Assembly: GCA_964424615.1 (NCBI GenBank)
Contig: CAYRIU010000033.1
Span: 247 to 64,246, forward strand
Direction of reading: 5' to 3'
DNA from: an uncultured Gammaproteobacteria bacterium
Lineage (GTDB): Bacteria; Patescibacteriota; Patescibacteriia; UBA1558; GWA2-36-10
DNA: 64,000 bases
Shown here in pieces: positions 1 through 64,000 of this stretch. Position 1 is the first letter of the stretch; each line of letters begins with the position of its first letter. The translations under genes were made by a program, and so were the position numbers. The notes beneath the pieces were generated by a model. That model did not search any database. It saw only the letters and a program-made list of their open reading frames with translations, and was not told where the DNA came from.

Positions 1-138
1 GAAAACTGTGGAACTCGTAAGAGCTCTTTGGCTTTCGCAATTAAGTTTGTTGCACTTATGAAGCAGACGTTTTTTAGGAGTTCGTCGACTCCACTTGCCA
101 TTTATCAAAGAATTTAACGTCGAAGATAAAACATCCCC
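1..138 (-). ncRNA. ssrA: tmRNA (ssrA), 5' portion only; the rest lies beyond the window start
   Basis: Minus-strand read from 138 downward is GGGGAUGUUUUAUCUUCGACGUUAAAUUC..., matching the conserved tmRNA 5' end (GGGG-N~10-UUCGACG). It sits 5 nt downstream of the smpB stop, the common smpB-ssrA arrangement. Tag ORF and T-arm are outside the window, so unverified. Confidence 0.45.
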
Positions 139-143
139 ATAAA

Positions 144-593
144 TTAATAACTTTTCAGCTTTTGCTGAATACTACGGTTTATATCGCGCTTTTTGATGTC
201 AGCGCGCTTGTCAAATTTCTTTTTTCCCTTAACTAAGGCCAATTTTACCTTAATTAATCTTCGGCTAGTATACACGGAAATGGGTATTATTGTCAAGCCC
301 TTATTGTCGGTTTTATTGGCTAAACTCAGCACTTCTTTGCGGTGGAGTAGTAATTTACGGTCACGTATAGGATTATAGCTTTTGAGGCTTAGGCCAGCCT
401 TGCTATAAGGGGGGACAAAGAGCTTTTTGAGCCAAGCCTCGCCATGGCGTATAGAAATGAAAGAACCCTTGAAATCCACATGTTTATTCTTGAGAGATTT
501 GACTTCTTGACCAGTCAAAACCAAGCCAGCCTCGAATTCTTCGAGTATTTGGTAGTCACGGCTGACTGTTTTGTTGGTACCCAAAATTGACAT
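144..593 (-). CDS. smpB: SsrA-binding protein SmpB
   Basis: Translation MSILGTNKTVSRDYQILEEFEAGLVLTGQEVKSLKN... with a Lys-rich C-terminal tail is typical SmpB. Start chosen at the internal Met (593) rather than the longer ORF start at 671. Confidence 0.85.
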   Translation of the reverse strand: MSILGTNKTVSRDYQILEEFEAGLVLTGQEVKSLKNKHVDFKGSFISIRHGEAWLKKLFVPPYSKAGLSLKSYNPIRDRKLLLHRKEVLSLANKTDNKGLTIIPISVYTSRRLIKVKLALVKGKKKFDKRADIKKRDINRSIQQKLKSY

Positions 594-694
594 AATTGGC
601 AAACAATATACACTTATAGTTGACAATGAGTTATGGTCAACAGCTTGACTATAACACAATTTTCGGCTCATTTCAAAGAAGGGAGGTGCTTTTT

Positions 695-1015
695 ATGTCT
701 ACGGAAGAGAAACGGAAGCAAAACAGACGTCTGTGGCTAGCCTGGGCTTTGTGGGCTTTTTGGACTAGCGATGAGTGTCTGCAATTCTTGCGTTTGCTCA
801 ATCCCCAAGCCGGTTGGCAAGACCTGCGCTTGTCTTTTGACTTGTTTGGCAGATTGCCAGAACAATTGGCAGAAGACTTGTATGCTCGTCTGCATGGCAG
901 GGGAGCGACAGAAGCATGTCGACTGACAAACATATGGTATGATTTGTCTCGTGCCCTAGAAGAGCAGACGGTCTTGGATGATGAGTGGCGAGGGAGATTG
1001 AAGTTTTCTGCCTAG
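695..1015 (+). CDS. hypothetical protein, compositionally atypical (about 50% GC, Trp-rich N-terminus)
   Basis: Strong SD GGGAGGTG 7 nt upstream of the ATG at 695. GC well above flanking genes. No recognisable domain. First gene of a two-gene cassette closed by the terminator at 1336. Confidence 0.5.
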   Translation: MSTEEKRKQNRRLWLAWALWAFWTSDECLQFLRLLNPQAGWQDLRLSFDLFGRLPEQLAEDLYARLHGRGATEACRLTNIWYDLSRALEEQTVLDDEWRGRLKFSA

Positions 1016-1045
1016 AAAACATTGTCACACACTGGAGGTTTTTTT

Positions 1046-1306
1046 ATGAGCCTTAGTCGCCAAGAACTGGAAGCTGAACTGAAGACCTTGGTCGAATGCA
1101 ATCATTTGACCAATCTCTTGAAGGCAGATGCCCTGACATCCATGTCCGACAGCAATGTGCGTGCCTTGCTGATGCAGGTGCGTGCACATCGTGACATCGA
1201 GCTGTGCTTGGCTCGTGATGCCTTGAATCACGGCGAAGATGTGATCGATGACTTCACTGCCGAGGAGATGGCTGCCAACATCAGGGCTTGGGGTGGCATT
1301 AGTTGA
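1046..1306 (+). CDS. hypothetical protein, compositionally atypical (about 52% GC), helical/acidic
   Basis: SD CTGGAGGT upstream of the ATG at 1046. GC3-rich codons. Second gene of the cassette. No domain recognised. Confidence 0.5.
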   Translation: MSLSRQELEAELKTLVECNHLTNLLKADALTSMSDSNVRALLMQVRAHRDIELCLARDALNHGEDVIDDFTAEEMAANIRAWGGIS

Positions 1307-1335
1307 GTTGCATTCACAACAGCACATTCGCACTT

Positions 1336-1372
1336 AGAGCCCTGACGCTATGCTTCAGGGCTCTAATCTTTA
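1336..1372. terminator. intrinsic terminator hairpin between the convergent cassette and mfd
   Basis: Perfect inverted repeat AGAGCCCTGA-CGCTATGCTT-CAGGGCTCT followed by a T-rich run; flanked by an A-rich run on the other side, so plausibly bidirectional. Confidence 0.6.
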
Positions 1373-4321
1373 TAAGGTATCAATGACTGATTCCAAGTTT
1401 GTGAGTAAATTTTTAGTCAAATAATCAAATTCAATTTTTATTTGTAGATTTTGGTATAGCCAATGGGGATTTTTTTCTTGGAGTAAAGAAATATTTTTGA
1501 GATTTGGTTGTTTGATAAAATTGATTGTCAGCCAATGTTTTGTCTGACTTTTTTGATTGCTGATATTGATAATATCTTTGTTTTGGCAAAGTATTTTTAT
1601 TTTTTGTAAATGCCAGAGATTAGCAATATTTTTTTCAGCTGCTTGATGTATGTTGTTTTCAATTTTTTCTAAGCTCCGTTCTTGGCTAATTTTTTGGTAA
1701 AAAATTATTTTTTCAGCAATACTTTTTTTGAAGTCAGTTGGCAGACTAGTATCAATCGGTAATTTTATCTCTACATCGCGCCAGTATTTGACTGGCTGAC
1801 CTTTGATTTCGCGGATAGTTTCAGAGATGAGCTGTTGGTAGAGTCCGAGGCCTATGGTTTTTACTTTGCCAGATTGGGCTTGGCCCAAGATTTGTCCGAC
1901 GCCACGCAGCTCTAGATCTTTGTTGGCTACTTTGAAGCCTTCGCCCAAGTTACTAGCTTGCTTCAAGAAACCTAGTCTTTGGCTAGCTAGTTTTGGTAGT
2001 TTTTCTGAGCTATGCATGAAATAGGCGTAGGCTTGGCGGTCAGAGCGACCGATGCGTCCGCGTAGCTGATGTAGCTGTGATAGACCAAAGCGATTAGCTT
2101 TGTGGACTAGTAGGGTGTTGGCGCGTGGTATGTCTAGGCCATTGGCAATGATGGTCGAACACAATAAGACATCAATCTGTCCAGTATCAAAATCATGCAT
2201 GACTTGGGCTAATTTTTCGTCTTCCATTTGGCCATGAGCAATAGCTACTTTTATTTTTGGTAAGAGTTTGGTTAATTTTTTGTAAGCTAAATCAATAGTC
2301 TCTACTTGATTGTATAGGTAGTATACTTGACCTTGGCGAGCTAATTCTTGCTGTATAGCCTCCACTACAATTTGGTCATTTTCTTCGACTACTTTGGTGA
2401 TGATATTTTTGCGATCTTTGATTGGGTCATTGATCAGACTGATATCTTTGATCATAGATAGAGCCATGTTGAGAGTGCGGGGGATTGGTGTGGCAGTCAG
2501 TGTCAATAAATGTATATTAGCGCGATGTTTTTTGAGCTTTTCTTTGTCTTTGACACCAAAATTTTGCTCTTCGTCAATGATTAGTAGCTGTAATTTTGGA
2601 AAATTGATATCCCGTGATAGTAAGCGATGAGTGCCAATGATAATATCAGCTGTACCATCGCTGATGGCTGATAAATTTTTTTTTATTTCTTTTTCTTTTT
2701 GCCAACGAGTCATCAGCACTACTTTGACACCAGATTTTTCAAAACGACTGATAAAATTATCATAGTGTTGTTGAGCTAGAAGCGTAGTCGGACAGAGTAG
2801 GGCGACTTGGAAGCCATTGGCGACTACTCTGGCTGCTGCTCTCATTGCTACTTCAGTTTTGCCAAAGCCCACATCACCACAGACTAGGCGATCCGATGGA
2901 TATGGTCGACTGAGATCGTCCAAAGTTTCTGTGATAGCCTGGGCCTGAGAAGGAGTGAGAGTATAGGGAAAACTTTTAGCTATTTCTTCTTCTATTTTTT
3001 GTATTTTCAAAGCCGGACTTTTTTGTAATTTGCGGGTAGCCTCAACCAATAATAGCTGATTAGCTAGTTCCCAGGTTTGGTCTTTTATTTTTTTGAGGGT
3101 TTGGGGCCAGGTATTACCGACGGATAGCCTATGTATTTTTGGGTTAGCAGGACCTATGTATTTTTCTAGTTTGTCAGCTAGGTCCACTGGTACAAAGAGC
3201 GTGTCATTTTCAGCATAGGACAAGACAAAGTATTCGCGAGTCAGGCCGTCGACAGGCATCGTGGTCATTTCTTTGAGTAGAGCAATACCATGATCACGAT
3301 GGACTACCAAGTCACCGATAGTAAAGTCCGAACGAAATTCTTGGGCTACATAGTCAGTATTTTTGTCCTCAGCAAAAAACAAAGAATCATTGACTAGGAT
3401 TATTTGTTGTTTTTCAGCATAGATAGCTTGTGGCCAGCTCAAAGCTTGCTGCCAATCATAGAGCGAACACTGAATATTATTTTCTTTGATCAATTTTTGG
3501 GCTAGTGTTTTATTTTTAGTGAGCCAGATTATTTTTTCTCCTTTTTTCTGCTCTAAGAAGTAATAATAATTTTTTTGTTGACCTAATATATTATCAATTG
3601 ACTCAGTTTTGAAGTAATCTTTGCCCAAGGGGTCAAAAATAATTTGGTGGTTATTAATATTATTGTCTAGGGCAATATCTGTATCAGCTATCAGTAAAAC
3701 TTGCTCTGGCAAAGAAGTGATAAATTTTTCTTTGTGAAAGCTAGACTTTGGCCAAATATCCAGCTCATTTATTGGGTGTTCGGCATAGATTTGGTTGCTA
3801 GCAAAATAAACTATTTTTTCTATTTTATTTTCATCATAATTGAGACGAAATATTTTGTTGTCTTGGAAAATATCAACAATAGAGCCACGGATACTAAAAG
3901 TAAATTCTGTAAAAGCTTGGGAGTGTCGCTCAAAACCAATTTTTATCAAATCTTCAGTCAAAGTATGGAGATGATAGTATTCGTTGGTATGCAGAGTGAT
4001 TTTATTTTCATTGAGATCTGACCACTGTGGCGTCAGGCTATCGAGGTTGTTTTTGGTGGTCAAAACAATACTATCCTGAAGGCGATGGAGGGCGATGAGT
4101 GTTTCTAGGCTAGCATCGTCTGTATCTGGCCAAGCAATCACTTTTTTTTGATCAATATTTAATTCTTGAGACCAGAGTTTGAGTAAATCCAACCAAGTTT
4201 TTATTTCTTTATTATTTTCCAAAATACACAAAACCGCCCTATTTTCCTGAAAGAGGGGGGTGTGAAATAGAGCTAGACTAAGACTTGCACTATCTGCTGC
4301 TGTAGCAATGCGGACTTTCAC
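1370..4321 (-). CDS. mfd: transcription-repair coupling factor Mfd
   Basis: 983 aa. Superfamily-2 helicase motifs (GDVGFGKTEVAMRAA, DEEQNFGV, HGQM...) and TRCF-like C-terminus. About 150 aa shorter at the N-terminus than E. coli Mfd. Confidence 0.9.
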   Translation of the reverse strand: MKVRIATAADSASLSLALFHTPLFQENRAVLCILENNKEIKTWLDLLKLWSQELNIDQKKVIAWPDTDDASLETLIALHRLQDSIVLTTKNNLDSLTPQWSDLNENKITLHTNEYYHLHTLTEDLIKIGFERHSQAFTEFTFSIRGSIVDIFQDNKIFRLNYDENKIEKIVYFASNQIYAEHPINELDIWPKSSFHKEKFITSLPEQVLLIADTDIALDNNINNHQIIFDPLGKDYFKTESIDNILGQQKNYYYFLEQKKGEKIIWLTKNKTLAQKLIKENNIQCSLYDWQQALSWPQAIYAEKQQIILVNDSLFFAEDKNTDYVAQEFRSDFTIGDLVVHRDHGIALLKEMTTMPVDGLTREYFVLSYAENDTLFVPVDLADKLEKYIGPANPKIHRLSVGNTWPQTLKKIKDQTWELANQLLLVEATRKLQKSPALKIQKIEEEIAKSFPYTLTPSQAQAITETLDDLSRPYPSDRLVCGDVGFGKTEVAMRAAARVVANGFQVALLCPTTLLAQQHYDNFISRFEKSGVKVVLMTRWQKEKEIKKNLSAISDGTADIIIGTHRLLSRDINFPKLQLLIIDEEQNFGVKDKEKLKKHRANIHLLTLTATPIPRTLNMALSMIKDISLINDPIKDRKNIITKVVEENDQIVVEAIQQELARQGQVYYLYNQVETIDLAYKKLTKLLPKIKVAIAHGQMEDEKLAQVMHDFDTGQIDVLLCSTIIANGLDIPRANTLLVHKANRFGLSQLHQLRGRIGRSDRQAYAYFMHSSEKLPKLASQRLGFLKQASNLGEGFKVANKDLELRGVGQILGQAQSGKVKTIGLGLYQQLISETIREIKGQPVKYWRDVEIKLPIDTSLPTDFKKSIAEKIIFYQKISQERSLEKIENNIHQAAEKNIANLWHLQKIKILCQNKDIINISNQKSQTKHWLTINFIKQPNLKNISLLQEKNPHWLYQNLQIKIEFDYLTKNLLTNLESVIDTL

Positions 4322-4435
4322 TATATTTATATTATTTGTGCCCTATCATAACAAAAAAATTCTATTTTGACAACCTATAAATGCTAAAACTAGATGTTTG
4401 TTTGCGTTTATTAAGAGAAAATAGAGTTTAAGTAT

Positions 4436-4466
4436 AAAAAAGACTTATTTACTTAATAAGTCTTTC
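4436..4466 (-). terminator. intrinsic terminator downstream of the NYN-domain gene
   Basis: Hairpin AAGACTTATT-TACT-TAATAAGTCTT with T-run on the minus strand. Confidence 0.5.
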
Positions 4467-4473
4467 TAATAAG

Positions 4474-5025
4474 CTATTTTTCGTGAGGCGGGAAAAAATT
4501 CAATAGATCTTCTTTTCTTAATAACAGTAAGTCATCAGCCACTTTACTCAAGCCAAACGATTGATTGCTAGGAAAACCAATATATTTAACTTTCTTTTTG
4601 AAAGAATGCACTTCTTCAATAGCTGGCACTAAATCAGTATCAGAACTTATTAAAATAGCTTGGTCATATTCATTAAGACGAGCCATCCTTATCATCTCTA
4701 CAGCAATTCTGACATCCACGCCTTTTTCATGAAATGATTTGTCAGGATGTTTTATAATAGTGCCTAAAACAGTAGGGATATTATGCTGTTGCAAGCAAGC
4801 AATCAATCTTTGTTGGTCAGCATACATTGTTTCTGATTTTTTATCGCCAGCATGCCTTTTTATAGCGCCAATATAATATCTAACTCCAACCAACTCATTA
4901 TTTTGGCAGAGGAATTTTCCAAAAGCAGTATAGTCAAATTTTAATAAGCTAATTGACTTATCATTTATCAATTTTTTCCCGCCTCGATAGAAATTACTGC
5001 CGTCTATAAATACAAAACATCTCAT
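4474..5025 (-). CDS. NYN/LabA-like domain protein (predicted RNase fold)
   Basis: MRCFVFIDGSNFY...VRIAVEMIRMA...ILISSDTDLVPA pattern typical of NYN/LabA (PF01936-like). Start at the internal Met. Confidence 0.6.
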   Translation of the reverse strand: MRCFVFIDGSNFYRGGKKLINDKSISLLKFDYTAFGKFLCQNNELVGVRYYIGAIKRHAGDKKSETMYADQQRLIACLQQHNIPTVLGTIIKHPDKSFHEKGVDVRIAVEMIRMARLNEYDQAILISSDTDLVPAIEEVHSFKKKVKYIGFPSNQSFGLSKVADDLLLLRKEDLLNFFPPHEK

Positions 5026-5315
5026 ATTTTTTTCTCTAAAAAACTGCCATCCCAAGGATCTTGAGAGGGCAGTGAGATTAAGTACTTTCAATATATAGTA
5101 GGAGCCAATATTTGTCAAGAAATTGAGATATATCTTAATATTTCAGCAATTCATAGTTTTTATTCAGAGGATTAATAGAATAACATCTCGCCCCGCTACT
5201 AGTGAGTAGCGGGGTCAATATAAAGTAAATGTGTATATTTTGGCTAAAATAAGTCTAAAGATTATACATTTTACCTAATATTAGCCAAAATATATATTGT
5301 TACCCCCCCAAGACC

Positions 5316-5344
5316 TTGACAAATTTTGCCAAAAGGAGTATAAT
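5316..5344 (+). promoter_or_regulatory. sigma70-type promoter (TTGACA-17-TATAAT) driving the structured leader and GC-rich ORF
   Basis: Perfect consensus -35 TTGACA (5316-5321), 17-nt spacer, perfect -10 TATAAT (5339-5344). Confidence 0.65.
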
Positions 5345-5384
5345 TATATATTAATTAGATCATTTAAATATTACTTGCGAAACA

Positions 5385-5545
5385 ATGTAGTCATAGCCAA
5401 AAGTGACCGAAGGTCACCCTGAACTTGTTTCAGGGTCTAGTTTGAAGAGATTCTGAATCCGCCGGTTGGCGGATTAGAATGACGACGTAAGTCGGTTATT
5501 TCTGGCTATGACTACCAAACTGGTAGCCCGCTAGCAGTGTACGGC
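5385..5545 (+). promoter_or_regulatory. highly structured GC-rich 5' leader RNA (multi-hairpin junction closed by a 10-bp long-range helix); candidate riboswitch or cis-regulatory RNA
   Basis: GUCAUAGCCA (5390-5399) pairs with UGGCUAUGAC (5503-5512). Inside are hairpins GUGACC-GAAG-GGUCAC, CCCUGAA-CUUGU-UUCAGGG, AUUCUGAAUCCGCC-GGUU-GGCGGAUU-AGAAU and CGAC-GUAA-GUCG. A further GGCACAUGUGCC palindrome precedes the SD. Confidence 0.5.
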
Positions 5546-5571
5546 ACATGTGCCAAACAAGGAGTGAAGAC

Positions 5572-6147
5572 ATGTCTTCGTATTCCGAAGGTCAGACCCA
5601 TCAGCTGATGAATAGCTTGGAAGCTGTCGGCTACACCGCCGACGACATCACCAAGCTTGGTCAGTCCAAGCACCTGCCGCAGATCAAGGATGTGCTTTAC
5701 GGCCACGCTGTCATCAGTTACCACCAGCCCATCATCGACTGCGACGCCGCGCCCTTCCTGCCCAACGGCTGGAGTGTGGAGAAGCATACCAAGGGCGGTC
5801 AGTTCGAGTGGAACCCCACGCGGGTGAAGCTCTATCTGGCCAAGAGCCAGAAGCCCGGCAAGTTCGTCGAGGGCAACCAGCTCCGCAAGGAGCTGGAAGG
5901 ACAAAAGGTCCTGAACGCTAACGTTCTGGACGACCTGCTCGCCAACCCCACCTTCATCCCCGAGGAGTGGAAGGGCAAGGCGGTCTTCTTCTGGGGGACC
6001 ATCTACCGCAGCCGCGCTGGTCTCTTCGTGTGCTATCTCGGCTGGAACGACGGCAAGTGGGGCCGGGGCTGTAGTTGGCTCGGCGACAACTTCTACGATA
6101 ACGGTCCCGCCGCGGTTCTCGCAAGTATCCCCGCCTGCAACGTCTGA
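5572..6147 (+). CDS. hypothetical protein encoded by a high-GC (about 60%, GC3 >80%) foreign-looking gene
   Basis: SD AAGGAGTG before the ATG at 5572. Strong third-position G/C bias with aag/gac/ggc/ctg/atc codons. Protein composition is protein-like, whereas the opposite-strand ORFs are Arg/Pro/Ser junk. No known domain recognised. Confidence 0.6.
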   Translation: MSSYSEGQTHQLMNSLEAVGYTADDITKLGQSKHLPQIKDVLYGHAVISYHQPIIDCDAAPFLPNGWSVEKHTKGGQFEWNPTRVKLYLAKSQKPGKFVEGNQLRKELEGQKVLNANVLDDLLANPTFIPEEWKGKAVFFWGTIYRSRAGLFVCYLGWNDGKWGRGCSWLGDNFYDNGPAAVLASIPACNV

Positions 6148-6250
6148 GCGTAGTGATGGCGGGCAGGTAAGTCCTTTGGACTTTGTCCGCCAGCTGGCGG
6201 ATGGATCTCCTTAGATCTTTAGACCTTAGTCCTTGGGCTGCGTTTCTCTC

Positions 6251-6297
6251 AAGCTCCGTGTTCACCTCGTGTGGATGCGGAGCTTCTTCTTTTTTTA
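6251..6297 (+). terminator. intrinsic terminator of the GC-rich cassette
   Basis: AAGCTCCG...CGGAGCTT stem followed by CTTCTTTTTTT. Confidence 0.6.
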
Positions 6298-6434
6298 ATT
6301 TTATTTTTTTCTCTTAGGCTTAATTAGATATCTGATAATCTTGTTTTATCTAGGTTTAAAATCCTCTAAGTCTTCCCTTTTTTAAATAATTTGCTATAAT
6401 ATAGGCCTTATAATTAGTATAATTTAAAAATAAG

Positions 6435-7733
6435 ATGCAAAAGTTTAAATCACTTATCTTGTTTCTTTTGGAAATTGCTGTTTTATCGGCAGTTTTATTT
6501 TTTTTACGAGACAAGCTAGTACACAGTCACAATCATGAAATCAAAGAATATATGACTATGCTGGTAGACATTGCCTTTTTGGCTTTGTTTGCTTCTTTTG
6601 GTGGACGCTTGGCAAAGATGTTAAAGATTGCTCCAATGGCTGGCAAGATTATCATGGGTATAGTGGCTGGCCCGGCTTTGTTGGGGGTGATAGATCCCTA
6701 TGCTCATGGTGTGGAACTTGCGCGTTTAGCCGGTGTATTGTTTATTTTGTTTGAAGCTGGTTTGCATTTTGATATGGAGCTACTCAAGAAAAATTTTCTT
6801 ATTTCTACCATCATTGCTTTTGTCGGAGTTTTGATACCCTTGATTAGCTTTGCTTTACTAGGACATTATGTGATACATCTAGCTTGGGTACCAAGTATTT
6901 TCTTGGGTGGTATTTTTACTGCTACTTCCGTTGGTTTATCAGTCGAGGCTTTGAAACGGGCTGGTAAGCTAGAAACCAATATCGGTAATCAGATAGTGGG
7001 AGCAGCGGTGATTGATGATATCTTGGGCGTTATTGTTTTGACTGTGCTAGCCAAGCTATCATCTACTGAAGAAGTAGTCGGGGGCATCAACCCTTTTGTG
7101 TTGCTGGCTATCAGTGTTGTTGGTTTTGCTTTGGCTACATATTTCTTGTGGCAGTGGGGCGTAGCTCACAAGATTGCTACTTATCTTGGCAATAAGTATT
7201 CTGATAATAGCACAGGCATTTTTACTAGATTTTTCTTTGGTATGCTGATGCTTGGCGGATCATTGGCTGCGGTCATTGGTCTAGAGCCAGTTTTGGGAGC
7301 TTTTGGTATGGGTGTAGTCTTGTCCAAAGTTGATAATGAGATCAAGCATCACACTTGGGAAAAAATTGAAGGCTATATGCATATTTTTGTTGGTGGCTTT
7401 TTGGTCAGTATTGGTACTATGTTACCAAAATCAGCTGTCACGGATTACAGAGTGTGGCTCTGGGCCATCTTGTTTATGATCATAGGTTTTGGTGGCAAAT
7501 ATCTGACAAAATATTTGATAAAGGATAAGCATGAGGGTGTGTTGGTTGGCTTGGCTATGACTATTCGTGGTGAAGTGGGCTTGGTCTTCGTGGCCGTAGC
7601 TCTAGCTAACAAAGCCCTAGATGAGACCATGGCTTCGGCTGCACTACTCGCGGTTATTCTAGTTACAGTTGTTGGTGCTATTTTGTTTGAAAAAGCAGTC
7701 ATGAAAGAAAAACAACCAGCAGCAGTAGTTTAG
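6435..7733 (+). CDS. cation:proton antiporter (CPA2/Kef-type Na+/H+ exchanger family)
   Basis: 432 aa, about 12 TM segments; MAGKIIMGIVAGPALLGVI and later glycine-rich helices typical of CPA2 transporters. Confidence 0.7.
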   Translation: MQKFKSLILFLLEIAVLSAVLFFLRDKLVHSHNHEIKEYMTMLVDIAFLALFASFGGRLAKMLKIAPMAGKIIMGIVAGPALLGVIDPYAHGVELARLAGVLFILFEAGLHFDMELLKKNFLISTIIAFVGVLIPLISFALLGHYVIHLAWVPSIFLGGIFTATSVGLSVEALKRAGKLETNIGNQIVGAAVIDDILGVIVLTVLAKLSSTEEVVGGINPFVLLAISVVGFALATYFLWQWGVAHKIATYLGNKYSDNSTGIFTRFFFGMLMLGGSLAAVIGLEPVLGAFGMGVVLSKVDNEIKHHTWEKIEGYMHIFVGGFLVSIGTMLPKSAVTDYRVWLWAILFMIIGFGGKYLTKYLIKDKHEGVLVGLAMTIRGEVGLVFVAVALANKALDETMASAALLAVILVTVVGAILFEKAVMKEKQPAAVV

Positions 7734-7798
7734 TCTTTTCTTTTTCTTTTCTCACAAAATGTACTATAATTAAAGCCTAATCATTAATTTTATTCATT

Positions 7799-8008
7799 AT
7801 GATGTTTGGTTATTTTCTGATTATTTTAGGCATTTTTATCTTGCTCAAGGCTATGGGCATCATTGTTGCTAGCTTTTGGGGTTATTTTTGGGGCATTGCC
7901 TTGGTAGTCTTGGGTTTTAGCATGATCAACAAAAAAGGTGATCGTTGCTGCTGGGGTTGGTGTAGTCACAAAAAAGATCATCAACACAAAGACCAGAATC
8001 AGGCTTAA
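7799..8008 (+). CDS. small two-TM membrane protein with Cys/His-rich tail (hypothetical)
   Basis: 69-aa ORF; two hydrophobic helices then CCWGWCSHKKDHQHKD. Confidence 0.3.
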   Translation: MMFGYFLIILGIFILLKAMGIIVASFWGYFWGIALVVLGFSMINKKGDRCCWGWCSHKKDHQHKDQNQA

Positions 8009-8394
8009 TGCAACAAGTAAAAAGTGATAAAATTATTGAATTGGTCATAAACAAGTCCAAGTTTGTTGGCTTGGCTTGTTTTGTTTTTAGTCGCACGGAA
8101 ATTGAAAATAGATTAGCTTTGCTCAAAAAAGAATTTTCTGATGCTAGTCATATTGTCTATGCTTATCGGGTGATGGAAGATGGGTGTTTAAGAGAAAAAT
8201 TTTTTAATAGTCACGAGCCCAATGGCTCGGCTGGTAAACCGCTGCTTTATCTTTTGCAAAAAAAAGAATTGATGAATAGTATGCTAGTTGTAGTGCGATA
8301 CTTTGGTGGTAAAAAATTAGGCGTCGGTGGCTTGGTGCGAGCTTATACTCAGAGTGCCCAATTGGCTCTTGAAGATAATATAAAAGAAGCGTAA
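8008..8394 (+). CDS. IMPACT/YigZ family (UPF0029) N-terminal domain protein
   Basis: NKSKFVG...HIVYAYR...EPNGSAGKPLL...VVRYFGGKKLGVGGLVRAY matches the YigZ/IMPACT signature. Confidence 0.65.
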   Translation: MQQVKSDKIIELVINKSKFVGLACFVFSRTEIENRLALLKKEFSDASHIVYAYRVMEDGCLREKFFNSHEPNGSAGKPLLYLLQKKELMNSMLVVVRYFGGKKLGVGGLVRAYTQSAQLALEDNIKEA

Positions 8395-8960
8395 TGCCGA
8401 TAATCAGTAAAAAAATAAAACACCAAGGGCAAGAATTGGTTTTTAATATCAAGAGGCGAGCGAGGATAAGGTATGTGCGTCTGTCTATAGATAGTGCTGG
8501 TACTCTGACACTGACGGCCCCAAAATCTTATCCGTTTTTTTTATTAAAATTATTTGTGACTAAAAAATGGTCTTGGATCCTAGAAAAAAGTGAACAGAAA
8601 AAAAATAGCAAAAGTTTATTAGCTATCAAACATACTAAAGCGGAAATAAATCATTATAAAAAAATTACTAAACTTTTAGTTTTGGAGCGTTTAAAATATT
8701 TTAATCAATATTATAATTTTAATTTTAAAAATATTTCCGTGCGTGATCAAAAAAGTCGCTGGGGCTCTTGCTCATCGAGAGGTAATTTGAATTTTAATTA
8801 TCGCCTGAGTTTGCTACCTTTAGAATTAGCTGATTACATCATTGTGCATGAATTGTGTCATCTGCAAGAAATGAATCATAGTAATAATTTTTGGCAACTA
8901 GTGGCTCAAACTCAGCCAAACTATCAGCAGCTAAAAAAACAATTAAAAAGTCTTGTTTGA
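8394..8960 (+). CDS. YgjP-like metal-dependent hydrolase (DUF45/SprT-like, HExxH)
   Basis: C-terminal HELCHLQEMNHSNNFW motif typical of DUF45/YgjP; start codon overlaps the upstream stop. Confidence 0.55.
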   Translation: MPIISKKIKHQGQELVFNIKRRARIRYVRLSIDSAGTLTLTAPKSYPFFLLKLFVTKKWSWILEKSEQKKNSKSLLAIKHTKAEINHYKKITKLLVLERLKYFNQYYNFNFKNISVRDQKSRWGSCSSRGNLNFNYRLSLLPLELADYIIVHELCHLQEMNHSNNFWQLVAQTQPNYQQLKKQLKSLV

Positions 8961-8991
8961 CATTGGTTTTTATTTTTGTTAATCTCTGAAA

Positions 8992-9207
8992 GTCAAAATA
9001 TTGTTCATCGTCTGGGCACCGTAGGGTCATGCCTACTCCGCCGGGCTGGTAGCTGGTATTTTCTTGGCATGTCACGAGCACTGCTTGCTGATGTCTCAGG
9101 ATATGGCTCTGCTACTGCCCAGAGCCAACAAATCAACTACCTACCTTACGGTGCCTCAAATTTTCCAACCGCTCAAGTCGATACTTGGGCGGTTTTCTTA
9201 TTTTTTT
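8992..9207 (+). ncRNA. candidate small structured RNA with own promoter and intrinsic terminator (identity unknown; 6S-like long closing helix)
   Basis: Promoter TTGACA (8957-8962)-17-TAATCT. 12-bp long-range helix GGCACCGUAGGG (9017-9028) with CCUUACGGUGCC (9143-9154). 3' hairpin CCGCUCAAG-UCGAUA-CUUGGGCGG plus U-run (9169-9207). Embedded ORFs lack an SD and are GC-skewed. Confidence 0.4.
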
Positions 9208-9310
9208 AAATTAGATAATGTATATAACAATATAAATTATATAAATTGTCAAGAGCTGGTTAAGCTCTGTTTATTTTGGTAAAATTAGAACAATTATTTG
9301 TAAAAAAATT

Positions 9311-9844
9311 ATGTCAGAAAAAAAATATCAAAGACCAAATTGGGACCAGTATTTTATTGCTATTACCAAGATTATTGGCACACGCAGTTCTTGCGATCGT
9401 TTGCGAGCGGGCGCAGTTTTAGTCAAAGATAATCGTATCATTGCCACAGGATACAACGGTGCGCCTCAGGGCTTGCCAAACTGTGATGAAGTCGGACACA
9501 TGATGGAGGAGGGGCACTGTGTGCGTACTATTCACGCTGAGCACAATGCTATTTTGCAAGCGGCTAAACTATCTGGCACTAGTACAGATGGCACTACTCT
9601 ATACATGAAATATTTACCTTGCATCCATTGTTGTAAATATATAGTAGCTGCTGGCGTCAAACGCATTGTCTATGTAGCTGACTATCGAGCCTCTATAGCT
9701 ACAGAATATTTGAAGAGTGCTGGTATTGATGTTGATCAATATCAAGAAAATCACGACTGGAATAATATGATAGTTGATTTATTTTCTAAAGATATAGAAG
9801 TCATGCACCCCAAAGAGGGTGATGTAAAAATTGAAGAAGACTAA
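9311..9844 (+). CDS. dCMP deaminase (ComEB-like cytidine/deoxycytidylate deaminase)
   Basis: HAEHNAI...PCIHCCK zinc-binding CDA motifs. Confidence 0.8.
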   Translation: MSEKKYQRPNWDQYFIAITKIIGTRSSCDRLRAGAVLVKDNRIIATGYNGAPQGLPNCDEVGHMMEEGHCVRTIHAEHNAILQAAKLSGTSTDGTTLYMKYLPCIHCCKYIVAAGVKRIVYVADYRASIATEYLKSAGIDVDQYQENHDWNNMIVDLFSKDIEVMHPKEGDVKIEED

Positions 9845-10388
9845 AATGGAAAAAAGAATTTTTGGTTTTATCGGCATGATAGCTAGTGGCAAAGATACAG
9901 CGGCAGATTATTTAGTAAAAAATTATCAAGCTCAGCAAATAAAATTTTCTAGTAGTTTGACCGATGTGTTGAATCGCCTATATATACCCACCGTTCGAGA
10001 AAATTATCAAATACTTTCCAAAAGTTTACGAGAAAATTTTGGTCAAGATTTGTTTTCTAAAATAGTAGCTAGCGATGTCAGCAGTGCCACAGCAAGTGTA
10101 GTAGTAGTTGATGGTGTCAGACGACCAATGGATATTGAAAATTTGAAAAATATTCCAGGTTTCAAACTAGTAGCTATCGAAGTGGATGCCAAAACTAGAT
10201 TTGAACGCATCAAAAATAGAAAAGAAAAACAAGATGATGCTACCAAGACTTGGGAAGAGTTTCAAGCTGAGGATAAAGCTGAAGCAGAGATAGCTATCCC
10301 TGATCTCATGCAACAAGCTGATATAAAAATTGATAACTATGGCACTTTAGAAGATCTATATAAACAACTTGATAATTTGCTAAAATGA
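9831..10388 (+). CDS. P-loop nucleotide/deoxynucleotide kinase-like protein
   Basis: Walker [12 protein letters not shown] near the N-terminus, about 180 aa; embedded in a dNTP-metabolism cluster. Exact specificity unknown. Confidence 0.45.
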
Positions 10389-11281
10389 AACAATATTTAG
10401 ATCTGTTACAAAAAATAATGGACGAAGGTGTCGATAAAGGTGATAGAACTGGCGTCGGCACTAGGAGTGTTTTTGGTGCGCAGGCTAGATTTGATCTGGC
10501 TGATGGTTTCCCCTTATTGACTACCAAAAAAATGTTTTTAAAGGCCATCATCCATGAATTGATTTGGTTTGTCAGAGGTGATACCAATTTGAAATATCTG
10601 GTAGACAATGGCGTGCGTATCTGGAACGAATGGCCATTTCAAAAATATTTGGAAGCCAATAATTTGGCTACTAAGTATCCAAAGTATACACCAGAGTGGG
10701 AAGAGCAGATGCAAATTTATGTTGAGAAAGTAAAAACTGACGAAAAGTTTGCTAAAGAGTGGGGCGATCTAGGGCCGATCTATGGTAAGCAGTGGCGTGA
10801 TTTTGGTGGCGTTGACCAGCTCAAAGATGTCATTGAACGCATCAAGACTAATCCAAATGATAGACGTATGATAGTATCAGCTTGGAATCCGCCAGAAATA
10901 CCCAAGATGGCCTTGCCACCTTGCCATTGTTTTTTTCAGTTTTATGTCGCTGATGGTAAGTTATCTTTACAAATGTACCAAAGAAGTTGTGATACTTTTT
11001 TGGGTGTACCGTTTAATATAGCGTCTTATTCATTACTATTGATGATGGTAGCGCAAGTGACTGGACTGAAGCCCGGTACCTTTGTTCATGTTTACGGTGA
11101 TTTGCATATTTATCAAAATCATTTTGAGCAAGTCAAAGAGCAATTGTCTCGTATCCCTAGGAAATTGCCAACTATGAAAATAAATTCTAACGTCAAAAAT
11201 ATAGAGGATTTTAAATTTGAGGATTTTACTTTAGAAGATTATGATCCGCATCCTACTATCAAAGCACCGATCGCTGTATAA
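10385..11281 (+). CDS. thyA: thymidylate synthase
   Basis: [15 protein letters not shown]...[11 protein letters not shown]...[11 protein letters not shown]... classical ThyA. Confidence 0.95.
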
Positions 11282-11283
11282 AT

Positions 11284-11787
11284 ATGAAAAAAACAACTAT
11301 TAGTATCATAGTAGCTATTGCTCGCGACAGGGGAATAGGCTATCAAAATAAATTATTGGTGCATTTGCCACCAGACTTGAAACACTTCAAAGCTATCACT
11401 TCTGGTCATGCAATCATCATGGGTCAAAACACTTTTGTGTCTATCGGTAAATCTTTGCCCAATAGAGAAAATATTATTTTGTCTTTGGATAAAAATTTTC
11501 AAGCTGACGCTTGTCGAGTTTTTGATAATATAGAAACTGCCTTAGAATATGCTAAACAGTCAGAGCAAACAAAAAATCCAGAGAATCCAGAAATATTTTT
11601 TATTGGAGGTGCTTCTATCTATAAACAAGCCATCCAATATGCTGATAAATTGTATGTTACTTTGATTGATGCTCAATATCCGGCCGATACTTTTTTTCCA
11701 GATTATAGCGATTTTAAAAATATCATCAAAGAAGAAGAGCAAGAATATGAGGGCTTAAAATTTAAATTTTTGGAATTAATAAAATAA
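11284..11787 (+). CDS. folA: dihydrofolate reductase
   Basis: ISIIVAIARDRGIG...LPPDLKHFKAITSGHAIIMGQNTF DHFR signature. Confidence 0.9.
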   Translation: MKKTTISIIVAIARDRGIGYQNKLLVHLPPDLKHFKAITSGHAIIMGQNTFVSIGKSLPNRENIILSLDKNFQADACRVFDNIETALEYAKQSEQTKNPENPEIFFIGGASIYKQAIQYADKLYVTLIDAQYPADTFFPDYSDFKNIIKEEEQEYEGLKFKFLELIK

Positions 11788-11809
11788 TAATATTGAGCGT
11801 AGCCGAAAT

Positions 11810-12232
11810 ATGAAAATTAAAATAAAAAAATTAGTACCAGAAGCTATATTACCACAAGTTTCTCGCGTGGGTGATTGTGCTATGGATCTGGTGTCTTGTA
11901 AAGATTATTCATTAAATCCTGGCGAAAAAATATTGGTTTCTACTGGTATTGCTGTAGAGATTCCAGCTGGCTTCTGGGGTAATATTAGAGACAGGTCGGG
12001 ACTAGCTGGCAAACATGGCTTGCATACTCTAGCTGGAGTTATTGATCCAAATTATCGTGGTGAAATTTTGGTAGCGATTATTAATTTGGGTAAAGAATCT
12101 TATCAGATCAAATGTGGTGATCGGATTGCTCAGATGTTGATTCAAAAATTTGAAGATATTGAAATAGAAGAGGTGCATAATTTGGAGGAGAGCAATAGAG
12201 GGGCTAATAATTTTGGCTCTAGTGGATATTAA
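11810..12232 (+). CDS. dut: dUTP diphosphatase
   Basis: RSGLAGKHGL...IDPNYRGEI...GDRIAQM dUTPase motifs. Confidence 0.9.
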   Translation: MKIKIKKLVPEAILPQVSRVGDCAMDLVSCKDYSLNPGEKILVSTGIAVEIPAGFWGNIRDRSGLAGKHGLHTLAGVIDPNYRGEILVAIINLGKESYQIKCGDRIAQMLIQKFEDIEIEEVHNLEESNRGANNFGSSGY

Positions 12233-12240
12233 AATAATAT

Positions 12241-12618
12241 ATGCCATTTTCATCAAAAAATATTATTGCTATAGTAGGTGCTTCCAATAATCCAGAAAAA
12301 TATGGCCATAAAGTTTTGGCTGATTTACAGGCGGCCGGTTGGCAGGTAATCCCTATCAACCCAAAAGAAGAAAATATTTTGGGTCTCAAAGTTTATCATT
12401 CTATTTTGGATGTACCAAAAAAAATAGATGGTGTAGTTTTTGTGACACCACCAGTAGTAACCAAACAAGTTTTGACGGAGGTGAATAAATTGTGCATTCA
12501 AGATGTCTGGTTTCAGCCTGGTTCTGCCAATCAAGCAATTGTAGATTTTTGTCAGGTCAATGACATGCATTGTATCAATGACGCTTGTATCATGGTACAA
12601 AAAAATAATTTAAAATAA
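12241..12618 (+). CDS. CoA-binding domain protein (YccU/YneT-like)
   Basis: IIAIVGASNNPEKYGHKVLADLQAAGWQVIPINPK typical of the CoA_binding_2 family. Confidence 0.6.
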   Translation: MPFSSKNIIAIVGASNNPEKYGHKVLADLQAAGWQVIPINPKEENILGLKVYHSILDVPKKIDGVVFVTPPVVTKQVLTEVNKLCIQDVWFQPGSANQAIVDFCQVNDMHCINDACIMVQKNNLK

Positions 12619-12644
12619 AAATTGTATTAAGAAAAGCGATTTTT

Positions 12645-12929
12645 ATGAAACAATATTTTGTTTATATTTTAGCCAGTAAGAATAATAAAGTTATCTATAT
12701 TGGTATTACTGATGATCTAGTGGGAAGAGTTTGGCAACATAAAAATGATGTAGTTGAAGGCTTTACCAAAAGATATCAAGTGCACAAGTTGGTATATTAT
12801 GAAATTATAGAAGATGTGACGGAGGCAATTTTAAGAGAAAAAAGAATGAAGAAATGGAAGCGTCAATGGAAAAATAATGTGATAAATGGATTTAATCCTA
12901 ATTGGGATGATTTGTATGATCAATTATAA
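12645..12929 (+). CDS. small GIY-YIG nuclease family protein (UPF0213-like), copy 1
   Basis: N-terminal YFVYILASKNNKVIYIGITDDLVGRVWQHKN GIY-YIG motif, 94 aa; followed directly by a palindromic repeat element. Confidence 0.7.
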   Translation: MKQYFVYILASKNNKVIYIGITDDLVGRVWQHKNDVVEGFTKRYQVHKLVYYEIIEDVTEAILREKRMKKWKRQWKNNVINGFNPNWDDLYDQL

Positions 12930-12962
12930 CACAATATATTATTAGATTTTGCATTTTATTTT

Positions 12963-13063
12963 GTCATTCCTGCGAAGGCAGGAATCTAGCTTGAGTAATG
13001 TTTAAGCGAGATCCCGCAACAAGTGCGGGATGACAGGTATAAAGCTGCGGATTCCAGAATGAC
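12963..13063. repeat. palindromic multi-hairpin repeat element, family A, copy 1
   Basis: GTCATTCCTGCGAAGGCAGGAATC (8-bp stem, GAAG loop), spacer, GATCCCGCAACAAGTGCGGGATGAC (8-bp stem), then a degenerate third module; terminal GTCAT...ATGAC. Confidence 0.75.
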
Positions 13064-13075
13064 AATAGAAACATT

Positions 13076-13690
13076 ATGCCAGGAAAATTCATAGTATTTG
13101 AAGGCGGAGAAAAATCAGGTAAAAGCACACAAATAGAGTTGCTGCAAAAATATTTGGAAAACAAAAATTACCAAGTAGCTTTGACGCGCGAGCCGGGAAG
13201 CAAGCTATCAGAAATCACGCAGAGCATTAGAGAAATTATTTTGAATAATAAAAATACTAGTTTGACGGCTCGCGCTGAATTATTACTTTTTTTGGCTGAT
13301 CGTGCCCAGCATACTGAGGCAATTGTTCGGCCAGCTTTGGCCAGCGGGCAGATTGTCTTGAGTGACAGGTTTGATGGATCTACATTTGCCTATCAGGGGG
13401 CAGCACGCCACTTGGAGCTTGAAGAGATAAAACCCCTGAATAATTGGGCAAAAAACGGACTAAATCCTGATTTAGTGGTATACTTAGACATAACACCAGA
13501 TCAAGCTGCTGAGAGATCGCGAGATGATAAGCATGACCGTCTGGATGCAGAAAGTCGAGCCTTTCATGAGGCTGTGCGTGCTGGCTATCTAGAGCAAGCC
13601 AAGCAGCCAAATTGGTTTACAGTTTCAGCACTTGGTGACATCCAAGACATTGCTGTGAAAATTCAAGAAGCAGTAGATAAGATAATTTAA
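13076..13690 (+). CDS. tmk: thymidylate kinase
   Basis: FIVFEGGEKSGKSTQ P-loop, DRF motif, LID region. Confidence 0.9.
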   Translation: MPGKFIVFEGGEKSGKSTQIELLQKYLENKNYQVALTREPGSKLSEITQSIREIILNNKNTSLTARAELLLFLADRAQHTEAIVRPALASGQIVLSDRFDGSTFAYQGAARHLELEEIKPLNNWAKNGLNPDLVVYLDITPDQAAERSRDDKHDRLDAESRAFHEAVRAGYLEQAKQPNWFTVSALGDIQDIAVKIQEAVDKII

Positions 13691-13693
13691 TAT

Positions 13694-15199
13694 ATGTCAA
13701 AATACGAAACAATTATCGGTTTAGAAATTCACTTGCAGCTTAAGACCAAGAGCAAGATGTTTTGCTCATGCTCCAATGATGGTGAAAATCAAAAACCCAA
13801 TACTACAGTCTGTCCAATTTGTTTGGGGCATCCTGGTACTTTGCCAGTGGTAAACAAAGAAGCGATAAAATTAGCTGTGCTTTTGTCTACGGCTTTGGGA
13901 TTTAAAATAAATAAAAAATCTAAATTTGATCGTAAGAATTATTTTTATCCAGATTTACCAAAGGGCTATCAGATTTCTCAGTTTGATGAGCCATTGGCCT
14001 CCGAGGGACATCTGATCATCGAACACAATGATAAAAAAATAAGGATTGGCATCGAGCGTTTGCATGTCGAGGAAGACTCCGCCAAAAATATTCATCACAA
14101 AAATGAAACCTTAGTAGATTTTAATCGAGCTGGTACGCCACTCGCTGAGATAGTGACCAAGCCAGATTTTCGTGATCCAGCCCAAGCTAAGATATTTGCT
14201 CAAGAGCTACGTCTGATTGCCCGCTACCTTGGTGTCTCTGATGCTGATATGGAAAAAGGTCATATGCGCTGTGATGCTAATATTTCATTGCGACCAAAAG
14301 GTGATACCAAGCTTTATGCTAAGACAGAAATTAAAAATATCAATTCTTTCAAGTCTTTAGAAAAAGCTTTGCTCTATGAAGTAGAGCGTCAGACCAAACT
14401 ATGGGATAAGAAGCAGGCACCAAAAATCACTGCTACTCGTGGCTGGGATGATGATCAGCAGATTACTGTCGAGCAGAGGACCAAAGAGGGCTCGGCTGAT
14501 TATCGCTATTTCCCAGAGCCTGATTTACCACCTCTAATTATTGATAAAGAAATTTTAGATTTTGCTAAACAAAATTTACCAGAGCTGCCCTTAGCCAAGC
14601 AATTTCGTTTTCGTAAAGAGTATGGTCTCAATGCTGAGGAAGCTAGATTTTTGGTCAATGAAAAATTTTGGTCAGGCTACTATGAAGAGGTGATGAGTGA
14701 ATTACGCGCTTGGCTCTGTCGCGATGAGAAGATCCACCCCGATAGTGATGAGGCTGATAAAATTTGGGATGAGCACAAAGCTAAATTTGCTCGCCTTACT
14801 TTTACTTGGCTGAGCAATGAATTGTTTAAATTGCTGGGTAATTATTCGGATTTTCATAAAGTAAAAATCAGCCCGGAAAATATGGCTGAATTAATAAAGC
14901 TAGTTTATCAAAAGAAAATCAATAATCCGAGTGCGCAAAGCATCTTGGTGAAGATGGTAAAAACTGGCGATGATCCATCGGTCCTAGCTGAAAAGATGGA
15001 CATAGCTCAGATCGATGATGCTGGCACGCTAGAAGATATGGTGATGAAAGTTATCATGCTCCATCCTCAGCAAGTAGAGCAATATCGCTCTGGTAAAATA
15101 GCTCTATTGCAGTTTTTCTTGGGCCAAGTGATGAGAGAAAGTAAGGGTAAAGCTAATCCACAGAAGATAGAGGAGATAATAAAAGAGAAGTTAAAGTAG
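13694..15199 (+). CDS. gatB: Asp-tRNA(Asn)/Glu-tRNA(Gln) amidotransferase subunit B
   Basis: MSKYETIIGLEIHLQLKTKSKMFCSC... canonical GatB N-terminus and GatB/YqeY C-terminal domain. Confidence 0.95.
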   Translation: MSKYETIIGLEIHLQLKTKSKMFCSCSNDGENQKPNTTVCPICLGHPGTLPVVNKEAIKLAVLLSTALGFKINKKSKFDRKNYFYPDLPKGYQISQFDEPLASEGHLIIEHNDKKIRIGIERLHVEEDSAKNIHHKNETLVDFNRAGTPLAEIVTKPDFRDPAQAKIFAQELRLIARYLGVSDADMEKGHMRCDANISLRPKGDTKLYAKTEIKNINSFKSLEKALLYEVERQTKLWDKKQAPKITATRGWDDDQQITVEQRTKEGSADYRYFPEPDLPPLIIDKEILDFAKQNLPELPLAKQFRFRKEYGLNAEEARFLVNEKFWSGYYEEVMSELRAWLCRDEKIHPDSDEADKIWDEHKAKFARLTFTWLSNELFKLLGNYSDFHKVKISPENMAELIKLVYQKKINNPSAQSILVKMVKTGDDPSVLAEKMDIAQIDDAGTLEDMVMKVIMLHPQQVEQYRSGKIALLQFFLGQVMRESKGKANPQKIEEIIKEKLK

Positions 15200-15222
15200 T
15201 TAAAAAAACATTTACTCAGACT

Positions 15223-15305
15223 GTCATTCCCGCGAAGGCGGGAATCTACCATTATTTTGCCGATTGGCCAATCAGTGGTAGATCCCGCATCAAGTGCGGG
15301 ATGAC
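15223..15305. repeat. palindromic multi-hairpin repeat element, family A, copy 2
   Basis: GTCATTCCCGCGAAGGCGGGAATC, central hairpin containing the perfect palindrome GATTGGCCAATC, then GATCCCGCATCAAGTGCGGGATGAC; same architecture as the copy at 12963. Confidence 0.8.
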
Positions 15306-15324
15306 AATAAAGTAAATGGTTTTT

Positions 15325-16230
15325 TTATTTTAAGAATTTATTTATCTCTTTTTCTATATCCACAAGGTTTAAATTCCAATGTATTTTGATACCTTGTTTT
15401 TCCATACGGCGAAACCAAGTCATCTGACGCTTGGCATAGTGACGAGTATTTTTTTTGATGAGCTCGGTAGCCTCAGTTAGGCTGATCAAGCCATCTAGAT
15501 ACTGGATGATTTCTTTGTAGCCAATACCACTCAAGGCATGATTGTCTTTGTCCTGATATTGGGCATAGACTTTTTTTACTTCGTCTATGAGTCCAGTGGC
15601 TATCATCTGCTCCACACGCTGATCAATTTTTTTGTACAGCGCTTCACGCTCTTGGTCAAGTCCAAAAATCAAATAGTCAAAAGGACAATTTTCAGTTTTT
15701 TGATCATTTTTTAAACTAGCCCTGAAAGCCAAAGTATATTCTAGGGCTCGTAAAACGCGAACTTTGTTTTTGGTATCAATACTGTTTAAAATCTCAGGGT
15801 CAGAAATTTCTAATTGCTTGATCAATTGCTCCAAAGTGTAGTGATCCAATTCCTTGCGTAAAGCTAGATCAGTTTTGGGTAATTGGTAGTTTTGTAAAAT
15901 AGAGGAGAGATAGAGGCCAGTGCCACCGCAGACTATTGCTAACTTGTGATTTTTATTGATTTCTTCAATTGTTTTGAAAGCCGCTTCTTGCCAATCATGC
16001 AGAGAATATTCTTGATCGGGTTTTACTATATCCAGCAAATAATGTTTGATGCCATCCTGTTCTTCTACGGTAGTCTTATTGCTACCAATATTTAGCTCTT
16101 GGTAGATTTGTCGGGAATCAGCAGATATTACTTCGCCATTAAATTTTTTGGCAATATCAATAGCCAAGGCCGATTTGCCAGAAGCAGTCGGACCAAGGAT
16201 GATTATGATTTTGGATTTAATATTAGGCAT
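15325..16230 (-). CDS. miaA: tRNA dimethylallyltransferase
   Basis: IIIILGPTASGKSALAIDIAKKFNGEVISADSRQIYQELNIG canonical MiaA N-terminus. Confidence 0.9.
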   Translation of the reverse strand: MPNIKSKIIIILGPTASGKSALAIDIAKKFNGEVISADSRQIYQELNIGSNKTTVEEQDGIKHYLLDIVKPDQEYSLHDWQEAAFKTIEEINKNHKLAIVCGGTGLYLSSILQNYQLPKTDLALRKELDHYTLEQLIKQLEISDPEILNSIDTKNKVRVLRALEYTLAFRASLKNDQKTENCPFDYLIFGLDQEREALYKKIDQRVEQMIATGLIDEVKKVYAQYQDKDNHALSGIGYKEIIQYLDGLISLTEATELIKKNTRHYAKRQMTWFRRMEKQGIKIHWNLNLVDIEKEINKFLK

Positions 16231-16413
16231 CTAATTTTTTGTGACAGGTGAATATATAAAATTAAACATAAATAGATATAATGAAATTATAACATCATAG
16301 CTACGAAGGGGCAATTTACAAAAACAGCCCTGAGCAAGGTTGAAAGGCTGTTCATGGTTTTGTTTACCGTAATAAAAATTTTCTCTATTGTTATAGAATA
16401 ATTTGGCAGTTTA

Positions 16414-16827
16414 TTAAGATAATTCTTTGGGGTGGTAGTACTTATTAACATTAAAATATTCACCAGGCTCTGCAAAACGCCATATTAGCCAATCTTCATA
16501 TGTTCCATTCCATTTTTTTGCTCGCAAAACACCATATCTTCCATTACTAGGAGTATGTGTGTGGTATAAAGTCCTGTCAGGACCCAAATATAATTCTTCG
16601 GTTGATCCATAAATGTCTCCCGCATTTCTACGATCATAAGCAATACTTTTTGATCCCTCTGGAAGCTCTACTATTTCATTACCACCAATGCATCGGTTAA
16701 AAATAGCCTCTATTTCCTCGGCGTTGTATACATTTTTAATTTCACCCTCCTGAATAGTTGTATTACTATCAGGTATTTTTGGTCCATTAACTTCTGCTTC
16801 TGGCGTTTCAAATTTTTCTTTCGGCAT
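16414..16827 (-). CDS. hypothetical protein (AT-rich islet gene A)
   Basis: 137-aa ORF, no recognisable family; in a very AT-rich segment between miaA and miaB. Possible terminator hairpin AACAGCC...GGCUGUU downstream on the minus strand. Confidence 0.4.
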   Translation of the reverse strand: MPKEKFETPEAEVNGPKIPDSNTTIQEGEIKNVYNAEEIEAIFNRCIGGNEIVELPEGSKSIAYDRRNAGDIYGSTEELYLGPDRTLYHTHTPSNGRYGVLRAKKWNGTYEDWLIWRFAEPGEYFNVNKYYHPKELS

Positions 16828-17023
16828 AGTTTTATAGTTAATTATTTATATTTTATATACTCATAATAGTTTTTTATTACGGCGTACAACAGGACAGCGT
16901 ATGCTAGGTCGCCAATGAATGGGACACTATATTTATGACTAAGTCGAGCACCCAATAGAGCGAGGTATGTAGGAATAAACTTATATATTATTAGATTATA
17001 TAAATTTTATCTGGATTAATAGA

Positions 17024-17599
17024 TTATGATGTAGCTTCTAGACGATTGATAGCTTCTTCAAATTGTTCAATAACTACGGAAACTTCCTTAGCTAGCTCTT
17101 CTTCTGTGAGCATATCTTCCTCATGTGGACCTTGTGCGTTCGTACTCTGATGAGAACCTGTGGCCGTTGGTTCATTATCCGTCCAAAATCGGATACTTCT
17201 TATATCATGATTGAAGCCTGCTGGCCAAGCGTCATAAGTGCTAATTTCTCCGATTTTTTCTTTTTCTAAATATCGCAGAATCCTTTTTATTGTTAGGGCA
17301 CCTGGTTCTTTGGCTACAAATTTGAAGATAGTAGCTTCTTCATCTTCGTTAAAATTAGTTTTTACCTTTTTTTTCTCTTCGTCAGTCGAGTCTAAAGTAA
17401 GTTTGCCAGCCTTTTTTAATTCTCGGAGTCTTTCAAAGATACGAGTTGACATTTCAAATAATTGTCTAGCACATTGCTCACGGACAGTGGTACTTTCTGG
17501 TCGTTTATTTAATTCCGCCTCATGTTTAGCAGCGTTTTCTCTGAGACGCTGTTCAATATCGGCGGGATTCGTGTAGATGCTTTCTCTTTCCATCCCCAT
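17024..17599 (-). CDS. hypothetical acidic helical protein (AT-rich islet gene B)
   Basis: 191-aa ORF rich in E/K and predicted helix; no recognisable family. Confidence 0.4.
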   Translation of the reverse strand: MGMERESIYTNPADIEQRLRENAAKHEAELNKRPESTTVREQCARQLFEMSTRIFERLRELKKAGKLTLDSTDEEKKKVKTNFNEDEEATIFKFVAKEPGALTIKRILRYLEKEKIGEISTYDAWPAGFNHDIRSIRFWTDNEPTATGSHQSTNAQGPHEEDMLTEEELAKEVSVVIEQFEEAINRLEATS

Positions 17600-17777
17600 A
17601 CTTTTATAAGTAATTTATTAATAATATATGTTAGTATAACATAATAATTTATAATTTTCAACTTGCTTTAAAGATAAAATTTACTTCATTTTATCAGTGT
17701 ATATTTGCACTATACCTTCAGTTTATCTCCAATCAGCCAAAAAGTAAATACAACAAAATGCCCGCTGGCTTTTTACC

Positions 17778-17873
17778 ATGTCATTGCGAGCGAACGGAGT
17801 GAGTGCGGCAACCTATAAACTCGTAGATTGCTTCGTCGTCTTTCGACTACGCTCGAGACTCCTCGCAATGACA
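17778..17873. repeat. palindromic structured repeat element, family B (GTCATTGCGAG...CTCGCAATGAC termini)
   Basis: 13-bp terminal inverted repeat ATGTCATTGCGAG/CTCGCAATGACAT enclosing about 70 nt with nested CGTAG...CTACG and TCGTCG...CGAC stems. Flanked by imperfect direct repeats TATCTCCAATcAGcCAAAAAGTAAAT at 17719 and 17899. Confidence 0.65.
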
Positions 17874-18032
17874 TTAATAAGTCATCAGCTGGCTTTTATT
17901 GCCTATCTCCAATTAGTGCAAAAGTAAATTAAGTAACCTTGACATTTATTTAAATTAATATTATGATATACTGTTTGTGAAGATTCACGTGTTCCGGCCT
18001 TGAAAGAGTGTCTGAGTAGTAAGGGGGTCTTC

Positions 18033-18227
18033 ATGGAAAAGAGGAGTAGGAATTGGGACGCGCTCGTGACTGCTGTCAACGAGCTGCATGGTGTGTTGCA
18101 GGAGAAGCCTGACGACAAGAAGTTGCCCTTTCAAAGAAGTCCCGGTGGTATCTTGAATGCCTATCGGGAAGGCGACCTGAGCTTCGATGATGCAGTAATG
18201 CATCTCGAAGATTGGGCTGGCAAGTAG
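18033..18227 (+). CDS. small hypothetical protein, compositionally atypical (about 53% GC)
   Basis: Own promoter TTGACA (17939)-17-TATGAT and own terminator at 18256-18305. GC3-rich codons. 64 aa from the ATG at 18033. Lies between two palindromic elements. Confidence 0.45.
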   Translation: MEKRSRNWDALVTAVNELHGVLQEKPDDKKLPFQRSPGGILNAYREGDLSFDDAVMHLEDWAGK

Positions 18228-18255
18228 CTAGCTCGATCCAGAGTTTGGTGATGCT

Positions 18256-18305
18256 AGAGACCTTGGTAGTATCACGTCAGTGAGTACCAGGGTCTTTTTT
18301 ATTTC
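18256..18305 (+). terminator. intrinsic terminator of the small GC-rich gene
   Basis: GACCTTGGTA...TACCAGGGTC stem followed by TTTTTTATTT. Confidence 0.5.
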
Positions 18306-18313
18306 ATGACAAA

Positions 18314-19642
18314 TTAATGGGATTCCCGCCTGCGCGGGAATGACGTGGAGATCTCTGCTTCCACACCCCAATTCAAAGCTTTGGTAATTTTTATTTTGAC
18401 AAATCCACCAATAGCTAGTGGTTTTTTGCTGGATATTTTGACAGTAGTGTAGTTAGCCAGTTTTCCCATATTGAGGTAATTTTGGCCTATTTTTTTATTT
18501 TGGTCAATCAAAACCAATGCTGTTTGATCAACTAATCTTCTATTAAAAGCCAAAGATTGTTGCCCAATGAGTTTATTGAGTTCTTGCCAACGTTTTTTCT
18601 TTTCTAGCTTCGGCACATCATCTTTGAACATTTTGGCAGCAGCTGTGCCTGCTCTACTAGAGTATTGAGCGAAGTAGGCGGTGTTGTAGTTTACTTCTTT
18701 TACTAAGTCCAAAGTTTCTTGGAATTGCTTGGCTGTCTCAGTTGGGAAGCCGACAATGATATCAGTGGAGATAGCTATATCAGGAATACTGGTGCGTATT
18801 TTTTTTATTAATTTTTTGTAATGAGTGATAGTGTAGTGACGATTCATTTTTTTGAGGATGACATCAGAGCCAGATTGTACTGGTAGATGTAGATAGTGCG
18901 TCAGATTTTTGGCTTTGGCCATCACAGCGATCAGATCATCTGACATGTCATAGGGGTGGGAGGTCAAAAATTTTAGCCAAAAATTATCACCCAATTTATC
19001 AATTTTTTTTAGGAGCTCGGGAAATTTGATTTCAACTTTGATATCTAGTCCGTAGCTATTTACATTTTGACCCAACAAAATTATTTCTTTGTAATTGGCT
19101 TGCAATAATTTTTTGACCTCAGCAATTATATCTTTACTTGGGCGAGAGGTTTCACGGCCACGAGTATGGGGCACAGCGCAGTAGGTACAAAATTTATTAC
19201 AGCCAGTCATGATTGGCACATAGGCACGATAGCTAGAGTAGTAGCTAGGGTCAATACTAAAAAAGCTAGGCAAGGATAATTTTTCTTCTGGTTGGATGTT
19301 TTGTAAATCTGAGGTTAGATTTTCTAGGTGATTGATATCAATAAACAAATCAAACTTGCCAGCTAATTTTTTGCGGTCAGCCGGTAAGACACAGCCAGAG
19401 AGTAAGGTGACTAGTGGTCTTTTTTCTTTGACTAGTTGCCATTCGCGCAGTTTGCCGTAGATGCGATCAACGGCTGCTTGGCGAACTGAGCAGGCGATAA
19501 TGCCAATCAAATCAGCTTCGTTTTCATTTTTAGTTTCTTTGTAACCCAAACTAGTCAAAACTGTGGCTAGTCTTTCAGCATCAGACATGTTCATCTGACA
19601 GCCAAAGATTATTAAATGAAATTTCTTCGTATTTTTTTTCAT
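18314..19642 (-). CDS. miaB: MiaB-family radical-SAM tRNA methylthiotransferase
   Basis: N-terminal MTTase domain (FHLIIFGCQMNMSDAERL), radical SAM CxxxCxxC (CNKFCTYCAVP), C-terminal TRAM. Last 9 codons derive from repeat copy 3. Confidence 0.85.
   Translation of the reverse strand: MKKNTKKFHLIIFGCQMNMSDAERLATVLTSLGYKETKNENEADLIGIIACSVRQAAVDRIYGKLREWQLVKEKRPLVTLLSGCVLPADRKKLAGKFDLFIDINHLENLTSDLQNIQPEEKLSLPSFFSIDPSYYSSYRAYVPIMTGCNKFCTYCAVPHTRGRETSRPSKDIIAEVKKLLQANYKEIILLGQNVNSYGLDIKVEIKFPELLKKIDKLGDNFWLKFLTSHPYDMSDDLIAVMAKAKNLTHYLHLPVQSGSDVILKKMNRHYTITHYKKLIKKIRTSIPDIAISTDIIVGFPTETAKQFQETLDLVKEVNYNTAYFAQYSSRAGTAAAKMFKDDVPKLEKKKRWQELNKLIGQQSLAFNRRLVDQTALVLIDQNKKIGQNYLNMGKLANYTTVKISSKKPLAIGGFVKIKITKALNWGVEAEISTSFPRRRESH
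18320..18343. repeat. palindromic repeat module, family A, copy 3 (single module) embedded in the miaB 3' end
   Basis: GATTCCCGCCTGCGCGGGAATGAC; same 8-bp stem as the copies at 12963 and 15223. Its reverse complement encodes the last residues SFPRRRESH of the miaB ORF. Confidence 0.7.
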
Positions 19643-21060
19643 TAGATTACTTCGTTGTCATGCGATCCGGACTCTATCTGTCCGGAGTGAGTGATGCGGA
19701 TAAATTCGGCATTGGCTCTTAGCTCATTGAGATTTCTGGCATTGCCATAGCTCATACCAGAGCGTAGACCACCAACAAAAGTATTGATGATATTTTGGAC
19801 TGGTCCACGATAGGGGACTCTAGCTTCTATACCTTCTGGCGTGATTTGGTTTATTTTTTCTTTGGCATCTGGTCTGGATAGCGCAGCGGTGAGTGAAGCC
19901 ATGCCACGAGAGATTTTGTATTGACGGCCTTTGTAGTTGAGAGTAGGGCCGGGAGTTTCCTCAGTGCCAGCAAATTGTCCGCCTATCATGACACTGTCAG
20001 CACCAGCTGCCAATGCCTTTACTAGATCAGCAGGTTGCTTCACACCACCATCAGCAATCAGTGGTACTCCGGTAGCTTGGCAGATAGGAGCGATATTAAA
20101 AATTGCAGTCAATTGAGGTACACCAAAGCCAGTGGTAATTCTAGTGGTACATATAGAGCCTGGTCCGATACCGACTTTGACACCTTGGACACCAGCGGCG
20201 ATCATGTCTTTGGCTGCTTGAGCTGTTGCAATATTGCCACCAATGATATTGATATTGGGGTAAGTGTTGCGGATTTGTTCGATGGAGCGTAGGGCGTTGA
20301 TGGAGTGTCCATGAGCAATATCCATGACTAGGACATCTACTTCAGCTTCGATCAAAGCTTTGGCGCGCTCCAAAAATCCATCTCGGACACCGATAGCCGC
20401 ACCGACCAAAAGTCGGCCCTTGCTATCTTTGCTAGCTTGGTGATTGTTCAAATTGCGACTAATGTCAGTAGCGGTCATCAGTCCCATGATGTTGAATTCG
20501 GCATCTACTAGAGGTAGCTTTTCTATCTTGTAGGTCTTCATCAAGTTTTTAGCTTCTTCTGGGCTGATGGACTGAGCAGCGGTGATGAGTTTACTTTTGG
20601 GAGTCATGAGCTCTGATACAAGAGTATTGTCATTGTAGGCAAAGAGCATATCACGGTGAGTGATGATACCTAGCAATTTGCGTCCATCATCAGTGACCAA
20701 AAAACTAGTGCAGTTCAATTCATTTATTTTAGCCTTGACTTCCGCTAGAGTGTTGTGGGATTTGACAGTAAAAGGGTTGTCTATGATGACATATTGTTTT
20801 CTTTTGACTTTGATTACTTCTCGTGCTTGGGTCTCTATATCACAAAAACGATGGATGATACCGATGCCACCAGCTAGCGACATGGCAATAGCCATACGAC
20901 TCTCAGTGACAGTGTCCATATTGGCACTGACTAGAGGTATTTTCAAAGATATGTTTTGTGTCAGTTTGGTAGTGATATCGACATCTTGTCTAGATTCTAC
21001 GGTAGATTTTTTTGGCACCAATAAAACATCATCGTAGGTAAGCGCGGTCTTGATTTCCAT
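19642..21060 (-). CDS. guaB: inosine-5'-monophosphate dehydrogenase
   Basis: TIM-barrel IMPDH motifs ([11 protein letters not shown] catalytic Cys loop) with inserted CBS pair. Confidence 0.9.
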
Positions 21061-21075
21061 ATTATTTTTCTTTCT

Positions 21076-22872
21076 TTAGAGACTTAGATCACGATTTTTG
21101 ATTTGGGTTTTTATTTTGTCGATGAATTTTTGTTTTTCTATATTGAGTAAATCTTTTTGTCCGCGTACTCTGACTGCCAAATCTTCAGAGCCCATTTCTT
21201 TGTCACCAATGACTAGAGTGTATGGTACTTTTTCGTGGGAAGATTTGCGTATTTTGTTGCCGACTGTTTCTGCACTTTCATCAATTTCTACACGGATGTT
21301 TTCAGCTTTAAAATCTTCAGCAATTTTGTGACAAAAATCTATATGATTTTCACCGACGCTGATGATTTTGACTTGGACAGGGGAGAGCCAGACCGGGAAA
21401 TTACCAGAGTAGTGTTCAATCAAGAAAGCAATGACACGTTCTAGAGCTCCGACTGAGGAGCGGTGTATGACCACACCTTTTTTCTCCTGACCATTTTTAT
21501 CAGTGTGTACTAGTTTGAATCTTTCCGGCATGACAAAGTCATATTGGACAGTGAAAGCTGTATCTTCTTTACCGATGACATTTTTCATTTGGATGTCGAT
21601 TTTTGGTCCATAGAAAGAAGCTTCGTCTGCTACCGCCACAAAATCACGTTTTATTTCTTGTAAAACTTCTTTGAGAGTATTTTCAGCCTGATCCCAAGCT
21701 TGGTCATCTTTGTAGTACTTTTCTTCATCTTGTCTGTTGCCTAGGGACAAGCGATAGGTGAAATCCTTACCAAATTCTAGACCAAAAGTATTGGCAATAT
21801 ATTCGATCAAGTCCAAAGCACCCTTGACTTCTTGTTTGGCTTGTTCAGTATCAGCGCAGATAATATGAGCATCAGCCAAGCAAAAACTTCTGACACGAAT
21901 GAGTCCAGTAAGCTCACCAGATTGCTCATAGCGATAGAGCTTGGCCAGCTCAGCAATACGCATTGGTAATTCACGATAGCTTCTTGGTTTGCTCAAGTAC
22001 AGTTCAAAATGATGAGGACAGGACATTGGTCTGAGCATGAACTCCTCATCGTCAATTTTTATAGGGGCGTACATGGAATCTTTGTAGTAGGGATAGTGTC
22101 CGGATTTTTTGTATAAATCAACTTTAGCAACATCGGGAGTATAGACGTGTTGGTAGTTGCGTTTTATTTCCTCATCTACTATAAATCTTTCTAATTCACG
22201 TCTGATAGCTGCACCTTTGGCAGTCCATAGTGGCAAACCCTTGCCGATTATTTCAGAAAAAGTAAACAAATCTAAATCTTTGCCGAGTTTTCGGTGATCG
22301 CGTAATTTGGCTTCTTCCAACATTTGTAAGTGTACGCGCAAATCTTTGGCATTGGCAAAAGCTAAACCGTAGATACGAGTCATCATTTCGCGTTTTTCAT
22401 CACCATGCCAGTAGGCACCAGCTAAGTGGGTCAACTTGAAACCATCGAGCGGTATGTCTTTGGAATTTTTGACATGTGGTCCAGCACACAAGTCTTCAAA
22501 ATCACCAGAAGCATAAAAAGTAATTTCTTCGTCAGCTGGCAAGTCATTGATCAGTTCTTCTTTGAAGTCTTGATGTTTAGCTTGCATTTTTTTGAGAGCC
22601 TCAGGACGATCAGCAGAGGAGCGAGTAAAATCAATATTTTGCTTAATGATCTCACGCATGCTGGCTTCTATTTCTGGTAAATCAGTGTCTGACAATTTTT
22701 CTGGTAAAATAAAGTCATAATAAAAACCATTGTCAATCACTGGTCCGATACCTAGTTTGGCATTAGGAAATTTTTTTAAAACGGCCATAGCCATGATGTG
22801 AGAGAGGGAGTGGCGAATTTGATGTAATTGTTCTCCCTCGACTTTGCTCGGGACATTCTGTTCTTTGTTCAT
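21076..22872 (-). CDS. thrS: threonine--tRNA ligase
   Basis: Class II aaRS motifs and ThrRS catalytic core (HRKLGKDLDLF..., ...HRSSVGALERVIAFLIEHY). Start set at the Met at 22872 because the longer ORF start would overlap the T-box terminator. Confidence 0.9.
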   Translation of the reverse strand: MNKEQNVPSKVEGEQLHQIRHSLSHIMAMAVLKKFPNAKLGIGPVIDNGFYYDFILPEKLSDTDLPEIEASMREIIKQNIDFTRSSADRPEALKKMQAKHQDFKEELINDLPADEEITFYASGDFEDLCAGPHVKNSKDIPLDGFKLTHLAGAYWHGDEKREMMTRIYGLAFANAKDLRVHLQMLEEAKLRDHRKLGKDLDLFTFSEIIGKGLPLWTAKGAAIRRELERFIVDEEIKRNYQHVYTPDVAKVDLYKKSGHYPYYKDSMYAPIKIDDEEFMLRPMSCPHHFELYLSKPRSYRELPMRIAELAKLYRYEQSGELTGLIRVRSFCLADAHIICADTEQAKQEVKGALDLIEYIANTFGLEFGKDFTYRLSLGNRQDEEKYYKDDQAWDQAENTLKEVLQEIKRDFVAVADEASFYGPKIDIQMKNVIGKEDTAFTVQYDFVMPERFKLVHTDKNGQEKKGVVIHRSSVGALERVIAFLIEHYSGNFPVWLSPVQVKIISVGENHIDFCHKIAEDFKAENIRVEIDESAETVGNKIRKSSHEKVPYTLVIGDKEMGSEDLAVRVRGQKDLLNIEKQKFIDKIKTQIKNRDLSL

Positions 22873-23090
22873 ATGTTTGATGTTTTTAAATAAAAAAACC
22901 AAGACTATTTAGTCTTGGGACCGCGTCAAACGCGGCGGTTCCACCCAAGTTTCCCTCGACAAGCTCGGGACACTTAATTATTTAGACTTAGGCGAGTTTA
23001 ACTCGATCTGACCCGCCTTCGTCCCTCGTTTATTCTCGGGACTTTGGCGAGGTAAAGAATAGCTGGTAGCTATTCCAATCGTCTAAAGCG
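22873..23090 (-). promoter_or_regulatory. T-box riboswitch leader (Thr specifier) upstream of thrS-guaB-miaB
   Basis: Minus strand contains the T-box consensus AAACUUGGGUGGAACCGCCGCG (22931-22952 on plus coordinates). It is followed by terminator CCAAGACUAAAUAGUCUUGG plus U7 (22892-22918) just before the thrS ATG. Stem I (GGCGC...CGCC) carries ACC codons. Confidence 0.75.
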
Positions 23091-23096
23091 CCTATA

Positions 23097-23126
23097 ATTA
23101 TAGCTCAAAGGTATAAGATTTGTCAA
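23097..23126 (-). promoter_or_regulatory. sigma70-type promoter (TTGACA-18-TATAAT) for the T-box/thrS operon
   Basis: Minus-strand TTGACA (23121-23126) and TATAAT (23097-23102) with 18-nt spacer. Confidence 0.55.
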
Positions 23127-23128
23127 AA

Positions 23129-24259
23129 TTACTCAATAATAATATGATCTTTGAGTTTTGGGGCGGTATGTACCCAAAATGGGAAAAATTTTACTTCTAC
23201 TTCATTGATATTAAACTCTCCTTGTAAGTATTCTTTGATTTGTTCAGCATTGAGGCCCACCAATTTTTCCTTGTCTATCAGCCAAGGGTGGCTACTAGAT
23301 TTTATTTTGGCATCGAGATTGACTTCGATGATAGCTGTATTTTTTTCTACATCGATTTCTGATATTTTGTAGCTATAGTTGTCTGGTAAAAATTCTACAA
23401 TACTTTGGTCGCTGGCTAGCTGTGAGGTAAATTTGTTTTCGGCTAGCTTGTACATATCAGTGACAGAAAAGACCAGTCCGTATACTTTTACTTTTTCTTT
23501 TATTTTGGCCGTAGGACTATTGTCGCCTAAGGCACTGGAGCTTAAGATTTCTTGTTTTACAAATAGACGATTTTCATCTATTCGTAAGTCACTAGCTAAT
23601 AATTCGTTTATTTTTTCTAGGCCTTGTTTTTTAGCTTCATTGATTAGATTGTTTTGGGCTGTATCAATATTTTCTTTGGTGACACTGTATCCTGGGCGAC
23701 TTTCTTGTTTGAAGCCGTCAGGCGCTTGGGCAAATATTTGGTCTTGTAGTTGTGGCCATAGACCGGGTATAGTCATTTTGTCCTGAGGATCTGCAGTGTA
23801 GTCGCTACCTGCTTGGTCAGCTTCAGCCCAGACTTTGACTTGTCCGTGAGTTGGGACATTTATATTTTCGCTAATGCGGTATATTTTGCCAGTGCTAGAT
23901 AATAGGCGAGTAGTTTTGACGAGAGTCTGATCTTTACTGTAATTGTTAATGATAGTGACGGTACCACCGGCCTTGTCGGCTGGTATGCTTTCACTGTTGC
24001 TGGGTGCACTAGCTTCTAGCTCTAGATCGACATTGATAATTTTGCCTATCAAGAAGTCGGTACTGACATTGTCTGTGCTTTCGGCTTGCAGGGCAATGAT
24101 TATTTGTTTGTTTTGGTTTTCATCACGACTAAATATACTGATAGTAGCTTTGGAAAGGGCAAAATGTAAGATCAAAAAAATAGCTCCAATAGTCAAGATC
24201 AAAAAGAAGCTAATAATTTTTACATAGATGTTATTTTTTGTTTTAGTTGTACTGGTCAT
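23129..24259 (-). CDS. hypothetical membrane-anchored secreted protein
   Basis: N-terminal TM helix (IISFFLILTIGAIFLILHFAL) then 340-aa extracytoplasmic region without recognisable domain. Confidence 0.45.
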   Translation of the reverse strand: MTSTTKTKNNIYVKIISFFLILTIGAIFLILHFALSKATISIFSRDENQNKQIIIALQAESTDNVSTDFLIGKIINVDLELEASAPSNSESIPADKAGGTVTIINNYSKDQTLVKTTRLLSSTGKIYRISENINVPTHGQVKVWAEADQAGSDYTADPQDKMTIPGLWPQLQDQIFAQAPDGFKQESRPGYSVTKENIDTAQNNLINEAKKQGLEKINELLASDLRIDENRLFVKQEILSSSALGDNSPTAKIKEKVKVYGLVFSVTDMYKLAENKFTSQLASDQSIVEFLPDNYSYKISEIDVEKNTAIIEVNLDAKIKSSSHPWLIDKEKLVGLNAEQIKEYLQGEFNINEVEVKFFPFWVHTAPKLKDHIIIE

Positions 24260-24319
24260 TGTTTTTGTAGTATTGATTGTTGATATTATAGCAAAAAAAA
24301 TAGCTCAAGGCTATTTTTT

Positions 24320-27300
24320 TTAGTTTAGTTCCCAAGCATTGGGGCCGAGGAGATCGCAAATTTCTTTTTTTAATTTTTCATCTGGCAATACTTTGAGGTT
24401 GGTTTTTAATTTTCGTGTTTTACCATTATTTATTTCTAGATAGACTGGCGTATTGCCTGGTTTGGTTTCTAGTATTTTTTTGATGATAGCTAGACCCTCT
24501 TTTTGAAAAGCAGCTGGTAGTTTTATCCAAAGTTTGTGGTTGGCTAGCTTGCCAGAGTGCCACTGACTGACTATTTTGTCATTGATTGGCTCTACGCCTT
24601 CAGCCAAGATTTTTGGCTGACCATCTTTTTCTGAAACTTTGCCACGGACTAGTATGCGCGCTTCGTCTTGCCAGAGACCAAAAGTTTTTTCTAAAGTTTT
24701 TGGAAAGACTAGGACTTCAGCCGAGCCAAAAGAGTCTTCTATACTGACAAAAAGCATATTTTGTCCTTTGTGAGTGATTTTTTTCTGGATAGCAGTGATT
24801 ACACCAGCGACAGTAATATCTTGTCCGTCACGATTTTTTAGCTGGGATAATTTGACAACATTATTTGGTAAGATATTTAGGTATTCCTTGAAGGGATGGT
24901 TGCTGATATATAGTCCCATCAGCTCTTTTTCCCAAGTTAGCTTGATATTTTCTTCAGCATCTGGGAAGTCATTGAGCTTGAGGGAGAGTATAGGGGCAGC
25001 CAATGGCAGGTCAGCAAAGAGGTTGTTTTGGCCTGTGGAGTGATCGTTTTGTATGCGTTTGTGAAATTCTAGTAGTTTTTCTAGATTGCCTAGGGCTTTG
25101 CCACGCGTAATGAATGAATCCAGAGCGCCAGCCTTGATCAAACTTTCTAGAGATTTTTTGTTGAGATCTTTGTCTTTGATGCGAAGTAGAAAATCCTCTA
25201 GTGATTTGTAAGGACCGTTTTCTTTTCTTTCATGAATTATTTCTTTGGCAATATGTTGTCCGACATTCTTGATAGCCTTGAGACCAAAACGCATTTTATT
25301 TTTTATTTTTGGATCTTTACCCATGACCACAGTAAAATCCCCAAAACTTTCGTTTATATCTGGTGCCAATACTTCGATGCCCATTTTGCGACATTCGTTG
25401 ATCTCTATGGTGATGCGGTCGATGTTGTTTTGGTCGGAGGTGAGGAGTGCAGCCATGAAAGCTTCAGGGTGATTGGATTTTAGGTAGGCAGTCTGGTAGG
25501 CGATCATAGCATAGCAAGCAGCGTGTGAACGATTGAAACCATAGCGAGCAAATGGCAAGATAAATTCCCAGATTTTTTCAGCTGTTTTTTTATCAATGCC
25601 ATTTTTGGTCATGCCATTGATCATGGCTACTTCTTGCTCCTGGAGGAGTTCTTTATTTTTTTTACCTACAGCTTTACGCAAGACATCAGCTTGTCCATAG
25701 CTAAAGCCAGCCAAGTCTCTAGCGATGCGCATGATTTGCTCCTGGTAGATAGCAATACCATAGGTGTTTTTCAAAATTGGTTCTAGGCGAGGATGGAGAT
25801 AGTTGATTTTTTTACGACCATGTTTACCCTCGACAAAGTCAGGAATAAATTCCATAGGACCAGGGCGATAGAGTGAGACCATAGCGATGATGTCTTCAAG
25901 CTCTGTGGGTACTAGTTGCTTGAGGTAGCGTTTCATACCGCCAGATTCTAGCTGGAAGACGCCAGTAGTTTCTCCGCGTTGTAGTAGAGCAAAACTTGGA
26001 GCGTCATCCAAAGGTATGTTATCAAGGTCTATTTTTATACCTTTGGTAGCCTCTATGACTTCCATAGCATGTTCTATGATACTCAAATTTTTTAGACCCA
26101 AAAAGTCCATTTTGAGTAAACCTAGATCTTCGATGGGGTGGAGAGAGTATTGAGAGATGATAGTTTTGTCATCAGAGCTAGCGTATTGGATAGGCACATG
26201 GTTGACTAAAGGTTCTTTGGTGATCAAGACACCGCAAGCATGAGTAGAGGTGTGGCGAGCTAGGCCTTCTAGTTTTTTGGCCATATCTAGTAGTCTTTGG
26301 GCCTCAGGATCTTCGCTATAGACGCGTTTTATATCTTCGACAGTCTCTAGTGTCTCTGCTAGAGAGGTAAACATAGGGATCATCTTGGCTATTTGATCGC
26401 AATAGCTATAGCTATATCCCAAGACTCTACCGACATCACGGACAGCCGCACGAGCAGCCATAGTTCCAAAAGTGATGATCTGAGCTACATGATCTTTGCC
26501 ATATTTATTTTCGACATAGTGTATGACTGCATCGCGTCCGGTGTCGGCAAAGTCCATATCGATATCAGGCATGGATACACGGTCAGGATTCAAAAATCTT
26601 TCAAAGAGTAAATCATATTTGATGGGGTCTATATTTGTGATACCGATTAAAAAAGACACCAAGCTACCAGCCGCTGAGCCTCTGCCAGGTCCTACTATTA
26701 TTTTATTGTTTTTGGCCCAATTGACGAAGTCTTGGACAATCAAGAAATAAGCAGCATAGCCAGTGCGTTCGATGATGGACAGTTCGTATTTCAGGCGTTC
26801 CGATATATTGCTTGGGAGTTCAGCTAATTTTTTGCCATATCTTTTTTCTATACCTAGTAGGGATAGTCTCTCTAGTTCGTTTTCGGGCGTGACACCATCT
26901 GGTAAATCATATTTTGGTAATTGGATTTTGCCTAATTCTATCTCTACATTGCAACGCTCAGCAATTTTATTGCAATTGTCTATGACTTCTGGGGTATCAG
27001 GAAAAAGATTTCGTATTTTTTCTTCGTTGTACATGGAGAAATCTTCTCCTAGGTAGGACATGCGATCTTGGTCGGATTGTTTTTGTTTTGTCTGGATGCA
27101 GAGCAAAATATCTTGTGCCTGATTATCTTCACTTTTGACATAGTGGATATCATTGGTAGCAATCAAAGGCACATTATATTTTTTGGCTAAATTGATCATG
27201 CCACGATTAGCCATGCCTTGCTCAGCATTATGTCTGTTTTGTAGCTCAATAAATAATCTATTAGGACCAAAAATATCTAGTAAAATTTGGAGATTTTTTT

Positions 27301-27754
27301 CAGCAGTATCATTTTGTTGGGCTAAGATATGACGAGCTAGAGGTCCATTGAGACAGGCAGTAGAAGCCAGCAAGCCATTGGCGTATTTTTTGAGAGTAGG
27401 CCAATCAATACGTGGTTTGTAATAATATCCTTCCAGATGAGCAATGCTGGTGAGTTTGAGTAAGTTTTTGTAGCCTTCATTGTTTTCAGCTAGCAGTATC
27501 AGATGATAGGGTTTTTCTTTGGAGCTTTTGTCAGTCAATGAGCCAGGAGTGACATAGGCCTCCACACCGATGATAGGTTTGATCCCAGCTTTTTTACATT
27601 TTTGGTAAAATTCAATAATACCATACATTGATCCATGATCGGTCAAAGCTAGAGCTGTCGCTCCTTGATTTTTGGCTTCAGCAATCAAAGAGTCGATAGT
27701 GCCGAGACCATCGAGGAGGCTATAGTGAGAATGGGTATGTAGGTGGATAAACAT
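24320..27754 (-). CDS. dnaE: DNA polymerase III subunit alpha
   Basis: PHP domain N-terminus MFIHLHTHSHYSLLDG..., 1144 aa, polymerase core and OB-fold C-terminus. Confidence 0.95.
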   Translation of the reverse strand: MFIHLHTHSHYSLLDGLGTIDSLIAEAKNQGATALALTDHGSMYGIIEFYQKCKKAGIKPIIGVEAYVTPGSLTDKSSKEKPYHLILLAENNEGYKNLLKLTSIAHLEGYYYKPRIDWPTLKKYANGLLASTACLNGPLARHILAQQNDTAEKNLQILLDIFGPNRLFIELQNRHNAEQGMANRGMINLAKKYNVPLIATNDIHYVKSEDNQAQDILLCIQTKQKQSDQDRMSYLGEDFSMYNEEKIRNLFPDTPEVIDNCNKIAERCNVEIELGKIQLPKYDLPDGVTPENELERLSLLGIEKRYGKKLAELPSNISERLKYELSIIERTGYAAYFLIVQDFVNWAKNNKIIVGPGRGSAAGSLVSFLIGITNIDPIKYDLLFERFLNPDRVSMPDIDMDFADTGRDAVIHYVENKYGKDHVAQIITFGTMAARAAVRDVGRVLGYSYSYCDQIAKMIPMFTSLAETLETVEDIKRVYSEDPEAQRLLDMAKKLEGLARHTSTHACGVLITKEPLVNHVPIQYASSDDKTIISQYSLHPIEDLGLLKMDFLGLKNLSIIEHAMEVIEATKGIKIDLDNIPLDDAPSFALLQRGETTGVFQLESGGMKRYLKQLVPTELEDIIAMVSLYRPGPMEFIPDFVEGKHGRKKINYLHPRLEPILKNTYGIAIYQEQIMRIARDLAGFSYGQADVLRKAVGKKNKELLQEQEVAMINGMTKNGIDKKTAEKIWEFILPFARYGFNRSHAACYAMIAYQTAYLKSNHPEAFMAALLTSDQNNIDRITIEINECRKMGIEVLAPDINESFGDFTVVMGKDPKIKNKMRFGLKAIKNVGQHIAKEIIHERKENGPYKSLEDFLLRIKDKDLNKKSLESLIKAGALDSFITRGKALGNLEKLLEFHKRIQNDHSTGQNNLFADLPLAAPILSLKLNDFPDAEENIKLTWEKELMGLYISNHPFKEYLNILPNNVVKLSQLKNRDGQDITVAGVITAIQKKITHKGQNMLFVSIEDSFGSAEVLVFPKTLEKTFGLWQDEARILVRGKVSEKDGQPKILAEGVEPINDKIVSQWHSGKLANHKLWIKLPAAFQKEGLAIIKKILETKPGNTPVYLEINNGKTRKLKTNLKVLPDEKLKKEICDLLGPNAWELN

Positions 27755-27784
27755 TTATCTTTTTATTTTTTAACGCAAACAATA

Positions 27785-27833
27785 AAACCCGATAATTTGT
27801 CGGTAGACAAAATCTTATCGGGATTTTTATTTT
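27785..27833. terminator. bidirectional-looking terminator hairpin upstream of dnaE
   Basis: AAAACCCGATAA-N22-TTATCGGGATTTTTATTTT; A-run on one side, T-run on the other. Confidence 0.45.
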
Positions 27834-27843
27834 GGTTTTTGTT

Positions 27844-28146
27844 TTATTCCGGCCCGGCGCTTTTTTTGCTACGACGAGCGGCTCTTTTGTTTTGGACCAT
27901 TTCCAAGATTTGCTGTCCGGTCTTCAATACTACGGTGAGGTAGGTGGCAATGTTGCTGGTCTTGTCTTTAAATTTTTCGATACTTTCTTCAATAGCGCTG
28001 ACGATTTTTTCTAGTCCAGTAGTCACACGATTGATAGCGTGTAGAGTTTTGGCTAGCTGATAAAACAGCCATGACAAAGTAGCGGCAACCAAAAATATGG
28101 AGATACTGAGCACAAAATTTAATACGTCTTTTGAAGTTTCGAACAT
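27844..28146 (-). CDS. small membrane-anchored coiled-coil protein (DUF948-like)
   Basis: N-terminal TM helix, helical body, basic tail; 100 aa. Confidence 0.35.
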   Translation of the reverse strand: MFETSKDVLNFVLSISIFLVAATLSWLFYQLAKTLHAINRVTTGLEKIVSAIEESIEKFKDKTSNIATYLTVVLKTGQQILEMVQNKRAARRSKKSAGPE

Positions 28147-28260
28147 GAAAGTATTTTTTAAGTGTTTAGCAAGCTAATTATAACATAATTTTTGAAGCGT
28201 TGCCAAATATTTGTATTGAGTGTGAATTTTTAGTATACTAATAGTATTAGTTATGTTTTA

Positions 28261-29139
28261 ATGATGGACTATTTTCAACCATTATCTCAAAAAGATTTAG
28301 ATCGTGGCATGTATTTTTTGCAACACAAAGCCCTTTTTATTCGTTTGGCTTGGGCTTTGGCTATTTTGATCATATTGAGCATTTATGGTGTTTTGGTTTT
28401 TAATCTAGTCAGCTATTTACGCGCCCCTAGCTGGTCTAATCTGGCACAGAGCATCAAAACTGATAGCTTGTGGTCGTCTTATCACTCTCAAAAAGCACCA
28501 CTAGATATAGAGCTTGGTCAGGCTCGCGCTTTGACTTTGGGTAATAGCGTCTATAATTTAGTTGCGACTATCAAAAATCCAAACAGTGATTGGTTGGTTT
28601 CATCTATGGACTATAGATTTATCGTCAATGGACAAAATCTACCTACTCGGACAGCTTTTTTGAATGCGGCTGATCAGCATCTATTATTACAGCTAGGATA
28701 CAAAACAGATTTGCCTGTTTCTAGCGTCAATGTAGAGATAGATAATATCCGCTGGCAGCGTTTGACTAGCGATACGCCGCAAATATCTTGGCCAATCACT
28801 GATGTCAAATATCAAGCAGCTGGCATGACACAAGTCGGTGGAGTGTTAGTCAATTTACCAGCGCAGGTCAGCTGGCAAGCTCAAAACAAATCACTGTTCA
28901 ATTTTTGGGAGGTGGCTTGGCAAGTAGCCTTATTTGATAATGACAATATTATCGGGGTAGCGGAGATCAATGAAAGAGATTTCAAATCTTTGGAGATTAG
29001 AAATATCGAAGCTACCTGGGCTTACAATTTACCTCGTGCTACTAGAGCTGAGGTTTGGCCAATCCTCAATTGGTTGGATAAAAATAATTTCAAATCTACT
29101 GAGCTGACTCCAGATAGTCAAGATAGACTAAGATTATGA
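28261..29139 (+). CDS. hypothetical membrane-anchored protein
   Basis: N-terminal signal anchor (LAWALAILIILSIYGVLVF) then extracytoplasmic region; stop overlaps the SEDS gene start. Confidence 0.4.
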   Translation: MMDYFQPLSQKDLDRGMYFLQHKALFIRLAWALAILIILSIYGVLVFNLVSYLRAPSWSNLAQSIKTDSLWSSYHSQKAPLDIELGQARALTLGNSVYNLVATIKNPNSDWLVSSMDYRFIVNGQNLPTRTAFLNAADQHLLLQLGYKTDLPVSSVNVEIDNIRWQRLTSDTPQISWPITDVKYQAAGMTQVGGVLVNLPAQVSWQAQNKSLFNFWEVAWQVALFDNDNIIGVAEINERDFKSLEIRNIEATWAYNLPRATRAEVWPILNWLDKNNFKSTELTPDSQDRLRL

Positions 29140-30230
29140 GGAATTTTTTATTTTCTTTGCGCCGTTTGGATTGGCTGCTTTTTTTCGCTATGCTTTTTTT
29201 GTTGTTTTTGAGCGCCAGTATTTTGTATAGTCTGAACCTCAATATAGAGGCTTCAGATTTTTTGATTTTCAGAAAACAAATTATTTTTATTTTGTTGGGC
29301 TTGTTTTTATTTTTTGTGGTCTCCAATATCAATTATCGTGTGTGGTTTACTTTTAGTAAGTTGATATACATTTTGTTTGCTTTGGTGCTGGTGGCAGTGG
29401 TAGTTTTTGGTAGAGAGCTCAAAGGTACCACTGGTTGGATCATCATCGGTCCTTTTAGCTTGCAACCTGTAGAGTTTGCCAAAGTAGCTTGTCTAGTTTT
29501 ATTGGCTCGATATTTTTCTGATAATGCCAGAGAATTTTATATGCTAAAACATATTATAATTTCTGGTTTGATAGTTTTATTTTATGTTGGCTTAGTCATG
29601 TTGCAGCCAGATTTGGGTTCAGCTTTGGTGATGGTCGGCATCTGGGTAGTGATGATTTTATTTACTGGTTTACCCAAAAAATATTTATTATGGTTGTTGG
29701 CTATTTTTGTGGTCACTGTGACCTGTGCTTGGTTTTTTGTTTTTGCTCCTTATCAAAAAGCTAGAATCATGGTTTTTTTGAATCCTGGTCTTGATCCTCA
29801 GGGTAGGGGCTACAATGTCTTGCAATCCATCACGGCTGTGGGTTCTGGCCAGCTTTTTGGTCGTGGTTTGTCTCTTGGTTCGCAGAGTAGTTTGCGTTTT
29901 TTGCCAGAGCCAGGGACTGACTTTATTTTTGCTGTTATTGCTGAAGATTTGGGGTTTTTTGGTGTTTTGCTGACAGTCGGGCTATTAGCTTTTATTATTT
30001 ATCGCCTTTTTGGCATCATGTCTTTATCACAGGATGATCAGGGCTCTTACCTGATTTTGGGTATTGTGGCTATGATTTTGGTCCAGTCTTTTATCAATAT
30101 AGGTATGAATATGGGCATATCCCCAGTGACCGGCATCCCTTTGCCCCTGGTTTCTGGTGGCGGTAGTTCCCTGTGGTCTATGATGATAGCCCTGGGTATG
30201 GTACAGAGTGTTTATGTGAGGAATAGGTAG
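29136..30230 (+). CDS. SEDS-family peptidoglycan polymerase (FtsW/RodA)
   Basis: 10-TM profile, conserved PEPGTDFIFAVIAEDLGFFG and GGSS motifs. Confidence 0.85.
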   Translation: MRNFLFSLRRLDWLLFFAMLFLLFLSASILYSLNLNIEASDFLIFRKQIIFILLGLFLFFVVSNINYRVWFTFSKLIYILFALVLVAVVVFGRELKGTTGWIIIGPFSLQPVEFAKVACLVLLARYFSDNAREFYMLKHIIISGLIVLFYVGLVMLQPDLGSALVMVGIWVVMILFTGLPKKYLLWLLAIFVVTVTCAWFFVFAPYQKARIMVFLNPGLDPQGRGYNVLQSITAVGSGQLFGRGLSLGSQSSLRFLPEPGTDFIFAVIAEDLGFFGVLLTVGLLAFIIYRLFGIMSLSQDDQGSYLILGIVAMILVQSFINIGMNMGISPVTGIPLPLVSGGGSSLWSMMIALGMVQSVYVRNR

Positions 30231-30296
30231 TATTGACTTTTAGCTGGTATTATGATTAAATAGTACCACTATATTTATTTTTTAAGAGCAAAAATT

Positions 30297-30956
30297 ATGT
30301 CCGAAATGAAATTAACCGTAAAAGCTAGAAGCAAAGGTAAGGCTAGTTTGTTGTCTTTCTTGAGAAACAACAGCAGTGTGCCCGGCGCTGTATATGGCTT
30401 GAAAAAAGAATCAGTTTTGTTTAGCGCTGACTATAATACTTTGGTAAAAGTTATTAATACTGCTGGCACTAGCCAAATTGTTGATTTGGATTTGGATGGC
30501 AAAACTATCCCAGGTATTATCCGTGAGTTTCAAAAAGATCCAGTGAGCGATAGGTTGATTCACGTTGATTTTTTGGCTGTTGATGAAAAACAGGAGTTTA
30601 CTACTATGGTACCATTGAAATTTAGTGGTACTTCCAAAGCTGTTCGTGAGCAAGGTGGTAAATTGGAAATCAAGAAACAATCTGTCAAAGTCCGCTGTTT
30701 ACCAAAAGATTTACCAGCTTTTATTGAAGTCAATTTGAGTGAATTGGCTGATATCGGTAGTGATATTACAGTAGAGCATTTAGTGGTATCCAAAGATGTC
30801 AAAATTTTGGATAATAAATTCGACAAAGTTGTAGACGTCATCGTGCCTAGAAAAGAAGTGATCACAACAGCTACTACTGCCGATGCTGCTGCTCCAGCTG
30901 CCGAAGGTGAAAAAGCTGCTACTGATGCTGCTGCTCCAGCTGAAGATAAAAAATAA
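30297..30956 (+). CDS. rplY: 50S ribosomal protein L25/general stress protein Ctc, with Ala/Glu-rich C-terminal tail
   Basis: N-terminal L25 fold (MSEMKLTVKARSKGKAS...AVYG) plus beta-barrel domain. Confidence 0.8.
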   Translation: MSEMKLTVKARSKGKASLLSFLRNNSSVPGAVYGLKKESVLFSADYNTLVKVINTAGTSQIVDLDLDGKTIPGIIREFQKDPVSDRLIHVDFLAVDEKQEFTTMVPLKFSGTSKAVREQGGKLEIKKQSVKVRCLPKDLPAFIEVNLSELADIGSDITVEHLVVSKDVKILDNKFDKVVDVIVPRKEVITTATTADAAAPAAEGEKAATDAAAPAEDKK

Positions 30957-30974
30957 TAATTTCTCAAATTTTCC

Positions 30975-32030
30975 ATGCTTAGTCGCCAAAGAAAAATTTA
31001 TTTGGCAATAACTGTCATTGTCTTGGCAGTTATTTTGATTTGTGCTGGATTGGTGAAATTATTTTTTAGTTCACGTCACAAAACTATCGATCAGCAAGAA
31101 ACGGGGCAGGATACGACTAGTACACAATACTCACCTCGTCATCCTCTCAGTGGACAAATAGTCAGCAATGAAAATTGGTCTTATTTTCCAGTAGCTATCA
31201 TGATCGACAACTCTTATACTGCTAGACCGCAAGCTGGATTGGCTCAGGCTGATATTATTTATGAAGCTTTGGCCGAGAGTAATATCACTAGATTGCTAGC
31301 TATCTTTGACAAAAATAATTCAGTAGAAAAAGTTGGACCAGTGCGTTCCGCTCGTCCATATTTTATGGACTGGGCCGAAGAGTATGGTGGTGTCTATGTC
31401 CATGTTGGTGGTAGTCCTCAAGCCTTGGCTGCTATCACAAAATATAATTTTACCAATGTTGATCAGATTGGTTCTGGTGAAATATATTTTTGGCGAGATC
31501 AAAAGTTAAAAGCACCAAGTAATGTTTTTACTTCTACGACCAACTGGTTGCGTATAGGGGAGATAAAAGAAGTAGCGACTCGCAATGCTAGCTCTAGTCT
31601 CAATATATTATGGCATTATATCGATGCCCCAGAGACAGATGAGACTATAGTCAAGCCAGAATTTACTATCAAATATTCTGAAGATTATTATAAAGTTGAT
31701 TGGCGTTTCAATGAAGCTCTACAGCAATATCAGCGTTGGCAAGGTGGTGAAAAATTTGTTTTTGATACTGGTGATCAGGCAGCCGTCAGCAATGTCGTAG
31801 TACAAATGGTAGACACCAAGTTGATTGATGTTGAGCGTCGATCTATGGACACTCACGAGGGTGGTAAGGTTTATATTTTTAATGCTTTGGGTAAGCAAAT
31901 AGGTCAATGGAAGTATATCAATAACCGCACTAGATTTTTTAATGAAGATGGTACTGTAGAATTGAATTTGTTGCCAGGCCATACTTGGGTGCAGATAGTA
32001 GATGATGAATCTAGACTAGAGATAAAATAA
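30975..32030 (+). CDS. hypothetical secreted/membrane-anchored protein (possibly DUF3048-like)
   Basis: N-terminal TM helix; conserved-looking SARPYFMDWAEEYGG segment. Family assignment tentative. Confidence 0.35.
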   Translation: MLSRQRKIYLAITVIVLAVILICAGLVKLFFSSRHKTIDQQETGQDTTSTQYSPRHPLSGQIVSNENWSYFPVAIMIDNSYTARPQAGLAQADIIYEALAESNITRLLAIFDKNNSVEKVGPVRSARPYFMDWAEEYGGVYVHVGGSPQALAAITKYNFTNVDQIGSGEIYFWRDQKLKAPSNVFTSTTNWLRIGEIKEVATRNASSSLNILWHYIDAPETDETIVKPEFTIKYSEDYYKVDWRFNEALQQYQRWQGGEKFVFDTGDQAAVSNVVVQMVDTKLIDVERRSMDTHEGGKVYIFNALGKQIGQWKYINNRTRFFNEDGTVELNLLPGHTWVQIVDDESRLEIK

Positions 32031-32080
32031 AAAAAACATCCGCCATCCGCCAAGCGGTGGAAGCAGATGTTTTTTTATTT
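32029..32080. terminator. GC-rich terminator carrying the CCGCCATCCGCCAA-N-CGG.GGA core module
   Basis: A8-CATCCGCCATCCGCCAAGCGGTGGAAGCAGATG-T7; lies between convergent genes; shares its core with terminators at 38187 and 42856. Confidence 0.55.
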
Positions 32081-32746
32081 ATGTTCAATTTTTAAGAGGC
32101 GAGATTTATTAGAAAGGTCTTTGATGATTTGTAGTTTAGTTTTTGGTAAAAATTTTTCAGCTATTTTTTGTATGGTGAGCTCCTGTTCAGGGTCTATCTC
32201 CAGTAATATCAAATATTTTTTATTTAAATACTTTGGTAATTGTTTTAGTAATTTTTCATAAAAATATAGACCATTATTTCCACCATAAAGAGCGTTGCGC
32301 GGCTCTTTTTTTATACTTGGTTCTTTGAGCTGATCTTGAGTCAGGTATGGTAAGTTGGCTAGCACCACATCAAATGTGCCAGGCTCTACATTTTGTAATA
32401 AATTGGATTTATAAAATGTAATTTGTTTTTTTAGAGCATGTTTTCTAGCATTAGTTTTGGCTACTTTGAGTGCCTGACCAGAGTTGTCTGCAGCATAAAA
32501 CTTAGCTGGATTTTTATAATTTTTGGCTAGAGATATGATGAGGCAAGCACTGCCAGTGCCTATGTCTATTATTTTTGGTAGAGATATTTTATTGTTTTGT
32601 AAATATTTGATAGCTTCTTCTATCATGATTTCGCTATCAGGGCGGGGGATGAGAGTATGTTTGCTGACCAAAAAATTCAAACCATAAAATTCTTTGTTGC
32701 CTAGCAAGTAGGCAACACTATAATTATTTTGGCGTCTATCTACCAA
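32075..32746 (-). CDS. prmC: release factor glutamine N5-methyltransferase (PrmC/HemK)
   Basis: IIDIGTGSACLII SAM motif and NLPY-type motif (LANLPYL); adjacent to prfA. Confidence 0.75.
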   Translation of the reverse strand: MVDRRQNNYSVAYLLGNKEFYGLNFLVSKHTLIPRPDSEIMIEEAIKYLQNNKISLPKIIDIGTGSACLIISLAKNYKNPAKFYAADNSGQALKVAKTNARKHALKKQITFYKSNLLQNVEPGTFDVVLANLPYLTQDQLKEPSIKKEPRNALYGGNNGLYFYEKLLKQLPKYLNKKYLILLEIDPEQELTIQKIAEKFLPKTKLQIIKDLSNKSRLLKIEHK

Positions 32747-32907
32747 TCTTCAGAAAGTTGATTGACTAGAACGATTTAATATTTTGTCGGGATTTTTGTA
32801 GAGATAGTTTAGCGAACGATGTAGGCTTTTGGCCATTAGCAATTCTATATCTTCTAGTGGTATGAGAGGATATTTTTTTTGAGCAGTTTGTAGTATTTGA
32901 TGGATGG

Positions 32908-33960
32908 TCATGAATTTGCACGAGCTGCTTGTTGCAGCGGGGTGATGACTGGCAAGAGGTCGCCATCTAGGATCATAGCTAGGTTGTGTAATGTGAGCTT
33001 GATCCTATGATCAGTCAATCTATCTTGAGGAAAATTGTAAGTACGGACTTTTTCGCTACGATCGCCAGAGCCTACCTGATTTTTTCTTTCGGCAGCAAGC
33101 TTTTCATGATGATCGGCTTCCATCTTATCTAGTATTCTAGATCGTAAGATCGCCATGGCTTTTTCTTTGTTTTGGCCTTGGGATTTTTCATCTTGGCAGG
33201 AGACTACTGTACCAGTAGGTAGATGGGTGATGCGAACTGCGGACTTGGTAGTATTGACTGATTGACCGCCGTGTCCAGAGGCACAAAAAGTGTCAATGCG
33301 TATGTCTTTTGCTTCGATGACTAGATCTACTTCTTCAGCCTCTGGCATGACAGCGACTGTCGCTGCTGAGGTGTGGACGCGACCAGCTTTTTCAGTCTCT
33401 GGTACGCGTTGGACGCGATGGACACCACTTTCAAATTTGAGATTTTTGTAGACATTATCGCCAGTGATTTCGGCGATGATTTCTTTAAAGCCTCCTAAGC
33501 CTGTACGATTGGATGACAAGATTTTGACTTGCCAGCCCATTTTTTCAGCAAAGCGAGCATACATACGATATAGTTCAGCTGCAAAGATAGCGGACTCGTC
33601 TCCACCAGTACCGGCGCGTATTTCTAAAATAATATTACGCTTGTCCCTGGGGTCCAAGGGATGGATGATTTCATCTAGCTCAAAAGTATCTTTGGACAGC
33701 TGTTGTTGTAGTTGGTCGATTTCTTCTTGAGTCATGACTATCATTTCTTCATCACTTTCTTTGCTCAGTGAGGCTTGCAAACTTTCTAGATCAGATTTTG
33801 TCTTATTGATTTTTTCAGACAAATCGAAAATATACTTGGTTTCACTATATTTTTTACCAAGCTCTATGATTTTTTTGCTGTCAGACATGACTTCTGGTAG
33901 CTGCATCTCAGCTTCCATTGTCTGTAAGTCTTTTGTTAGTTGTTCTATATTGTTTTCCAT
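32908..33960 (-). CDS. prfA: peptide chain release factor 1
   Basis: GGQ motif ([10 protein letters not shown]), PxT-type recognition region, 350 aa. Confidence 0.9.
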
Positions 33961-34042
33961 ATTTTTTTAGATTTTGTTCGAATATATTTTTTTGTTCGAG
34001 CGCAGTAGAGAACTCGAATCTAGTTGAAGATTTAATATGTTA

Positions 34043-34519
34043 TTATACTGATTTTTTCCTACCTCGTTTGATTTGTTCAACACACTCATGTTGAAGTAAT
34101 ACATTTTCAATACTTACTTTATTTTTTGATTTTTTAGCAATATCAAACACCGTCAAATATGGATCCATATTTTTTTCGGCAGGAGCACCAAAATAAAAAT
34201 GAGTAATACCAGCTTTAATAGCAGCAGATAGACACATTGAGCACGATTCTGCGTTGCTAATAATATAATATTTTTTTAAAATTCTAGTTTTTAGTTTTTT
34301 GCCAGCTTTGCGTAAAAGATTTATTTCAGCATGGGCGGTCGGGTCATTATCGGTTTTTGAGGTATTGTGGGCTACTGCTACAATTTTGCCATTTTTATCT
34401 GATAAGATAGCACCAAAAGGAGAATTATTTTTTTTAATTCCTTTTTCAGCTTCAGCCATCGCTAGTCTTATTAAATGTTCTTTAGTTTGTTTATTCATAT
34501 TATTTATAGTTAGGCCCAT
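34043..34519 (-). CDS. tRNA-specific adenosine deaminase-like (CDA-fold nucleoside deaminase)
   Basis: HAEINLL...CSMCLSAA zinc-binding deaminase motifs. Confidence 0.65.
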   Translation of the reverse strand: MGLTINNMNKQTKEHLIRLAMAEAEKGIKKNNSPFGAILSDKNGKIVAVAHNTSKTDNDPTAHAEINLLRKAGKKLKTRILKKYYIISNAESCSMCLSAAIKAGITHFYFGAPAEKNMDPYLTVFDIAKKSKNKVSIENVLLQHECVEQIKRGRKKSV

Positions 34520-34616
34520 ATCTATATAGGGATGAATATACTAATTATACCAAAAAATTTTATCCTAACAAAAAAACTCCTATTAAAAAAAGAGTTTTTT
34601 GTTACTTAGAGAGTAG

Positions 34617-34985
34617 CTATTTTTTAGTAGTAGATTTTTTGGTAGTCTTGGCTGCGGCTTTTTTAAGTTTGACTTCTGGAGCATTCATTTCAGCCTTAGC
34701 TTTGGCACGCTCTTTTTCTAGTTTTTTAGCAGTAGAAGCTTGACGTTTGGCTGTGCGACCACGACGAGTGGCGCCAACAGTTTTCTGTAGCTCTTTCATC
34801 TTTTTGAATCTATCGACACGACCAGCAGTATCTATAAGCTTTTCTTTACCAGTATAAAAAGGATGGCAAGCAGAACAGATTTCCACACGGATTTCTTTGA
34901 GAGTGGATCCAGTGGTCATGATATTGCCACAAGCGCAAATAATTTTGGCATCAGAATAATAATTTGGGTGTATTTCTTTTTTCAT
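34617..34985 (-). CDS. rpmE: 50S ribosomal protein L31 with long Lys/Ala-rich C-terminal extension
   Basis: [10 protein letters not shown]...CACGN...[12 protein letters not shown]31 zinc-ribbon signature. Start at the internal Met; the upstream ORF extension likely reflects the leader. Confidence 0.8.
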
Positions 34986-35197
34986 AATAAATTTTTTCCC
35001 TATAAAATTTGGGAGTTTTTCTAATAAATGCCCCCACACAATATCAAAATATAAAGAAAATGTCAAGATTTATGATTTGGCTTATTTTTAGCTTTTTTTG
35101 GCCTTTCTTTATATCAAGTGAAACCCTTGCCAAATACAAACTTTTGTGTTAATATGTCCCTACCTTTAAGGTTTATTTGAGCCTTAATTTTAATTAA

Positions 35198-35253
35198 TTC
35201 ACCCTGTTAAATGCCCGCTATGCGGGCAACCCGAAGGGTTATTTAACAGGGAC
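35198..35253. mobile_element. 56-bp MITE-like solo element: the same 15-bp terminal inverted repeats as the GIY-YIG element at 39213, enclosing only a 28-nt GC hairpin
   Basis: TTCACCCTGTTAAAT (35198-35212) ... GCCCGCTATGCGGGCAACCCGAAGGGTT ... ATTTAACAGGGAC (35241-35253). The 17-nt AATTCACCCTGTTAAAT is identical to the left end at 39211. Sits in the rpsB 5' leader. Confidence 0.65.
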
Positions 35254-35377
35254 ATCAAGTATTTTGTCTTTTAGTCCAAGATCCTTCTCTCATAAAAGAG
35301 AGCGCTTGGGCCACAAAATACGGGTTTATATCCACCAATGTTCAATGCTTGGCGGATTAAAGAAAGGAAAGAATAAT

Positions 35378-36067
35378 ATGGTTACTATTCCCTCATTAGA
35401 GGAATTGTTGAAGAAGGGTGTCCATTTTGGTCACAAGACTTCCAAACGTCATCCCAAAGCTAGTCGCTACATTCACACTGATCGTAATGGTGTGCATATC
35501 ATCGACTTGCAAAAAACTGTCGACTCCTTACCAATGGTTTTGCAATTTGTTGAAAAGATTGTCAAAGCCAATGGTCAGATTTTGTTTATCGGTTCCAAAA
35601 AACAAGCTCGCGAAATTGTAAAAAATGCTGCTGAATCTTGCCAATCACCATACATCATTGGTCGTTGGTTGGGTGGTACTTTTACCAATTTTGAAAACAT
35701 CGTCAAATTGACTCGCAAGTTAGAGAAAATGGAAAAAGACGAGGAAGATGGTGTCTGGGAGCTTTATACCAAAAAAGAACAAGTCAATTTTCGTAAAGAA
35801 CTAAATAAATTGAGAGAGAATGTCGGTGGCATCAAGGCTATGAAACGTCTACCACAAGCTATCTATGTGGTGGATATCATCAAAGAAAAAACTGCTGTCA
35901 GCGAAGCTCGCAAGATGAATATTCCTATCATTGCTATGACTGATACCAATGTCAATCCAGAGTTGGTCACTCATGCAATACCTGCCAATGATGACGCTAT
36001 CAAATCTATAGAGACTATCACCAATCTATTGGCAGAAACCATCAAAGAGGCTAAGGCTACAAAATAA
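35378..36067 (+). CDS. rpsB: 30S ribosomal protein S2
   Basis: MVTIPSLEELLKKGVHFGHKTSKRHPK... canonical S2; start at the internal Met. Promoter TTGCCA-17-TAATAT at about 35119-35148. Confidence 0.9.
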   Translation: MVTIPSLEELLKKGVHFGHKTSKRHPKASRYIHTDRNGVHIIDLQKTVDSLPMVLQFVEKIVKANGQILFIGSKKQAREIVKNAAESCQSPYIIGRWLGGTFTNFENIVKLTRKLEKMEKDEEDGVWELYTKKEQVNFRKELNKLRENVGGIKAMKRLPQAIYVVDIIKEKTAVSEARKMNIPIIAMTDTNVNPELVTHAIPANDDAIKSIETITNLLAETIKEAKATK

Positions 36068-36108
36068 AATATTATATTAGTTAGCTGTAATTAAAATAAA
36101 ATTATATT

Positions 36109-36885
36109 ATGTCAAATTTAGAATTAGTTAAAAAAATCCGCCAAGCCACTGGTGCTGGTATGTCAGATATTAACAAAGCTTTAGCAGAAGCCAATGGTGA
36201 TGAAGCCAAAGCTGTAGAAATATTACGCAAAGCTGGACAAAAGATTGCCGCCAAAAAGGCTGATCGTGAAATCAAAGAAGGTGCCATTGCTTTTGCTGAA
36301 GATGCTGGCAAATTAGCTGTAGTAGCTTTGGGCTGTGAAACTGATTTTGTAGCTCGCAACCCAGATTTTATCGCCCAGGTCCAAGAGCTCGCCAATGAAT
36401 TATTAAAACGAGGCAAGGATGATTTTAGTGTTTGGGCCAATGACAAAATTCAAAATGATTTGATTGTCAAAATTGGTGAAAATTTACAGCTAGTGAGTTT
36501 TGAGTTGATAGAATCAGCTGTCATGGGTCACTATCTACACTCCAATCGTAAAGTCGCTGCTGTAGTCACTTTGAAATCTGGTACTCAGGAAATTGCTAGG
36601 GATATTGCTATGCATGCCGCTGCTATGTCACCAAAGTATTTACAGCCAACCGAAGTACCAGCTGAGCTAGTTGATAAAGAAAAAGAGATCTATACCGAGC
36701 AATTGAAGAATGAAGGTAAGCCAGAAGCCATGTGGGATAAGATTATACCTGGTAAGGTTGCTAAGTTTTATTCTGAGATTTGTTTGCTTCAGCAAGCCTA
36801 TGTCAAAGATGATAAGCAGAGCGTTGAGCAATATCTGAAAGCCAACAACGCCGAGATTGATAAATATTTTTACTTCTCATTATAA
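36109..36885 (+). CDS. tsf: elongation factor Ts
   Basis: N-terminal UBA-like MSNLELVKKIRQATGAGMSDINKALAEANGD... and dimerisation domain; follows rpsB. Confidence 0.9.
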   Translation: MSNLELVKKIRQATGAGMSDINKALAEANGDEAKAVEILRKAGQKIAAKKADREIKEGAIAFAEDAGKLAVVALGCETDFVARNPDFIAQVQELANELLKRGKDDFSVWANDKIQNDLIVKIGENLQLVSFELIESAVMGHYLHSNRKVAAVVTLKSGTQEIARDIAMHAAAMSPKYLQPTEVPAELVDKEKEIYTEQLKNEGKPEAMWDKIIPGKVAKFYSEICLLQQAYVKDDKQSVEQYLKANNAEIDKYFYFSL

Positions 36886-36922
36886 GAAAAAAGCCACCCT
36901 ATTTGTCGGGGTGGTTTTTTGG
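36886..36922 (+). terminator. intrinsic terminator after tsf
   Basis: AAAAAAGCCACCC-TATTTGTCG-GGGTGGTTTTTTGG. Confidence 0.65.
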
Positions 36923-36955
36923 TATACTTAGGATGTTTAATATTAAATTGAAAGT

Positions 36956-38179
36956 ATGGAAAAACAAAAATTTCAACTTAGTCTAAAAAGAAGCTTAATA
37001 CTCATTACTTTTCTCAGCGTCTTTTTAATTATTTTTATGAGTGTAGCAAACTATAAAAATGTTAATAATTATAATTATTTATCTGGTAAACAGCAGAATA
37101 ATAATGTTAATACGGATGTTCCAACTAATTTAAATGTTAATACTCCAGTCAGTACCACTACTAATAATAGCGAAAAGAATAAAAGTGATGAATGGTTTTT
37201 GTATACGAATATAAGATATGGTTTGCAGTTTGTATACCCGGGTTACTGGACTCCATCTGGTAGTGCCGAAACAGGCTATTATCAGCTCTTAGAAGACAAA
37301 GAATGGGGTGCTTCCGGTGGTGCTTTTATTAAACCCCTTGTTAAACAATCCGTTGATTCATTGCTAGTTGATCTGCAAAAGAGAGCCGAACAATCACGGA
37401 AATATTATCAAGAGCATCCAGATGGACCAGCGACTAAATACGGCGAACCGGAGTTAATTACTATAGCTGGCGAAACAGCAATAAAACAGATTTATCAACC
37501 TTATGAAATTACACCATCTGGTGTGATGTATTTTTTCCCGAACAAAGGTGTTGAAATAGATTTGACTAATTTGTATAGCTCTGGTAGCGATGTTGAACAA
37601 TATACCAATCTTGTTCATAGTAAAATATTAACATCTTTAAAATTTTTAGGTAAATTAACCTATCTAGACTATGGCTATTATTCAGATGGTAAGGATATTT
37701 ATTATAATCATTTAGAATTTATTAAAAATATTTCAAGTAAAGAATTAGAAAACTTTGATCATTTTGCGGAAAAAAATAGGAGTTTTTTTGATGACAGTAG
37801 TGCATTTATAGTAGTGGGTGTAGATCTGAATAGTTTTGTGACTCTTAATAAAATATGTGGTATGGGTGGATGTGAAGGTGTGGCAAAAGATAAAAATTAT
37901 ATATATGTCGGTAATATGCCGTACAGTACGCCAGAATACGGTCTTAGTAAGGCAGATGTAAAAACATTTCAATATCTAAAATATAATTTTTATAAAGATA
38001 AAAATGCCTTATATTATTATGGTTATGGATGGGGTAGAGCAGATTTTGTAGATTTAGATACTTTTGAATTTATAGACCACATGTACAGCAAAGATAAAAA
38101 TAATGTTTATCAATTTATGGACGGTTTTAATATAGTTAAAGGTGCTGATCCAAAAACTTTTAAAGTGCCAGTATATTAA
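36956..38179 (+). CDS. secreted/membrane-anchored DKNYY-repeat family protein
   Basis: N-terminal TM anchor, Asn-rich linker, C-terminal repeats of DKN.(I/V)YY type (GKDIYYNH, DKNYIYVGN, DKNALYYYG, DKNNVYQF). Confidence 0.5.
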   Translation: MEKQKFQLSLKRSLILITFLSVFLIIFMSVANYKNVNNYNYLSGKQQNNNVNTDVPTNLNVNTPVSTTTNNSEKNKSDEWFLYTNIRYGLQFVYPGYWTPSGSAETGYYQLLEDKEWGASGGAFIKPLVKQSVDSLLVDLQKRAEQSRKYYQEHPDGPATKYGEPELITIAGETAIKQIYQPYEITPSGVMYFFPNKGVEIDLTNLYSSGSDVEQYTNLVHSKILTSLKFLGKLTYLDYGYYSDGKDIYYNHLEFIKNISSKELENFDHFAEKNRSFFDDSSAFIVVGVDLNSFVTLNKICGMGGCEGVAKDKNYIYVGNMPYSTPEYGLSKADVKTFQYLKYNFYKDKNALYYYGYGWGRADFVDLDTFEFIDHMYSKDKNNVYQFMDGFNIVKGADPKTFKVPVY

Positions 38180-38186
38180 TACATAG

Positions 38187-38243
38187 AGCCACTCTATTTC
38201 CGCCATCCGCCAACCGGCGGAGGCGGACGGGGTGGTTTTTTGT
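38187..38243 (+). terminator. GC-rich terminator with the CCGCCATCCGCCAACCGGCGGAGGCGGA core
   Basis: Nested stems GAGCCACTC.../TCCGCC-AT-CCGCC-AACC-GGCGG-A-GGCGGA.../GGGGTGG then T6. Confidence 0.6.
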
Positions 38244-38268
38244 TTGCCCTTGTCATTATCGCTAGTAT

Positions 38269-39177
38269 TTGCCATACTATGAGCATATTATTATATATAT
38301 GCGTCTTGCTAAGATAAAATTTCATAAATTAGATAAAGAGTTTTTTTTCTTACCCGAGTTTACTAATGACCATCGCTCGGAGATCAAGATCGGTGAACAG
38401 GTGATTGTAGATACGGCCATGGGTCGTGATTTGGGTGAGTTGCTAGATATTGCTGAATATACTGATAGTGAAGTAGAAAAAATCCAAGCTAATCAGATAA
38501 AAAGCCTAGGTGAATTGAAAGGTTTGAGTTGTCTGGCTAGCGACAGTGATATAGCCAAAGCTCAGTCTTATCAATCTAGCTATGAGCGATATCTCAAAGA
38601 AGCTAGAGAGATGTGTCAAAAACACAAGCTCAAAGAAATGAAGCTAGTGGATGTTTCGCTGTCTTTGGATGGCACCAGATTGACCATTTACTTTATCTCC
38701 AATACTAGAGTCGATTTTCGTGAGCTAGTCAAAGACATGGCTGCTATTTTTCACAAAAAGATTCGCTTACAACAGATCGGTGTCAGGGATGCCGCCAAGA
38801 TCGGCGGTGACTGGGGGCCTTGTGGCTTACCGCTTTGTTGCAAGGCGTGGCTATCAGAGATTGGCAAAGTCAGTCCTGATACTATAAAAAAACAAGAGTT
38901 AATGCATCGAGGAGTTGACCGTCTGACTGGTGTCTGTGGTCGTTTGAAGTGCTGTCTACGCTTTGAAGAAGATCAACAACGTTGGGTAGAGGGCAAAGCT
39001 CCAAAAATAGGTGATATTATCCAAATAAAAACTGGGCAAGCAAAGGTAATAGCTGTATATCCAGACAAAAAAACAGTTGATCTAGAAGTTGATGGTGCAG
39101 TGGTAGAATATCCATATACTGAGGGTAATAAGTGTAAAGCAGATTGTCAGTCTGGCTGTCCGTCAAACTGTCAATAA
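38269..39177 (+). CDS. PSP1 C-terminal domain protein (YaaT/RicT-like)
   Basis: RVDFRELVKDMAAIFHKKIRLQQIGVRD...GPCGLPLCC...GVCGRLKCCLRFE matches the PSP1/RicT signature. True start may be the Met at 38299. Confidence 0.7.
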   Translation: MPYYEHIIIYMRLAKIKFHKLDKEFFFLPEFTNDHRSEIKIGEQVIVDTAMGRDLGELLDIAEYTDSEVEKIQANQIKSLGELKGLSCLASDSDIAKAQSYQSSYERYLKEAREMCQKHKLKEMKLVDVSLSLDGTRLTIYFISNTRVDFRELVKDMAAIFHKKIRLQQIGVRDAAKIGGDWGPCGLPLCCKAWLSEIGKVSPDTIKKQELMHRGVDRLTGVCGRLKCCLRFEEDQQRWVEGKAPKIGDIIQIKTGQAKVIAVYPDKKTVDLEVDGAVVEYPYTEGNKCKADCQSGCPSNCQ

Positions 39178-39212
39178 TTGTATAATGACCTTTTAGGAAT
39201 AATTTGCTATAA

Positions 39213-39507
39213 TTCACCCTGTTAAATAAATTTAAATTTTCTTTAGTTATGCTATACTATACTTATGTATTACTAAGTAAAAAAGTTAATAAATTTTATA
39301 CTGGCTATACAAAAAATTTAAATTTAAGATTTAAGCAACACAATAAAGGTAAGGTAGAGTCTACTAAAGATAGAAGGCCCTTAAAGTTAATTTATTATGA
39401 AGCTTGCTTAAATCAACAGGATGCAACTAAAAGAGAAAAATATTTAAAAACGTATTTAGGCAAATTATTTATACATAATAGGCTTAAATCTTATTTAACA
39501 GGGTAAA
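39213..39507 (+). mobile_element. candidate GIY-YIG-encoding mobile element bounded by 15-bp terminal inverted repeats
   Basis: Left end TTCACCCTGTTAAAT (39213-39227). Right end ATTTAACAGGGTAAA (39493-39507) is its reverse complement, 13/15 match. A related solo copy exists at 35198-35253. The ends occupy the whole ricT-gap intergenic space. Confidence 0.6.
39249..39506 (+). CDS. small GIY-YIG nuclease family protein, copy 2 (element cargo)
   Basis: YYTYVLLSKKVNKFYTGYTKNLNLRFKQHN GIY-YIG motif, 85 aa. The last codons (LTG-stop) lie inside the right inverted repeat. Confidence 0.7.
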   Translation: MLYYTYVLLSKKVNKFYTGYTKNLNLRFKQHNKGKVESTKDRRPLKLIYYEACLNQQDATKREKYLKTYLGKLFIHNRLKSYLTG

Positions 39508-39513
39508 AAAAAT

Positions 39514-40518
39514 ATGGCAAAAAAAATTAAAGTAGCAATCAATGGTTTTGGTCGTATCGGTCGAGCTTCGTTTAAAATAATGCTCGATAGTTCAAAATAT
39601 AAAGTAGTGGCTATCAATGATTTAGCACCGGCAGAGAGTTTGGCTTATTTATTGAAATACGACACTATGTATGGTCGCTACAACAAAAAAATAGATGCCA
39701 AAGATAACTATATTATCGTCAATGGTAAAAAATATTTAGTCACAGCTGTGCCAGAGCCAGAGAAACTGCCTTGGAAAAAATTAGGAGTTGATGTGGTACT
39801 GGAGTGCACTGGTCGCTTTGTTAAAGGTGAACAAGCAGCTTTGCACATCAAAGCCGGAGCCAAAAAAGTGATTATTTCTGCTCCAGCCAAGGGCGGCGAT
39901 GTCATGACCTATCTACTGGGTGTCAATGAAGATAAATATAAACAAGATAAAGTAATTTCCAATGCCTCTTGCACTACCAATTGTATTGCGCCGGTAGCTC
40001 AAGTGATGGTCACAAATTTTGGGGTGGAAAAAGCCATGATGACTACTATCCACTCCTACACCGCTGATCAGCATCTAGTTGATAGTCCACACAAAGATCC
40101 ACGACGTGGTAGAACTGCAGCTCAAAATATCGTGCCAACTACTACTGGCGCTGCTATTGCTACTGGCCAAGTGATTCCTGAAATGGAGGGTTTGTTTGAT
40201 GGTTTGTCTATCCGTGTCCCAACCGCTGTGGTCTCTTTGGCAGACTTTACATTTGTGTTGAAAAAAAATGTGACTGTCGAGCAGGTCAACAAAGCTTTGA
40301 CTAAGGCCAGCATATCACCCAGAATGAAAAATATTTTAGGCGTCACTAGTGATCCGGTGGTTTCATCAGATTTCATCAAAGATCCTCGTAGCTCTATAGT
40401 GGATTTATCCTTGACCAAGGTAGTAGGTGGCAATATGGTTAAGATCATTGCCTGGTATGACAATGAGTGGGGATATTCATGCCGTTTGGTCGACATGATT
40501 GGGCAAATTAGTAAATAA
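39514..40518 (+). CDS. gap: glyceraldehyde-3-phosphate dehydrogenase
   Basis: INGFGRIGR NAD-binding motif, active site SNASCTTNCIAP. Confidence 0.95.
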   Translation: MAKKIKVAINGFGRIGRASFKIMLDSSKYKVVAINDLAPAESLAYLLKYDTMYGRYNKKIDAKDNYIIVNGKKYLVTAVPEPEKLPWKKLGVDVVLECTGRFVKGEQAALHIKAGAKKVIISAPAKGGDVMTYLLGVNEDKYKQDKVISNASCTTNCIAPVAQVMVTNFGVEKAMMTTIHSYTADQHLVDSPHKDPRRGRTAAQNIVPTTTGAAIATGQVIPEMEGLFDGLSIRVPTAVVSLADFTFVLKKNVTVEQVNKALTKASISPRMKNILGVTSDPVVSSDFIKDPRSSIVDLSLTKVVGGNMVKIIAWYDNEWGYSCRLVDMIGQISK

Positions 40519-40525
40519 ATTGAGA

Positions 40526-40552
40526 AAAATCGCCTTTAGGGCGATTTTTTGA
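40526..40552 (+). terminator. intrinsic terminator after gap
   Basis: AAAAATCGCC-TTTA-GGGCGATTTTTTG. Confidence 0.65.
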
Positions 40553-40582
40553 TATTATTATAAAATATGTTAATATTTTAGT

Positions 40583-41965
40583 ATGTCTATTTATTTTTAC
40601 AACAGTTTAACTAGGAAAAAAGAAGAGTTTGAGCCTATTAAAAAAGGTCAAGTTGGTTTGTATACTTGTGGACCGACAGTCTATAGCTATCCCCACATTG
40701 GTAATTTTGTCAGCTATTTGTATTGGGATATCTTGAAGCGTTTTTTGCAATCCCAAAAATACAAAGTAAAGCATATCATGAATATCACGGATGTTGGGCA
40801 TTTGACTAGTGATGCTGATGATGGTGAAGATAAGATGGAAAAAGCCAAAGTCAGCGAAGGCAAGTCAGCTTGGGAGATTGCTGAATATTATCTAGATATT
40901 TTTCAAAAAGATGCCAAAGCATTAAATATTTTACCAGCCACCAAGACTTTGCGGGCAACTAAGACTATCAAAGAGCAGATTGCTTTTGTCAAAATTTTGG
41001 AGCAAAAAGGTTTTTTGTACAAAACAGCTGACGGCATGTATTTTGATACTAGTAAGATCAAAGATTATGGTACTTTGGGTAATTTACAAAATGTCGATCT
41101 ACAAGAGGGTGCTCGCGTAGAAAAAAACACTGAGAAAAAAAATCCTACTGATTTTGCAGTTTGGAAATTTTCACCTAGTGATTCACAGCGTGATATGGAG
41201 TGGGAGAGTCCTTGGGGCTTGGGATTTCCAGGTTGGCACCTGGAGTGTTCGGTCATGAGTCGCCTGACTTTGGGTGATACTTTTGATATTCATACTGGCG
41301 GCATGGATCATCTGACTGTCCATCACCCCAATGAAATGGCCCAATCAGAGGCAGTGACTGGTAAATTGCAAGCTCACTACTGGCTACACAATGCTTTTAT
41401 GAAGTTTGACAATCAAAAAATGTCAAAGTCTCTGGGCAATATCATCACTGTGTCAGATTTAGAAAAAAAACACATTTCTCCACTAGCTTATAGATATTTA
41501 CTATTACAAAATAATTATCGCACACCTTTGAATTTTTCTTGGGAGTCTTTGGAAGCTGCTCAAAATGGCTTACAAAATATTATCAAAAATATTGTTACTT
41601 TTGCTAAAGCTACTAAAGTAAATCAAAAATATGTAACAGATATTTATACTGCTTTGAGTGATGATTTGAATACTGCCAAGGCTTTGGCGGTCTTACAACA
41701 GCTTTTGGCAAGTCATGAAGATGGTGGAGTAAAATTAGCGACTGTTTATAAAATGGACGAAGTGTTGGGTTTGGATTTGAAAAATTTAAAAAATAAAGCG
41801 CTAAAAATACCAAAAGAAGCTCAAAGTTTATTAAAACAACGTCAGCAAGCTCGGGTAGACAAAAATTATAAACTATCAGATGATTTACGTGCGCAACTCA
41901 AAGATTTGGGAGTAGAGGTAGAGGATACAAGTGCTGGTCAGCAAGCGATGAATATTAAATTATAA
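40583..41965 (+). CDS. cysS: cysteine--tRNA ligase
   Basis: HIGN (YPHIGNFVSY) and KMSKS motifs, zinc-binding Cys residues, 460 aa. Confidence 0.9.
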   Translation: MSIYFYNSLTRKKEEFEPIKKGQVGLYTCGPTVYSYPHIGNFVSYLYWDILKRFLQSQKYKVKHIMNITDVGHLTSDADDGEDKMEKAKVSEGKSAWEIAEYYLDIFQKDAKALNILPATKTLRATKTIKEQIAFVKILEQKGFLYKTADGMYFDTSKIKDYGTLGNLQNVDLQEGARVEKNTEKKNPTDFAVWKFSPSDSQRDMEWESPWGLGFPGWHLECSVMSRLTLGDTFDIHTGGMDHLTVHHPNEMAQSEAVTGKLQAHYWLHNAFMKFDNQKMSKSLGNIITVSDLEKKHISPLAYRYLLLQNNYRTPLNFSWESLEAAQNGLQNIIKNIVTFAKATKVNQKYVTDIYTALSDDLNTAKALAVLQQLLASHEDGGVKLATVYKMDEVLGLDLKNLKNKALKIPKEAQSLLKQRQQARVDKNYKLSDDLRAQLKDLGVEVEDTSAGQQAMNIKL

Positions 41966-41969
41966 GATT

Positions 41970-42845
41970 ATGAGTTTTGAGCAGGTGAATCCCAAGCTGA
42001 CGCTTGAACAGCAGTTTCAACGCAGAGATGTTATTGAGCTACCTGGTAGAGATATAGAGGTGGTAGATATTGATCCAGAGGACAAGAAAACAGAAGTGCC
42101 TGTTGTTTTGGGAGTTGGTTGGGGTGGAGAACCAAATGCCTACAAAAATAATTTATTATATTTGGCTTCCAAGGGTAGACGCACTATTGCTCTAGATGCG
42201 GTGCATGGTATAGAGACAGAGAATCAAGATGATATAGAAAATATTTTTCCAGATGCAGAAATGCGCAAGGTAGCAGCTCTACTAGAGGTTTTGACCAATA
42301 AAAATATTTCCAAGGTCGATGCGGTAGCTTATTCTGAAGGCGGTATTTATATTACTTTGGCAGCTATTTTGTATCCAGAAAAATTTAGAAATTTAGTTTT
42401 AGTAAATCCTGGTGGTTTAGTTGGCAAGGATAATGAGTTTCGCCTGACAGCTGGCTTTTTGAAAGATCTAGTCAAGCATTTTATAGATGTAGTAAATAAC
42501 AAAGAATTTTTAAAACGTTTTGCTATTTTTTATGGTGGTATGGTGAGATCAGCAGCTATCGATCTGCCCAAAGCTATCAGAGAGATATCGGCTATTTCAG
42601 AGGCGCAAATACAAGATTTTTTGAAAGATTTGAAATCGCAAGGCATGGGCATATCTATCATCCATGGAGTTGATGACAATGCCTTTCCTATGGACAAAAT
42701 GCAGCAAGTGGTCAAACCAGATCAGGTGGATGGTTTTTATTCAGTCAAAGGTGCACACGGAGATTTTGTGATCCAAGCTGAAAAATATACTGAGGTTGTA
42801 GACCAAGCTTTGGATGCTTTAGAAAAAAAGAAGAATAAATTATAA
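41970..42845 (+). CDS. alpha/beta-hydrolase fold protein (hypothetical)
   Basis: Nucleophile elbow-like AYSEGG; 291 aa; no specific family. Confidence 0.4.
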   Translation: MSFEQVNPKLTLEQQFQRRDVIELPGRDIEVVDIDPEDKKTEVPVVLGVGWGGEPNAYKNNLLYLASKGRRTIALDAVHGIETENQDDIENIFPDAEMRKVAALLEVLTNKNISKVDAVAYSEGGIYITLAAILYPEKFRNLVLVNPGGLVGKDNEFRLTAGFLKDLVKHFIDVVNNKEFLKRFAIFYGGMVRSAAIDLPKAIREISAISEAQIQDFLKDLKSQGMGISIIHGVDDNAFPMDKMQQVVKPDQVDGFYSVKGAHGDFVIQAEKYTEVVDQALDALEKKKNKL

Positions 42846-42855
42846 GGTGATTTAT

Positions 42856-42920
42856 CCGCCCAGTCCCGTCCGCCATCCGCCAATCGGCGGAGGCTAACGG
42901 GACTGGGTGGTTTTTTATTT
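42856..42920 (+). terminator. long GC-rich terminator containing the CCGCCATCCGCCAATCGGCGGAGG core
   Basis: CCCAGTCCCGT-CCGCCATCCGCCAATCGGCGGAGGCTA-ACGGGACTGGG then T6. Confidence 0.65.
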
Positions 42921-42972
42921 GAATGGATTATTGACAAAAATCTAAGGTTTGCTAACATATTTTAGCTATAGT

Positions 42973-43052
42973 CCCACTGTAGCTTAGCCGATGAAAGCAC
43001 CCAGGTAATAAGAGCTGGGAGATCGTAGGTTCAAATCCTACCAGTGGGACCA
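42973..43052 (+). tRNA. tRNA-like gene with encoded CCA and a non-canonical 10-nt anticodon loop (identity undetermined; could be an unusual tRNA or a pseudogene)
   Basis: Acceptor CCCACUG/CAGUGGG. D-arm GCUU-AGCCGAUGA-AAGC. Anticodon stem CCCAG/CUGGG enclosing GUAAUAAGAG. Variable AGAUC. T-arm GUAGG-UUCAAAU-CCUAC, discriminator A, CCA. Own promoter TTGACA (42931)-16-TAACAT and terminator at 43086. Confidence 0.55.
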
Positions 43053-43085
43053 AGTTCTTTCGTGGCCATTTGGCCAAATTAACGA

Positions 43086-43117
43086 CCCCGCTATCAATTT
43101 TGATGGCGGGTTTTTTG
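43086..43117 (+). terminator. intrinsic terminator after tRNA-like gene 1
   Basis: CCCGCTATCAA-TTT-TGATGGCGGG then T6. Confidence 0.6.
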
Positions 43118-43187
43118 TATTTATTTCTGTGCATAAGTATATTATTGACAAAACTATTGCTGGTGCTATTATTTTCTTCTACAGACT

Positions 43188-43294
43188 AACCCCGTAGCTC
43201 AACTCGATAGAGCAGTAGGTCATCCACGAGTGCCTACTACGGGCGCTGATAAAAAAGTGCCCGTGTGGTGGTTCGAATCCACCCGGGGTTCCCA
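43188..43294 (+). tRNA. tRNA-like gene (104 nt plus CCA) with 13-nt anticodon loop and about 29-nt variable region (identity undetermined)
   Basis: Acceptor AACCCCG/CGGGGUU. D-arm GCUC-AACUCGAUA-GAGC. Anticodon-position hairpin GUAGG-UCAUCCACGAGUG-CCUAC. Long variable arm ACGGGC-N14-GCCCGU. T-arm GGUGG-UUCGAAU-CCACC, discriminator C, CCA. Own promoter TTGACA (43145)-16-TATTAT and terminators at 43305-43359. Confidence 0.5.
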
Positions 43295-43304
43295 GTTCTT
43301 TCCG

Positions 43305-43359
43305 GGGCGCTTATGCGCCCCTCGGCCCAGGCCGTTATCAACATTGATAACGGTTTTTT
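43305..43359 (+). terminator. tandem hairpins and terminator after tRNA-like gene 2
   Basis: GGGGCGC-TTAT-GCGCCCC followed by GGCCGTTATCAA-CA-TTGATAACGG and T6. Confidence 0.6.
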
Positions 43360-43436
43360 ATACTTTGTCTATTCGACTAAAATACCAAAAAATTCTATAT
43401 TTATATTGCGGACGGCTTAAATAATAAGACGGCGTT

Positions 43437-44825
43437 ATGACATTAGACACTTTAATTTTATTAGTTGTTTGGTTGATTAATTTAGGTTTATTATTTTTTA
43501 TACTTTTTAATAAGAATAAAAAAAGACGTTGGCCTATCTTTACGATGGTTTTTTTGTTGTGGCTCTGGCAGAGTAGTGAGCTGGTTAATATTTTATTTTT
43601 ACTCAAAAGTCCTTATATACTATTAGGAGTCAGAGCTGGATTGTTGCCAACCTTGTATATTGCGCCAACTTTTGTTGTCTTAAGCTATTCTTTAGTTCAT
43701 CAATGGAACAATGTCCGCAAGTGGCAACATCTTTTTTTCCTGCCAGCTTATCTGATGTCACCTTTTGTTTTTAGTAAATACAATGTCAGTAATATCATAG
43801 TCGGTCCGAGTAGTGTCTCTTATGAGCCAGGGCCGATTTATTTTGTTTTTGCTATTTATTTTATCACTTTGATGTCTTGGGGTTTGGTAGTGTTGATTCG
43901 TCAGCGTAGTCGCTACGATCAGATAGTCAAGACACAGATTGATTATATTTTTGTAGCCACTGCTCTGACAGCAGCTTTGGCTCTTTTGTTTATTTTTATC
44001 TTGCCACTCTTGGGCGTGACAGCTTTTTACTACATGGGGGTCAATAGTAGTGTCATCTTTACGGGCATTGTCACCTATGCTTTGTTTCGTTATCGCTTCT
44101 TGGATTTGAGAATCAGTTTTTACAAAACTTTGGTCAATTTTGTGCGCTTGCTTTTGACGGGCTTGGTCTACGCTGTGCTTTATGTGGTATTGATTGGTCC
44201 AGTGCAAGTAGATTTTTCCGATACCATAAATAGTATTTTGTTTTTGGTATTTTTTGGTTTGACTGCACCGCTAGTCTTTGGTCTAGCTAGCTCGGCTGCT
44301 AAATTTTTTATTTATCATCCTTTGGAGCGTATCTTTCAAGCCGAAAATAATATTGCCACGATCTTGCGCTCTAGTCGCGATCTCAATCGCCTGATGTCCT
44401 CTCTGTCCAAGGAGATTGCCCAAGTGATTGATTACAAGGAAATATTTATTTATCTAGCCAAGCGTGGTGATGCTAATTTTTTTCATCAAGTTTATCCAGT
44501 CGGGGAGAGGACATTGCACATGGAGCATGATGTTTTGTTGCAGTATCTAGCCAAAAAACAAGATTTATTGCATAGTGCGGAGGTGCATTATCTTGATATT
44601 GATTCGAAGCTTAGCCAAGAGTTAGTAGATCATCATATTGACATATCTTTCCCAATATACTATAATAATCAGCTTTTGGGAGTATTGATGCTAGATAATA
44701 ATAAAAAGCTCCTTTATCAGCAACAGTTGGATTTTTTGCGAGAAGTAAATAAATATTTAGATATTGCTATTGGTAGTCTTCTGCTTTATCAGCAGGCCAT
44801 GGCCAATAGGGAAGAAAATAAGTAA
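43437..44825 (+). CDS. 7TM sensor-domain protein (histidine-kinase-type 7TM N-terminal region) with C-terminal GAF-like domain, no kinase domain
   Basis: Seven predicted TM helices in the first about 290 aa, with similarity to the N-terminus of the HK at 51938; C-terminal 170 aa looks GAF-like. Confidence 0.5.
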   Translation: MTLDTLILLVVWLINLGLLFFILFNKNKKRRWPIFTMVFLLWLWQSSELVNILFLLKSPYILLGVRAGLLPTLYIAPTFVVLSYSLVHQWNNVRKWQHLFFLPAYLMSPFVFSKYNVSNIIVGPSSVSYEPGPIYFVFAIYFITLMSWGLVVLIRQRSRYDQIVKTQIDYIFVATALTAALALLFIFILPLLGVTAFYYMGVNSSVIFTGIVTYALFRYRFLDLRISFYKTLVNFVRLLLTGLVYAVLYVVLIGPVQVDFSDTINSILFLVFFGLTAPLVFGLASSAAKFFIYHPLERIFQAENNIATILRSSRDLNRLMSSLSKEIAQVIDYKEIFIYLAKRGDANFFHQVYPVGERTLHMEHDVLLQYLAKKQDLLHSAEVHYLDIDSKLSQELVDHHIDISFPIYYNNQLLGVLMLDNNKKLLYQQQLDFLREVNKYLDIAIGSLLLYQQAMANREENK

Positions 44826-44833
44826 TTAAATCT

Positions 44834-45529
44834 ATGATTTTTACAGATTCTCAAAATTTAATATTATTAATTGCGGCTTTGATTAATTTATCGATGAGTT
44901 TATTTATTTTTAGCAGAGGAGCAAAAAATAAGGTAAATTTCTACTTTGGTTTAGTGACTTTGTTTAATTTTTTCTGGGCTACCTGTCTAATAGTTATTAA
45001 TTCAGCGATTAGCTATGAACTTACAAGGTTTTTTGGTAGCTTTGTCTACCCAATAGCTTTGATGGTAGTAATTAGCTTATTTTATTTTTCTATTTATTTT
45101 CCTTATGAATCTTTTAGGGTGAATAAAATTTATAAATGGTTAATTAATTTTTCTATAATTTTTTATTCTATTTACTGTAGTTTATTCTATAAATTTTTTG
45201 TCCCTAAAGTCGATTTACTGCCAAAGGTGATTGTTTATTATGAACCAGTAGTTTACACAATTTTTAGTGTCATTTTGATTACACTGATGTTATTTGCTAT
45301 CCATATTATATACAAGAAATATAAAATAGCCACGGGCATATTTAGAGTACAATTGATGTTGATATTAATTGCTGTTATTATTGGCACGGCAGCTGGTTGT
45401 TATTTCAATTTGATAGCCATGTATTATAACAATTTAGCTTATAATCACTTAGGTCCACTATTTACTTTGTTTATTAATTTAGTAGTATTTGGTTTCATTA
45501 TTTCTTCTAGAGAAAAAATAAGTAATTAA
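44834..45529 (+). CDS. standalone 7TM sensor-domain paralog 1 (HisKA_7TM-like)
   Basis: 231 aa, about 7 TM helices; N-terminus and C-terminal SREKISN tail conserved with the next two genes. Confidence 0.55.
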   Translation: MIFTDSQNLILLIAALINLSMSLFIFSRGAKNKVNFYFGLVTLFNFFWATCLIVINSAISYELTRFFGSFVYPIALMVVISLFYFSIYFPYESFRVNKIYKWLINFSIIFYSIYCSLFYKFFVPKVDLLPKVIVYYEPVVYTIFSVILITLMLFAIHIIYKKYKIATGIFRVQLMLILIAVIIGTAAGCYFNLIAMYYNNLAYNHLGPLFTLFINLVVFGFIISSREKISN

Positions 45530-45533
45530 ATAT

Positions 45534-46232
45534 ATGATTTTATTCGCTTGGCAAAATATTGTATTAATTATTACTGGTTTGGTTAATCTAGTCATGGGCA
45601 TTTTTGTATTAAAAAGAGGCTTGAGGAGTAAAATTAATTTATATTTTTCTACTTTGGTATTTTTTAATTTTTTGTGGAGTATTTTTATAGTGGGGGCTTT
45701 TTCATCTAATAATCTATCGATGGTTAATTTTTTTGATAAAACAACTAATTTATTTGGCATTGGTATTATTTTATCATTATTTTACTTTACTTTATATTTT
45801 CCATATCAGTCAGATAAAATAAGCAGTTTTAAGACAAAATTAATTTGGTTTTCTTCAATAGTTATTTCTTTTATGATTTACACCAAATGGTTTGTCGTTA
45901 ATACTATTTGGGTTGCAAGGCCATTTAGTTATATTTCATATTATAATAAATACGGTTATTTTGTTTATACCTTATATTTTTTTGTTTTTGCGTGCTGGTC
46001 AATATACTTTTTATTTAAAAAATATAGGAAAGTAGAAGGAGTTACTAGGTTGCAGTTAAAACGATTAATGTTATCAATTGTGGTGGGTTTGATTTGTGGA
46101 GCTTACTTTAATTTAGTATTGAACTACCTCGGTGTTTTTAATCTTGGTTGGCTTGGGCCGTTTTTTACCTTATTTATGAATATAGTAGTTTTTCAAACTA
46201 TTAGATCACCTAAAGAAAAAATAAGTAATTAG
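45534..46232 (+). CDS. standalone 7TM sensor-domain paralog 2
   Basis: 232 aa; same architecture; ends SPKEKISN; intergenic junction AAAATAAGTAATTAAATATATG conserved. Confidence 0.55.
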   Translation: MILFAWQNIVLIITGLVNLVMGIFVLKRGLRSKINLYFSTLVFFNFLWSIFIVGAFSSNNLSMVNFFDKTTNLFGIGIILSLFYFTLYFPYQSDKISSFKTKLIWFSSIVISFMIYTKWFVVNTIWVARPFSYISYYNKYGYFVYTLYFFVFACWSIYFLFKKYRKVEGVTRLQLKRLMLSIVVGLICGAYFNLVLNYLGVFNLGWLGPFFTLFMNIVVFQTIRSPKEKISN

Positions 46233-46236
46233 ATAT

Positions 46237-46935
46237 ATGAGTATTTTTTCAACACAAAATTTTATTTTATTGGTTGCTGCTTTTGTAAATTTATTTATGA
46301 CATTTTTTGTCTTTAGACGTGGCATCAAAAATAAAATAAATTTATATTTTGGATTGTTAACCTTTTTTAATTTTACTTGGAGTTTAGGATTGTTAATTTC
46401 TAGATCCATTGAGAATATTAGTTTGGTAGCTATAGTAGCTAGAAGTACTTATATTTCAGCTTTAGCTATAGTTATTTTTTTATTTTACTTTGTTCACCAT
46501 TTTCCCTATCAGGCGGAAAAATTAAAAATTTATACTCATATTTTCATTTTATTTCCGGCTATTATTTTATCGTTTATAGTTTATACAAAATTTTTTATTC
46601 TTGATACAGTTAGAGCTTATAGTAATTTAGAGTACATATCTTATTACAATAAGTCTGGTTTTTTTCTTTATGCTATTTATTTTGTTATTATAGCTATTTT
46701 AGCTTTAAAGAAGTTATTTAAAAAATATAATTTATCAGAAGGTTTATTAAAACAGCAAATAAAAATGTTATTAGTCTCTATCATAATTGGTTTATTATTT
46801 GGTAGTTATTTTGATTTGTTTATCCAATATTTTAATGATTATAGATTTAATTGGCTGGGTCCTATATTTACCGTATTAATGAATTTTATTGTTTTCTTTT
46901 TTGTTATTTCCCCTAAAGAAAAAATCAATGGTTAA
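46237..46935 (+). CDS. standalone 7TM sensor-domain paralog 3
   Basis: 232 aa; same architecture; ends SPKEKING. Confidence 0.55.
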   Translation: MSIFSTQNFILLVAAFVNLFMTFFVFRRGIKNKINLYFGLLTFFNFTWSLGLLISRSIENISLVAIVARSTYISALAIVIFLFYFVHHFPYQAEKLKIYTHIFILFPAIILSFIVYTKFFILDTVRAYSNLEYISYYNKSGFFLYAIYFVIIAILALKKLFKKYNLSEGLLKQQIKMLLVSIIIGLLFGSYFDLFIQYFNDYRFNWLGPIFTVLMNFIVFFFVISPKEKING

Positions 46936-47899
46936 AGCAAGAAAAAAAATTACCCTACTTTTGGCTGGTGGCACAGCTTTACTTGATCAAAACAAGCGAC
47001 TTTTGACAGTGCAGAATCCAGAAGATATTGAAGCATGGTTAAAGCAAGTGCCAGAATTAGGTCTCTTGGCTGACATTGAGCCAATCTTTATATCAGCTGA
47101 AGATGATATTGTGACTCCTCAGCATTGGCAAGCAATGGCCAAGAACATCATTCAGCGCCTAGACTCTAGTAGTGGTTTTGTTGTAGTTTCTAGAGCTGAT
47201 CAGCTGACCATGACTGCTAGTGCCTTGAGTTTTTTGTTACAAAATATCAAAAAAACAATAGTACTGACAGCAGCTGTCCGTAGTGGTACTACAGAGCTAA
47301 AAAATAAAAATATTTTTGGTCAAAAAAATGATCTGGGTTTAAGATCGAATTTGATTAATGCTTTTCAGGTCCTAGACTATACCTTACCAACACCAGCCAT
47401 TATGTTTGGCACTAGATTGATACCAGGGGTTCGAGCGATCAGTGATAATGATGAGGGCTTAAATATATTTGCCAGCTTGGATGCTAGCTATTGGGGTAGA
47501 GTGGACTTTGGTATCAGTATCAAGTCTGGCCTAGCTTATCATACAGCCAAAGCAAAAATGTATGAAAAAATACAGTCTAATATTTTTGTTTTTGATGATG
47601 TACCAGGTTTAGCTTGGGATCTGGATTTGACTAAGCTCAAAGCTTATGAAGCCATTTTTATCAAGCTCAATCACCAAAATAAATTAGAAGCTAGTAAGAT
47701 TAAGCAAATCAAAGAATCTATTTTGCCGGTATTTCTTTATCATCCTAGTCAGGTCCAGGGCCCTGATGAGGCTATAGCTATGAGCAATTGTACTTTTGAG
47801 GCAGCCTTGACCAAGGCTATGTGGGCAATAGCCAATCAAGATACTTTGAGCCAATTTAGACAAGTTGGTGAACAAAATATTATTGGTGAGTTAATATAA
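46928..47899 (+). CDS. asparaginase/glutaminase-family protein (divergent)
   Basis: ITLLLAGGTAL near the N-terminus and FVVVSRADQLTMTASAL resemble the asparaginase TGGTIAG and HGTDT regions but are degenerate; start at the Met at 46928. Confidence 0.4.
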   Translation: MVKARKKITLLLAGGTALLDQNKRLLTVQNPEDIEAWLKQVPELGLLADIEPIFISAEDDIVTPQHWQAMAKNIIQRLDSSSGFVVVSRADQLTMTASALSFLLQNIKKTIVLTAAVRSGTTELKNKNIFGQKNDLGLRSNLINAFQVLDYTLPTPAIMFGTRLIPGVRAISDNDEGLNIFASLDASYWGRVDFGISIKSGLAYHTAKAKMYEKIQSNIFVFDDVPGLAWDLDLTKLKAYEAIFIKLNHQNKLEASKIKQIKESILPVFLYHPSQVQGPDEAIAMSNCTFEAALTKAMWAIANQDTLSQFRQVGEQNIIGELI

Positions 47900-47913
47900 A
47901 ATCCAAGAAAATT

Positions 47914-48495
47914 ATGCATATTTATTTTTATAGCAACACCAGTGACAATGATCAAAATAGTCAGCATATTGCACAGTATTTGCGTCGAGTGGGAGCGACT
48001 GTCATCAGTGAAACAGCTAGCAAAAAAATAGCTAGTGAGGGCAGTGCTTTGCCAATGGACAAAGTAGACGCCTTGATTATTTATGGTCAAAAGTTAGATG
48101 CACAAGCTGGCTATTGGCTAGCTTGGGCCGTGTCCAAACACAAAGATGTATTGTGCCTATTACCAGAGGGTGCCAAGCTTGATAAAGCTCTGGAGCACTT
48201 ATTGGCAGATCAAGTAGCTAGCCAAAAAATATATCTTGAGCGTTATGAGACAAGTGATGCATTAGAAAAAGTGGCTAATTTTTTGGAAGCATTGGGTCAA
48301 GAAAATTTAAACGAACTATACAATATCAAATATACTTTACGTCTATCTCGCAAGATCAATGAGTATCTGGACTGGAAGAGTACAGCTACCAGTATTGATA
48401 AGGCCACTTGGCTCAGAGAAAATATTCAAAATTTAATGGACTCTGATAAAGATTGGCAAAAATATTTGACTACTAAGTTTAAAATCAAAGAATAA
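47914..48495 (+). CDS. hypothetical protein with weak similarity to nucleoside 2-deoxyribosyltransferase-like fold
   Basis: DALIIYGQKLDAQAGYWLAWAVSKHKDVL resembles the NDT core block, but the catalytic Glu is not evident. Confidence 0.25.
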   Translation: MHIYFYSNTSDNDQNSQHIAQYLRRVGATVISETASKKIASEGSALPMDKVDALIIYGQKLDAQAGYWLAWAVSKHKDVLCLLPEGAKLDKALEHLLADQVASQKIYLERYETSDALEKVANFLEALGQENLNELYNIKYTLRLSRKINEYLDWKSTATSIDKATWLRENIQNLMDSDKDWQKYLTTKFKIKE

Positions 48496-48497
48496 TT

Positions 48498-49313
48498 ATG
48501 GAAAAAGTACCAGTCTCCAAGAATTTCACTTTTTTAGCAGATGTTTCACCAAAGGCTCAGCCTTTTGTAGTACGATCAGGTTCTAGTGATACTTTAGCTA
48601 TTTTGATACATGGTTTTTCTAGTTCACCGTATACTTTTCACGAATTAGCTGAATATCTTGGTCAGCGGGGTATTGATTCTGAGACAGTGCTTTTAGCCGG
48701 TCATTGTAGAGATTTCAAAGCACTACAAAAAAGTACAGCCTTGGATTGGTATCAGTCAGCCGAGAGAGTAGTGCACAAAAATCAAGCTAAGTATAAAAAC
48801 ATTTTTGTGATTGGCGAATCTTTTGGTAGCAATGTCGCTATCCATCTGGCCGCTCACTATCCCAAGCTAAGAGGAGTAGTGACCTTGAGTTTGCCAGTTT
48901 TTTTGTTTAAAGAAAAAACTATCAGATTTTTTTTACCACTAGCAGCACTGGTAACCAATAAGTACAAAAAACGTTGGTTTGATACCAAAGATATGTATCA
49001 AATAAAAGAATTTGGTCGTCATCTTTATTTGCCGATTGCCAGTATCAAAAATTTTTATAAATTCATAGACACCTTTACCAAAAAAGAAGCTCACAAAGTG
49101 CGCATTCCAGCTTTGATCATGCACTCACGTAATGACAGGGTGTCACAAGCCAGAAGTTCACAGTGGCTCTTTGAGGAAATCAAAAATAAGCATAAAGAGC
49201 TCTATCTCCTTGATAAAGAAAATCACCACCTCATCTACAAGACTCGTAGTGATTTAGTTTTTGAAAAAATTGCTACTTTTATAGAAAAAAATCGACAAAG
49301 TTTTGACGATTAG
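48498..49313 (+). CDS. alpha/beta-hydrolase (carboxylesterase-like)
   Basis: GESFG nucleophile elbow, HG oxyanion motif (ILIHGFSSS), C-terminal His. Confidence 0.65.
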   Translation: MEKVPVSKNFTFLADVSPKAQPFVVRSGSSDTLAILIHGFSSSPYTFHELAEYLGQRGIDSETVLLAGHCRDFKALQKSTALDWYQSAERVVHKNQAKYKNIFVIGESFGSNVAIHLAAHYPKLRGVVTLSLPVFLFKEKTIRFFLPLAALVTNKYKKRWFDTKDMYQIKEFGRHLYLPIASIKNFYKFIDTFTKKEAHKVRIPALIMHSRNDRVSQARSSQWLFEEIKNKHKELYLLDKENHHLIYKTRSDLVFEKIATFIEKNRQSFDD

Positions 49314-49352
49314 GGCTATTTTTGTTAGACTGGCTACTTAGCATAAAACAAA

Positions 49353-51017
49353 ATGGAAAAGAAAAAAAACAACATATTTATTGGTTTGGCTTGGCCCTAT
49401 GCCAATGGCTCTTTACATTTGGGTCATTTGGCTGGTCTTTTGGGTGGCGATATAGTGGCTCGCTACTACCGTCTAGCAGGACACAAGGTCTTGATGGTGT
49501 CTGGTAGTGATTGTCATGGCACGCCCATTGCCGTAGAGGCTGACAAGCAGGGGGTAGAGCCAGCTAGTATCGCCGCCAAGTATCACGCGGAGTTTGAAGA
49601 TATTTTTTTGAATAAACTGAATTTTTCTTTTGACTGCTATACTACCACCACTACTGAAAATCATAAGCAAGCTGTGCAAGAGTTTTTTTTGGATCTACAA
49701 AAAAAAGGTTACATATACTCTAAATTTGAAGAGCTAGCCTATTGTGAGACTTGTCAGAGATTTTTGCCTGATCGCTATGTAGAGGGCGAGTGTCCAAAAT
49801 GTCACTTTACTTCAGCGCGTGGTGATCAGTGTGACAATTGTGGCTCTCTACTAGATGCTAATCAGTTGATCAATCCTCGTTGTAAGACTTGTGGCTCTAC
49901 GCCAGTCTGGAAGCCTTCTGAACATTTCTTTTTGAAGCTATCAGCTTTTCAAGATCAGCTGATAAAGTGGGTCCAAGCTAGTAAGGGTTGGCGTCCAAAT
50001 GCCAAAAATTTTACTACTAATTTTTTGCAAGAGGGTTTACATGATCGTGCTATCACTAGAGATACCAATTGGGGTATAGATATACCACTAGATGGCTACG
50101 AAGCTAAGAAGATTTATGTCTGGTTTGAGGCAGTGATTGGCTATTTTTCAGCTAGTCGCGAGTGGGCTACTACTAGCGGTACGGCCACTGCTTGGCAAGA
50201 TTTTTGGCACGATGATCAAGCTTTGCATTATTATTTTCATGGCAAGGACAACATTCCCTTTCATACAGTCATCTGGCCAGCAATGTTGATGGCCAAAGAT
50301 GGCTTGCATTTGCCTGATCGTATCATATCTTCTGAATATTTGACTCTAGAAAAGAAGCAATTTTCCAAGAGTCGTCATTGGGCTGTCTGGCTACCAGACT
50401 TTTTATCAAAATTTGAGGCTGATACTATTCGTTATTATCTAGTCATCTCTGGTCCAGAGACTTCGGATGCCGATTTTTCTTGGTCCGAGTATCAGGTCAA
50501 GGTAAATACCGAGCTGATTGGTAAATTTGGCAATTTAGCTAATCGCGTTTTTTCTTTTATTAATAAACATCGTCCTGATGGCTTGGTGGCTACAGATATC
50601 AAGCTTGATAAATCAGCTGAAGATTTATTAAAGTTAACTGAGGAAGCTTTTGTGACTGTTGGTGAGGGTATTAGCAATGCTAAGTTTCGTGATAGTTTGA
50701 AAGTGATATTGCATCTAGCAGAAAGTGCTAATAAGTATCTAGAGGAGACTTCTCCCTGGAAGCAGATAAATACTAATAGTCAGTCAGCCGAGCGCGCTCT
50801 CTATACAGCCTCTCAGGTGATTTATAATCTCGCTAGTTTACTTTACCCTTTTGTGCCACAGTCAGCTGATAAAATTTTGGCTATGCTTGGTCAAGAAAGA
50901 AAGCAGAATTGGCAATATGAGCTTTTGCCAGCTATAAAAATTAGTAAAGTTGAGCCACTATTTACTAGGGTAGAGGATGTAGTAGTGGAGCAAGAAGTGC
51001 AGGCCCTAGGTAAATAA
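49353..51017 (+). CDS. metG: methionine--tRNA ligase
   Basis: PYANGSLHLGHL HIGH motif, zinc knuckles CxxC...CxxC, KFSKS motif, anticodon-binding domain. Confidence 0.95.
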   Translation: MEKKKNNIFIGLAWPYANGSLHLGHLAGLLGGDIVARYYRLAGHKVLMVSGSDCHGTPIAVEADKQGVEPASIAAKYHAEFEDIFLNKLNFSFDCYTTTTTENHKQAVQEFFLDLQKKGYIYSKFEELAYCETCQRFLPDRYVEGECPKCHFTSARGDQCDNCGSLLDANQLINPRCKTCGSTPVWKPSEHFFLKLSAFQDQLIKWVQASKGWRPNAKNFTTNFLQEGLHDRAITRDTNWGIDIPLDGYEAKKIYVWFEAVIGYFSASREWATTSGTATAWQDFWHDDQALHYYFHGKDNIPFHTVIWPAMLMAKDGLHLPDRIISSEYLTLEKKQFSKSRHWAVWLPDFLSKFEADTIRYYLVISGPETSDADFSWSEYQVKVNTELIGKFGNLANRVFSFINKHRPDGLVATDIKLDKSAEDLLKLTEEAFVTVGEGISNAKFRDSLKVILHLAESANKYLEETSPWKQINTNSQSAERALYTASQVIYNLASLLYPFVPQSADKILAMLGQERKQNWQYELLPAIKISKVEPLFTRVEDVVVEQEVQALGK

Positions 51018-51042
51018 TTTATATTTTCATTACTTAACAGAG

Positions 51043-51067
51043 AATGAGTGTAAAGCTCATTTTTTGT
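51043..51067 (+). terminator. intrinsic terminator after metG
   Basis: GAATGAG-TGTAAAG-CTCATTTTTTG. Confidence 0.55.
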
Positions 51068-51163
51068 TTTATTTGACTATTGTAGAATAGACTGAATTTA
51101 TGTTAAAATATAGGTGTTTATATAGTATATAGAATATAGGATTAATAATTTTTATATAGTATT

Positions 51164-51934
51164 ATGTTTTTGGATAAGGCAAATAAAATTCAACATGATG
51201 ATAATATTTTTTGGCAAAATGAAGCAAAATTTTGGAATAATTATGGTAAAATTTATCGTCATTTAGAAGCTTCGACCCCATATAAACAAATGCTTGCAGA
51301 TATTGCTAATATTATAGGTATGACAAATATCACTACATGGCTTGACGCTGGTTGTGGTCCTGGAACAATGATTGATTTGATTATAAAAAATCAAAATGAA
51401 TATAGTAAAATTGTTGGTATAGATTTTGATGGCGTAATGTTGGATCAGGCAACCAATAGATTGAAAAACAATAGTAAGATTTTTATACAACAAGGCGATC
51501 TCTCTGGTCATTTAAATTTTCAAGATGCTGCATTTGGTGGTATTGTTGCTAATTTAGTATTATCATATGTTATAATTTTTGATAAAAAATATACTGGTTC
51601 AGAAGCACTGAAAGCAGTACTTTCAGAAATGTATCGCTTATTATCACCTAATGGTTTATTTATATGGACAACACCTATTGAAAAAGTTAATTTTGTTAAA
51701 GTTTTTTTGGCATCTTGGAGGCAGGTTTTTAACCCATTAACACCAAAATATATTTATTATGGACCTCGTGTATTATCATACGCAAAGAAAATACAAAAAA
51801 AGGGGCAACTTGGTCTATATCATTTTTTAAATAAAGAGCAAATTTATTCAATAATGGATGAAGTAGGTTTTAAAAATATAAAGATAGAAAATACTTTTGC
51901 TGAACAGTCTTATTTAATATCAGCAAATAAATAA
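51164..51934 (+). CDS. class I SAM-dependent methyltransferase
   Basis: LDAGCGPGTM motif I, IVGIDFD motif II. Confidence 0.7.
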   Translation: MFLDKANKIQHDDNIFWQNEAKFWNNYGKIYRHLEASTPYKQMLADIANIIGMTNITTWLDAGCGPGTMIDLIIKNQNEYSKIVGIDFDGVMLDQATNRLKNNSKIFIQQGDLSGHLNFQDAAFGGIVANLVLSYVIIFDKKYTGSEALKAVLSEMYRLLSPNGLFIWTTPIEKVNFVKVFLASWRQVFNPLTPKYIYYGPRVLSYAKKIQKKGQLGLYHFLNKEQIYSIMDEVGFKNIKIENTFAEQSYLISANK

Positions 51935-51937
51935 GTT

Positions 51938-54757
51938 ATGCAACAGCTATTTGCAATATCTGGTTTAGTAAATTTTGCAGTTTCCATTGTAATTAGTTTT
52001 TTTGTTTTCATAAAAAAAAGAAATAATTCTAATATTTTATTTTCAATATTGACTTTTAGCACGGCCGTTTGGTCTTTTGGCTATTGGAGGTGGTTATCAG
52101 TAGTGGATAATCATGAAACAGCAATATTTTGGCTGAAATTTTTAACATTAGGCTCAATATGGATTCCAATTTTATTTACACACTGGATCTCTAGTTTATT
52201 TAATAAAATTATTGCAAAAAAAGTTAATTTTTTTGTTTTGGCATTAGCCTATTCTTTGGGAGTTTTTTTTAGCGTCATTAATTTTTTATCTGATTTAATG
52301 GTCGGTGGAGTTGAGGAAAAAATGGGCTTTATTTTTTGGCCAAACGCTGGATCATTTTATATCTTTTATATAATATTCGTTTATTTTGCATTAACTCTGT
52401 ATACGGGGTTATTATTAACAAAATATTACAAAAAATCTACAGGTGCTTTAAAGAATCAAATAAAATATGTTAGCATTGGTTGCTTAATCGCCCTATTGGG
52501 CGGAGTGTTTAATTTTTTTCTTTGGTATGATATAAACATTCCTCCTTATGGCAACCTCATAATTCCTGTGTATCCAGTGTTGATTTCGTATGCCATAGTC
52601 AAGTTTAGGTTGATGGATATCAGAATGGTTATTACTAGGAGTATCTTGTATGGTTTCCTTGTAGTCATAGTAGCTGCCTTTTTTGCTGGTTCAGTTTTTT
52701 TAACCAGTACTTACTTAGAAACTGAAAATAAATACACTACTATACTTTTATATATTTCTGCTTCCGCAGTTGTGGTTATTTTTCTAGATCCAGTCAAAAA
52801 TATTTTTGCTCGTCTCACTGATAAAATTTTTTATAAAGATAGAATTGATTATCAAAAGCTTTTACAACGAGCCAGTTCTGTAGTAGCCAAAGAAATTGAT
52901 TTAGAAAAATTATCTTTTTCTTTATGTAATTTATTAAATGAAGAATTAAAAGTCAAAGTTGTTTCAGCTATTATAGCTAAAAAAGATGAGTGGAGCTTGA
53001 TTGCTAGTTCTGATAACAATCATCGTCATTTAAAACTTAGTGATACTTTCATAAAATTTATTCAGGAGAGACATGATTTTATAGTAGTGGAGGAATTGAT
53101 TAGTAGTCAAAATGATATTAATACCGATGTTCCATATTATGAAACCTTGAATCAATTCATACAAGAAGCAGAGAGTCAAAAAGTAGAGATGATAGTTCCA
53201 GTACTGGGTGACAATGGTCAATTGACTTCTATTTTTTTGTTGAGTGCCAAAAATTCTGGTGATCTATATGGACAGGATGATATTAATTTTTTCAAAGTTT
53301 TGTCTCCCCAGATTGGTACAGCCATAGAAAAATCTAAGCTATACGAAGAAGTCCAAGAGTTCAATCGTGAATTGCAGGCCAAAGTTGATGCCAGAACCAA
53401 GAGTTTGAAAGAGGCTAATCTTGGTTTACAACAGCGTAATAAATTTTTGACAGCCATGCAGGCTGTCACCAATATGGTTAGTCGTACTATGGACTTGAAG
53501 CAAGTCAACCAAATGATTGTGAATAGCATATCTTTGGAGCTGGGCTATATTGGTGGTATTTTGAGTTTTGTAGATGATAAAAATCAAGTTTTACGCATCA
53601 GTTCTATCACAGAAAATGAACAGAGTGAAGAGGTGATCAAGATTTTGGGGCAAGATCCCAAAAATTTTGAAGCGGAAATGAAGATGCGTGATTTGTTGGG
53701 TGTCAAGACTGTCATGTCTGGTCAGATGAACACCTCTGATAAGATGTCCGATTTTTTTTCACCACCAGTAGAAAAAAACTTGATTGATCAGGTGCAAACA
53801 AAATTAGGTGTCAAAACTATCGTTGGTTTGCCAATTTTTTCTGAAGATAAAATCATTGGTATTATACATTTTTTACTCGCTGTAGAAAAAAAAGATGTCA
53901 GCTCTCTGGATACTGACATCATGATCGCTCTGGCTGACCAGGTGGGTATCGTGTCTAGAAACTTACGCTTGTATAACAATCTACAAGCTACCAACCAAGA
54001 CTTGCAGGTAGCTAATATGCGCTTGCGTGAGCTAGATCAGGCTAAGTCTGAATTTTTATCGATTGCTTCTCATCAGTTGCGTACGCCAATTTCTGCTCTC
54101 AAGGGTTATTTATCTATGATTCCTGATGGAGATTTTGGTACTGTACCACCAAAAATTGGTAAAGTAGTCAAAGATCTTTTTGAAAGTGCCGCTCGCTTAG
54201 CTAGATTGGTCAATATATTTTTGAATGTTTCACGTATTGAGTCTGGTCGACTGAAGATAGAAAAGAAACCTCTACAGATTGGCGATATGATTGAGAGTGT
54301 CATATCTGAGCTACACAATGAGTCAGATAAGAAAGGTGTGAAGTTGATTTACAAAAAGCCAAAACCAGCTTTGCCACTCGTAGCGGCTGACTCTGATAAG
54401 CTACGTGAAGTAGTCTTGAACTTGATTGACAACTCTATCAAATACACGCCAAAAGGTCAGATAGAGATCAGCGCCACAGTAGAAAATGACAATATGCACT
54501 TCAAGGTGCAAGATACTGGTATTGGTATAGATCCAGAAGAAGCCAAAAATTTATTTAGAAAATTTGTGCGTGCTAGTGGAGCGGCTCAGGTGCACACTGG
54601 TGGTTCTGGTTTAGGTTTATTCATCGCTCAGAAGATCATCAAAGAGCACGGTGGTCAAATATGGGTAGAGAGCGCTGGTAAAGAGCAGGGGAGCACTTTT
54701 CAATTTTTGATACCCATGAATGGCGGTGAGCCCAATAAAGAGGAGATGCAGTCCTAA
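51938..54757 (+). CDS. sensor histidine kinase: 7TM N-terminal sensor, GAF domains, HisKA and HATPase_c
   Basis: N-terminal 7TM region homologous to the 43437-46935 genes; H-box ASHQLRTPISALKG; N, G1, G2 boxes (DTGIGI..., GGSGLGL). No response regulator adjacent. Confidence 0.85.
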   Translation: MQQLFAISGLVNFAVSIVISFFVFIKKRNNSNILFSILTFSTAVWSFGYWRWLSVVDNHETAIFWLKFLTLGSIWIPILFTHWISSLFNKIIAKKVNFFVLALAYSLGVFFSVINFLSDLMVGGVEEKMGFIFWPNAGSFYIFYIIFVYFALTLYTGLLLTKYYKKSTGALKNQIKYVSIGCLIALLGGVFNFFLWYDINIPPYGNLIIPVYPVLISYAIVKFRLMDIRMVITRSILYGFLVVIVAAFFAGSVFLTSTYLETENKYTTILLYISASAVVVIFLDPVKNIFARLTDKIFYKDRIDYQKLLQRASSVVAKEIDLEKLSFSLCNLLNEELKVKVVSAIIAKKDEWSLIASSDNNHRHLKLSDTFIKFIQERHDFIVVEELISSQNDINTDVPYYETLNQFIQEAESQKVEMIVPVLGDNGQLTSIFLLSAKNSGDLYGQDDINFFKVLSPQIGTAIEKSKLYEEVQEFNRELQAKVDARTKSLKEANLGLQQRNKFLTAMQAVTNMVSRTMDLKQVNQMIVNSISLELGYIGGILSFVDDKNQVLRISSITENEQSEEVIKILGQDPKNFEAEMKMRDLLGVKTVMSGQMNTSDKMSDFFSPPVEKNLIDQVQTKLGVKTIVGLPIFSEDKIIGIIHFLLAVEKKDVSSLDTDIMIALADQVGIVSRNLRLYNNLQATNQDLQVANMRLRELDQAKSEFLSIASHQLRTPISALKGYLSMIPDGDFGTVPPKIGKVVKDLFESAARLARLVNIFLNVSRIESGRLKIEKKPLQIGDMIESVISELHNESDKKGVKLIYKKPKPALPLVAADSDKLREVVLNLIDNSIKYTPKGQIEISATVENDNMHFKVQDTGIGIDPEEAKNLFRKFVRASGAAQVHTGGSGLGLFIAQKIIKEHGGQIWVESAGKEQGSTFQFLIPMNGGEPNKEEMQS

Positions 54758-54783
54758 GGGAAAAAGAAAATTATTTATTTTTT

Positions 54784-54818
54784 AAGCTGTCTTAAGGAAT
54801 GCCTTGACAGCTTTTTTG
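54784..54818 (+). terminator. intrinsic terminator after the histidine kinase
   Basis: AAGCTGTC-TTAAGGAATGCCTT-GACAGCTTTTTTG; overlaps a TTGACA-16-TATAAT promoter for the next cluster. Confidence 0.6.
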
Positions 54819-54951
54819 TTTGAGCTATAATGAAAGTGTTGACATGGACGGCTATAATTCTATAGACGGCTAGTATTATTTGATTAATGTTCCCTTTGTT
54901 TGTTATTTGTTATATTATTATAGACATAATAGATATTAATCAAATTAAAAG

Positions 54952-55902
54952 ATGGAGAAATTTGACAATATGGGTAGTAAATTTAAAAGCGATAGCGTGG
55001 ATGATCAAAAAGAGTTAGATTTTGAGAGGCGTAAAATTATAGAACAATATAGGGTTGATCTTTTTAAAAAATTAGAGGCCTTTCGTATTGTGTTGGATCC
55101 AGACAGAAAAGACCAGCATCTGATTGTGAATCCCTTTGTTATTGATGACCTGATTAATTTTGGTGATATTAATAAAGATGACACTGTGTTAGAAATTGGT
55201 GCTGGTCCAGGAAATATAACGGAAAGATTAGTTGATCGAGCTGGTCATGTCTATACTTTGGAAATAGATGAAAGGTTTGAACCCATCTTGCAAGCCCTAC
55301 AGAGCGAACACCCGAATTTAGATGTTATTATGGGTGATTTCCTAGAGACAGAGCTACCAGATTTTAACAAAATTGTAGCCAATCCTCCATTTAGTATTCT
55401 AGAACCGATGATTCAGAAATTAGGTGATCAAAGATTTGAATTAGCCTCTCTGGTTATTGGTGATAGTTATTATAAAAGGACATTAGCTAGGCCAGGTACG
55501 GATAATTTTACCAAAACAAGTTTATTTACTCAGGCCCATTTTTTACCAGAATATTTGCGTGGTCTTGATAAAGAAGATTTTTATCCAAAATCAAGAGAGC
55601 GGGCTGTAATTATGAGATTAGTATCCAATGTAGGTGGTGGGGATTTTATGCTTAGGCGAATTGCTGATGCTTTTTCTGAGGTGGCTGAAAAGAGAGTTAG
55701 ATTTTTGGTGGATAATATTTGCCACATTTACGGTGGTCCTAGAGGAAAAATTACTGTAAGGAATTATGAAGAGGTGGTAAGTCCAGACTCACTTGGCATC
55801 AATCCAGTCATCTTGTCAAAACGTTTGCAGGAGTTGTCCAATAGAGAGATAAGTCAGTTGGTAGTTAAATTATTGAGCTTGTCCGGTAGAAAAAGACACT
55901 AG
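54952..55902 (+). CDS. Erm/KsgA-family (rRNA adenine dimethylase-like) methyltransferase with NPPF motif
   Basis: VLEIGAGPGNITERL motif I and VANPPFSI motif IV in RrnaAD-like spacing; target unknown. Confidence 0.55.
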   Translation: MEKFDNMGSKFKSDSVDDQKELDFERRKIIEQYRVDLFKKLEAFRIVLDPDRKDQHLIVNPFVIDDLINFGDINKDDTVLEIGAGPGNITERLVDRAGHVYTLEIDERFEPILQALQSEHPNLDVIMGDFLETELPDFNKIVANPPFSILEPMIQKLGDQRFELASLVIGDSYYKRTLARPGTDNFTKTSLFTQAHFLPEYLRGLDKEDFYPKSRERAVIMRLVSNVGGGDFMLRRIADAFSEVAEKRVRFLVDNICHIYGGPRGKITVRNYEEVVSPDSLGINPVILSKRLQELSNREISQLVVKLLSLSGRKRH

Positions 55903-55967
55903 GTATTATTTGGTTGTGATAATTGTTTGTGTGTCTGATTGGCCGGGGTATCATATTATAAAATATT

Positions 55968-57644
55968 ATGAATATATTGGGATTGAATGGTTGGAGGTTC
56001 AGATCACACGATGCAGCCGCCTGTATTGTAAAGAATGGTCGACTTATTTTTGCTGTTGAAGAAGAAAGAATAACTAGGAAAAAACATTCTTTTGATCTTC
56101 CGCCTATACAATCCACCCTTCATGCTTTGCAGTATGCCAATTTAACAATAGACGACATTGATCTCATAACTTTTGGTTGGGATATAACTAAGTTATTTAA
56201 TAAAAAACCGACCGAGAAGGAGATATTTGAAGTTTTATTGCCCAGAAAAATTTTTTTGTATAAAAAAAGACCCAAGATTATTTTTGTACCACATCATTTA
56301 GCTCATGCTTATTATGCTTATTATTCATCTCCATTTGTTGGTCAACAGACAAACATTTTAATTTTAGATGGTCAAGGAGAAGAGGAATCAATATCTTTTG
56401 GTAGTGCATCTGGCAGGGGCGTTTTTTTAGACGGCACCATACCGGCGTCCCAATCTTTGGGTTATTTTTATGGAGCTGTTTGTAGATTTTTAGGCTATTC
56501 CAATTTAGATGGTGGAAAGTTGATGGGTTTAGCCCCCTATGGTCATCACGAAAATGTAAATGTTAGCAAAAAATTTAATTATCATCATAGTCAAATATCA
56601 AATTTTCCTAAAATAGCTACAAAAGGAATTGATATTGAAGAAAAAACTATCTCCTGGTGGCTAAATTATTTTGAGAGATATTTTCATTTGAAACCTTTCC
56701 ACAAAAAATATATATTTTCCTCGTCATTTAGATTTGAAAAAGAGCGTAATGATTATATTATTAGTGCCCAAGCACATATTGCCCATACAGCTCAGCAAAT
56801 ATTAGAAAAGATTATTTTGCAAATGTCAGGGTATCTGCAAGATAGGTATAAAAATGATAGATTAGTATTAGCTGGTGGCGTTGCACTTAATTGTGCCGCT
56901 AACCAAAAAATTCAAGAAGTTAATAATATTAAAATTCACATACCATCTTCACCAGCTGATTCTGGTGTAGCTATAGGCTCTGCTATTTATGGTGCTATAA
57001 AAAATAAAGAAATATTATCTCGCATTAGTACGCCTTATTTGGGTTCAGATTATCATGGTAATCAAATAAAGGAAGTTTTAGATAAAAATAAAATTGCTTA
57101 TAAATACACAAAGAGGCCAGAAGAATTAGCGGTCCGTTTATTAAAAAAGAATTATTTAATAGGCTGGTTTCAGGGTAGGGCAGAGTTTGGCCCTCGTGCT
57201 TTAGGCAATAGAAGTATATTGGCCAATCCATTGTTTCAGGAAAATCATGAGAGGTTAAACAAACTGAAAGGCAGAGAACAGTGGCGACCATTGGGTATTA
57301 GCATTATAGAGGAAGAATTTAAAAATTATTTTGAAGGAATAGGGGCCTCTCCTTACATGATGATTACAAGCAAGGCCAATAAAAGAATGAGAAAGATTTG
57401 TCCAGCTATTATTCACGTAGATGGGACCTCTCGTCCGCAGCTCGTAAAAAAGAAAGATAATCCTTTATTTTACAGCTTGATTAAGAGTTTTGGTAAGCGG
57501 AGTACTTGCTCATTTGTTATTAATACTTCTTTTAATCGTTATGATGAGCCAATAGTAAATAGTCCAGAAGATGCCATAAGGACATTTTTTACCACTTCTT
57601 TAGATGTATTAATATTAGATCATTATGCCATATTTAAAAGATAA
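55968..57644 (+). CDS. NodU/CmcH-family carbamoyltransferase
   Basis: N-terminal MNILGLNGWRFRSHDAAACIVKNGRLIFAVEEERITRKKHS and overall 558-aa architecture typical of O-carbamoyltransferases. Confidence 0.75.
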   Translation: MNILGLNGWRFRSHDAAACIVKNGRLIFAVEEERITRKKHSFDLPPIQSTLHALQYANLTIDDIDLITFGWDITKLFNKKPTEKEIFEVLLPRKIFLYKKRPKIIFVPHHLAHAYYAYYSSPFVGQQTNILILDGQGEEESISFGSASGRGVFLDGTIPASQSLGYFYGAVCRFLGYSNLDGGKLMGLAPYGHHENVNVSKKFNYHHSQISNFPKIATKGIDIEEKTISWWLNYFERYFHLKPFHKKYIFSSSFRFEKERNDYIISAQAHIAHTAQQILEKIILQMSGYLQDRYKNDRLVLAGGVALNCAANQKIQEVNNIKIHIPSSPADSGVAIGSAIYGAIKNKEILSRISTPYLGSDYHGNQIKEVLDKNKIAYKYTKRPEELAVRLLKKNYLIGWFQGRAEFGPRALGNRSILANPLFQENHERLNKLKGREQWRPLGISIIEEEFKNYFEGIGASPYMMITSKANKRMRKICPAIIHVDGTSRPQLVKKKDNPLFYSLIKSFGKRSTCSFVINTSFNRYDEPIVNSPEDAIRTFFTTSLDVLILDHYAIFKR

Positions 57645-58296
57645 AATTTTAGTAATAGCTCCCCATCATGATGACGAAATTTTGGGTTGCGGCGGGTTTA
57701 TAAAAAAAAGTGTAGATTCTGGTAATTCGGTAGCAATTTTATTTATCACGAGTGGTTGGAGTGGTATTAAGGAGAAAAAAATGTCCACACAGGAAAAAAT
57801 AAACATTCGTGAAGGAGAGGCTAAAAAGGCCAATGGTATTTTGGGTGTTAAAAAATTAATTTTTTTAAGAAAGGAAGATCGAGCTATTTATGCTGATAAG
57901 AAGTTGCTGATAGATATAGTTAGGATCATACAGAAAGTTCAACCACAAATTATGCTTTGCCCACACAAAGATGATGCTGATTTTGAGCACAAAATAATCA
58001 ATAGATTAACCAAAGAGGCTATTTGGCTGGCTCGAGATGGTAATTTGGTTAATAATTTATCAGCGGCCAAGGGTTTAAATAAAATTTTGTTCTATGAAGT
58101 CTGGACACCAATTCTAAAACCAAATTTTTATGTCAATATTACTGATCAAATTGAGACCAAAAATTTGGCTCTGATGCAATATAAAAGTCAACTACGACAG
58201 AGGTCATATTCTGACATGGCAGTCGGTTTGAATATGTTTAGGGGTGGCTTGAAGGGTTATAAATATGCAGAAGCTTTTGTGGAACAGAAAATATGA
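57625..58296 (+). CDS. PIG-L/LmbE-family N-acetylglucosaminyl deacetylase
   Basis: ILVIAPHHDDEILGCGG zinc-binding motif. Confidence 0.75.
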   Translation: MPYLKDKILVIAPHHDDEILGCGGFIKKSVDSGNSVAILFITSGWSGIKEKKMSTQEKINIREGEAKKANGILGVKKLIFLRKEDRAIYADKKLLIDIVRIIQKVQPQIMLCPHKDDADFEHKIINRLTKEAIWLARDGNLVNNLSAAKGLNKILFYEVWTPILKPNFYVNITDQIETKNLALMQYKSQLRQRSYSDMAVGLNMFRGGLKGYKYAEAFVEQKI

Positions 58297-59120
58297 ACAA
58301 ATATCCAATCTCTATAGTTATACCATGCTCTGATGACGTACTCATTAAAAATTGTTTAGATTCTATAGACGTAGAAGTTGAGATTGTTGTTTCTTTAAAT
58401 AGGCCATCTAGAGCTGTTAGAGACATACTTATTGATTATCCCCAGGTCAAAATAATTGAAACAGATAAACAGGGCATTGCTTTGGCATATAATAATGGTA
58501 TTGAGGCAAGTGATAACGACTGGATTCTTTTGATGGATTCAGACTGTACTTTTTCTCCTGGTTCCATATTCATGCTATGGTCTATGACTAGTAATTTTTT
58601 GGTTATTAAAGGGAAAACAATTTTTTTATCCACGGATTTTGTTTCATCTATTATAGCTAAAGTGAGAGAATTTACGACCAGTGATAAAGTAAATGCTTAT
58701 TCTCCACCACTCTTGTTCAACAAAAATATCATCAAGCACATTGGTTATTATTTTCATCCATATTTGGTTTGGTCGGAGGATGGGGATTTTAATAATAGAA
58801 TAAAATCTAATAATATACCCATTGCTTATGTTCCTGAGGCAACTATATTACATAAACCATTAAAATTTAGCCAAGATATAAAGAGTGCCTTTCGTTATGG
58901 TATCGGTAGACAGATTGGAAAGGATTTAAAGGTATATAAGCCACACACCATCAAGTCATTTTTTGGTAATGTAATTTTGGTGTTAACAAATACCTTTAGT
59001 ATTATTGTTAAAAAAGGTTTTTTTTCAGCAATTTATTATTTTTTATTTTGGAATTCGGCATTTCGTTTGGGTACATTTTTGCAAAACAAATTTCATTTAT
59101 ATAAGCATAAAAAATTATGA
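58293..59120 (+). CDS. family 2 glycosyltransferase
   Basis: ISIVIPCSDD N-terminus, DSD (DxD) motif, 275 aa. Confidence 0.65.
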   Translation: MNKYPISIVIPCSDDVLIKNCLDSIDVEVEIVVSLNRPSRAVRDILIDYPQVKIIETDKQGIALAYNNGIEASDNDWILLMDSDCTFSPGSIFMLWSMTSNFLVIKGKTIFLSTDFVSSIIAKVREFTTSDKVNAYSPPLLFNKNIIKHIGYYFHPYLVWSEDGDFNNRIKSNNIPIAYVPEATILHKPLKFSQDIKSAFRYGIGRQIGKDLKVYKPHTIKSFFGNVILVLTNTFSIIVKKGFFSAIYYFLFWNSAFRLGTFLQNKFHLYKHKKL

Positions 59121-59818
59121 ATATTAAACACAAATCAATTTTACTACTTTCCGGAGGCTTGGATTCTTTTATTGCTTGGCATTATTTAAATTGTCCACCA
59201 GTTTTATTCATTGATGCGGGGCAATCTTATGTTAGAAAAGAATTAAAATCAGTTAAAAATATTGCTAGCAAATATAAAAGAATGGAGTTGCACATAGATA
59301 ATTCACTACATTTATCTAGGTGGGAAGAGAAAAATCACTATATTCCCTATAGGAATGTTTTGTTCTCCATGGTGGCTAGCTTGTATGCCCAAAAGGTTTA
59401 TTTGATTGGTGTGAAAGGTGATTCGGTTGATGATAATAATCCAAAAGCTACAAAATTAATGTCTAACTTTTTTTTGAATTTTAATGATAATAAGAAAACA
59501 GTTGTTACAAGTCCGTTTTACCATATGAGTAAAAGTCAGGTAGTAAGGTGGTATGTGAAACAGGGTCTGCCAGTAAAAAATCTTTTATTGACGCGTTCTT
59601 GTTATGATAGAAATACTCTCGGGCAATGTGGTAGATGTGGTAGTTGTTTTCGAAGATGGGTGGCTCTAGAAAATAACAATATTAAGGAAAAATATGATTC
59701 TCCGCCTTGGAAATGGTCCGAGGTCAAGCATTATGTGAGTAAAATGAAAGCCGGCCTTTATGATCAGGATAGGGTGGAGGAGACCTTTTTTGCACTTAGA
59801 AAATATATAAAAATATGA
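59117..59818 (+). CDS. QueC-like PP-loop ATPase (7-cyano-7-deazaguanine synthase family)
   Basis: SGGLDS PP-loop and C-terminal zinc cluster CYDRNTLGQCGRCGSCFRRW in QueC-like positions. Confidence 0.65.
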   Translation: MNIKHKSILLLSGGLDSFIAWHYLNCPPVLFIDAGQSYVRKELKSVKNIASKYKRMELHIDNSLHLSRWEEKNHYIPYRNVLFSMVASLYAQKVYLIGVKGDSVDDNNPKATKLMSNFFLNFNDNKKTVVTSPFYHMSKSQVVRWYVKQGLPVKNLLLTRSCYDRNTLGQCGRCGSCFRRWVALENNNIKEKYDSPPWKWSEVKHYVSKMKAGLYDQDRVEETFFALRKYIKI

Positions 59819-60135
59819 TCAAATCAATACCTTTGGACTATAAAATTTCTGGCACTAAGATTTTTTTGCCATTTAAAGCAATCTGTTCTGTGACAAATAA
59901 AAGTTTTTCCGGTAATGTTATAATAGAATATCACCCACAAGGGATGGCATTAGAATACGTTGATGCGGAGAAGGTTATAGATAATATTGCTAGTTCCAGA
60001 ATAACTGCCGAAGATTTAGCGCATTTGGTATTTAAAGAAGTGGAACAATCTATCAAGCCAAAATATATTAAAGTTACAATTGATGTTCAACACTCCGAAG
60101 CACATCGTCCGGTGGAAGTGTGGGTTGAAAATTAA
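59815..60135 (+). CDS. divergent QueF-family T-fold protein (106 aa) lacking the canonical NADPH-binding QueF motif
   Basis: Alignable to unimodular QueF around the catalytic Cys (FKAICSVTNKS vs FTSLCPKTGQPD) and the E/HED region. The E(S/L)K(S/A)hK(L/Y)(Y/F/W) motif is replaced by EYVDAEKVI. Confidence 0.45.
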   Translation: MIKSIPLDYKISGTKIFLPFKAICSVTNKSFSGNVIIEYHPQGMALEYVDAEKVIDNIASSRITAEDLAHLVFKEVEQSIKPKYIKVTIDVQHSEAHRPVEVWVEN

Positions 60136-60147
60136 TTAATTTAAAAT

Positions 60148-60846
60148 ATGAATCTAATTTTATTAGTTTTTTGGATCATTGCTATTACCAGCTTTACTTT
60201 GTTGGGCAGTTGGTATGTCAAAAAATATAATAAGCCCGATCTACTTATTGGTTTATATGTAACTTTTATTTTGGTAGCTCAAATTTTAGCATCCAAGATA
60301 GCAGTTTATGATTTGGGCTTCAAGAATTTTTTTGGTCCTAGCGGTGTTTTGGTATTCCCAATAACTTATTTACTAACAGATATTGTAAATGAAAGATTTG
60401 GTAGAAAAGAGACGCAAAAAATGATCTTGATAGCCTTTATTTCGCAGTTAGCTATGGTTTTTTTCTTTTGGTTGGGCGTGAAGCTGCCCCCGGCTTCTTT
60501 TTGGGTGATGCAGGGGGAGTGGGAGCAAATTTTTAATTTTGTACCAAGGATAACTTTGGCTAGTTGGGTGGCCTTTATAATTACAGAAAATTTTGATGCC
60601 TACGTGTATTCTTGGTTTAAAAAATTAACTCACAATAGGCATCTTTGGATGAGGAATATTTTTAGTTCTTTACCGGCATTATTATTGGATAGTGTTATTT
60701 TTATACCATTGGCTTTTTTAGGTTCAATGCCACTTTGGCCACTGATTGTTGGTCAGACAGCTGTTAAGTGGTTGGTTGGAATTATAAATGTTCCCTTTAT
60801 GTATATGAATAAAGCTATAATTGGTAAAAATGTTGTGGAGAAATAG
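60148..60846 (+). CDS. YhhQ/QueT-family queuosine-precursor transporter
   Basis: Six TM helices with VLVFPITYLLTDIVNERFG signature of the YhhQ family. Confidence 0.7.
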   Translation: MNLILLVFWIIAITSFTLLGSWYVKKYNKPDLLIGLYVTFILVAQILASKIAVYDLGFKNFFGPSGVLVFPITYLLTDIVNERFGRKETQKMILIAFISQLAMVFFFWLGVKLPPASFWVMQGEWEQIFNFVPRITLASWVAFIITENFDAYVYSWFKKLTHNRHLWMRNIFSSLPALLLDSVIFIPLAFLGSMPLWPLIVGQTAVKWLVGIINVPFMYMNKAIIGKNVVEK

Positions 60847-60882
60847 AAAATTATTTCTCCCCAAACAATTTATGATATAAAT

Positions 60883-61335
60883 ATGTCAAACCTCAATTCA
60901 CAAATCTTACACTCAATCGTAGTCAGCGCTGTGATCGAAAAAGACGGCAAAATTTTGATATCACAGCGAAGCTTTGAAGAAAAACACGAGCCTGGTAAAT
61001 GGACTATACCAGGTGGTAAAATAGAGGTTACTCCAGGAGACGTTTTTCATATTTTAGAAAAAACACTAGCCAAAGAGGTAGAGGAAGAGGTTGGTATAAA
61101 AATATCAGCGAATGTTGAATTACTGACTAATAACACCTTTATACGCTCCGATGGTACGCATGTAGTAGCTTTGATGTTTTTTTGTCACTATGAATCTGGG
61201 GATGTAAAAGCTTTGGAGGACACGCTTGATGTCAGGTGGGTAAATGAAGACGAATTATCCAATTATAATTTTTCACCAAATGTTCAAGGGTATATTAAGT
61301 TAGCCTTTAAAAAAATTCATGCCAAAAATCACTGA
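60883..61335 (+). CDS. NUDIX hydrolase
   Basis: Nudix box GGKIEVTPGDVFHILEKTLAKEVEEEVGI. Confidence 0.75.
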   Translation: MSNLNSQILHSIVVSAVIEKDGKILISQRSFEEKHEPGKWTIPGGKIEVTPGDVFHILEKTLAKEVEEEVGIKISANVELLTNNTFIRSDGTHVVALMFFCHYESGDVKALEDTLDVRWVNEDELSNYNFSPNVQGYIKLAFKKIHAKNH

Positions 61336-61930
61336 TAAAAAACTAAAATTATTTATAAAAAATATCAAAAAAGAATTTGATGTATTTTTTGATTTTAAAA
61401 TAAAAGATCCCTCTTTATACTTTGTGGCTAGTCGTCAAGATTTTGATGTAATAGTAGGCAGAAAAACTGAGAATTGGCTCGTAGGAATTGCTAGAGCCAA
61501 TAGTATTTATATTTTGGATCGTAAAATTTTCGCTAAAGAATCAAATCATAAAAAAGAAGAATTTTGGTTCATACTCAAACACGAATATAGTCATATTTAT
61601 TATACACAAATAACCAAAAGTCATTATCCTGTTTGGCTCAATGAGGGATTAGCTAGTCATCTTTCTGGAAAGAAAATAGTTATTAAAGAGAAAGATCGGG
61701 GGAAATTACTTAATGTTTTTGATTATTATAATAAAGGTGGTAAAGACCTCTACACAATTAGTCAATATTGGGTAGAATTTTTACTCAAAGAATATGGGCA
61801 GAAAAAATTAATCAAATTGATAAAATCTTTGGATATCAAAGAAGAATTAAGTAGTAATTACTTTAATAAACAATTTTATAGAATATACGGTTTTAAGTTT
61901 AATAAAAAAACTTTTGTTAAATTTTTATAG
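61319..61930 (+). CDS. putative gluzincin-type metallopeptidase (HExxH...NEG)
   Basis: HEYSHIYYTQITKSHYPVWLNEGLASH: HExxH plus a downstream Glu in M1-like spacing. Confidence 0.35.
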   Translation: MPKITDKKLKLFIKNIKKEFDVFFDFKIKDPSLYFVASRQDFDVIVGRKTENWLVGIARANSIYILDRKIFAKESNHKKEEFWFILKHEYSHIYYTQITKSHYPVWLNEGLASHLSGKKIVIKEKDRGKLLNVFDYYNKGGKDLYTISQYWVEFLLKEYGQKKLIKLIKSLDIKEELSSNYFNKQFYRIYGFKFNKKTFVKFL

Positions 61931-62525
61931 TATGCCCAGCATAGTCATCGCCACCAAAAATCCACATAAACAGAAAAAGCTAATTGAAATAGTGCAAGAT
62001 TATTTCACGCCTTTGTTGCTTGATGAGAAAATACCAGAGCCAGAAGAAAATGGTAAAGATTTTTTGGAAATTGCAGAGAATAAAGCTATTTACTATTCTT
62101 TAGCTACTAAATCTTTGGCCATTTCTAGTGATGCTGGAGCAGTGATACCGTCTGTGCCTGAGTGGGATCCATTGCATACCAAGCGTTTTGCTGATACCGA
62201 TGAAGAGAGGATAGATAAATTGTTAGCCATGATGGAGGGTAACACCGATCGCACCATTCGTTGGTTTGAAGCCATGGCTGTAGCCAAAGACGGTAAAATA
62301 CAATTTTCGGCTTTAGTTGAGGCTAGACGTGGTAAAATAGCCACTCATTTTGATAAGAGTAGATATCAAGATGGTATGTGGATGTCTTCTATCACGGAGT
62401 TCCCACAATTTGGCAATAAGAATTTTTTTGAGCTAACACCAGCAGAAAGAGCAAAAACAGAAAATTCTTGGGCTCAGCTCAAAGTAAAATTTGCTAAATT
62501 TATGGCTAAAAGTGATTTAAAATAA
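61914..62525 (+). CDS. Ham1/RdgB-family non-canonical purine NTP pyrophosphatase
   Basis: SIVIATKNPHKQKKLIEIV N-terminal motif typical of RdgB/ITPase. Confidence 0.6.
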   Translation: MLNFYSMPSIVIATKNPHKQKKLIEIVQDYFTPLLLDEKIPEPEENGKDFLEIAENKAIYYSLATKSLAISSDAGAVIPSVPEWDPLHTKRFADTDEERIDKLLAMMEGNTDRTIRWFEAMAVAKDGKIQFSALVEARRGKIATHFDKSRYQDGMWMSSITEFPQFGNKNFFELTPAERAKTENSWAQLKVKFAKFMAKSDLK

Positions 62526-62528
62526 TAT

Positions 62529-62945
62529 ATGACCACTCGCGTCCGTGCCATTATTATCAAAAATAATAAGATCCTTTTACTGAAAAGGAAAAAGGATAAT
62601 ATTGTTTATTGGGTTTTGCCGGGTGGTCAAGTAGAAAATGGAGAAATCAATGAACTAGCTCTAGCTAGGGAATGCCTAGAAGAGTTGGGCGTCCAAATAA
62701 AAGTCAAAGAATTAATTCACGAAATGCTCTCTAAATATGCAGAGCTTTATGGTCAAAGGGAGTATTTTTTTAATTGTGAAATTTTGGGTGGCACACTTGG
62801 CTCTGGTGTCGGGCCAGAATGGCGGCCCAATAGTGGCTACCAAGGAAATTATCAGATAGAATGGTTAGATTTAAATAATTTATCAGAAATTGACTTGAAG
62901 CCAGTGGAGATGAAAAAAATTATATCAAATAAATTAATCAATTAA
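62529..62945 (+). CDS. NUDIX hydrolase
   Basis: Nudix box GGQVENGEINELALARECLEELGV. Confidence 0.75.
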   Translation: MTTRVRAIIIKNNKILLLKRKKDNIVYWVLPGGQVENGEINELALARECLEELGVQIKVKELIHEMLSKYAELYGQREYFFNCEILGGTLGSGVGPEWRPNSGYQGNYQIEWLDLNNLSEIDLKPVEMKKIISNKLIN

Positions 62946-63092
62946 TCTATTGTGAGGCGGTTTTTGAGCCGCTTTTTGGCCGCACAAAAGGCGGCAAAAG
63001 ATTAAAAATTTCGTCTTCCATTTACTCTAAAAAAATGTTATAATTCCAGACACTTATAGGAGTGTAATTTTGTTAATTTTATAAAAAAATAT

Positions 63093-63485
63093 ATGAAAAT
63101 TGGTCATTCTATTACTTTTTTGGCTGTGGTCATGCTGGTAGCTTCCGGCTTTTTTTTCTTTTTTAAGCACTATGAAGCGGCGGAAAATCGTATTTTATTA
63201 CAGTCATTGGGTTGTACTTCAGAAAAAATTGATAAATCTATCACAGCTTTGGCTGCTGATACCAAGACAGTAGGTGCTCTAGTGGCTTTTGATCGTACGC
63301 CTATCAGTGACGATGTACGTAAACAGATAGATGATTTGAATATTGAGATTGATGAAGCCAACTGGGTTTTGGATTATGGTCACTTAGAGATTCCGACCAA
63401 GAGTCTGTGTGCTCTGGTCAAGCTACCTCAAGTAACGAGAATATTTATCCCTAGCCAACAATATGGAATTACGATCAATCAATAA
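63093..63485 (+). CDS. hypothetical membrane-anchored protein
   Basis: N-terminal TM helix (ITFLAVVMLVASGFFFFF), 130 aa. Confidence 0.35.
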   Translation: MKIGHSITFLAVVMLVASGFFFFFKHYEAAENRILLQSLGCTSEKIDKSITALAADTKTVGALVAFDRTPISDDVRKQIDDLNIEIDEANWVLDYGHLEIPTKSLCALVKLPQVTRIFIPSQQYGITINQ

Positions 63486-64000
63486 AGCTACCCTCAAAAA
63501 CAAAAGAGTACTTTTGCGCTTGGATCTCAATGTCCCGATCCACAATGGTCGGGTACCCAAAGATGGTCAGGAGAGGATTTTGCGGGCACTGCCGACTATT
63601 AAATTTTTGCTAGCCAAAAAAGCTAGTGTTATTATTGTCGCTCACCTAGGTAGACCAGAGGGGCAAGTAGTAGAGAAGTATTCTTTAAAACCCGTGGCTC
63701 TGGCTTTGCAGAAAATTTTGGGTAAAAAAATTATTTTTTGGTCAGGAGATTTTGCTAGTCATATTGCGGAGAGTAAAAATTTGAAACCTGGTCAAATAGT
63801 TTTGTTAGAAAATATTCGTTTTTATCCTGAGGAGCAAAAAGGTGATAAAATGTTTGCCAAAAAATTGAGTCAATTGGCTGATGTTTATATCAACGATGCT
63901 TTTGGCAATATTCATCGCTCTGATGCCTCTATGCTGGCTATTACTTATTATTTGCCTAGCTATGCTGGATTTTTGTTGCAAGATGAGATCAAAAATTTAT
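63463..64000 (+). CDS. pgk: phosphoglycerate kinase (5' partial, runs off the window)
   Basis: MELRSINQ...KRVLLRLDLNVPIHNGRV...ASVIIVAHLGRPEG canonical PGK N-terminus; no stop before the window end. Confidence 0.85.
   Translation, partial: MELRSINKATLKNKRVLLRLDLNVPIHNGRVPKDGQERILRALPTIKFLLAKKASVIIVAHLGRPEGQVVEKYSLKPVALALQKILGKKIIFWSGDFASHIAESKNLKPGQIVLLENIRFYPEEQKGDKMFAKKLSQLADVYINDAFGNIHRSDASMLAITYYLPSYAGFLLQDEIKNL

Follow-up and report, generated by a model that had tools for sequence, protein, structure and literature searches.

Ultrasmall bacteria of the Patescibacteria hypermutate certain genes by means of diversity-generating retroelements (DGRs). DGRs are especially common in Patescibacteria (PMC8144416). 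The cis elements described for DGR target genes are the variable region (VR), the IMH and a hairpin or cruciform that follows the VR, as in mtd of the Bordetella phage BPP-1 (PMC3240598). The ORF that we looked at belongs to a family resembling such targets, with a C-terminal VR copied from a template repeat (TR) with adenine-specific changes, reverse transcriptase (RT) and bAvd genes alongside, a sharply bounded homology and, immediately behind the stop codon, a small hairpin. Unlike the targets of the DGR literature (PMC3240598 included), it is preceded by a structured 5' leader with a complement of the VR end in the 5' UTR. No such leader is described in the DGR surveys and literature that we searched, to which Paul et al. 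2017 (CPR DGRs) did not belong. Also unlike DGR loci, the copy analysed here stands alone, with TR, RT and Avd all missing from the 64 kb of the window, as we call the whole stretch of DNA analysed (64,000 nt). RT-10 and other RT-associated RNA motifs (Weinberg et al. 2017, PMC5737381), as well as the DGR TR-spacer RNA, are structured RNAs linked to DGRs, and the leader motif is alike in this respect. In contrast to them, it lies upstream of the target gene and never beside the TR or RT, and it matches no Rfam model.

The features of the locus, in window positions, are the following:

5316-5344, + strand: sigma-70-type promoter TTGACA-17-TATAAT, matching the consensus at 12/12 positions
5372-5380, + strand: leader element UACUUGCGA, 5' arm of the predicted long-range pairing
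5387-5408, + strand: 5' strand of helix P1, GUAGUCAUAGCCAAAAGUGACC (from the fold, the alignment and the covariance-model match)
5409-5493, + strand: 85-nt lineage-specific insertion in the P1 terminal loop
5417-5435, 5449-5482 and 5483-5494, + strand: hairpins of the insertion, with CCGCC-GGUU-GGCGG at 5459-5472
5494-5515, + strand: 3' strand of P1, GGUUAUUUCUGGCUAUGACUAC (from the fold, the pair counts and the covariance-model match)
5512-5526, + strand: hairpin P2, CUACCA-AAC-UGGUAG, read directly in the sequence
5527-5537, + strand: conserved, apparently single-stranded element CCCGCUAGCAG, consensus YCCNCURGCA
5543-5554, + strand: mini-hairpin P3, GGCA-CAUG-UGCC
5559-5564, + strand: Shine-Dalgarno (SD) sequence AAGGAG, read in the sequence and kept before the start codon in nearly all loci
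5561-5586, + strand: hairpin GGAGUGAAGA-CAUG-UCUUCGUAUUCC, sequestering both SD and start codon
5572-6147, + strand: ORF of 191 aa, homologue of Patescibacteria DGR variable (target) proteins
6005-6127, + strand: VR-equivalent segment, which aligns to the TRs of related loci and ends in the family-wide CGCAAG boundary
6119-6127, + strand: UCGCAAGUA, 3' arm of the predicted long-range pairing, at the end of the variable region
6130-6167, + strand: 38-nt insertion with a CCCGCC...GGCGGG hairpin, seen by comparison with L083, L085 and L001
6171-6202, + strand: 3' UTR hairpins GUCC-UUUG-GAC and GUCCGCC-AGCU-GGCGGAU
6251-6295, + strand: intrinsic terminator, a 15-bp stem followed by a T-run, which closes the monocistronic unit

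The ORF has 948 homologues, the named records of which belong to Patescibacteria/CPR groups, and on this count the family is a Patescibacteria-only one. The GC content of the gene is 0.60 vs 0.37 for the window. Since GC-richness is a property of the whole family, this does not make the gene foreign, and the high-GC (actinobacterial) origin first proposed for it has to be abandoned. Searches of the ORF against Pfam, NCBIfam, PHROGs and PADLOC gave no match, and its AF2 model (pLDDT 90.8) gave weak C-type-lectin-like matches only. The DGR targets of Patescibacteria lack recognisable domains. In 39 related loci, the last ~125 nt of the target gene recur downstream as a TR, and the VR/TR mismatches fall at TR adenines in 619 of 685 cases (90%). 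Genes for bAvd and RT adjoin the target genes in related loci, and for L059 both RVT_1 and bAvd were confirmed. In the 64-kb window, self-blastn with the ORF and its 3' flank detected no TR, and neither RT nor Avd was detected by a YxDD motif scan and tblastn; as a positive control, tblastn found RT and Avd homologues in 30 and 34 family loci, respectively. As there is no TR in the 64 kb, the ORF is to be regarded as a homologue of DGR targets and not as a demonstrated active target. Its VR equivalent (6005-6124 in this comparison, with ...CGGUUCUCGCAA at 6113-6124) is hypervariable, being 64-73% identical to the closest relatives vs 86-88% for the remaining ORF. In 38 loci, VR and TR cease to be homologous after GCAA. 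A GUCC-UUUG-GAC hairpin directly after the stop codon is conserved in many family loci. In the window, the CGCAAG boundary (6120-6125) and the post-stop hairpin GUCCUUUGGAC (6172-6182) are now parted by the 38-nt insertion, which follows what was ancestrally the final sense codon, precedes the ancestral stop TAA (6168-6170) and created the present stop (6145-6147); for comparison, L083, L085 and L001 read gcaagtatcTAA/TAGgtcctttgg. Being an orphan whose P1, stop codon and 3' UTR have all received insertions, the window copy may be decaying.

We then considered the leader itself. The original prediction had announced a perfect promoter, a 10-bp closing helix around four hairpins, and two more hairpins before the SD, with a density of structure far above background. 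The promoter was found as announced, and promoter-like hexamers occupy an equivalent relative position in related loci. We infer from the sequence a transcription start at about 5351-5356, and the full-length leader, like any processing of it, is a prediction. The leader, of about 220 nt, is strongly structured, as the MFE of 5350-5580 is -83.2 kcal/mol vs -55.2 +/- 4.3 kcal/mol for dinucleotide shuffles (z = -6.6), of which 0/200 fold as well. The four enclosed hairpins are present (GUGACC-GAAG-GGUCAC, CCCUGAA-CUUGUU-UUCAGGG, the CCGCC-GGUU-GGCGG hairpin at 5449-5482 and CGAC-GUAA-GUCG), as are the two before the SD, which are P2 and P3. The closing helix GUCAUAGCCA/UGGCUAUGAC also exists, but it is in fact the base of the longer P1, of 21 bp and not 10. 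The failure to match it to a known class was borne out by Rfam: with Rfam 15 at the gathering threshold, the sole match in the whole window was a tRNA at 42973, nothing meaningful appeared at E <= 10 over 5100-6500, and the leaders of 20 related loci had no match. Weak Rfam hits to Spot_42, GibS and group-II fragments lay below threshold and were discarded. Also discarded were an upstream in-frame ATG at 5548 (199-aa ORF), which has no SD and whose frame or openness is not conserved (for instance in L001 and L016), and a pairing of ACUUGC with the CAAG just 5' of the SD, which is present in the MFE structure of 5350-5580 but depends on a CAAG that is not conserved in relatives.

In the window, P1 is formed by 5387-5408 pairing with 5494-5515, with 21 bp and one A.C mismatch. 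Its canonical apical stem is UGACC 5404-5408 / GGUUA 5494-5498, with which hairpins 1 and 4 of the original prediction compete. A P1 covariance model, built from other loci and not from the window, gave a single match in the window, at 5384-5520 on the + strand, with 46.1 bits (E = 2.8e-8) vs 30.9 bits on the minus strand, and across matches the + strand scored 8-30 bits higher, the exception being a tie for the weak L052. The claim of a genuine sense-strand, cis-acting structured RNA in the 5' leader is supported. Homologues with covarying stems were sought and found. In a sequence-only MAFFT alignment of 33 leaders, for which RNAalifold was run too, 95.6% of the P1 cells were paired, vs 78.5% in shuffles and 35-50% with slid partners, and 16 of the 20 modelled pairs showed compensatory changes. 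The strand sequence of P1 is strongly conserved beyond pairing, including the A.C mismatch and specific G.U pairs, which are conserved on the + strand in, for example, 24/33 and 27/33 sequences at two positions. Leader hairpins processed by RNase III include those of the lambda N leader, the rnc leader and T7 R1.1, and near-perfect helices of ~21 bp that tolerate any terminal loop are typical of RNase III sites. P1 is long enough for such a processing site (~20 bp or more), and it resembles these hairpins in its length, its small mismatch and a putative function that is independent of the terminal loop. Unlike them, it has a strongly conserved helix sequence, and its cleavage site is only putative.

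Of the 84 family loci scanned, 51 gave a match to the P1 model, in every case on the sense strand and a short way upstream of the target gene (as a rule ~100-170 nt), and in none of the 84 was P1 found near a TR or RT. About 40% of the family loci were missed by the model, at least one of the misses, L051, being a false negative. From a metagenome 17-mer scan, 80 loci were taken, of which ~31 proved to be true P1 leaders, the others being chance matches removed by the model; these further leaders precede other small proteins, several of them with a TR and RT. In total, P1 was found at ~85 loci, upstream of DGR target genes from several protein families. Among the 37 P1-positive loci with enough flank, 13 are orphan targets that keep the leader without a local TR. 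A link with phages was not seen, as a 15-mer scan of viral contigs yielded chance matches only and the P1 model matched 0/80 of these loci. Judged by Rfam and the literature searched, the leader module is a previously uncatalogued one, which precedes DGR targets of several protein families in Patescibacteria.

Most of the ~85 homologous leaders have a short terminal loop, of ~3-30 nt, inside P1, and most P1 matches span 55-72 nt, vs 137 nt in the window. From locus to locus, the spacing between the P1 arms goes from a few nt to ~100 nt, with unrelated loop sequence. The 85-nt insertion of the window is present in L081 at 94% identity and absent from L083-L085 and L001, in which the leader parts that flank it are 86-100% identical, a conservation equal to or higher than that of the ORF. 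The four-hairpin interior is limited to the nearest relatives of the window, L081 and, partly, L138, L016 and L162, and the insertion is probably dispensable. Part of it is, by sequence comparison, a GC-rich palindromic module that recurs in the genome: 17 nt of the insertion, ATCCGCCAACCGGCGGA, are common to the terminator at 38205-38221, in reverse orientation, and CCGCC-N(3-30)-GGCGG hairpins occur at 6 independent window sites vs 0.09 expected, 3 of the 6 being within this 1-kb cassette. Wherever they lie (P1 loop, stop codon or 3' UTR), the CCGCC-NNNN-GGCGG palindromes recall REP/MITE palindromes in that they resemble modules of unrelated terminators in this genome. Contrary to REP/MITE elements, the window copies have only ~14-17 nt in common, with no longer repeat unit and no similarity beyond the hairpin. 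A DGR-type GRNA-loop cruciform was looked for among the CCGCC hairpins and rejected, since the loops GGUU and AGCU do not fit the consensus.

Downstream, the 5' strand of P2 overlaps the base of P1 (GUAG 5387-5390 / CUAC 5512-5515), so that the P1 base and P2 are mutually exclusive. By eye, P2 has compensatory variants in other loci, namely CUGC/GCAG, CUGCA/UGUAG, CUAUA/UGUAG and CUGCU/GGCGG. The YCCNCURGCA element is kept across loci and target-protein families; inspection by eye also suggested that CCCGCURGCA might pair with the P1 strands, but this pairing was inconsistent between subfamilies and was not retained. P3 is invariant in the subfamily of the window and its equivalent in other subfamilies is a longer hairpin, GCAAC..GUUC-loop-GAAC..GUUGC, the outer and inner stems showing, by eye, compensatory variation between subfamilies. 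Translational operators that sequester the SD are represented by the MS2 replicase operator, with its AUG in a hairpin, and by ribosomal-protein leaders. As in these operators, the last hairpin of the leader has the start codon in a loop (AUG 5572-5574, in the tetraloop) and the SD in a stem, the bases GGAG being paired with codons 4-5 (MFE -8.1 kcal/mol in a 29-nt folding window), and the first codons covary. Covariation of the untranslated 5' strand with codons 2-4 is seen in a mean of 4.87 consecutive pairs vs 2.97 +/- 0.20 in permutations, 0/2000 of which reach the observed value. In energy, the hairpin differs modestly from the start regions of other genes (p = 0.012, 39 controls). Unlike the known operators, it is missing in one N-terminal subfamily (MSDL/MSEL), and its operator role is putative. 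These comparisons support the predicted SD/start-codon hairpin as a conserved stem-loop backed by compensatory changes.

The leader also contains, just 5' of P1, an ACUUGCG element that is conserved in most loci and covaries with the 3' end of the ORF and the stop-codon context. In the window, 5372-5380 and 6119-6127 are exact 9-nt reverse complements located ~750 nt apart, and their duplex would have -16.7 kcal/mol vs -6.2 +/- 1.9 for shuffled leaders. In many loci, the helix reaches 8-12 bp, with covarying examples such as UUCAACUUGCG/CGCAAGUUGAA, GUCAACUUGCA/UGCAAGUUGAC, AAUUACUUGC/GCAAGUAAUU and AGAGCUAUUUGC/GCAAGUAGCUCU. In a formal count, 68.9% of the cells were paired vs 62.6% when shuffled (0/500) and 23-42% when slid, a count in which only the flanking pairs are informative because the five core pairs were fixed by the sequence-selection rule. 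At flanking pair 6:33, U-A (19) switches to A-U (10); position 13:26 has 10 unpaired cells, and the departures from C-G at pair 8:31 are U.G (5) and one U-A, with 0 unpaired cells. Loci retain GCAAG while reading it in different frames (..A S stop, ..S K stop and ..R K stop), which points to a constraint at the nucleotide level. The TR reads GCAA|CUCUC at the homology boundary and would pair with the leader 5' element over 5 bp only. The complementarity could also be read as a DNA inverted repeat, and the ORF is bracketed by inverted repeats of 9-11 bp, ACTTGCGA...TCGCAAGT. In RNA phages, long-range RNA-RNA interactions couple translation (the 'Min Jou' type of MS2/Qbeta). The leader pairing is similar in being a helix of 8-12 bp within one mRNA, one arm of which would be unwound by translating or terminating ribosomes, and differs in that it joins the 5' UTR to the stop-codon region of a single ORF in a cellular mRNA.

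Altogether, these results make it probable, although by a long way not certain, that the region is the central part of the leader of an orphan DGR target gene in a Patescibacteria genome and contains a conserved DGR-target RNA that acts post-transcriptionally and is not a riboswitch. In the order ACUUGCG, P1, P2 (competing with the P1 base), CCNCURGCA, P3 and SD/AUG hairpin, this leader would act in cis on its own mRNA. The SD/AUG hairpin would restrain translation initiation, and the long-range 5'-3' helix would tie the leader to the site of ribosome termination, so that the leader would be remodelled whenever ribosomes translate through the end of the ORF. P1, with its 21 conserved base pairs and its tolerance for any loop, would be a putative protein docking or cleavage site, the candidate partners being an enzyme of the RNase III type and factors of the DGR or of the host. 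The original prediction had instead seen a riboswitch-like architecture, and a metabolite riboswitch would have the 10-bp P1 and a four-hairpin junction as its aptamer and the downstream hairpins as its expression platform. Like riboswitches, the module is a highly structured RNA without an Rfam match that lies in a leader and has no protein-coding potential; its unpaired stretches ACUUGCG and CCNCURGCA are conserved, the exclusive pairing of the P1 base and P2 could serve as a switch, and the SD is sequestered. A conserved multi-helix junction or pocket is nevertheless what it lacks, since what is conserved in it is, for the most part, one long Watson-Crick helix and no junction, the inside of P1 is short and variable in most of the ~85 loci, and only the closest relatives have the four-hairpin insert. 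Nor is the gene context a metabolic one: the genes encode DGR variable proteins of several families and no enzymes or transporters of a single pathway, and such a family is not the gene type that metabolite riboswitches usually control. We therefore hold a riboswitch to be very improbable. The same low probability is given to the hairpins being functionless repeat debris, stacked copies of the genomic GC-palindromes and terminators. The excess of CCGCC...GGCGG sites, half of them in the cassette, the 17 nt that hairpin 3 has in common with the terminator at 38205 and the absence of the insert from close relatives all fit this caveat, which was already attached to the original prediction and stands for part of the P1 interior. 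It fits the 85-nt insert only, as the enclosing helix and the downstream hairpins covary across dozens of species.

At the DNA level, the P1 arms and the ORF-flanking repeats might be protein-binding or recombination sites (e.g., for gene inversion) or cruciforms, given that inverted repeats covary equally as DNA, that a DNA hairpin/cruciform downstream of the VR is known in DGR targets and that ACTTGCGA...TCGCAAGT bracket the ORF. This is hardly to be expected when many conserved pairs of the + strand are G.U, which turn into A.C mismatches on the opposite strand, and the covariance model favours the + strand nearly throughout. Moreover, long-range pair 8:31 departs via U.G and U-A and is never unpaired, the variable spacing of the P1 arms does not suit a dimeric DNA-binding site, and no recombinase gene adjoins the locus. 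A role in stability or processing only, with P1 as an RNase III substrate or 5' stabiliser that sets the half-life without switching, and the remaining hairpins as mere stable structure of a highly expressed mRNA, is quite unlikely. In its favour are the near-perfect 21-bp helix that accepts any terminal loop, and a promoter of consensus sequence and a strong SD, both of which suggest high expression; however, the P1 strand sequence, G.U pairs and A.C mismatch are conserved, and not pairing alone, and the covarying long-range and start-codon pairings would be superfluous for a simple stabiliser. Slightly less unlikely is a participation of the leader, through its complementarity to the VR/TR boundary (GCAA|G and flank), in mutagenic retrohoming, either by marking or opening the site of integration, in an RNA:DNA or RNA:RNA form, or by telling VR from TR transcripts, with P1 recruiting RT-Avd. 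It would account for a leader that tracks DGR targets of different protein families rather than one protein, for a 5' element that pairs with the junction where TR homology stops and for the retention of GCAAG in differing reading frames. On the other hand, P1 never adjoins the TR or RT, the leader persists at orphan targets that have no local TR, and the SD/AUG hairpin suggests translation control.

In our preferred reading, that of a post-transcriptional leader of DGR target genes, the leader is a new cis element that can be tested, made of a 21-bp covarying helix, a start-codon hairpin and a predicted pairing to the end of the variable region. A false riboswitch candidate is thereby removed, and what looked like the signal of a foreign high-GC gene is intrinsic to the gene family. 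With the P1 covariance model as a sequence handle, DGR targets can be sought in fragmentary metagenomes, orphan or remote ones among them. A further idea, which we regard as doubtful, is that Patescibacteria DGRs carry an unrecognised RNA component, in which the 5' element of the leader would pair with the VR/TR boundary and stop codon of its own gene and the sequence-conserved P1 would dock the DGR machinery or a nuclease. If true, the role of the leader would go beyond merely tuning expression: it would either gate mutagenic retrohoming or guide it, or else make translation of the diversified protein depend on the integrity of its newly written 3' end. The leader may in any case be a possible way into the regulation of organisms that are very hard to study.

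The 191-aa window ORF gave no match in Pfam, NCBIfam, PHROGs or PADLOC. Its homologues number 948, with lengths of about 185-195 aa; those with named records belong to Patescibacteria (CPR) groups. The gene exceeds its genome in GC in many lineages (e.g. 0.56-0.62 vs 0.32-0.47) as well as in the window (0.60 vs 0.37), so the foreign, actinobacterial origin proposed in the original prediction fails. Of the 80 genome loci fetched, 39 carry a second copy of the final ~125 nt of the gene; it lies about 320-400 nt further downstream with 80-93% identity, and 619 of 685 mismatches fall at adenines of this downstream copy. By its sequence pattern, such a 3' repeat pair is the signature of the variable repeat (VR) and template repeat (TR) of a diversity-generating retroelement (DGR). 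A reverse transcriptase (RT) ORF with a YxRYADDF motif lies downstream in about 30 loci; that of locus L059 is RVT_1, and the adjoining 120-aa ORF is bAvd. The confident AF2 model of the window protein (pLDDT 90.8) had weak, C-type-lectin-like structural matches only, compatible with a DGR variable domain though no proof of one. No TR, RT or Avd was found in the 64 kb of the window. Its VR-equivalent (6005-6124) can be aligned to the TRs of related loci and shares 64-73% identity with the nearest relatives, vs 86-88% for the remaining ORF. The TR is absent in 28 of 64 loci with enough flank, showing that orphan copies are common. Judged from these sequences, the family fits DGR targets, and we file the window copy as an orphan homologue rather than a demonstrated target because the TR and RT that would define a target lie out of reach. 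Directly after the TR, a polypyrimidine stretch, CUCUCUUCAUUUCUCUC, is strongly conserved (L002-L079); the spacer RNA that serves the RT probably begins there. A c-di-GMP-II riboswitch (L011, 5146-5265) and a LOOT RNA (L056, 4292-4410) lie a few kb from DGR cassettes and appear to be unrelated neighbours.

We then considered the transcription unit. The TTGACA-17-TATAAT promoter is present at 5316-5344 (12/12 consensus match), and the + strand from ~5351 to the start codon at 5572 folds at -83.2 kcal/mol vs -55.2 +/- 4.3 for dinucleotide shuffles (z = -6.6). The closing helix exists but is longer than the 10 bp first described, with 21 bp and one A.C mismatch (5387-5408/5494-5515). The listed interior hairpins lie within the 85 nt that it encloses, and the two further hairpins before the Shine-Dalgarno (SD) sequence were recovered at 5512-5526 and 5543-5554. 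An Rfam scan gave no match for the leader at gathering thresholds or at E <= 10, in line with the failure to assign a known class; the leader is outside Rfam 15.

Features of the transcription unit in the window
5372-5380, + strand, 5' arm UACUUGCGA of the long-range pairing, a conserved element just 5' of P1
5512-5526, + strand, P2 hairpin CUACCA-AAC-UGGUAG
5543-5554, + strand, P3 hairpin GGCA-CAUG-UGCC
5559-5564, + strand, SD AAGGAG
5561-5586, + strand, start hairpin GGAGUGAAGA-CAUG-UCUUCGUAUUCC, -8.1 kcal/mol
5572, + strand, start codon ATG
6119-6127, + strand, 3' arm UCGCAAGUA at the VR end, exact reverse complement of UACUUGCGA
6251-6295, intrinsic terminator, end of the unit

Upstream, a perfect 14-bp inverted repeat, TATATTTTGGCTAA / TTAGCCAAAATATA (5235-5294, 32-nt spacer), lies 22 nt ahead of the -35 box. 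Conservation before the promoter in L081, L083-L085, L001 and L002 extends to its right arm and to a CTAATATTAGCC palindrome, and the repeat is a possible operator or activator site. On the minus strand (5185-5290), a promoter-like site (5288 to 5261, 10/12) precedes a strong hairpin, CCCCGCUACU-AGUG-AGUAGCGGGG (5190-5216), and the two could make a short divergent transcript; the sole Rfam signal there was a far sub-threshold Spot_42-like one (25.9 bits vs a gathering score of 80).

A homology search, one of the checks suggested in the original prediction, returned leaders whose P1, the long closing hairpin, carries compensatory changes. In the near relatives (L081-L085, L001, L002), the promoter, closing helix, two downstream hairpins, SD and start region are almost unchanged; the helix interior is completely different. 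Distant loci share the following order, which ends with the SD and start-codon hairpin.

Shared leader architecture, 5' to 3'
Leader 5' element, the first part: ACUUGCG
P1, long hairpin, consensus: UUUGCCAUAGCAGAAAG-(apical stem and loop)-UUUUCUGCUGUGGCAAA
P1, long hairpin, window's subtype: GUAGUCAUAGCCAAAAG...UUUCUGGCUAUGACUAC
P2: short variable hairpin, 3' of P1
Conserved stretch between P2 and P3: YCCNCURGCA
P3: hairpin before the SD and start-codon hairpin

From 33 leaders aligned with MAFFT by sequence only, RNAalifold predicted P1 and nothing else, with 20 pairs. Counted over these leaders, 95.6% of cells were paired vs 78.5% in column shuffles and 35-50% with partners slid, and 16 of the 20 pairs showed both-sided changes. 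Several pairs are conserved as G.U or U.G on the + strand, and a covariance model of P1 scored that strand 8-30 bits above the minus strand in all matches except the weak L052 (a tie), which places the structure in the sense transcript. The leader thus contains a covarying hairpin, of 21 bp in the window. The model identified P1 in 51 of 84 family loci; in every one of them it occupies the stretch immediately preceding the target gene, as a rule ~100-170 nt ahead of the match, and in none does it adjoin the TR or RT. The only hit in the window is 5384-5520 (46.1 bits, E = 2.8e-8). A GGURG pentamer occurs twice in the window, just 5' of the P1 core (5385-5390) and in the P2 3' strand (5522-5526), and either copy is the complement of the CUACC (5512-5516) that forms the 3' base of P1. 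The copies are near-identical in several loci (e.g. CAGGUAG and CAGGGUAG in L070), and this duplication suggests two alternative conformations.

Concerning the interior of P1, most matches span 55-72 nt and that of the window 137 nt. The canonical apical stem survives in the window (UGACC 5404-5408 / GGUUA 5494-5498), with an 85-nt insert (5409-5493) at the site of a loop normally of 3-17 nt. L081 has this insert at 94% identity, and L083-L085 and L001 lack it; both strands of P1, the P2-P3 part and the region from SD to ATG keep 86-100% identity across near relatives, a conservation at least equal to that of the ORF. Pieces of it are common only to the near relatives L138, L016 and L162, with no compensatory changes among them. 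Expansions above 20 nt, unrelated in sequence, occur in about eleven of ~85 leaders, and the loop insertion is probably dispensable. The largest insert hairpin holds CCGCC-GGUU-GGCGG; CCGCC-N(3-30)-GGCGG hairpins occupy six independent window sites vs 0.09 matches expected, 17 nt of the insert hairpin (ATCCGCCAACCGGCGGA) recur exactly, but reversed in orientation, in the terminator at 38205-38221, and the P1 loops of L084/L085, L005 and L051 hold comparable GC-clamp hairpins. The riboswitch-like multi-stem junction therefore turns out to be a lineage-specific insertion, partly a recurrent palindromic module. Three of the six sites (5459, 6131, 6187, 38200-38226, 38792, 42856-42890) fall within the 1-kb DGR-target cassette and the remaining ones in or near terminators; the hairpin may represent a small module, either mobile or created recurrently. 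Elsewhere in the window, a terminator module of ~45 nt, TCCGCCATCCGCCAAYCGGCGGAGGC...GGGTGGTTTTTT (repeat families D5, D17), is used at least three times (32039, 38199, 42869), and tandemly spaced repeats with a ~700-nt period (45452-46350 and 43451-46293), located in a very AT-rich stretch (GC 0.25), probably reflect repeated gene segments.

In the window's start hairpin, the AUG lies in the tetraloop and SD bases pair with codons 4-5. Across 38 distinct leaders whose ORF starts with AUGUC, the untranslated strand changes in step with the first codons (GAAGAC/GUCUUC, GAUGAC/GUCAUC, GACGAC/GUCGUC, GUUGAC/GUCAAC, GUAGAC/GUCUAC), with a mean run of 4.87 consecutive pairs vs 2.97 +/- 0.20 when halves were permuted between loci (0/2000). 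This SD/AUG hairpin covaries. Other N-terminal subfamilies have their own versions (GAAC-NN-GUC-AUGNNN-GAC-NN-GUUC, GUUAGC-UAUG-GCUAAC, GUCGU-GAUG-ACGAC), and it is missing in one, MSDL/MSEL. Start windows are only modestly more stable than those of 39 other genes of the same loci (p = 0.012). An ATG in the P3 loop opens an in-frame 8-codon extension (5548-5571, MCQTRSED-MSS) and is used by gene callers in the homologues P0019, P0042 and P0059, among several; as a start it has no SD and no conserved frame, and is probably an annotation artefact.

The leader also carries a covarying complement of the ORF 3' end. In related loci, the arms are complementary over 8-12 bp, through the stop codon. 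Their flanks covary (UUCAACUUGCG/CGCAAGUUGAA, UUCAACUUGCA/UGCAAGUUGAA, GUCAACUUGCA/UGCAAGUUGAC, AAUUACUUGC/GCAAGUAAUU, GCUAACUU/AAGUUAGC, UUUUGCGA/UCGCAAAA), with further pairs in other target families (GCUACUUGC/GCAAGUAGC, AGAGCUAUUUGC/GCAAGUAGCUCU). For pair counting, arms were anchored by sequence only (YTTGC, GCAAR) and joined by an N linker into artificial concatenates; 68.9% of cells were paired vs 62.6% in shuffles (0/500) and 23-42% when slid, the five core pairs carrying no weight as they are fixed by the selection rule. Pair 6:33 alternates between U-A (19) and A-U (10), and pair 8:31 is C-G (28), U.G (5) or U-A (1). The leader-tail duplex of the window reaches -16.7 kcal/mol vs -6.2 +/- 1.9 for shuffled leaders. 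VR/TR homology ends within the 3' arm (VR ...CGCAAG-U-stop vs TR ...CGCAA followed by CUCUCUUCAUUUCUC), and GCAAG is retained in differing reading frames between families, which argues for constraint at the nucleotide level. In the window, a 38-nt insertion with a CCCGCC...GGCGGG hairpin (6130-6167) separates the last ancestral sense codon, ATC 6127-6129, from the ancestral stop, TAA 6168-6170, where relatives read gcaagtatcTAAgtcctttgg; it creates an in-frame stop (TGA 6145-6147) and adds six codons. It also displaces a small hairpin, GUCC-UUUG-GAC (6172-6182), that is conserved directly after the stop codon/VR end in many family loci (variants include UCUUGGGA) and may correspond to the hairpin/cruciform behind the VR on which DGR homing in Bordetella phage depends.

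Metagenomes yielded 97 stretches with a 17-mer of the P1 3' strand; we fetched 80 of them as loci, and about 31 were confirmed by the P1 model. Many confirmed leaders precede other small proteins (160-220 aa) with differing N-terminal parts. Flank permitting, a TR was seen in five of these loci (L143, L155, L140, L127b, L094), all but L094 also having an RT. Contig ERZ1292623.616 (L127) bears two P1 leaders (3845-3901 and 11371-11426) before two different small target-type genes, with a TR near one of them and an RT-type motif elsewhere in the same sequence, an arrangement consistent with a multi-target DGR that has one leader per target. The leader is associated with DGR target genes, and these loci indicate that it tracks such targets, not one protein. 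P1 was found in none of 80 viral loci, in agreement with the published description of a Patescibacteria DGR clade as almost entirely cell-encoded, with targets lacking recognisable domains (PMC8144416). No target-gene leader is described in the DGR surveys covered (PMC8144416 among them; the main CPR DGR paper lay outside this coverage).

How the leader may work can be outlined. We lean towards action in cis, post-transcriptionally, any single step being clearly less certain. The SD/AUG hairpin should lower translation initiation. Ribosomes at the stop codon would open the 5'-3' helix and free the 5' element beside P1; with the P1 base (GUAG/CUAC) and P2 (CUACC/GGUAG) mutually exclusive, this offers a plausible route to translation-dependent remodelling. 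P1 itself resembles a site that a protein recognises or that an RNase III-type enzyme cleaves, given its conserved sequence, conserved wobble pairs and tolerated loop.

The most interesting alternative is a direct role in retrohoming, the leader marking the VR end or recruiting RT-Avd; orphan targets keep the leader too, and we hold this role to be improbable. Still less probable is a pure stability or processing element, for which the RNase III-type resemblance of P1 may also be considered. A metabolite riboswitch is highly improbable once the junction is recognised as an insertion. Repeat debris, named in the original prediction as an outcome that would refute it, applies to the interior but not to the enclosing structure, and pure repeat debris as a full account is highly improbable, as are DNA-level elements next to the strand preference of P1. 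The leader amounts to an extra conserved RNA element in a known system, the DGR, and its components (a hairpin sequestering the SD, a long helix, a long-range pairing) are themselves of known kinds. The leader is not the hoped-for riboswitch; it is a well-supported, apparently uncatalogued RNA motif, and its link to the VR boundary is unexpected and directly testable.

Follow-up and report, generated by a model that had tools for sequence, protein, structure and literature searches.

Diversity-generating retroelements (DGRs) employ a reverse transcriptase (RT) and Avd to copy the RNA of a template repeat (TR), with misincorporation opposite adenines, and the resulting cDNA replaces the 3'-terminal variable repeat (VR) of a target gene. 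The outcome is that the ligand-binding face of the target protein is rewritten and the scaffold codons, which are free of A, stay fixed. Mismatches between TR and VR that fall almost only on TR adenines are the defining signature of these elements. Some DGRs serve several targets, including remote ones; examples are found in Legionella, Treponema and cyanobacteria.

The target proteins Mtd (Bordetella phage BPP-1), TvpA (Treponema), TaqVP (Thermus) and AvpA (archaeal) have solved structures with C-type lectin folds (PMC5758913). DGRs are also abundant in CPR bacteria, where targets without recognizable domains have been described (PMC8144416) and many of the VR classes have yet to be classified (PMC5758913). 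The former of these studies (PMC8144416) also treats remote targets. The nearest known kind to the gene that we describe below are the variable proteins of CPR bacteria, comprising 'DGR clade 2', which is restricted to Patescibacteria (Roux et al. 2021, PMC8144416), and the 'CPR set' with its unclassified VR classes UVR1-6 (Wu et al. 2018, PMC5758913).

The gene is located in a 64,000-nucleotide stretch of DNA, hereafter the window, which has a GC content of 0.370. The plus-strand ORF at 5572-6147 (191 aa) has a GC content of 0.601, with 0.57, 0.41 and 0.82 at codon positions 1, 2 and 3, and A occupies only 3.4% of its third positions. The GC-rich block, followed in 50-bp steps, extends from about 5400 to 6270 and spans the 5' leader, the ORF and the 3' UTR. 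The original prediction had described just such a GC-rich, GC3-biased ORF in AT-rich DNA (about 60% GC in a genome of 35% GC), and this is confirmed: among ORFs of the window that start with ATG and reach 150 aa, the other 50 all have a GC3 of 0.16-0.43. It had also dismissed the opposite-strand ORFs as Arg/Pro by-products and credited the gene with its own promoter, structured leader and terminator. Both points are borne out: the antisense ORFs (5512-5904, 5832-6002 and 5954-6265) are Arg/Pro/Leu-rich because they are the reverse strand of GC3-rich coding DNA, and all three transcriptional elements could be located around the ORF (Table 1).

Table 1. Features of the GC-rich unit and of the segment that contains it (coordinates are those of the window)
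Feature	Coordinates	Strand	Details
Insertion of ~2.0 kb (NYN gene and GC-rich unit)	4374-6371		break in blastn collinearity and gene maps; boundaries approximate
NYN gene	4474-5118	minus	inside the ~2.0-kb insertion
Promoter, sigma-70 type, TTGACA-17 nt-TATAAT	5316-5344	+	12/12 match to consensus
ACTTGCG box at 5' end of leader	5373-5379	+	just upstream of P1 in many relatives; found by eye
Leader, long hairpin P1	5383-5519	+	arms GTAGTCATAGCCA (5387-5399) and TGGCTATGACTAC (5503-5515)
Leader, linker and short hairpin	5520-5554	+	motif (A)GCCCGCTAGCA; hairpin GGCACATGTGCC (5543-5554); from alignments and fold
Shine-Dalgarno sequence and start-codon hairpin	5559-5580	+	AAGGAG (5559-5564); hairpin (5565-5580) with 7-bp stem around ATG
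DGR variable-protein homologue, 191 aa	5572-6147	+	948 homologues; 2624 clusters; AF2 model
VR-homologous region with IMH-like GCA AGT end	6004-6126	+	codon-for-codon alignment with VRs and TRs of relatives
Conserved 3' UTR	6148-6250	+	short repeats of CCTT/CTTTGG type; GC-rich inverted repeat TCCGCCAGCTGGCGGA (6186-6201)
Intrinsic terminator	6251-6296	+	15-bp stem (6251-6285), then T-run

The 191-aa protein had been thought to match nothing, which proved wrong once homology searches were run. A word-indexed search returns 948 homologues with a typical length of about 185-195 aa; the best 120 of the 948 share 49-80% identity with the query, of which their alignments cover 79-100%, and nearly all of these are 180-225 aa long. 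An exhaustive HMMER scan of cluster representatives extends the family to 2624 clusters at 50% identity. Nearly all members start with MS, and the conserved core corresponds to residues ~53-185, which are tandemly repeated in some members. Among the matches listed, all lineage-specific source names are Patescibacteria/CPR and none is actinobacterial. A relative is encoded in 329 GTDB species genomes, the record titles of which are mostly CPR or generic, with some other labels; no actinobacterial title occurs among these 329. We also considered a phage-borne family and rejected it, as 2.9 million viral contigs contain only five partial relatives.

The AF2 model of the protein (pLDDT 92) predicts an amino-terminal three-helix domain (residues 1-45) and a carboxy-terminal alpha/beta domain (residues ~53-185), the latter consisting of two helices and a beta-sheet with the VR in its final strands. 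Searches of Pfam, of PDB sequences and with Foldseek, using the protein or its model, give no significant match. Against C-type lectin folds in particular, Foldseek returns weak matches only (E 0.1-1), which hint at the fold that a DGR target would be expected to have. The predicted arrangement resembles that of Mtd, TvpA, TaqVP and AvpA, in that the VR would form the last beta-strands and loops of a carboxy-terminal domain built from two helices and a beta-sheet. The likeness extends to the Trp/Gly/Leu-rich scaffold that alternates with variable, Asn-derived positions, and to the IMH-like end that is followed by a GC-rich inverted repeat. As with described CPR targets, the protein is small and cellular, has no recognizable transmembrane segment or Pfam domain, and carries its VR at the extreme carboxyl terminus.

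The gene neighbors at 80 related loci were clustered and named with the help of Pfam. Downstream of the target, an ORF of ~350 aa matching RVT_1 (reverse transcriptase) is found in 29 of the 80 loci and an ORF of ~128 aa matching bAvd-like in 21. In 38 of the 80, the last ~123 bp of the target are recopied as a TR 300-500 bp downstream, near the reverse transcriptase, and TR adenines account for 610 of the 658 TR-VR mismatches in these 38 loci. Codon alignments of the relatives place AAC or AAT of the TR opposite mixed, Asn-derived codons of the VR, and the scaffold codons TGG, CTC, GTC and CGY are invariant between the two; at the end of the repeat, GCA ACT of the TR stands opposite GCA AGT of the VR. 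Since the TR-VR mismatches are adenine-biased, the family is a DGR variable-protein family, and the relatives of the window's gene share with CPR DGRs both the adenine-specific mismatches and the RT and Avd nearby.

Two further observations in the relatives concern how such genes are served and how they move. Within one MAG, the TR of locus L013 pairs in trans with the VR of L077, an RT-less locus that lies on a different contig; the two repeats are 81% identical, and 19 of their 24 mismatches coincide with TR adenines. This demonstrates, at the level of sequence, that remote targeting occurs in the family. Like established remote targets, L077 has a VR and IMH far from the RT and TR, and would be diversified in trans. 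In the locus pairs L028/L034 and L015/L067, homology runs from the promoter to just past the RT and the flanks are unrelated; elsewhere in the family, then, a whole cassette behaves as a discrete module. In L028/L034, a recombination breakpoint lies at the TR/Avd border, at about position 7007.

In the window's gene, the VR-like stretch comprises the last 41 codons and includes the segment 'WNDGKWGRGCSWLGDNFYDNG' that the original prediction had singled out, which is the hypervariable, Trp-scaffolded carboxyl terminus, that is, the VR. Its IMH-like GCA AGT, at 6121-6126, is placed as in the VRs of relatives. Compared with the relative L118, 42 of 117 sites differ in the VR versus 51 of 438 in the gene body, which amounts to a roughly threefold faster divergence; taking L118 and L001 together, the proportion of differing sites is 0.36-0.40 in the VR stretch versus 0.12-0.20 in the rest of the gene. 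The region 6004-6126 has clearly evolved fast, as a VR.

Unlike in CPR DGR cassettes, however, RT, Avd and TR are all missing from the 64-kb window around this copy. A blastn search of the 64-kb window for a second copy of 5901-6300, which could serve as TR, found none, and HMMs built from the 29 RT and 21 Avd neighbors detect no RT or Avd among the six-frame ORFs of the window. Therefore, the copy is a remote or orphaned target. This situation, a target without an adjacent retroelement, is less common but known, and the closest relatives of the gene, L118 (74% amino acid identity) and L001 (68%), also lack an adjacent DGR. In contrast to established remote targets, no trans-acting TR is seen for the window's gene in the 64 kb searched. 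Considering these results together with the insertion described below, we regard the gene as probably an orphan or remote DGR variable-protein gene, and its unit as a self-contained insertion that came from another Patescibacteria genome. A DGR elsewhere in the genome would act on this copy in trans, or the copy would have been orphaned recently.

How far the gene is still diversified is a separate question. We consider its identity as a DGR target likely, and within that identity an active remote target has about an even chance, while a relic is a lesser, doubtful possibility. A relic would be a former target that has lost its retroelement, is subject to ordinary mutation, and either persists as a binding protein of fixed specificity or is on its way to being lost. 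The lack of RT, Avd and TR in 64 kb, shared in its adjacent form by L001 and L118, is in keeping with this, and so is the state of the VR. The stretch carries a one-codon deletion and two substitutions, R154C (codon TGC) and W165R (codon CGG), in scaffold residues that 90% or more of the members conserve; none of these changes can be reached by adenine mutagenesis. Differences at non-A sites are also in excess, at 0.31-0.35 between the window's VR and its relatives versus 0.20 among the relatives themselves. The best TR of any relative is only ~71% identical to the window's VR, with roughly half of the mismatches at A, and the contrast between A and non-A sites is marginal when measured against the L002 TR, the nearest available (p = 0.02-0.13). 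The deletion, the scaffold changes and the non-A excess fit either a decaying orphan or a divergent TR elsewhere. Against decay stand the intact ORF, the consensus promoter, the leader, the Shine-Dalgarno sequence and the terminator, the recent insertion of the unit, and the remote targeting demonstrated for L013 and L077. In addition, the gene is not obviously a pseudogene, because the dN/dS of its non-VR part relative to L118 is about 0.45 (dN 0.11, dS 0.24), with a very low dS.

The gene lies in a transcription unit that the family also shares. Most related loci have an equivalent, near-consensus promoter ahead of the leader, and the leader of the window's gene (5352-5600) has a predicted folding energy of -88.9 kcal/mol (z = -6.0 versus shuffled controls). 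The long hairpin P1 has the family consensus GCCAYAGC...GCTRTGGC with a variable apex, and in the clade of the window the apex contains an insertion of ~100 nt that forms three hairpins. P1 is followed in the family by a linker motif, (A)GCCCGCTGGCA, and by a second hairpin, which is GCAACnnGTTC...GAACnnGTTGC in other clades and is shortened to GGCACATGTGCC in the clade of the window; its covariation was noted by eye. The seed alignment of P1 shows compensatory changes in 17 of 20 pairs and paired states in 93.9% of cells, values that are favored by the choice of seeds for having a stem. When the partners are slid, 36-54% of cells are paired, and none of 500 shuffles matches the observed values. 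The covariance model built from P1 (R1) scores 45.9 bits (E = 7e-8) at 5383-5519, its sole distinct site in the window. Across the family it matches 54 of 81 sources, once per locus and in every case immediately upstream of the target, and it has no match in 332 kb of unrelated loci.

The translation start is also embedded in structure. We place it at 5572 and not at the upstream ATG at 5548, because AAGGAG lies 7 nt upstream of the former and the relatives begin with MS. Of 72 family members, 60% have a stem of at least 5 bp around the start codon, versus 27% of 433 control ORF starts (p = 3.5e-8), and the arms of this hairpin covary (GAAGAC/GTCTTC, GTTGAC/GTCAAC and GACGAC/GTCGTC). Downstream of the gene, the 3' UTR is similar in L118, L001 and L002. 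The whole unit of promoter, leader, start hairpin and terminator is conserved across the family. Its leader resembles cis-regulatory 5' leaders such as riboswitches, ribosomal-protein leaders and RNA thermometers in having a covarying structure between promoter and start codon that belongs to one gene family. It resembles leaders that sequester the Shine-Dalgarno sequence or start in that a hairpin covers the start codon, which is suggestive of a putative regulatory role; from the way these elements are arranged, the leader may control how translation is initiated or how stable the mRNA is. Unlike described leader RNAs, it matches no Rfam family: an Rfam 15 scan of the window at gathering thresholds detects tRNA only, and a permissive scan of 5100-6450 gives matches at chance level. 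The literature searched has no report of a structured leader or of a target-specific GC3/dS pattern in DGR targets.

The GC content of the gene, which first drew attention to it, is likewise a property of the family. The target gene averages 10 GC points above its flanks and is GC-richer than these in 75 of the 80 loci. When the comparison is confined to the 77 loci whose flanks reach at least 2 kb, the excess over the flanks is 18-21 points for the VR, 10 for the TR and 7-8 for the non-VR gene body, and RT and Avd lie 3-4 points below the flanks. Plotted on host GC, RT genes have a slope of 0.93, and targets a slope of 0.49 with an intercept of 0.30. The non-VR part of the target has a higher GC3 than its own RT in 25 of 25 cassettes (0.648 versus 0.473, p = 6e-8). 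High GC3 is scattered over the family tree, and the nearest relatives of the window's gene (68-80% amino acid identity), which reside in hosts of 33-45% GC, have an equally high GC3. Because the GC excess is thus a property of a gene family in low-GC hosts, the high GC of the gene is uninformative on the composition of its donor.

The GC island has two layers. One is the intrinsic GC-richness of VR and TR, which is expected, as their scaffold codons have to be free of A and further adenines are lost to mutagenesis. The other is a family-wide, target-specific rise in synonymous GC that is not specific to adenines and comes with low synonymous divergence. In GC3-rich pairs, dS of the target versus that of the RT in the same cassette is 0.09 versus 0.99, 0.23 versus 0.64 and 0.37 versus saturated; target dS is thus 3-10 times below RT dS in GC3-rich lineages, and in GC3-poor lineages the two are similar. 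The rise over the whole gene may tentatively be ascribed either to selection on mRNA or codons, favoring strong expression or a stable RNA, or to GC-biased repair in the course of recent, repeated exchange of target-plus-TR modules that recombine often. The consensus promoter and strong Shine-Dalgarno sequence suggest that the target is highly expressed. Several more specific causes find little in the data. Repair tracts centered on the VR would leave a GC gradient that decays from it, and none is seen. Translational selection as it acts on the other genes of the window does not account for the excess either, no other ORF there exceeding a GC3 of 0.43. Selection for a strongly folded coding region finds little support, the fold being slightly better than that of shuffles (z = -2.4). 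The covarying leader with its start-codon hairpin, the rise in synonymous GC that targets show and the adjacent RT and Avd genes lack, and a dS 3-10 times below that of the RT may point to a constraint at the RNA level, a speculative idea to which we return below.

The unit lies at the junction of mfd and a Na+/H+ exchanger gene. The Mfd protein of the window is 79-90% identical to that of its sister genomes, with source names Patescibacteria, Parcubacteria and Nomurabacteria, and six sister loci (L126-L131) were found through Mfd homologues. The NYN gene and the DGR target are absent from this junction in all six. The junction is empty in L127, L129 and L131, where about 150 bp separate mfd from the exchanger; it holds a different gene, for a lipoprotein-like protein of 154 aa, in L126 and L128; and in L130 the exchanger is missing as well, by a further deletion. 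Nucleotide identity to the window in blastn is 80-84% for L126 and L127 and 74-86% for L128, and the sequences are collinear; for L126 and L127, collinearity ends at window positions 4334-4373 and restarts at 6372. The absence of the segment from six of six sister genomes therefore supports a recent, lineage-specific insertion at a variable spot. The unit would have arrived with or next to the NYN gene, as an insertion of ~2 kb between mfd and the exchanger, most likely from another Patescibacteria genome. Gene maps show no integrase or transposase, and inspection of the junctions by eye revealed no direct repeats, att site or target-site duplication.

The original prediction had attributed the island to recent acquisition from a high-GC organism, possibly the actinobacterial host of an epibiotic CPR bacterium. 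The recent insertion stands, and with it two of the facts that make such a donor attractive: the unit is inserted relative to sister genomes, and by its Mfd matches the host is a Patescibacteria bacterium. The composition of the gene is also extreme. The high-GC donor itself does not survive the comparison with relatives and is highly improbable. No actinobacterial homologue appears among the listed source names or the GTDB titles, the lineage names listed being all Patescibacteria/CPR; the nearest relatives combine equally high GC3 with hosts of 33-45% GC; the excess is family-wide and exceeds the adjacent RT in every cassette compared; and promoter, leader and 3' UTR all conform to the type that is conserved in this CPR family. 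Another candidate for the GC3 excess, adenine mutagenesis that spills from the VR over the whole gene, could draw on the scarcity of third-position A in the window's gene (3.4%) and on the strong GC enrichment of the VR itself, but is very unlikely. Third-position A/(A+T) does not differ between targets and their RT genes (0.41 versus 0.43, p = 0.52), T3 falls too and C3 rises most. Moreover, the excess is flat along the gene body, showing no decay away from the VR, and ends at the gene ends, and RT-less copies have the same excess. An assembly chimera, or a contaminant fragment in a low-GC contig, might be suspected from the sharp changes in composition at about 5400 and 6270, and is barely conceivable. 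A chimeric contig is unlikely because another assembly (Logan SRR6837549, L120) has the identical order, Mfd-NYN-target-exchanger. The island is furthermore contiguous with the AT-rich promoter, leader and terminator, and target genes with similarly sharp GC-rich bounds occur in dozens of independent MAGs.

What looked like an 'alien gene from the host' can thus be identified as the gene of a hypervariable binding protein, of a kind that is plausibly relevant to host or phage recognition by Patescibacteria epibionts. It also carries a warning on method, in that a sharp GC3 island in such genomes is no evidence on the composition of a donor. A DGR target is an ordinary identity for a gene of Patescibacteria; it is the leader RNA and the synonymous-site constraint specific to targets, together with modular exchange, that could be of interest across DGR biology. 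A more far-reaching and speculative idea, which we think improbable but worth stating, is that the target mRNA of Patescibacteria DGRs is a functional, structured and regulated RNA under an undescribed RNA-level constraint, and that target units move as self-contained modules from promoter to terminator. If this were true, the target mRNA might take part in retrohoming, or might persist as a long-lived transcript that is autoregulated or behaves like a riboswitch. As for the genomic settings of these genes, 37 metagenomic loci with relatives of the Na+/H+ exchanger share no other neighbor with the window, and the target gene of L118, 74% identical to that of the window, adjoins uvrC.

Two pairs of genomes (L028/L034 and L015/L067) have in common an entire DGR cassette of about 2.6 kb, from the promoter to the end of the reverse transcriptase (RT) gene, and the sequences flanking it are unrelated. 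Inside these cassettes identity falls in a step at the border between the template repeat (TR) and Avd, from 93-99% upstream to 70-89% downstream. This step in the alignments suggests that modules consisting of the target gene plus TR are exchanged between genomes. In 21 Patescibacteria loci, represented in the table by L074, the target gene, TR and RT share one strand, and the bAvd-like gene is squeezed between TR and the start of the RT gene on the other and thus lies head-to-head with RT. The Bordetella phage DGR, arranged as avd-TR-brt, has a different orientation.

The target proteins themselves are modular in architecture, since some homologues (P0121, P0122 and P0124; 481-804 aa) contain three or four tandem copies of the C-terminal domain of about 130 aa and the N-terminal helical module is doubled in other members (P0058, at locus L007). 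At L005, which has a target gene without RT, a 270-bp copy of the 3' half of the gene lies downstream at 78% identity. The mismatches between the two copies show no adenine bias (18/60), and the downstream copy may be a TR that has decayed or else a paralogue that has been truncated.

Coordinates of features in the window and in related loci
Feature	Locus	Position	Remarks
Common whole cassettes	L028/L034	about 5808-8440	
Common whole cassettes	L015/L067	about 5822-8370	
bAvd-like gene	L074	7020-7403 (-)	equivalent ORFs in 20 other loci
Repeat pair	L005	6287-6555 vs 6979-7245	
154-aa lipoprotein-like ORF	L126	8410-8874	orthologous to window's mfd-exchanger junction
154-aa lipoprotein-like ORF	L128	819-1283	as in L126
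94-aa ORF	L118	6868-7152	GC-rich; 3' of target gene
94-aa ORF	L119	1031-1315	as in L118
GC-rich hairpin CCCCGCTACTAGTGAGTAGCGGGG	window	about 5192-5215	between NYN gene and target promoter (5182-5298)
Long AT-rich inverted repeat	window	about 5235-5297	between NYN gene and target promoter
7TM-GAF protein (HisKA_7TM + GAF), then three tandem HisKA_7TM paralogues	window	43437-46935	
Stand-alone HisKA_7TM paralogues	window	44834-45529, 45534-46232, 46237-46935	about 232 aa each

In two sister genomes (L126 and L128) the mfd-exchanger junction carries a different cargo, which makes the position directly 3' of TTTGACAA(A)TT look like a hotspot of repeated insertion. This cargo, an ORF with a signal peptide and Cys, matched no Pfam family, and its GC content (0.47-0.53) is above that of its own genomes (0.38-0.40). 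Behind the target gene of L118, the closest long-contig relative of the gene in the window, lies another ORF that matched no Pfam family and has no counterpart in the window.

Rfam searches of window positions 5182-5298, where the hairpin and the inverted repeat lie, returned only chance-level matches (Spot_42, for instance, scored 25.9 bits, where its gathering score is 80). Elsewhere in the window, the HisKA_7TM cluster forms an AT-rich opposite number of the GC island, its paralogues having a very low GC content of 0.22-0.26 as against the window mean of 0.37.

Follow-up and report, generated by a model that had tools for sequence, protein, structure and literature searches.

The short inverted repeat in the leader of rpsB raises the question of what a segment of 56 bp is when its ends recur at a small GIY-YIG nuclease gene in the same DNA, how it came to lie there, and whether it does anything for the ribosomal protein gene that it precedes. 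The first-pass annotation had read it as a MITE-like solo copy of the repeats of the GIY-YIG element, one that could alter the autoregulatory structure of the S2/EF-Ts leader. Throughout, the window is the whole stretch of DNA that was analysed, 64 kb in length.

A recent insertion in the rpsB leader

The features of the leader, and the evidence on which each is based, are as follows.

35127..35155, + strand: predicted rpsB promoter, TTGCCA-17-TAATAT, sigma-70-like, upstream of the solo element (consensus scan; kept in all aligned relatives)
35198..35255, strand not assigned: solo three-way-junction element inserted in the rpsB leader, made up of TTCA, P1, hairpin, hairpin, P1 and ACAT, with ends uncertain by about 4 nt
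35202..35212, + strand: 5' arm of the solo P1, CCCTGTTAAAT (11-mer search, fold)
35213..35227, + strand: GC-rich hairpin of the solo element, GCCCGC-TAT-GCGGGC, that is GCCCGCTATGCGGGC, which is arm P3 when the minus strand is read (DNA and RNA folds)
35228..35240, + strand: second hairpin of the solo element, AACCC-GAA-GGGTT, that is AACCCGAAGGGTT, which is arm P2 when the minus strand is read (DNA and RNA folds)
35241..35251, + strand: 3' arm of the solo P1, ATTTAACAGGG (11-mer search, fold)
35259..35321, + strand: long conserved hairpin of the rpsB leader, GTATTTTGT...ACAAAATAC, 3' of the insertion and untouched by it (folds; compensatory variants in relatives)
35378..36067, + strand: rpsB, encoding ribosomal protein S2, with its ATG at 35378 (Pfam PF00318, E 1.3e-81)

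In positions 35202-35251, a perfect inverted repeat of 11 bp, CCCTGTTAAAT/ATTTAACAGGG, encloses two hairpins that abut each other and have loops of 3 nt. The 17 nt at the left (AATTCACCCTGTTAAAT, 35196-35212) are identical to those at 39211-39227, at the left end of the GIY-YIG element, and are separated by 28 nt from the right end (ATTTAACAGGGAC, 35241-35253); the left end, the right end and the double hairpin between them are thus all present as they had been described, with a 2-nt offset in the coordinates. The whole element is small and non-coding, with a total length of 54-58 bp and a terminal repeat that grows to 15 bp if the TTYA of the family consensus (see below) is counted. The RNA fold of P1 with the two abutting hairpins has an energy of -29.4 kcal/mol (z = -5.4), and the DNA fold reaches -20 kcal/mol on either strand (z = -7.2). 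The 64-kb window contains exactly four occurrences of CCCTGTTAAAT, counting both strands, which form two inverted pairs (35202/35241 and 39217/39493), while a search allowing one mismatch returned no further copies and a search allowing two returned only unpaired, chance-like matches; one solo and one full-length copy are therefore visible. Given the predicted promoter and the position of the rpsB ATG, the solo element lies about 40 nt into a 5' leader of about 215 nt, in agreement with the placement first proposed for it.

To see the leader in its relatives, we retrieved contigs encoding an S2 protein 82-96% identical to that of the window and aligned the spacers between L31 and rpsB. The promoter, the first leader hairpin, the long leader hairpin and the Shine-Dalgarno region can all be aligned across these relatives, and in 11 of them (L007-L016 and L217; S2 82-94% identical) the site is empty while the leader is otherwise alignable. 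In L007-L016 there is a clean gap exactly where the solo element sits, between TTAATTAATC and ACAAGTATTTTG, and the three contigs of the same species (L001-L003) carry the element. The comparison of leaders that the first-pass annotation had suggested thus answers its question of whether the 56 bp are an insertion: the solo copy is a recent insertion into the linker between two rpsB-leader hairpins, and it postdates the split of this lineage from relatives whose S2 is 93-94% identical. Two close relatives add detail to this history. In L217 (S2 94% identical), the rpsB leader is empty, yet the GIY-YIG element is present at the same site between PSP1 and gap with the same flanks, which makes the resident GIY-YIG element older than the solo insertion. 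In L218 (S2 96% identical), a mini-hairpin of 21 nt, TCCCGTGAAACAGGATTAACA, occupies exactly the insertion site and may be what the same insertion has collapsed to.

These alignments also bear on the possibility that the segment is an ancestral cis-regulatory hairpin of the S2/EF-Ts leader whose likeness to the ends of the GIY-YIG element is due to chance. Its position in the leader, near the conserved S2-leader hairpin, is what such a hairpin would lead one to expect. Conservation in the leaders of distant relatives, which the first-pass annotation had named as the mark of such a hairpin, is not what we found: the empty site in 11 relatives, in leaders that can otherwise be aligned base by base, refutes this explanation, and the identical motif stands in unrelated intergenic contexts in many phyla. 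We give it practically no credence.

The filled site reads AATTCA, the element and then ACATCAAG, and the empty site reads AATCA-CAAG, with an ambiguity of 1-4 nt at the boundaries. A possible repeat of TCA at the insertion site needs two extra differences, and we found no convincing target-site duplication either between the filled and empty rpsB sites or in the flanks of the family as a whole.

The GIY-YIG gene and its three-way junction

The second copy in the window contains a gene, and it provides the key to the structure of the solo element. Its parts are listed below.

39213..39507, + strand: full-length element, a GIY-YIG gene nested in a predicted three-way junction; it lies between PSP1 and gap, immediately 3' of the gap -10 box TGCTATAAT
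39217..39227, + strand: 5' arm of P1 in the full-length element (repeat search, alignment)
39228..39238, + strand: 5' arm of P2, AAATTTAAATT, in the 5' UTR (alignment, covariation)
39249..39506, + strand: gene for an 85-aa single-domain GIY-YIG nuclease (Pfam PF01541, E 4.7e-16; 100% identical to P0002)
39315..39325, + strand: 3' arm of P2, AATTTAAATTT, in codons 23-26 (covariation; reduced synonymous variation)
39326..39335, + strand: 5' arm of P3, AAGATTTAAG, in codons 26-29 (covariation; an A/T pair compensates relative to the consensus GAG/CTC)
39483..39492, + strand: 3' arm of P3, CTTAAATCTT, in codons 79-82 (covariation; collapse of synonymous variation)
39493..39503, + strand: 3' arm of P1, ATTTAACAGGG, in codons 82-85, YLTG (repeat search, covariation, collapse of synonymous variation)

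The Pfam GIY-YIG domain spans residues 3-69 of the 85-aa protein, no other domain was detected, and NCBIfam and PADLOC returned no informative family. Its relatives number in the thousands at 75-100% identity, have a nearly invariant C-terminus, RLKSYLTG, and span Patescibacteria, Thermodesulfobacteriota and others; a GIY-YIG protein has been listed among the genes donated by Patescibacteria in a survey of horizontal gene transfer (PMC12455944). The right repeat of the full-length element is formed by the last codons of the gene, TAT TTA ACA GGG. We examined this arrangement in a metagenome sample that was collected by protein similarity (tblastn, E <= 1e-25), and hence blind to the repeat, comprising 84 genes (83 and the window's own). 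In 82 of the 84, the TAT TTA ACA GGG ending is joined by a left repeat that precedes the ATG by about 30 nt, and the two halves of a palindrome thus enclose the gene in an architecture that is nested rather than side by side. Gene and repeat are linked.

The comparison of these elements points to three helices. In P1, the strand from the 5' UTR is matched by codons 82-85. The 5' arm of P2 is the stretch of 11 nt that follows the left repeat without a gap (AATTTTAAATT), and its partner is codons 23-26 (AATTTAAAATT). In P3, codons 26-29 (AAGATTTGAG) are matched by codons 79-82 (CTCAAATCTT), the latter lying directly before the right repeat. There are no unpaired bases between P1, P2 and P3 in this full-length junction. 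The start codon and codons 1-22 would lie in the loop of P2 and codons 30-78 in the loop of P3, while the last four codons form part of P1.

We counted pairs in an alignment of 73 distinct full-length elements. Standard pairs fill 95.3% of the cells, compared with 25-53% when the partners are slid by 1-3 columns, and double changes occur in 99 cells as against 29 in shuffles, none of 500 of which reached 99. Compensatory changes affect 8 of the 11 pairs of P2, 4 of the 10 of P3 and 3 of the 11 of P1, and the window's own copy has AAG/CTT in P3 as a compensating change from the consensus GAG/CTC. In some variants P2 has been replaced wholesale (CGTTTCAA/TTGAAACG and AGCTTGAGG/CCTCAAGCT). The coding sequence bears a matching imprint, as synonymous codon entropy collapses exactly in codons 23-29 and 79-85: Gly85 is GGG in 66 of 72 elements while the other invariant glycines are GGG in 3-14 of 73, and Glu29 is GAG in 58 of 65. 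Strong covariation and the collapse of synonymous variation support all three predicted helices. A single-sequence MFE DNA fold of the window's full-length copy recovered P1 but not P2 or P3, and the latter two are therefore based on the comparative evidence, the AT-rich sequence offering many alternative pairings. Of the 255 nucleotides that encode the nuclease, about 63 are constrained to form three helices as well, an unusual overlap of codes that is visible in compensatory and synonymous-site patterns.

The solo copy in the rpsB leader represents this junction in its minimal form. Its two inner hairpins are no filler between the repeats but correspond to miniaturised arms of the conserved three-way junction. 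P1 is an outer stem of 11 bp that is conserved in sequence and extended by TTYA/TRAA, and P2 and P3 are arms of free sequence that adjoin it with no unpaired base.

A repeat family across phyla and its relation to known systems

We scanned one genome per species for CCCTGTTAAAT-N14-44-ATTTAACAGGG and obtained at least 120 loci in Patescibacteria, Desulfobacterales, WOR-3, Omnitrophota, Bacteroidales, Cloacimonadota, Acidobacteriota and others, where by a rough estimate the 22 specified bases would be expected at a few sites by chance in 596 Gb. Among the matches listed, the interior folds into two hairpins in 78 of 125 unique copies, and 66 of the 125 have no unpaired base at the junction, while shuffles that preserve composition give 0.1 per 125. 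The sequence of the arms is essentially free and pairing alone is conserved, with loops of 3-5 nt; the GC-rich hairpin type seen at 35213-35227 recurs in other solo copies. Conservation extends to the four bases that flank the repeat on either side (TTYA and TRAA) and stops there. Together with the covariation of the gene-bearing elements, these patterns show that the predicted junction is under selection for pairing in both its solo and its gene-bearing forms.

Solo copies are mostly intergenic. Several genomes hold 3-5 of them among the matches listed, some with near-identical interiors at different loci, and nine unique solo copies were found in 199 kb of sequence near genes for the 85-aa protein, including one on each side of the gene in L157. 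In viral contigs we found one solo match and no relatives of the gene, and this near absence of the family suggests that the junction element is not phage-borne. Because TTYACCCTGTTAAAT is the consensus of the family across phyla, the 17-nt identity between the solo copy and the resident element, which the first-pass annotation had pointed out, is no evidence that the one derives from the other. The interiors share nothing. Since its arms have no likeness to P2 and P3 of the resident element, the solo copy did not arise from that element by a recent deletion; its interior resembles solo lineages of other Patescibacteria.

The designation of the segment as MITE-like stands insofar as it is a gene-less member of the same inverted-repeat family. 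A classical MITE, which would have arisen by deletion from a transposon and be moved in trans by a conventional transposase that reads the repeats as dsDNA, would account for the terminal inverted repeats, the small non-coding body, the presence/absence polymorphism and the multiple copies in several genomes. Correia, RUP and ERIC elements are MITEs of this kind: they are small and non-coding, have terminal inverted repeats, often lie in 5' UTRs where they are co-transcribed and can form stable RNA hairpins, owe their origin or mobility to DDE transposases, and are flanked by target-site duplications. The solo element resembles them in its size, its lack of coding sequence, its terminal inverted repeats and its place in a 5' UTR, but its partner gene is no transposase, there is no evident duplication, and its interior is conserved as structure. 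The only gene with the same repeats encodes the 85-aa GIY-YIG nuclease, which has no known transposase fold; no target-site duplication can be discerned between the filled and empty sites; and inner arms kept as structure with free sequence would be needless to an enzyme that recognises terminal repeats in dsDNA. Among the matches listed (at least 120 solo loci, 8 kb each), a homologue with more than 50% identity occurs at a single locus (L131, 52%), and two further loci have distant homologues at 35-37%. We consider a transposase-driven MITE improbable.

A site-specific recombination site, either like an integron attC or like Xer/dif, was also considered, as GTTAAAT and ATTTAAC in the repeat match GTTRRRY and RYYYAAC. 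The core heptamers of attC sites follow the consensus RYYYAAC...GTTRRRY, and these sites act as folded ssDNA. Both heptamers are contained in the repeat, but in reversed order, with GTTRRRY at the 5' side and RYYYAAC at the 3' side, and for this reason we rejected the attC reading. The perfect three-way junction, which has no extrahelical bases, and the consistent association with a GIY-YIG nuclease rather than a tyrosine recombinase speak against a recombination site as well, and the idea is very hard to sustain.

The closest parallel is found in Ssn, described by Chenal et al. (Nat Commun 2025, PMC11893778). Ssn are single-domain GIY-YIG proteins of about 94 aa (CDD family cd10448) that act solely on ssDNA, which they bind and cut beside cognate hairpin repeats, and that do not bind RNA; these repeats, called NTS in Neisseria and SRM in general, flank ssn and are dispersed in up to hundreds of copies, the Neisseria system modulates natural transformation, and the authors note an architecture like that of IS elements and REP/RAYT (PMC11893778). 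Like Ssn, the system described here has a very small single-domain GIY-YIG protein (85 aa, compared with 94 aa for SsnA) and a cognate inverted-repeat structure that brackets the gene, is also dispersed as mostly intergenic gene-less copies, and is conserved in sequence across phyla. The repeat differs in that it forms a perfect three-way junction where Ssn has a single hairpin with an oriented 5' flank, and in that the gene lies inside it, with the coding sequence supplying half of each helix, while Ssn hairpins are complete and stand beside the gene. The solo element does not match the SRM consensus HGTCWY..YYVSBRH..WNVSBRG..RNCYNB (PMC11893778), and in 199 kb around genes for the 85-aa protein this pattern gave one match, equal to the shuffled control. 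In the window, it gave three matches that adjoin a second GIY-YIG gene or lie 2.3 kb from it, with a near-match at 12962-12989.

12645-12929: gene for a 94-aa Ssn-like GIY-YIG protein, followed by NTS-like hairpins
12962-12989, 13007-13035, 15222-15249 and 15278-15306: NTS-like hairpins (SRM pattern search)

As this 94-aa gene with its NTS-like hairpins lies in the same window, the 85-aa junction system shares its genome with a canonical Ssn-like one. The 85-aa protein is only 38% identical to the window's 94-aa protein (E 8e-11) and has a different C-terminus, RLKSYLTG. Seen as a whole, the junction family is a variant among the nuclease/repeat systems of the Ssn type, and the feature in the rpsB leader is a member of it. 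The paradigm of a tiny GIY-YIG nuclease with a structured DNA repeat is thereby extended to a second and structurally different repeat, the three-way junction, which is placed in CPR/Patescibacteria and several other uncultivated phyla.

By sequence, the closest solved relatives of the 85-aa protein are GIY-YIG domains of the UPF0213/SLX1 type (PDB 1zg2 and 1ywl, E about 1e-5). The SLX1 branch of the GIY-YIG superfamily cuts branched DNA, and this fits a junction substrate for the 85-aa protein. UPF0213 proteins are distant relatives with no known repeat association, and a tblastn search of plasmids gave only matches of the UPF0213/YazA type.

There are further similarities to REP/RAYT systems (REPtrons) and to IS200/IS605 elements, in which palindromic repeats flank one small nuclease-type gene and also exist as many gene-less copies. 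Their palindromes are recognised as folded ssDNA, and by analogy the junction element would be recognised in the same way. RAYT and TnpA are HUH/Y1 enzymes that act through covalent intermediates, in contrast to the GIY-YIG hydrolase here, and a REP is a simple hairpin where this element is a three-way junction. In the literature that we searched, the coverage of which was incomplete, we found no description of the junction architecture or of the element.

Taken with the evidence from the leader, this leads us to the explanation that we favour, with a probability of roughly 0.7: the 56 bp are a solo, gene-less copy of a palindromic repeat family defined by a perfect three-way junction, on which a cognate nuclease would act in ssDNA, and the copy in the rpsB leader is most likely a passenger. 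By analogy with Ssn and the NTS repeats (PMC11893778), the junction would form in ssDNA during replication, repair or DNA uptake. It would then be the specific substrate that the cognate 85-aa nuclease binds and cuts, as the precedents of Ssn and the SLX1 branch suggest, and this interaction may underlie the upkeep and spread of gene-bearing and solo copies alike. A more far-reaching proposal, which is tentative and for which we would put the odds somewhat below even, is that these are selfish or domesticated elements of a class of their own, in which a minimal GIY-YIG gene is written through the three-way junction that would serve as its own recognition substrate, and mini-junctions would be spread or kept by the nuclease acting on folded ssDNA. 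If this were true, an undescribed class of elements would be widespread in Patescibacteria and other uncultivated phyla associated with anaerobes. The class would parallel REP/RAYT, with a GIY-YIG enzyme and a branched-DNA substrate, and would offer site-specific nucleases for branched ssDNA from a natural source. Work with the 85-aa protein and an oligonucleotide of 58 nt could provide ssDNA tools with a new specificity.

DNA or RNA, and the role of the element in the leader

The covariation is equally compatible with pairing in ssDNA and in RNA, and the junction might instead be an RNA structure that governs the stability, processing or translation of the GIY-YIG mRNA, with solo copies serving as stabilisers, RNase III sites or insulators and the copy in the leader modulating the rpsB-tsf mRNA. 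The location of this copy inside a transcribed 5' leader, its very stable RNA fold (see above) and covariation that suits RNA pairing just as well are in keeping with such a role. Solo copies occur in both orientations relative to co-directional neighbour genes, and there is a slight excess of co-oriented copies, 20 compared with 11 that are antisense; by the same count, however, about one third of the orientable copies are antisense to their neighbours. In the full-length elements, the sense strand has 20 G.T pairs and 32 A.C pairs (the latter being G.T pairs on the antisense strand), a weak test in which the excess of G.U over A.C that would point to RNA is not seen. The gap -10 box abuts the element in the window, and a transcript initiated from it would start inside the 5' arm of P1. 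No Rfam family matches the junction: the search returned nothing relevant for the whole window at gathering thresholds, nor for the rpsB leader, the GIY-YIG element or the SRM region at permissive E-values. The homologous Ssn enzymes do not bind RNA (PMC11893778), and relatives regulate rpsB without the solo element. An RNA-level function is unlikely on this evidence. The lack of a G.T excess, the presence of solo copies in both orientations (20:11, itself weak) and the abutting gap -10 box lean instead towards a junction that acts at the level of DNA rather than mRNA.

Under the DNA-level reading, the copy in the rpsB leader would still be transcribed and would fold as an autonomous module. 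Predicted folds of the leader with and without the self-contained solo element show the same 5' hairpin and the same conserved long hairpin, and these models lend no support to the suggestion that it alters the autoregulatory structure of the S2 leader. Since the element folds on its own and relatives manage without it, it is most likely a tolerated, neutral passenger and not a regulator. We also considered an attenuator in the rpsB leader, and dropped it when a terminator scan found none there. For annotation, the family offers an explanation for GC-rich double hairpins in the AT-rich intergenic regions and 5' leaders of CPR genomes, where junction repeats could otherwise be mistaken for riboswitch-like structures or for the leader structures of ribosomal proteins.

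At the base of the P1 stem, the flank position -2/+2 is mostly T.G or C.A, a non-Watson-Crick combination found in 63 of 73 elements. The two forms TTCA...TAAA and TTTA...TGAA are reverse complements of each other, and the stem base thus has a conserved asymmetry.

The L31-rpsB spacer and the rpsB leader

The rpsB 5' leader of the window contains, just downstream of the gene-less solo form of the three-way junction element (35198-35255), a long hairpin at 35259-35321 with GGGTT after it. Relatives retain this hairpin and show compensatory changes in it (GTATTTTGT/ACAAAATAC as against GTATTTACTTG/AAGTAAATAT). A search of Rfam returned no match for this hairpin, which is probably the real S2 autoregulatory structure. 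In L218, the contig of the closest relative by S2 (96% identical), a 21-nt mini-hairpin, TCCCGTGAAACAGGATTAACA, lies at about 170-200 in the rpsB leader, exactly where the solo element is inserted in the window, and it may be the collapsed footprint of that element.

Upstream of the rpsB promoter, the L31-rpsB spacers of three relatives (L008, L011, and L217) also carry an inserted palindrome, about 140 bp long and bounded by the terminal repeats CCCCGCTGAAT...ATTCAGCGGGG. The window and other relatives are without it. This insertion represents a MITE-like family distinct from the solo junction element and polymorphic within the same spacer.

The PSP1-gap spacer and the Ssn-like locus

In the window, the PSP1-gap spacer holds the full-length junction element, which carries an 85-aa GIY-YIG gene. 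Upstream of gap in the relative L015 (about 8920-8960; S2 88% identical), only the final ~35 nt of the element are present, CTTAAATATT ATTTAACAAGG TAAAA, corresponding to its P3 and P1 3' arms. The remnant is what is left of a copy that has decayed at this locus. The PSP1-gap spacers of L007, L008, and L217 contain hairpin pairs resembling the NTS/SRM repeats of Ssn, a group of single-domain GIY-YIG ssDNA nucleases (PMC11893778), upstream of the gap promoter (TGTCATTCCTGCGTAGGCAGGAATCTAG ... CCCGC..GCGGGATGAC). These pairs are missing from the window's own spacer, and they are therefore also presence/absence polymorphic.

Elsewhere, the window encodes a second GIY-YIG protein, accompanied by the following features:

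12645-12929: 94-aa GIY-YIG gene, Ssn-like
12962-12989 and 13007-13035: inverted pair of NTS-like hairpins 3' of this gene (TGTCATTCCTGCGAAGGCAGGAATCTAG and partner)
15222-15249 and 15278-15306: second NTS-like hairpin pair, 2.3 kb away, flanked by two housekeeping genes

The published SRM search pattern fits three of these four hairpins, against 0.05 matches expected from shuffles. Together, the gene and hairpins make up a canonical Ssn-like system.

ARAGORN placed two tRNAs at 42973-43052 and 43201-43292, one with a four-base anticodon (ataa), where Rfam confirms a tRNA (55 bits), and one tRNA-Ser with anticodon ACT, which Rfam did not report at its gathering threshold.

The P1 flank and multiple full-length elements

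Across the family, position -2/+2 beside P1 (columns 3 and 300 of A1, an alignment of 73 distinct full-length elements) is almost always non-Watson-Crick, with C.A in 41 elements and T.G in another 22. Flanks come in two types, TTCA...TAAA and TTTA...TGAA, each the reverse complement of the other. This pattern suggests either that the target site is asymmetric or that a mismatch marks the strand.

On some contigs, two diverged full-length elements occur less than 1 kb apart:

L149: 696-950 and 1501-1755
L194: 626-880 and 1702-1956

A 134-aa database protein, P0001, consists of one and a half copies fused together.
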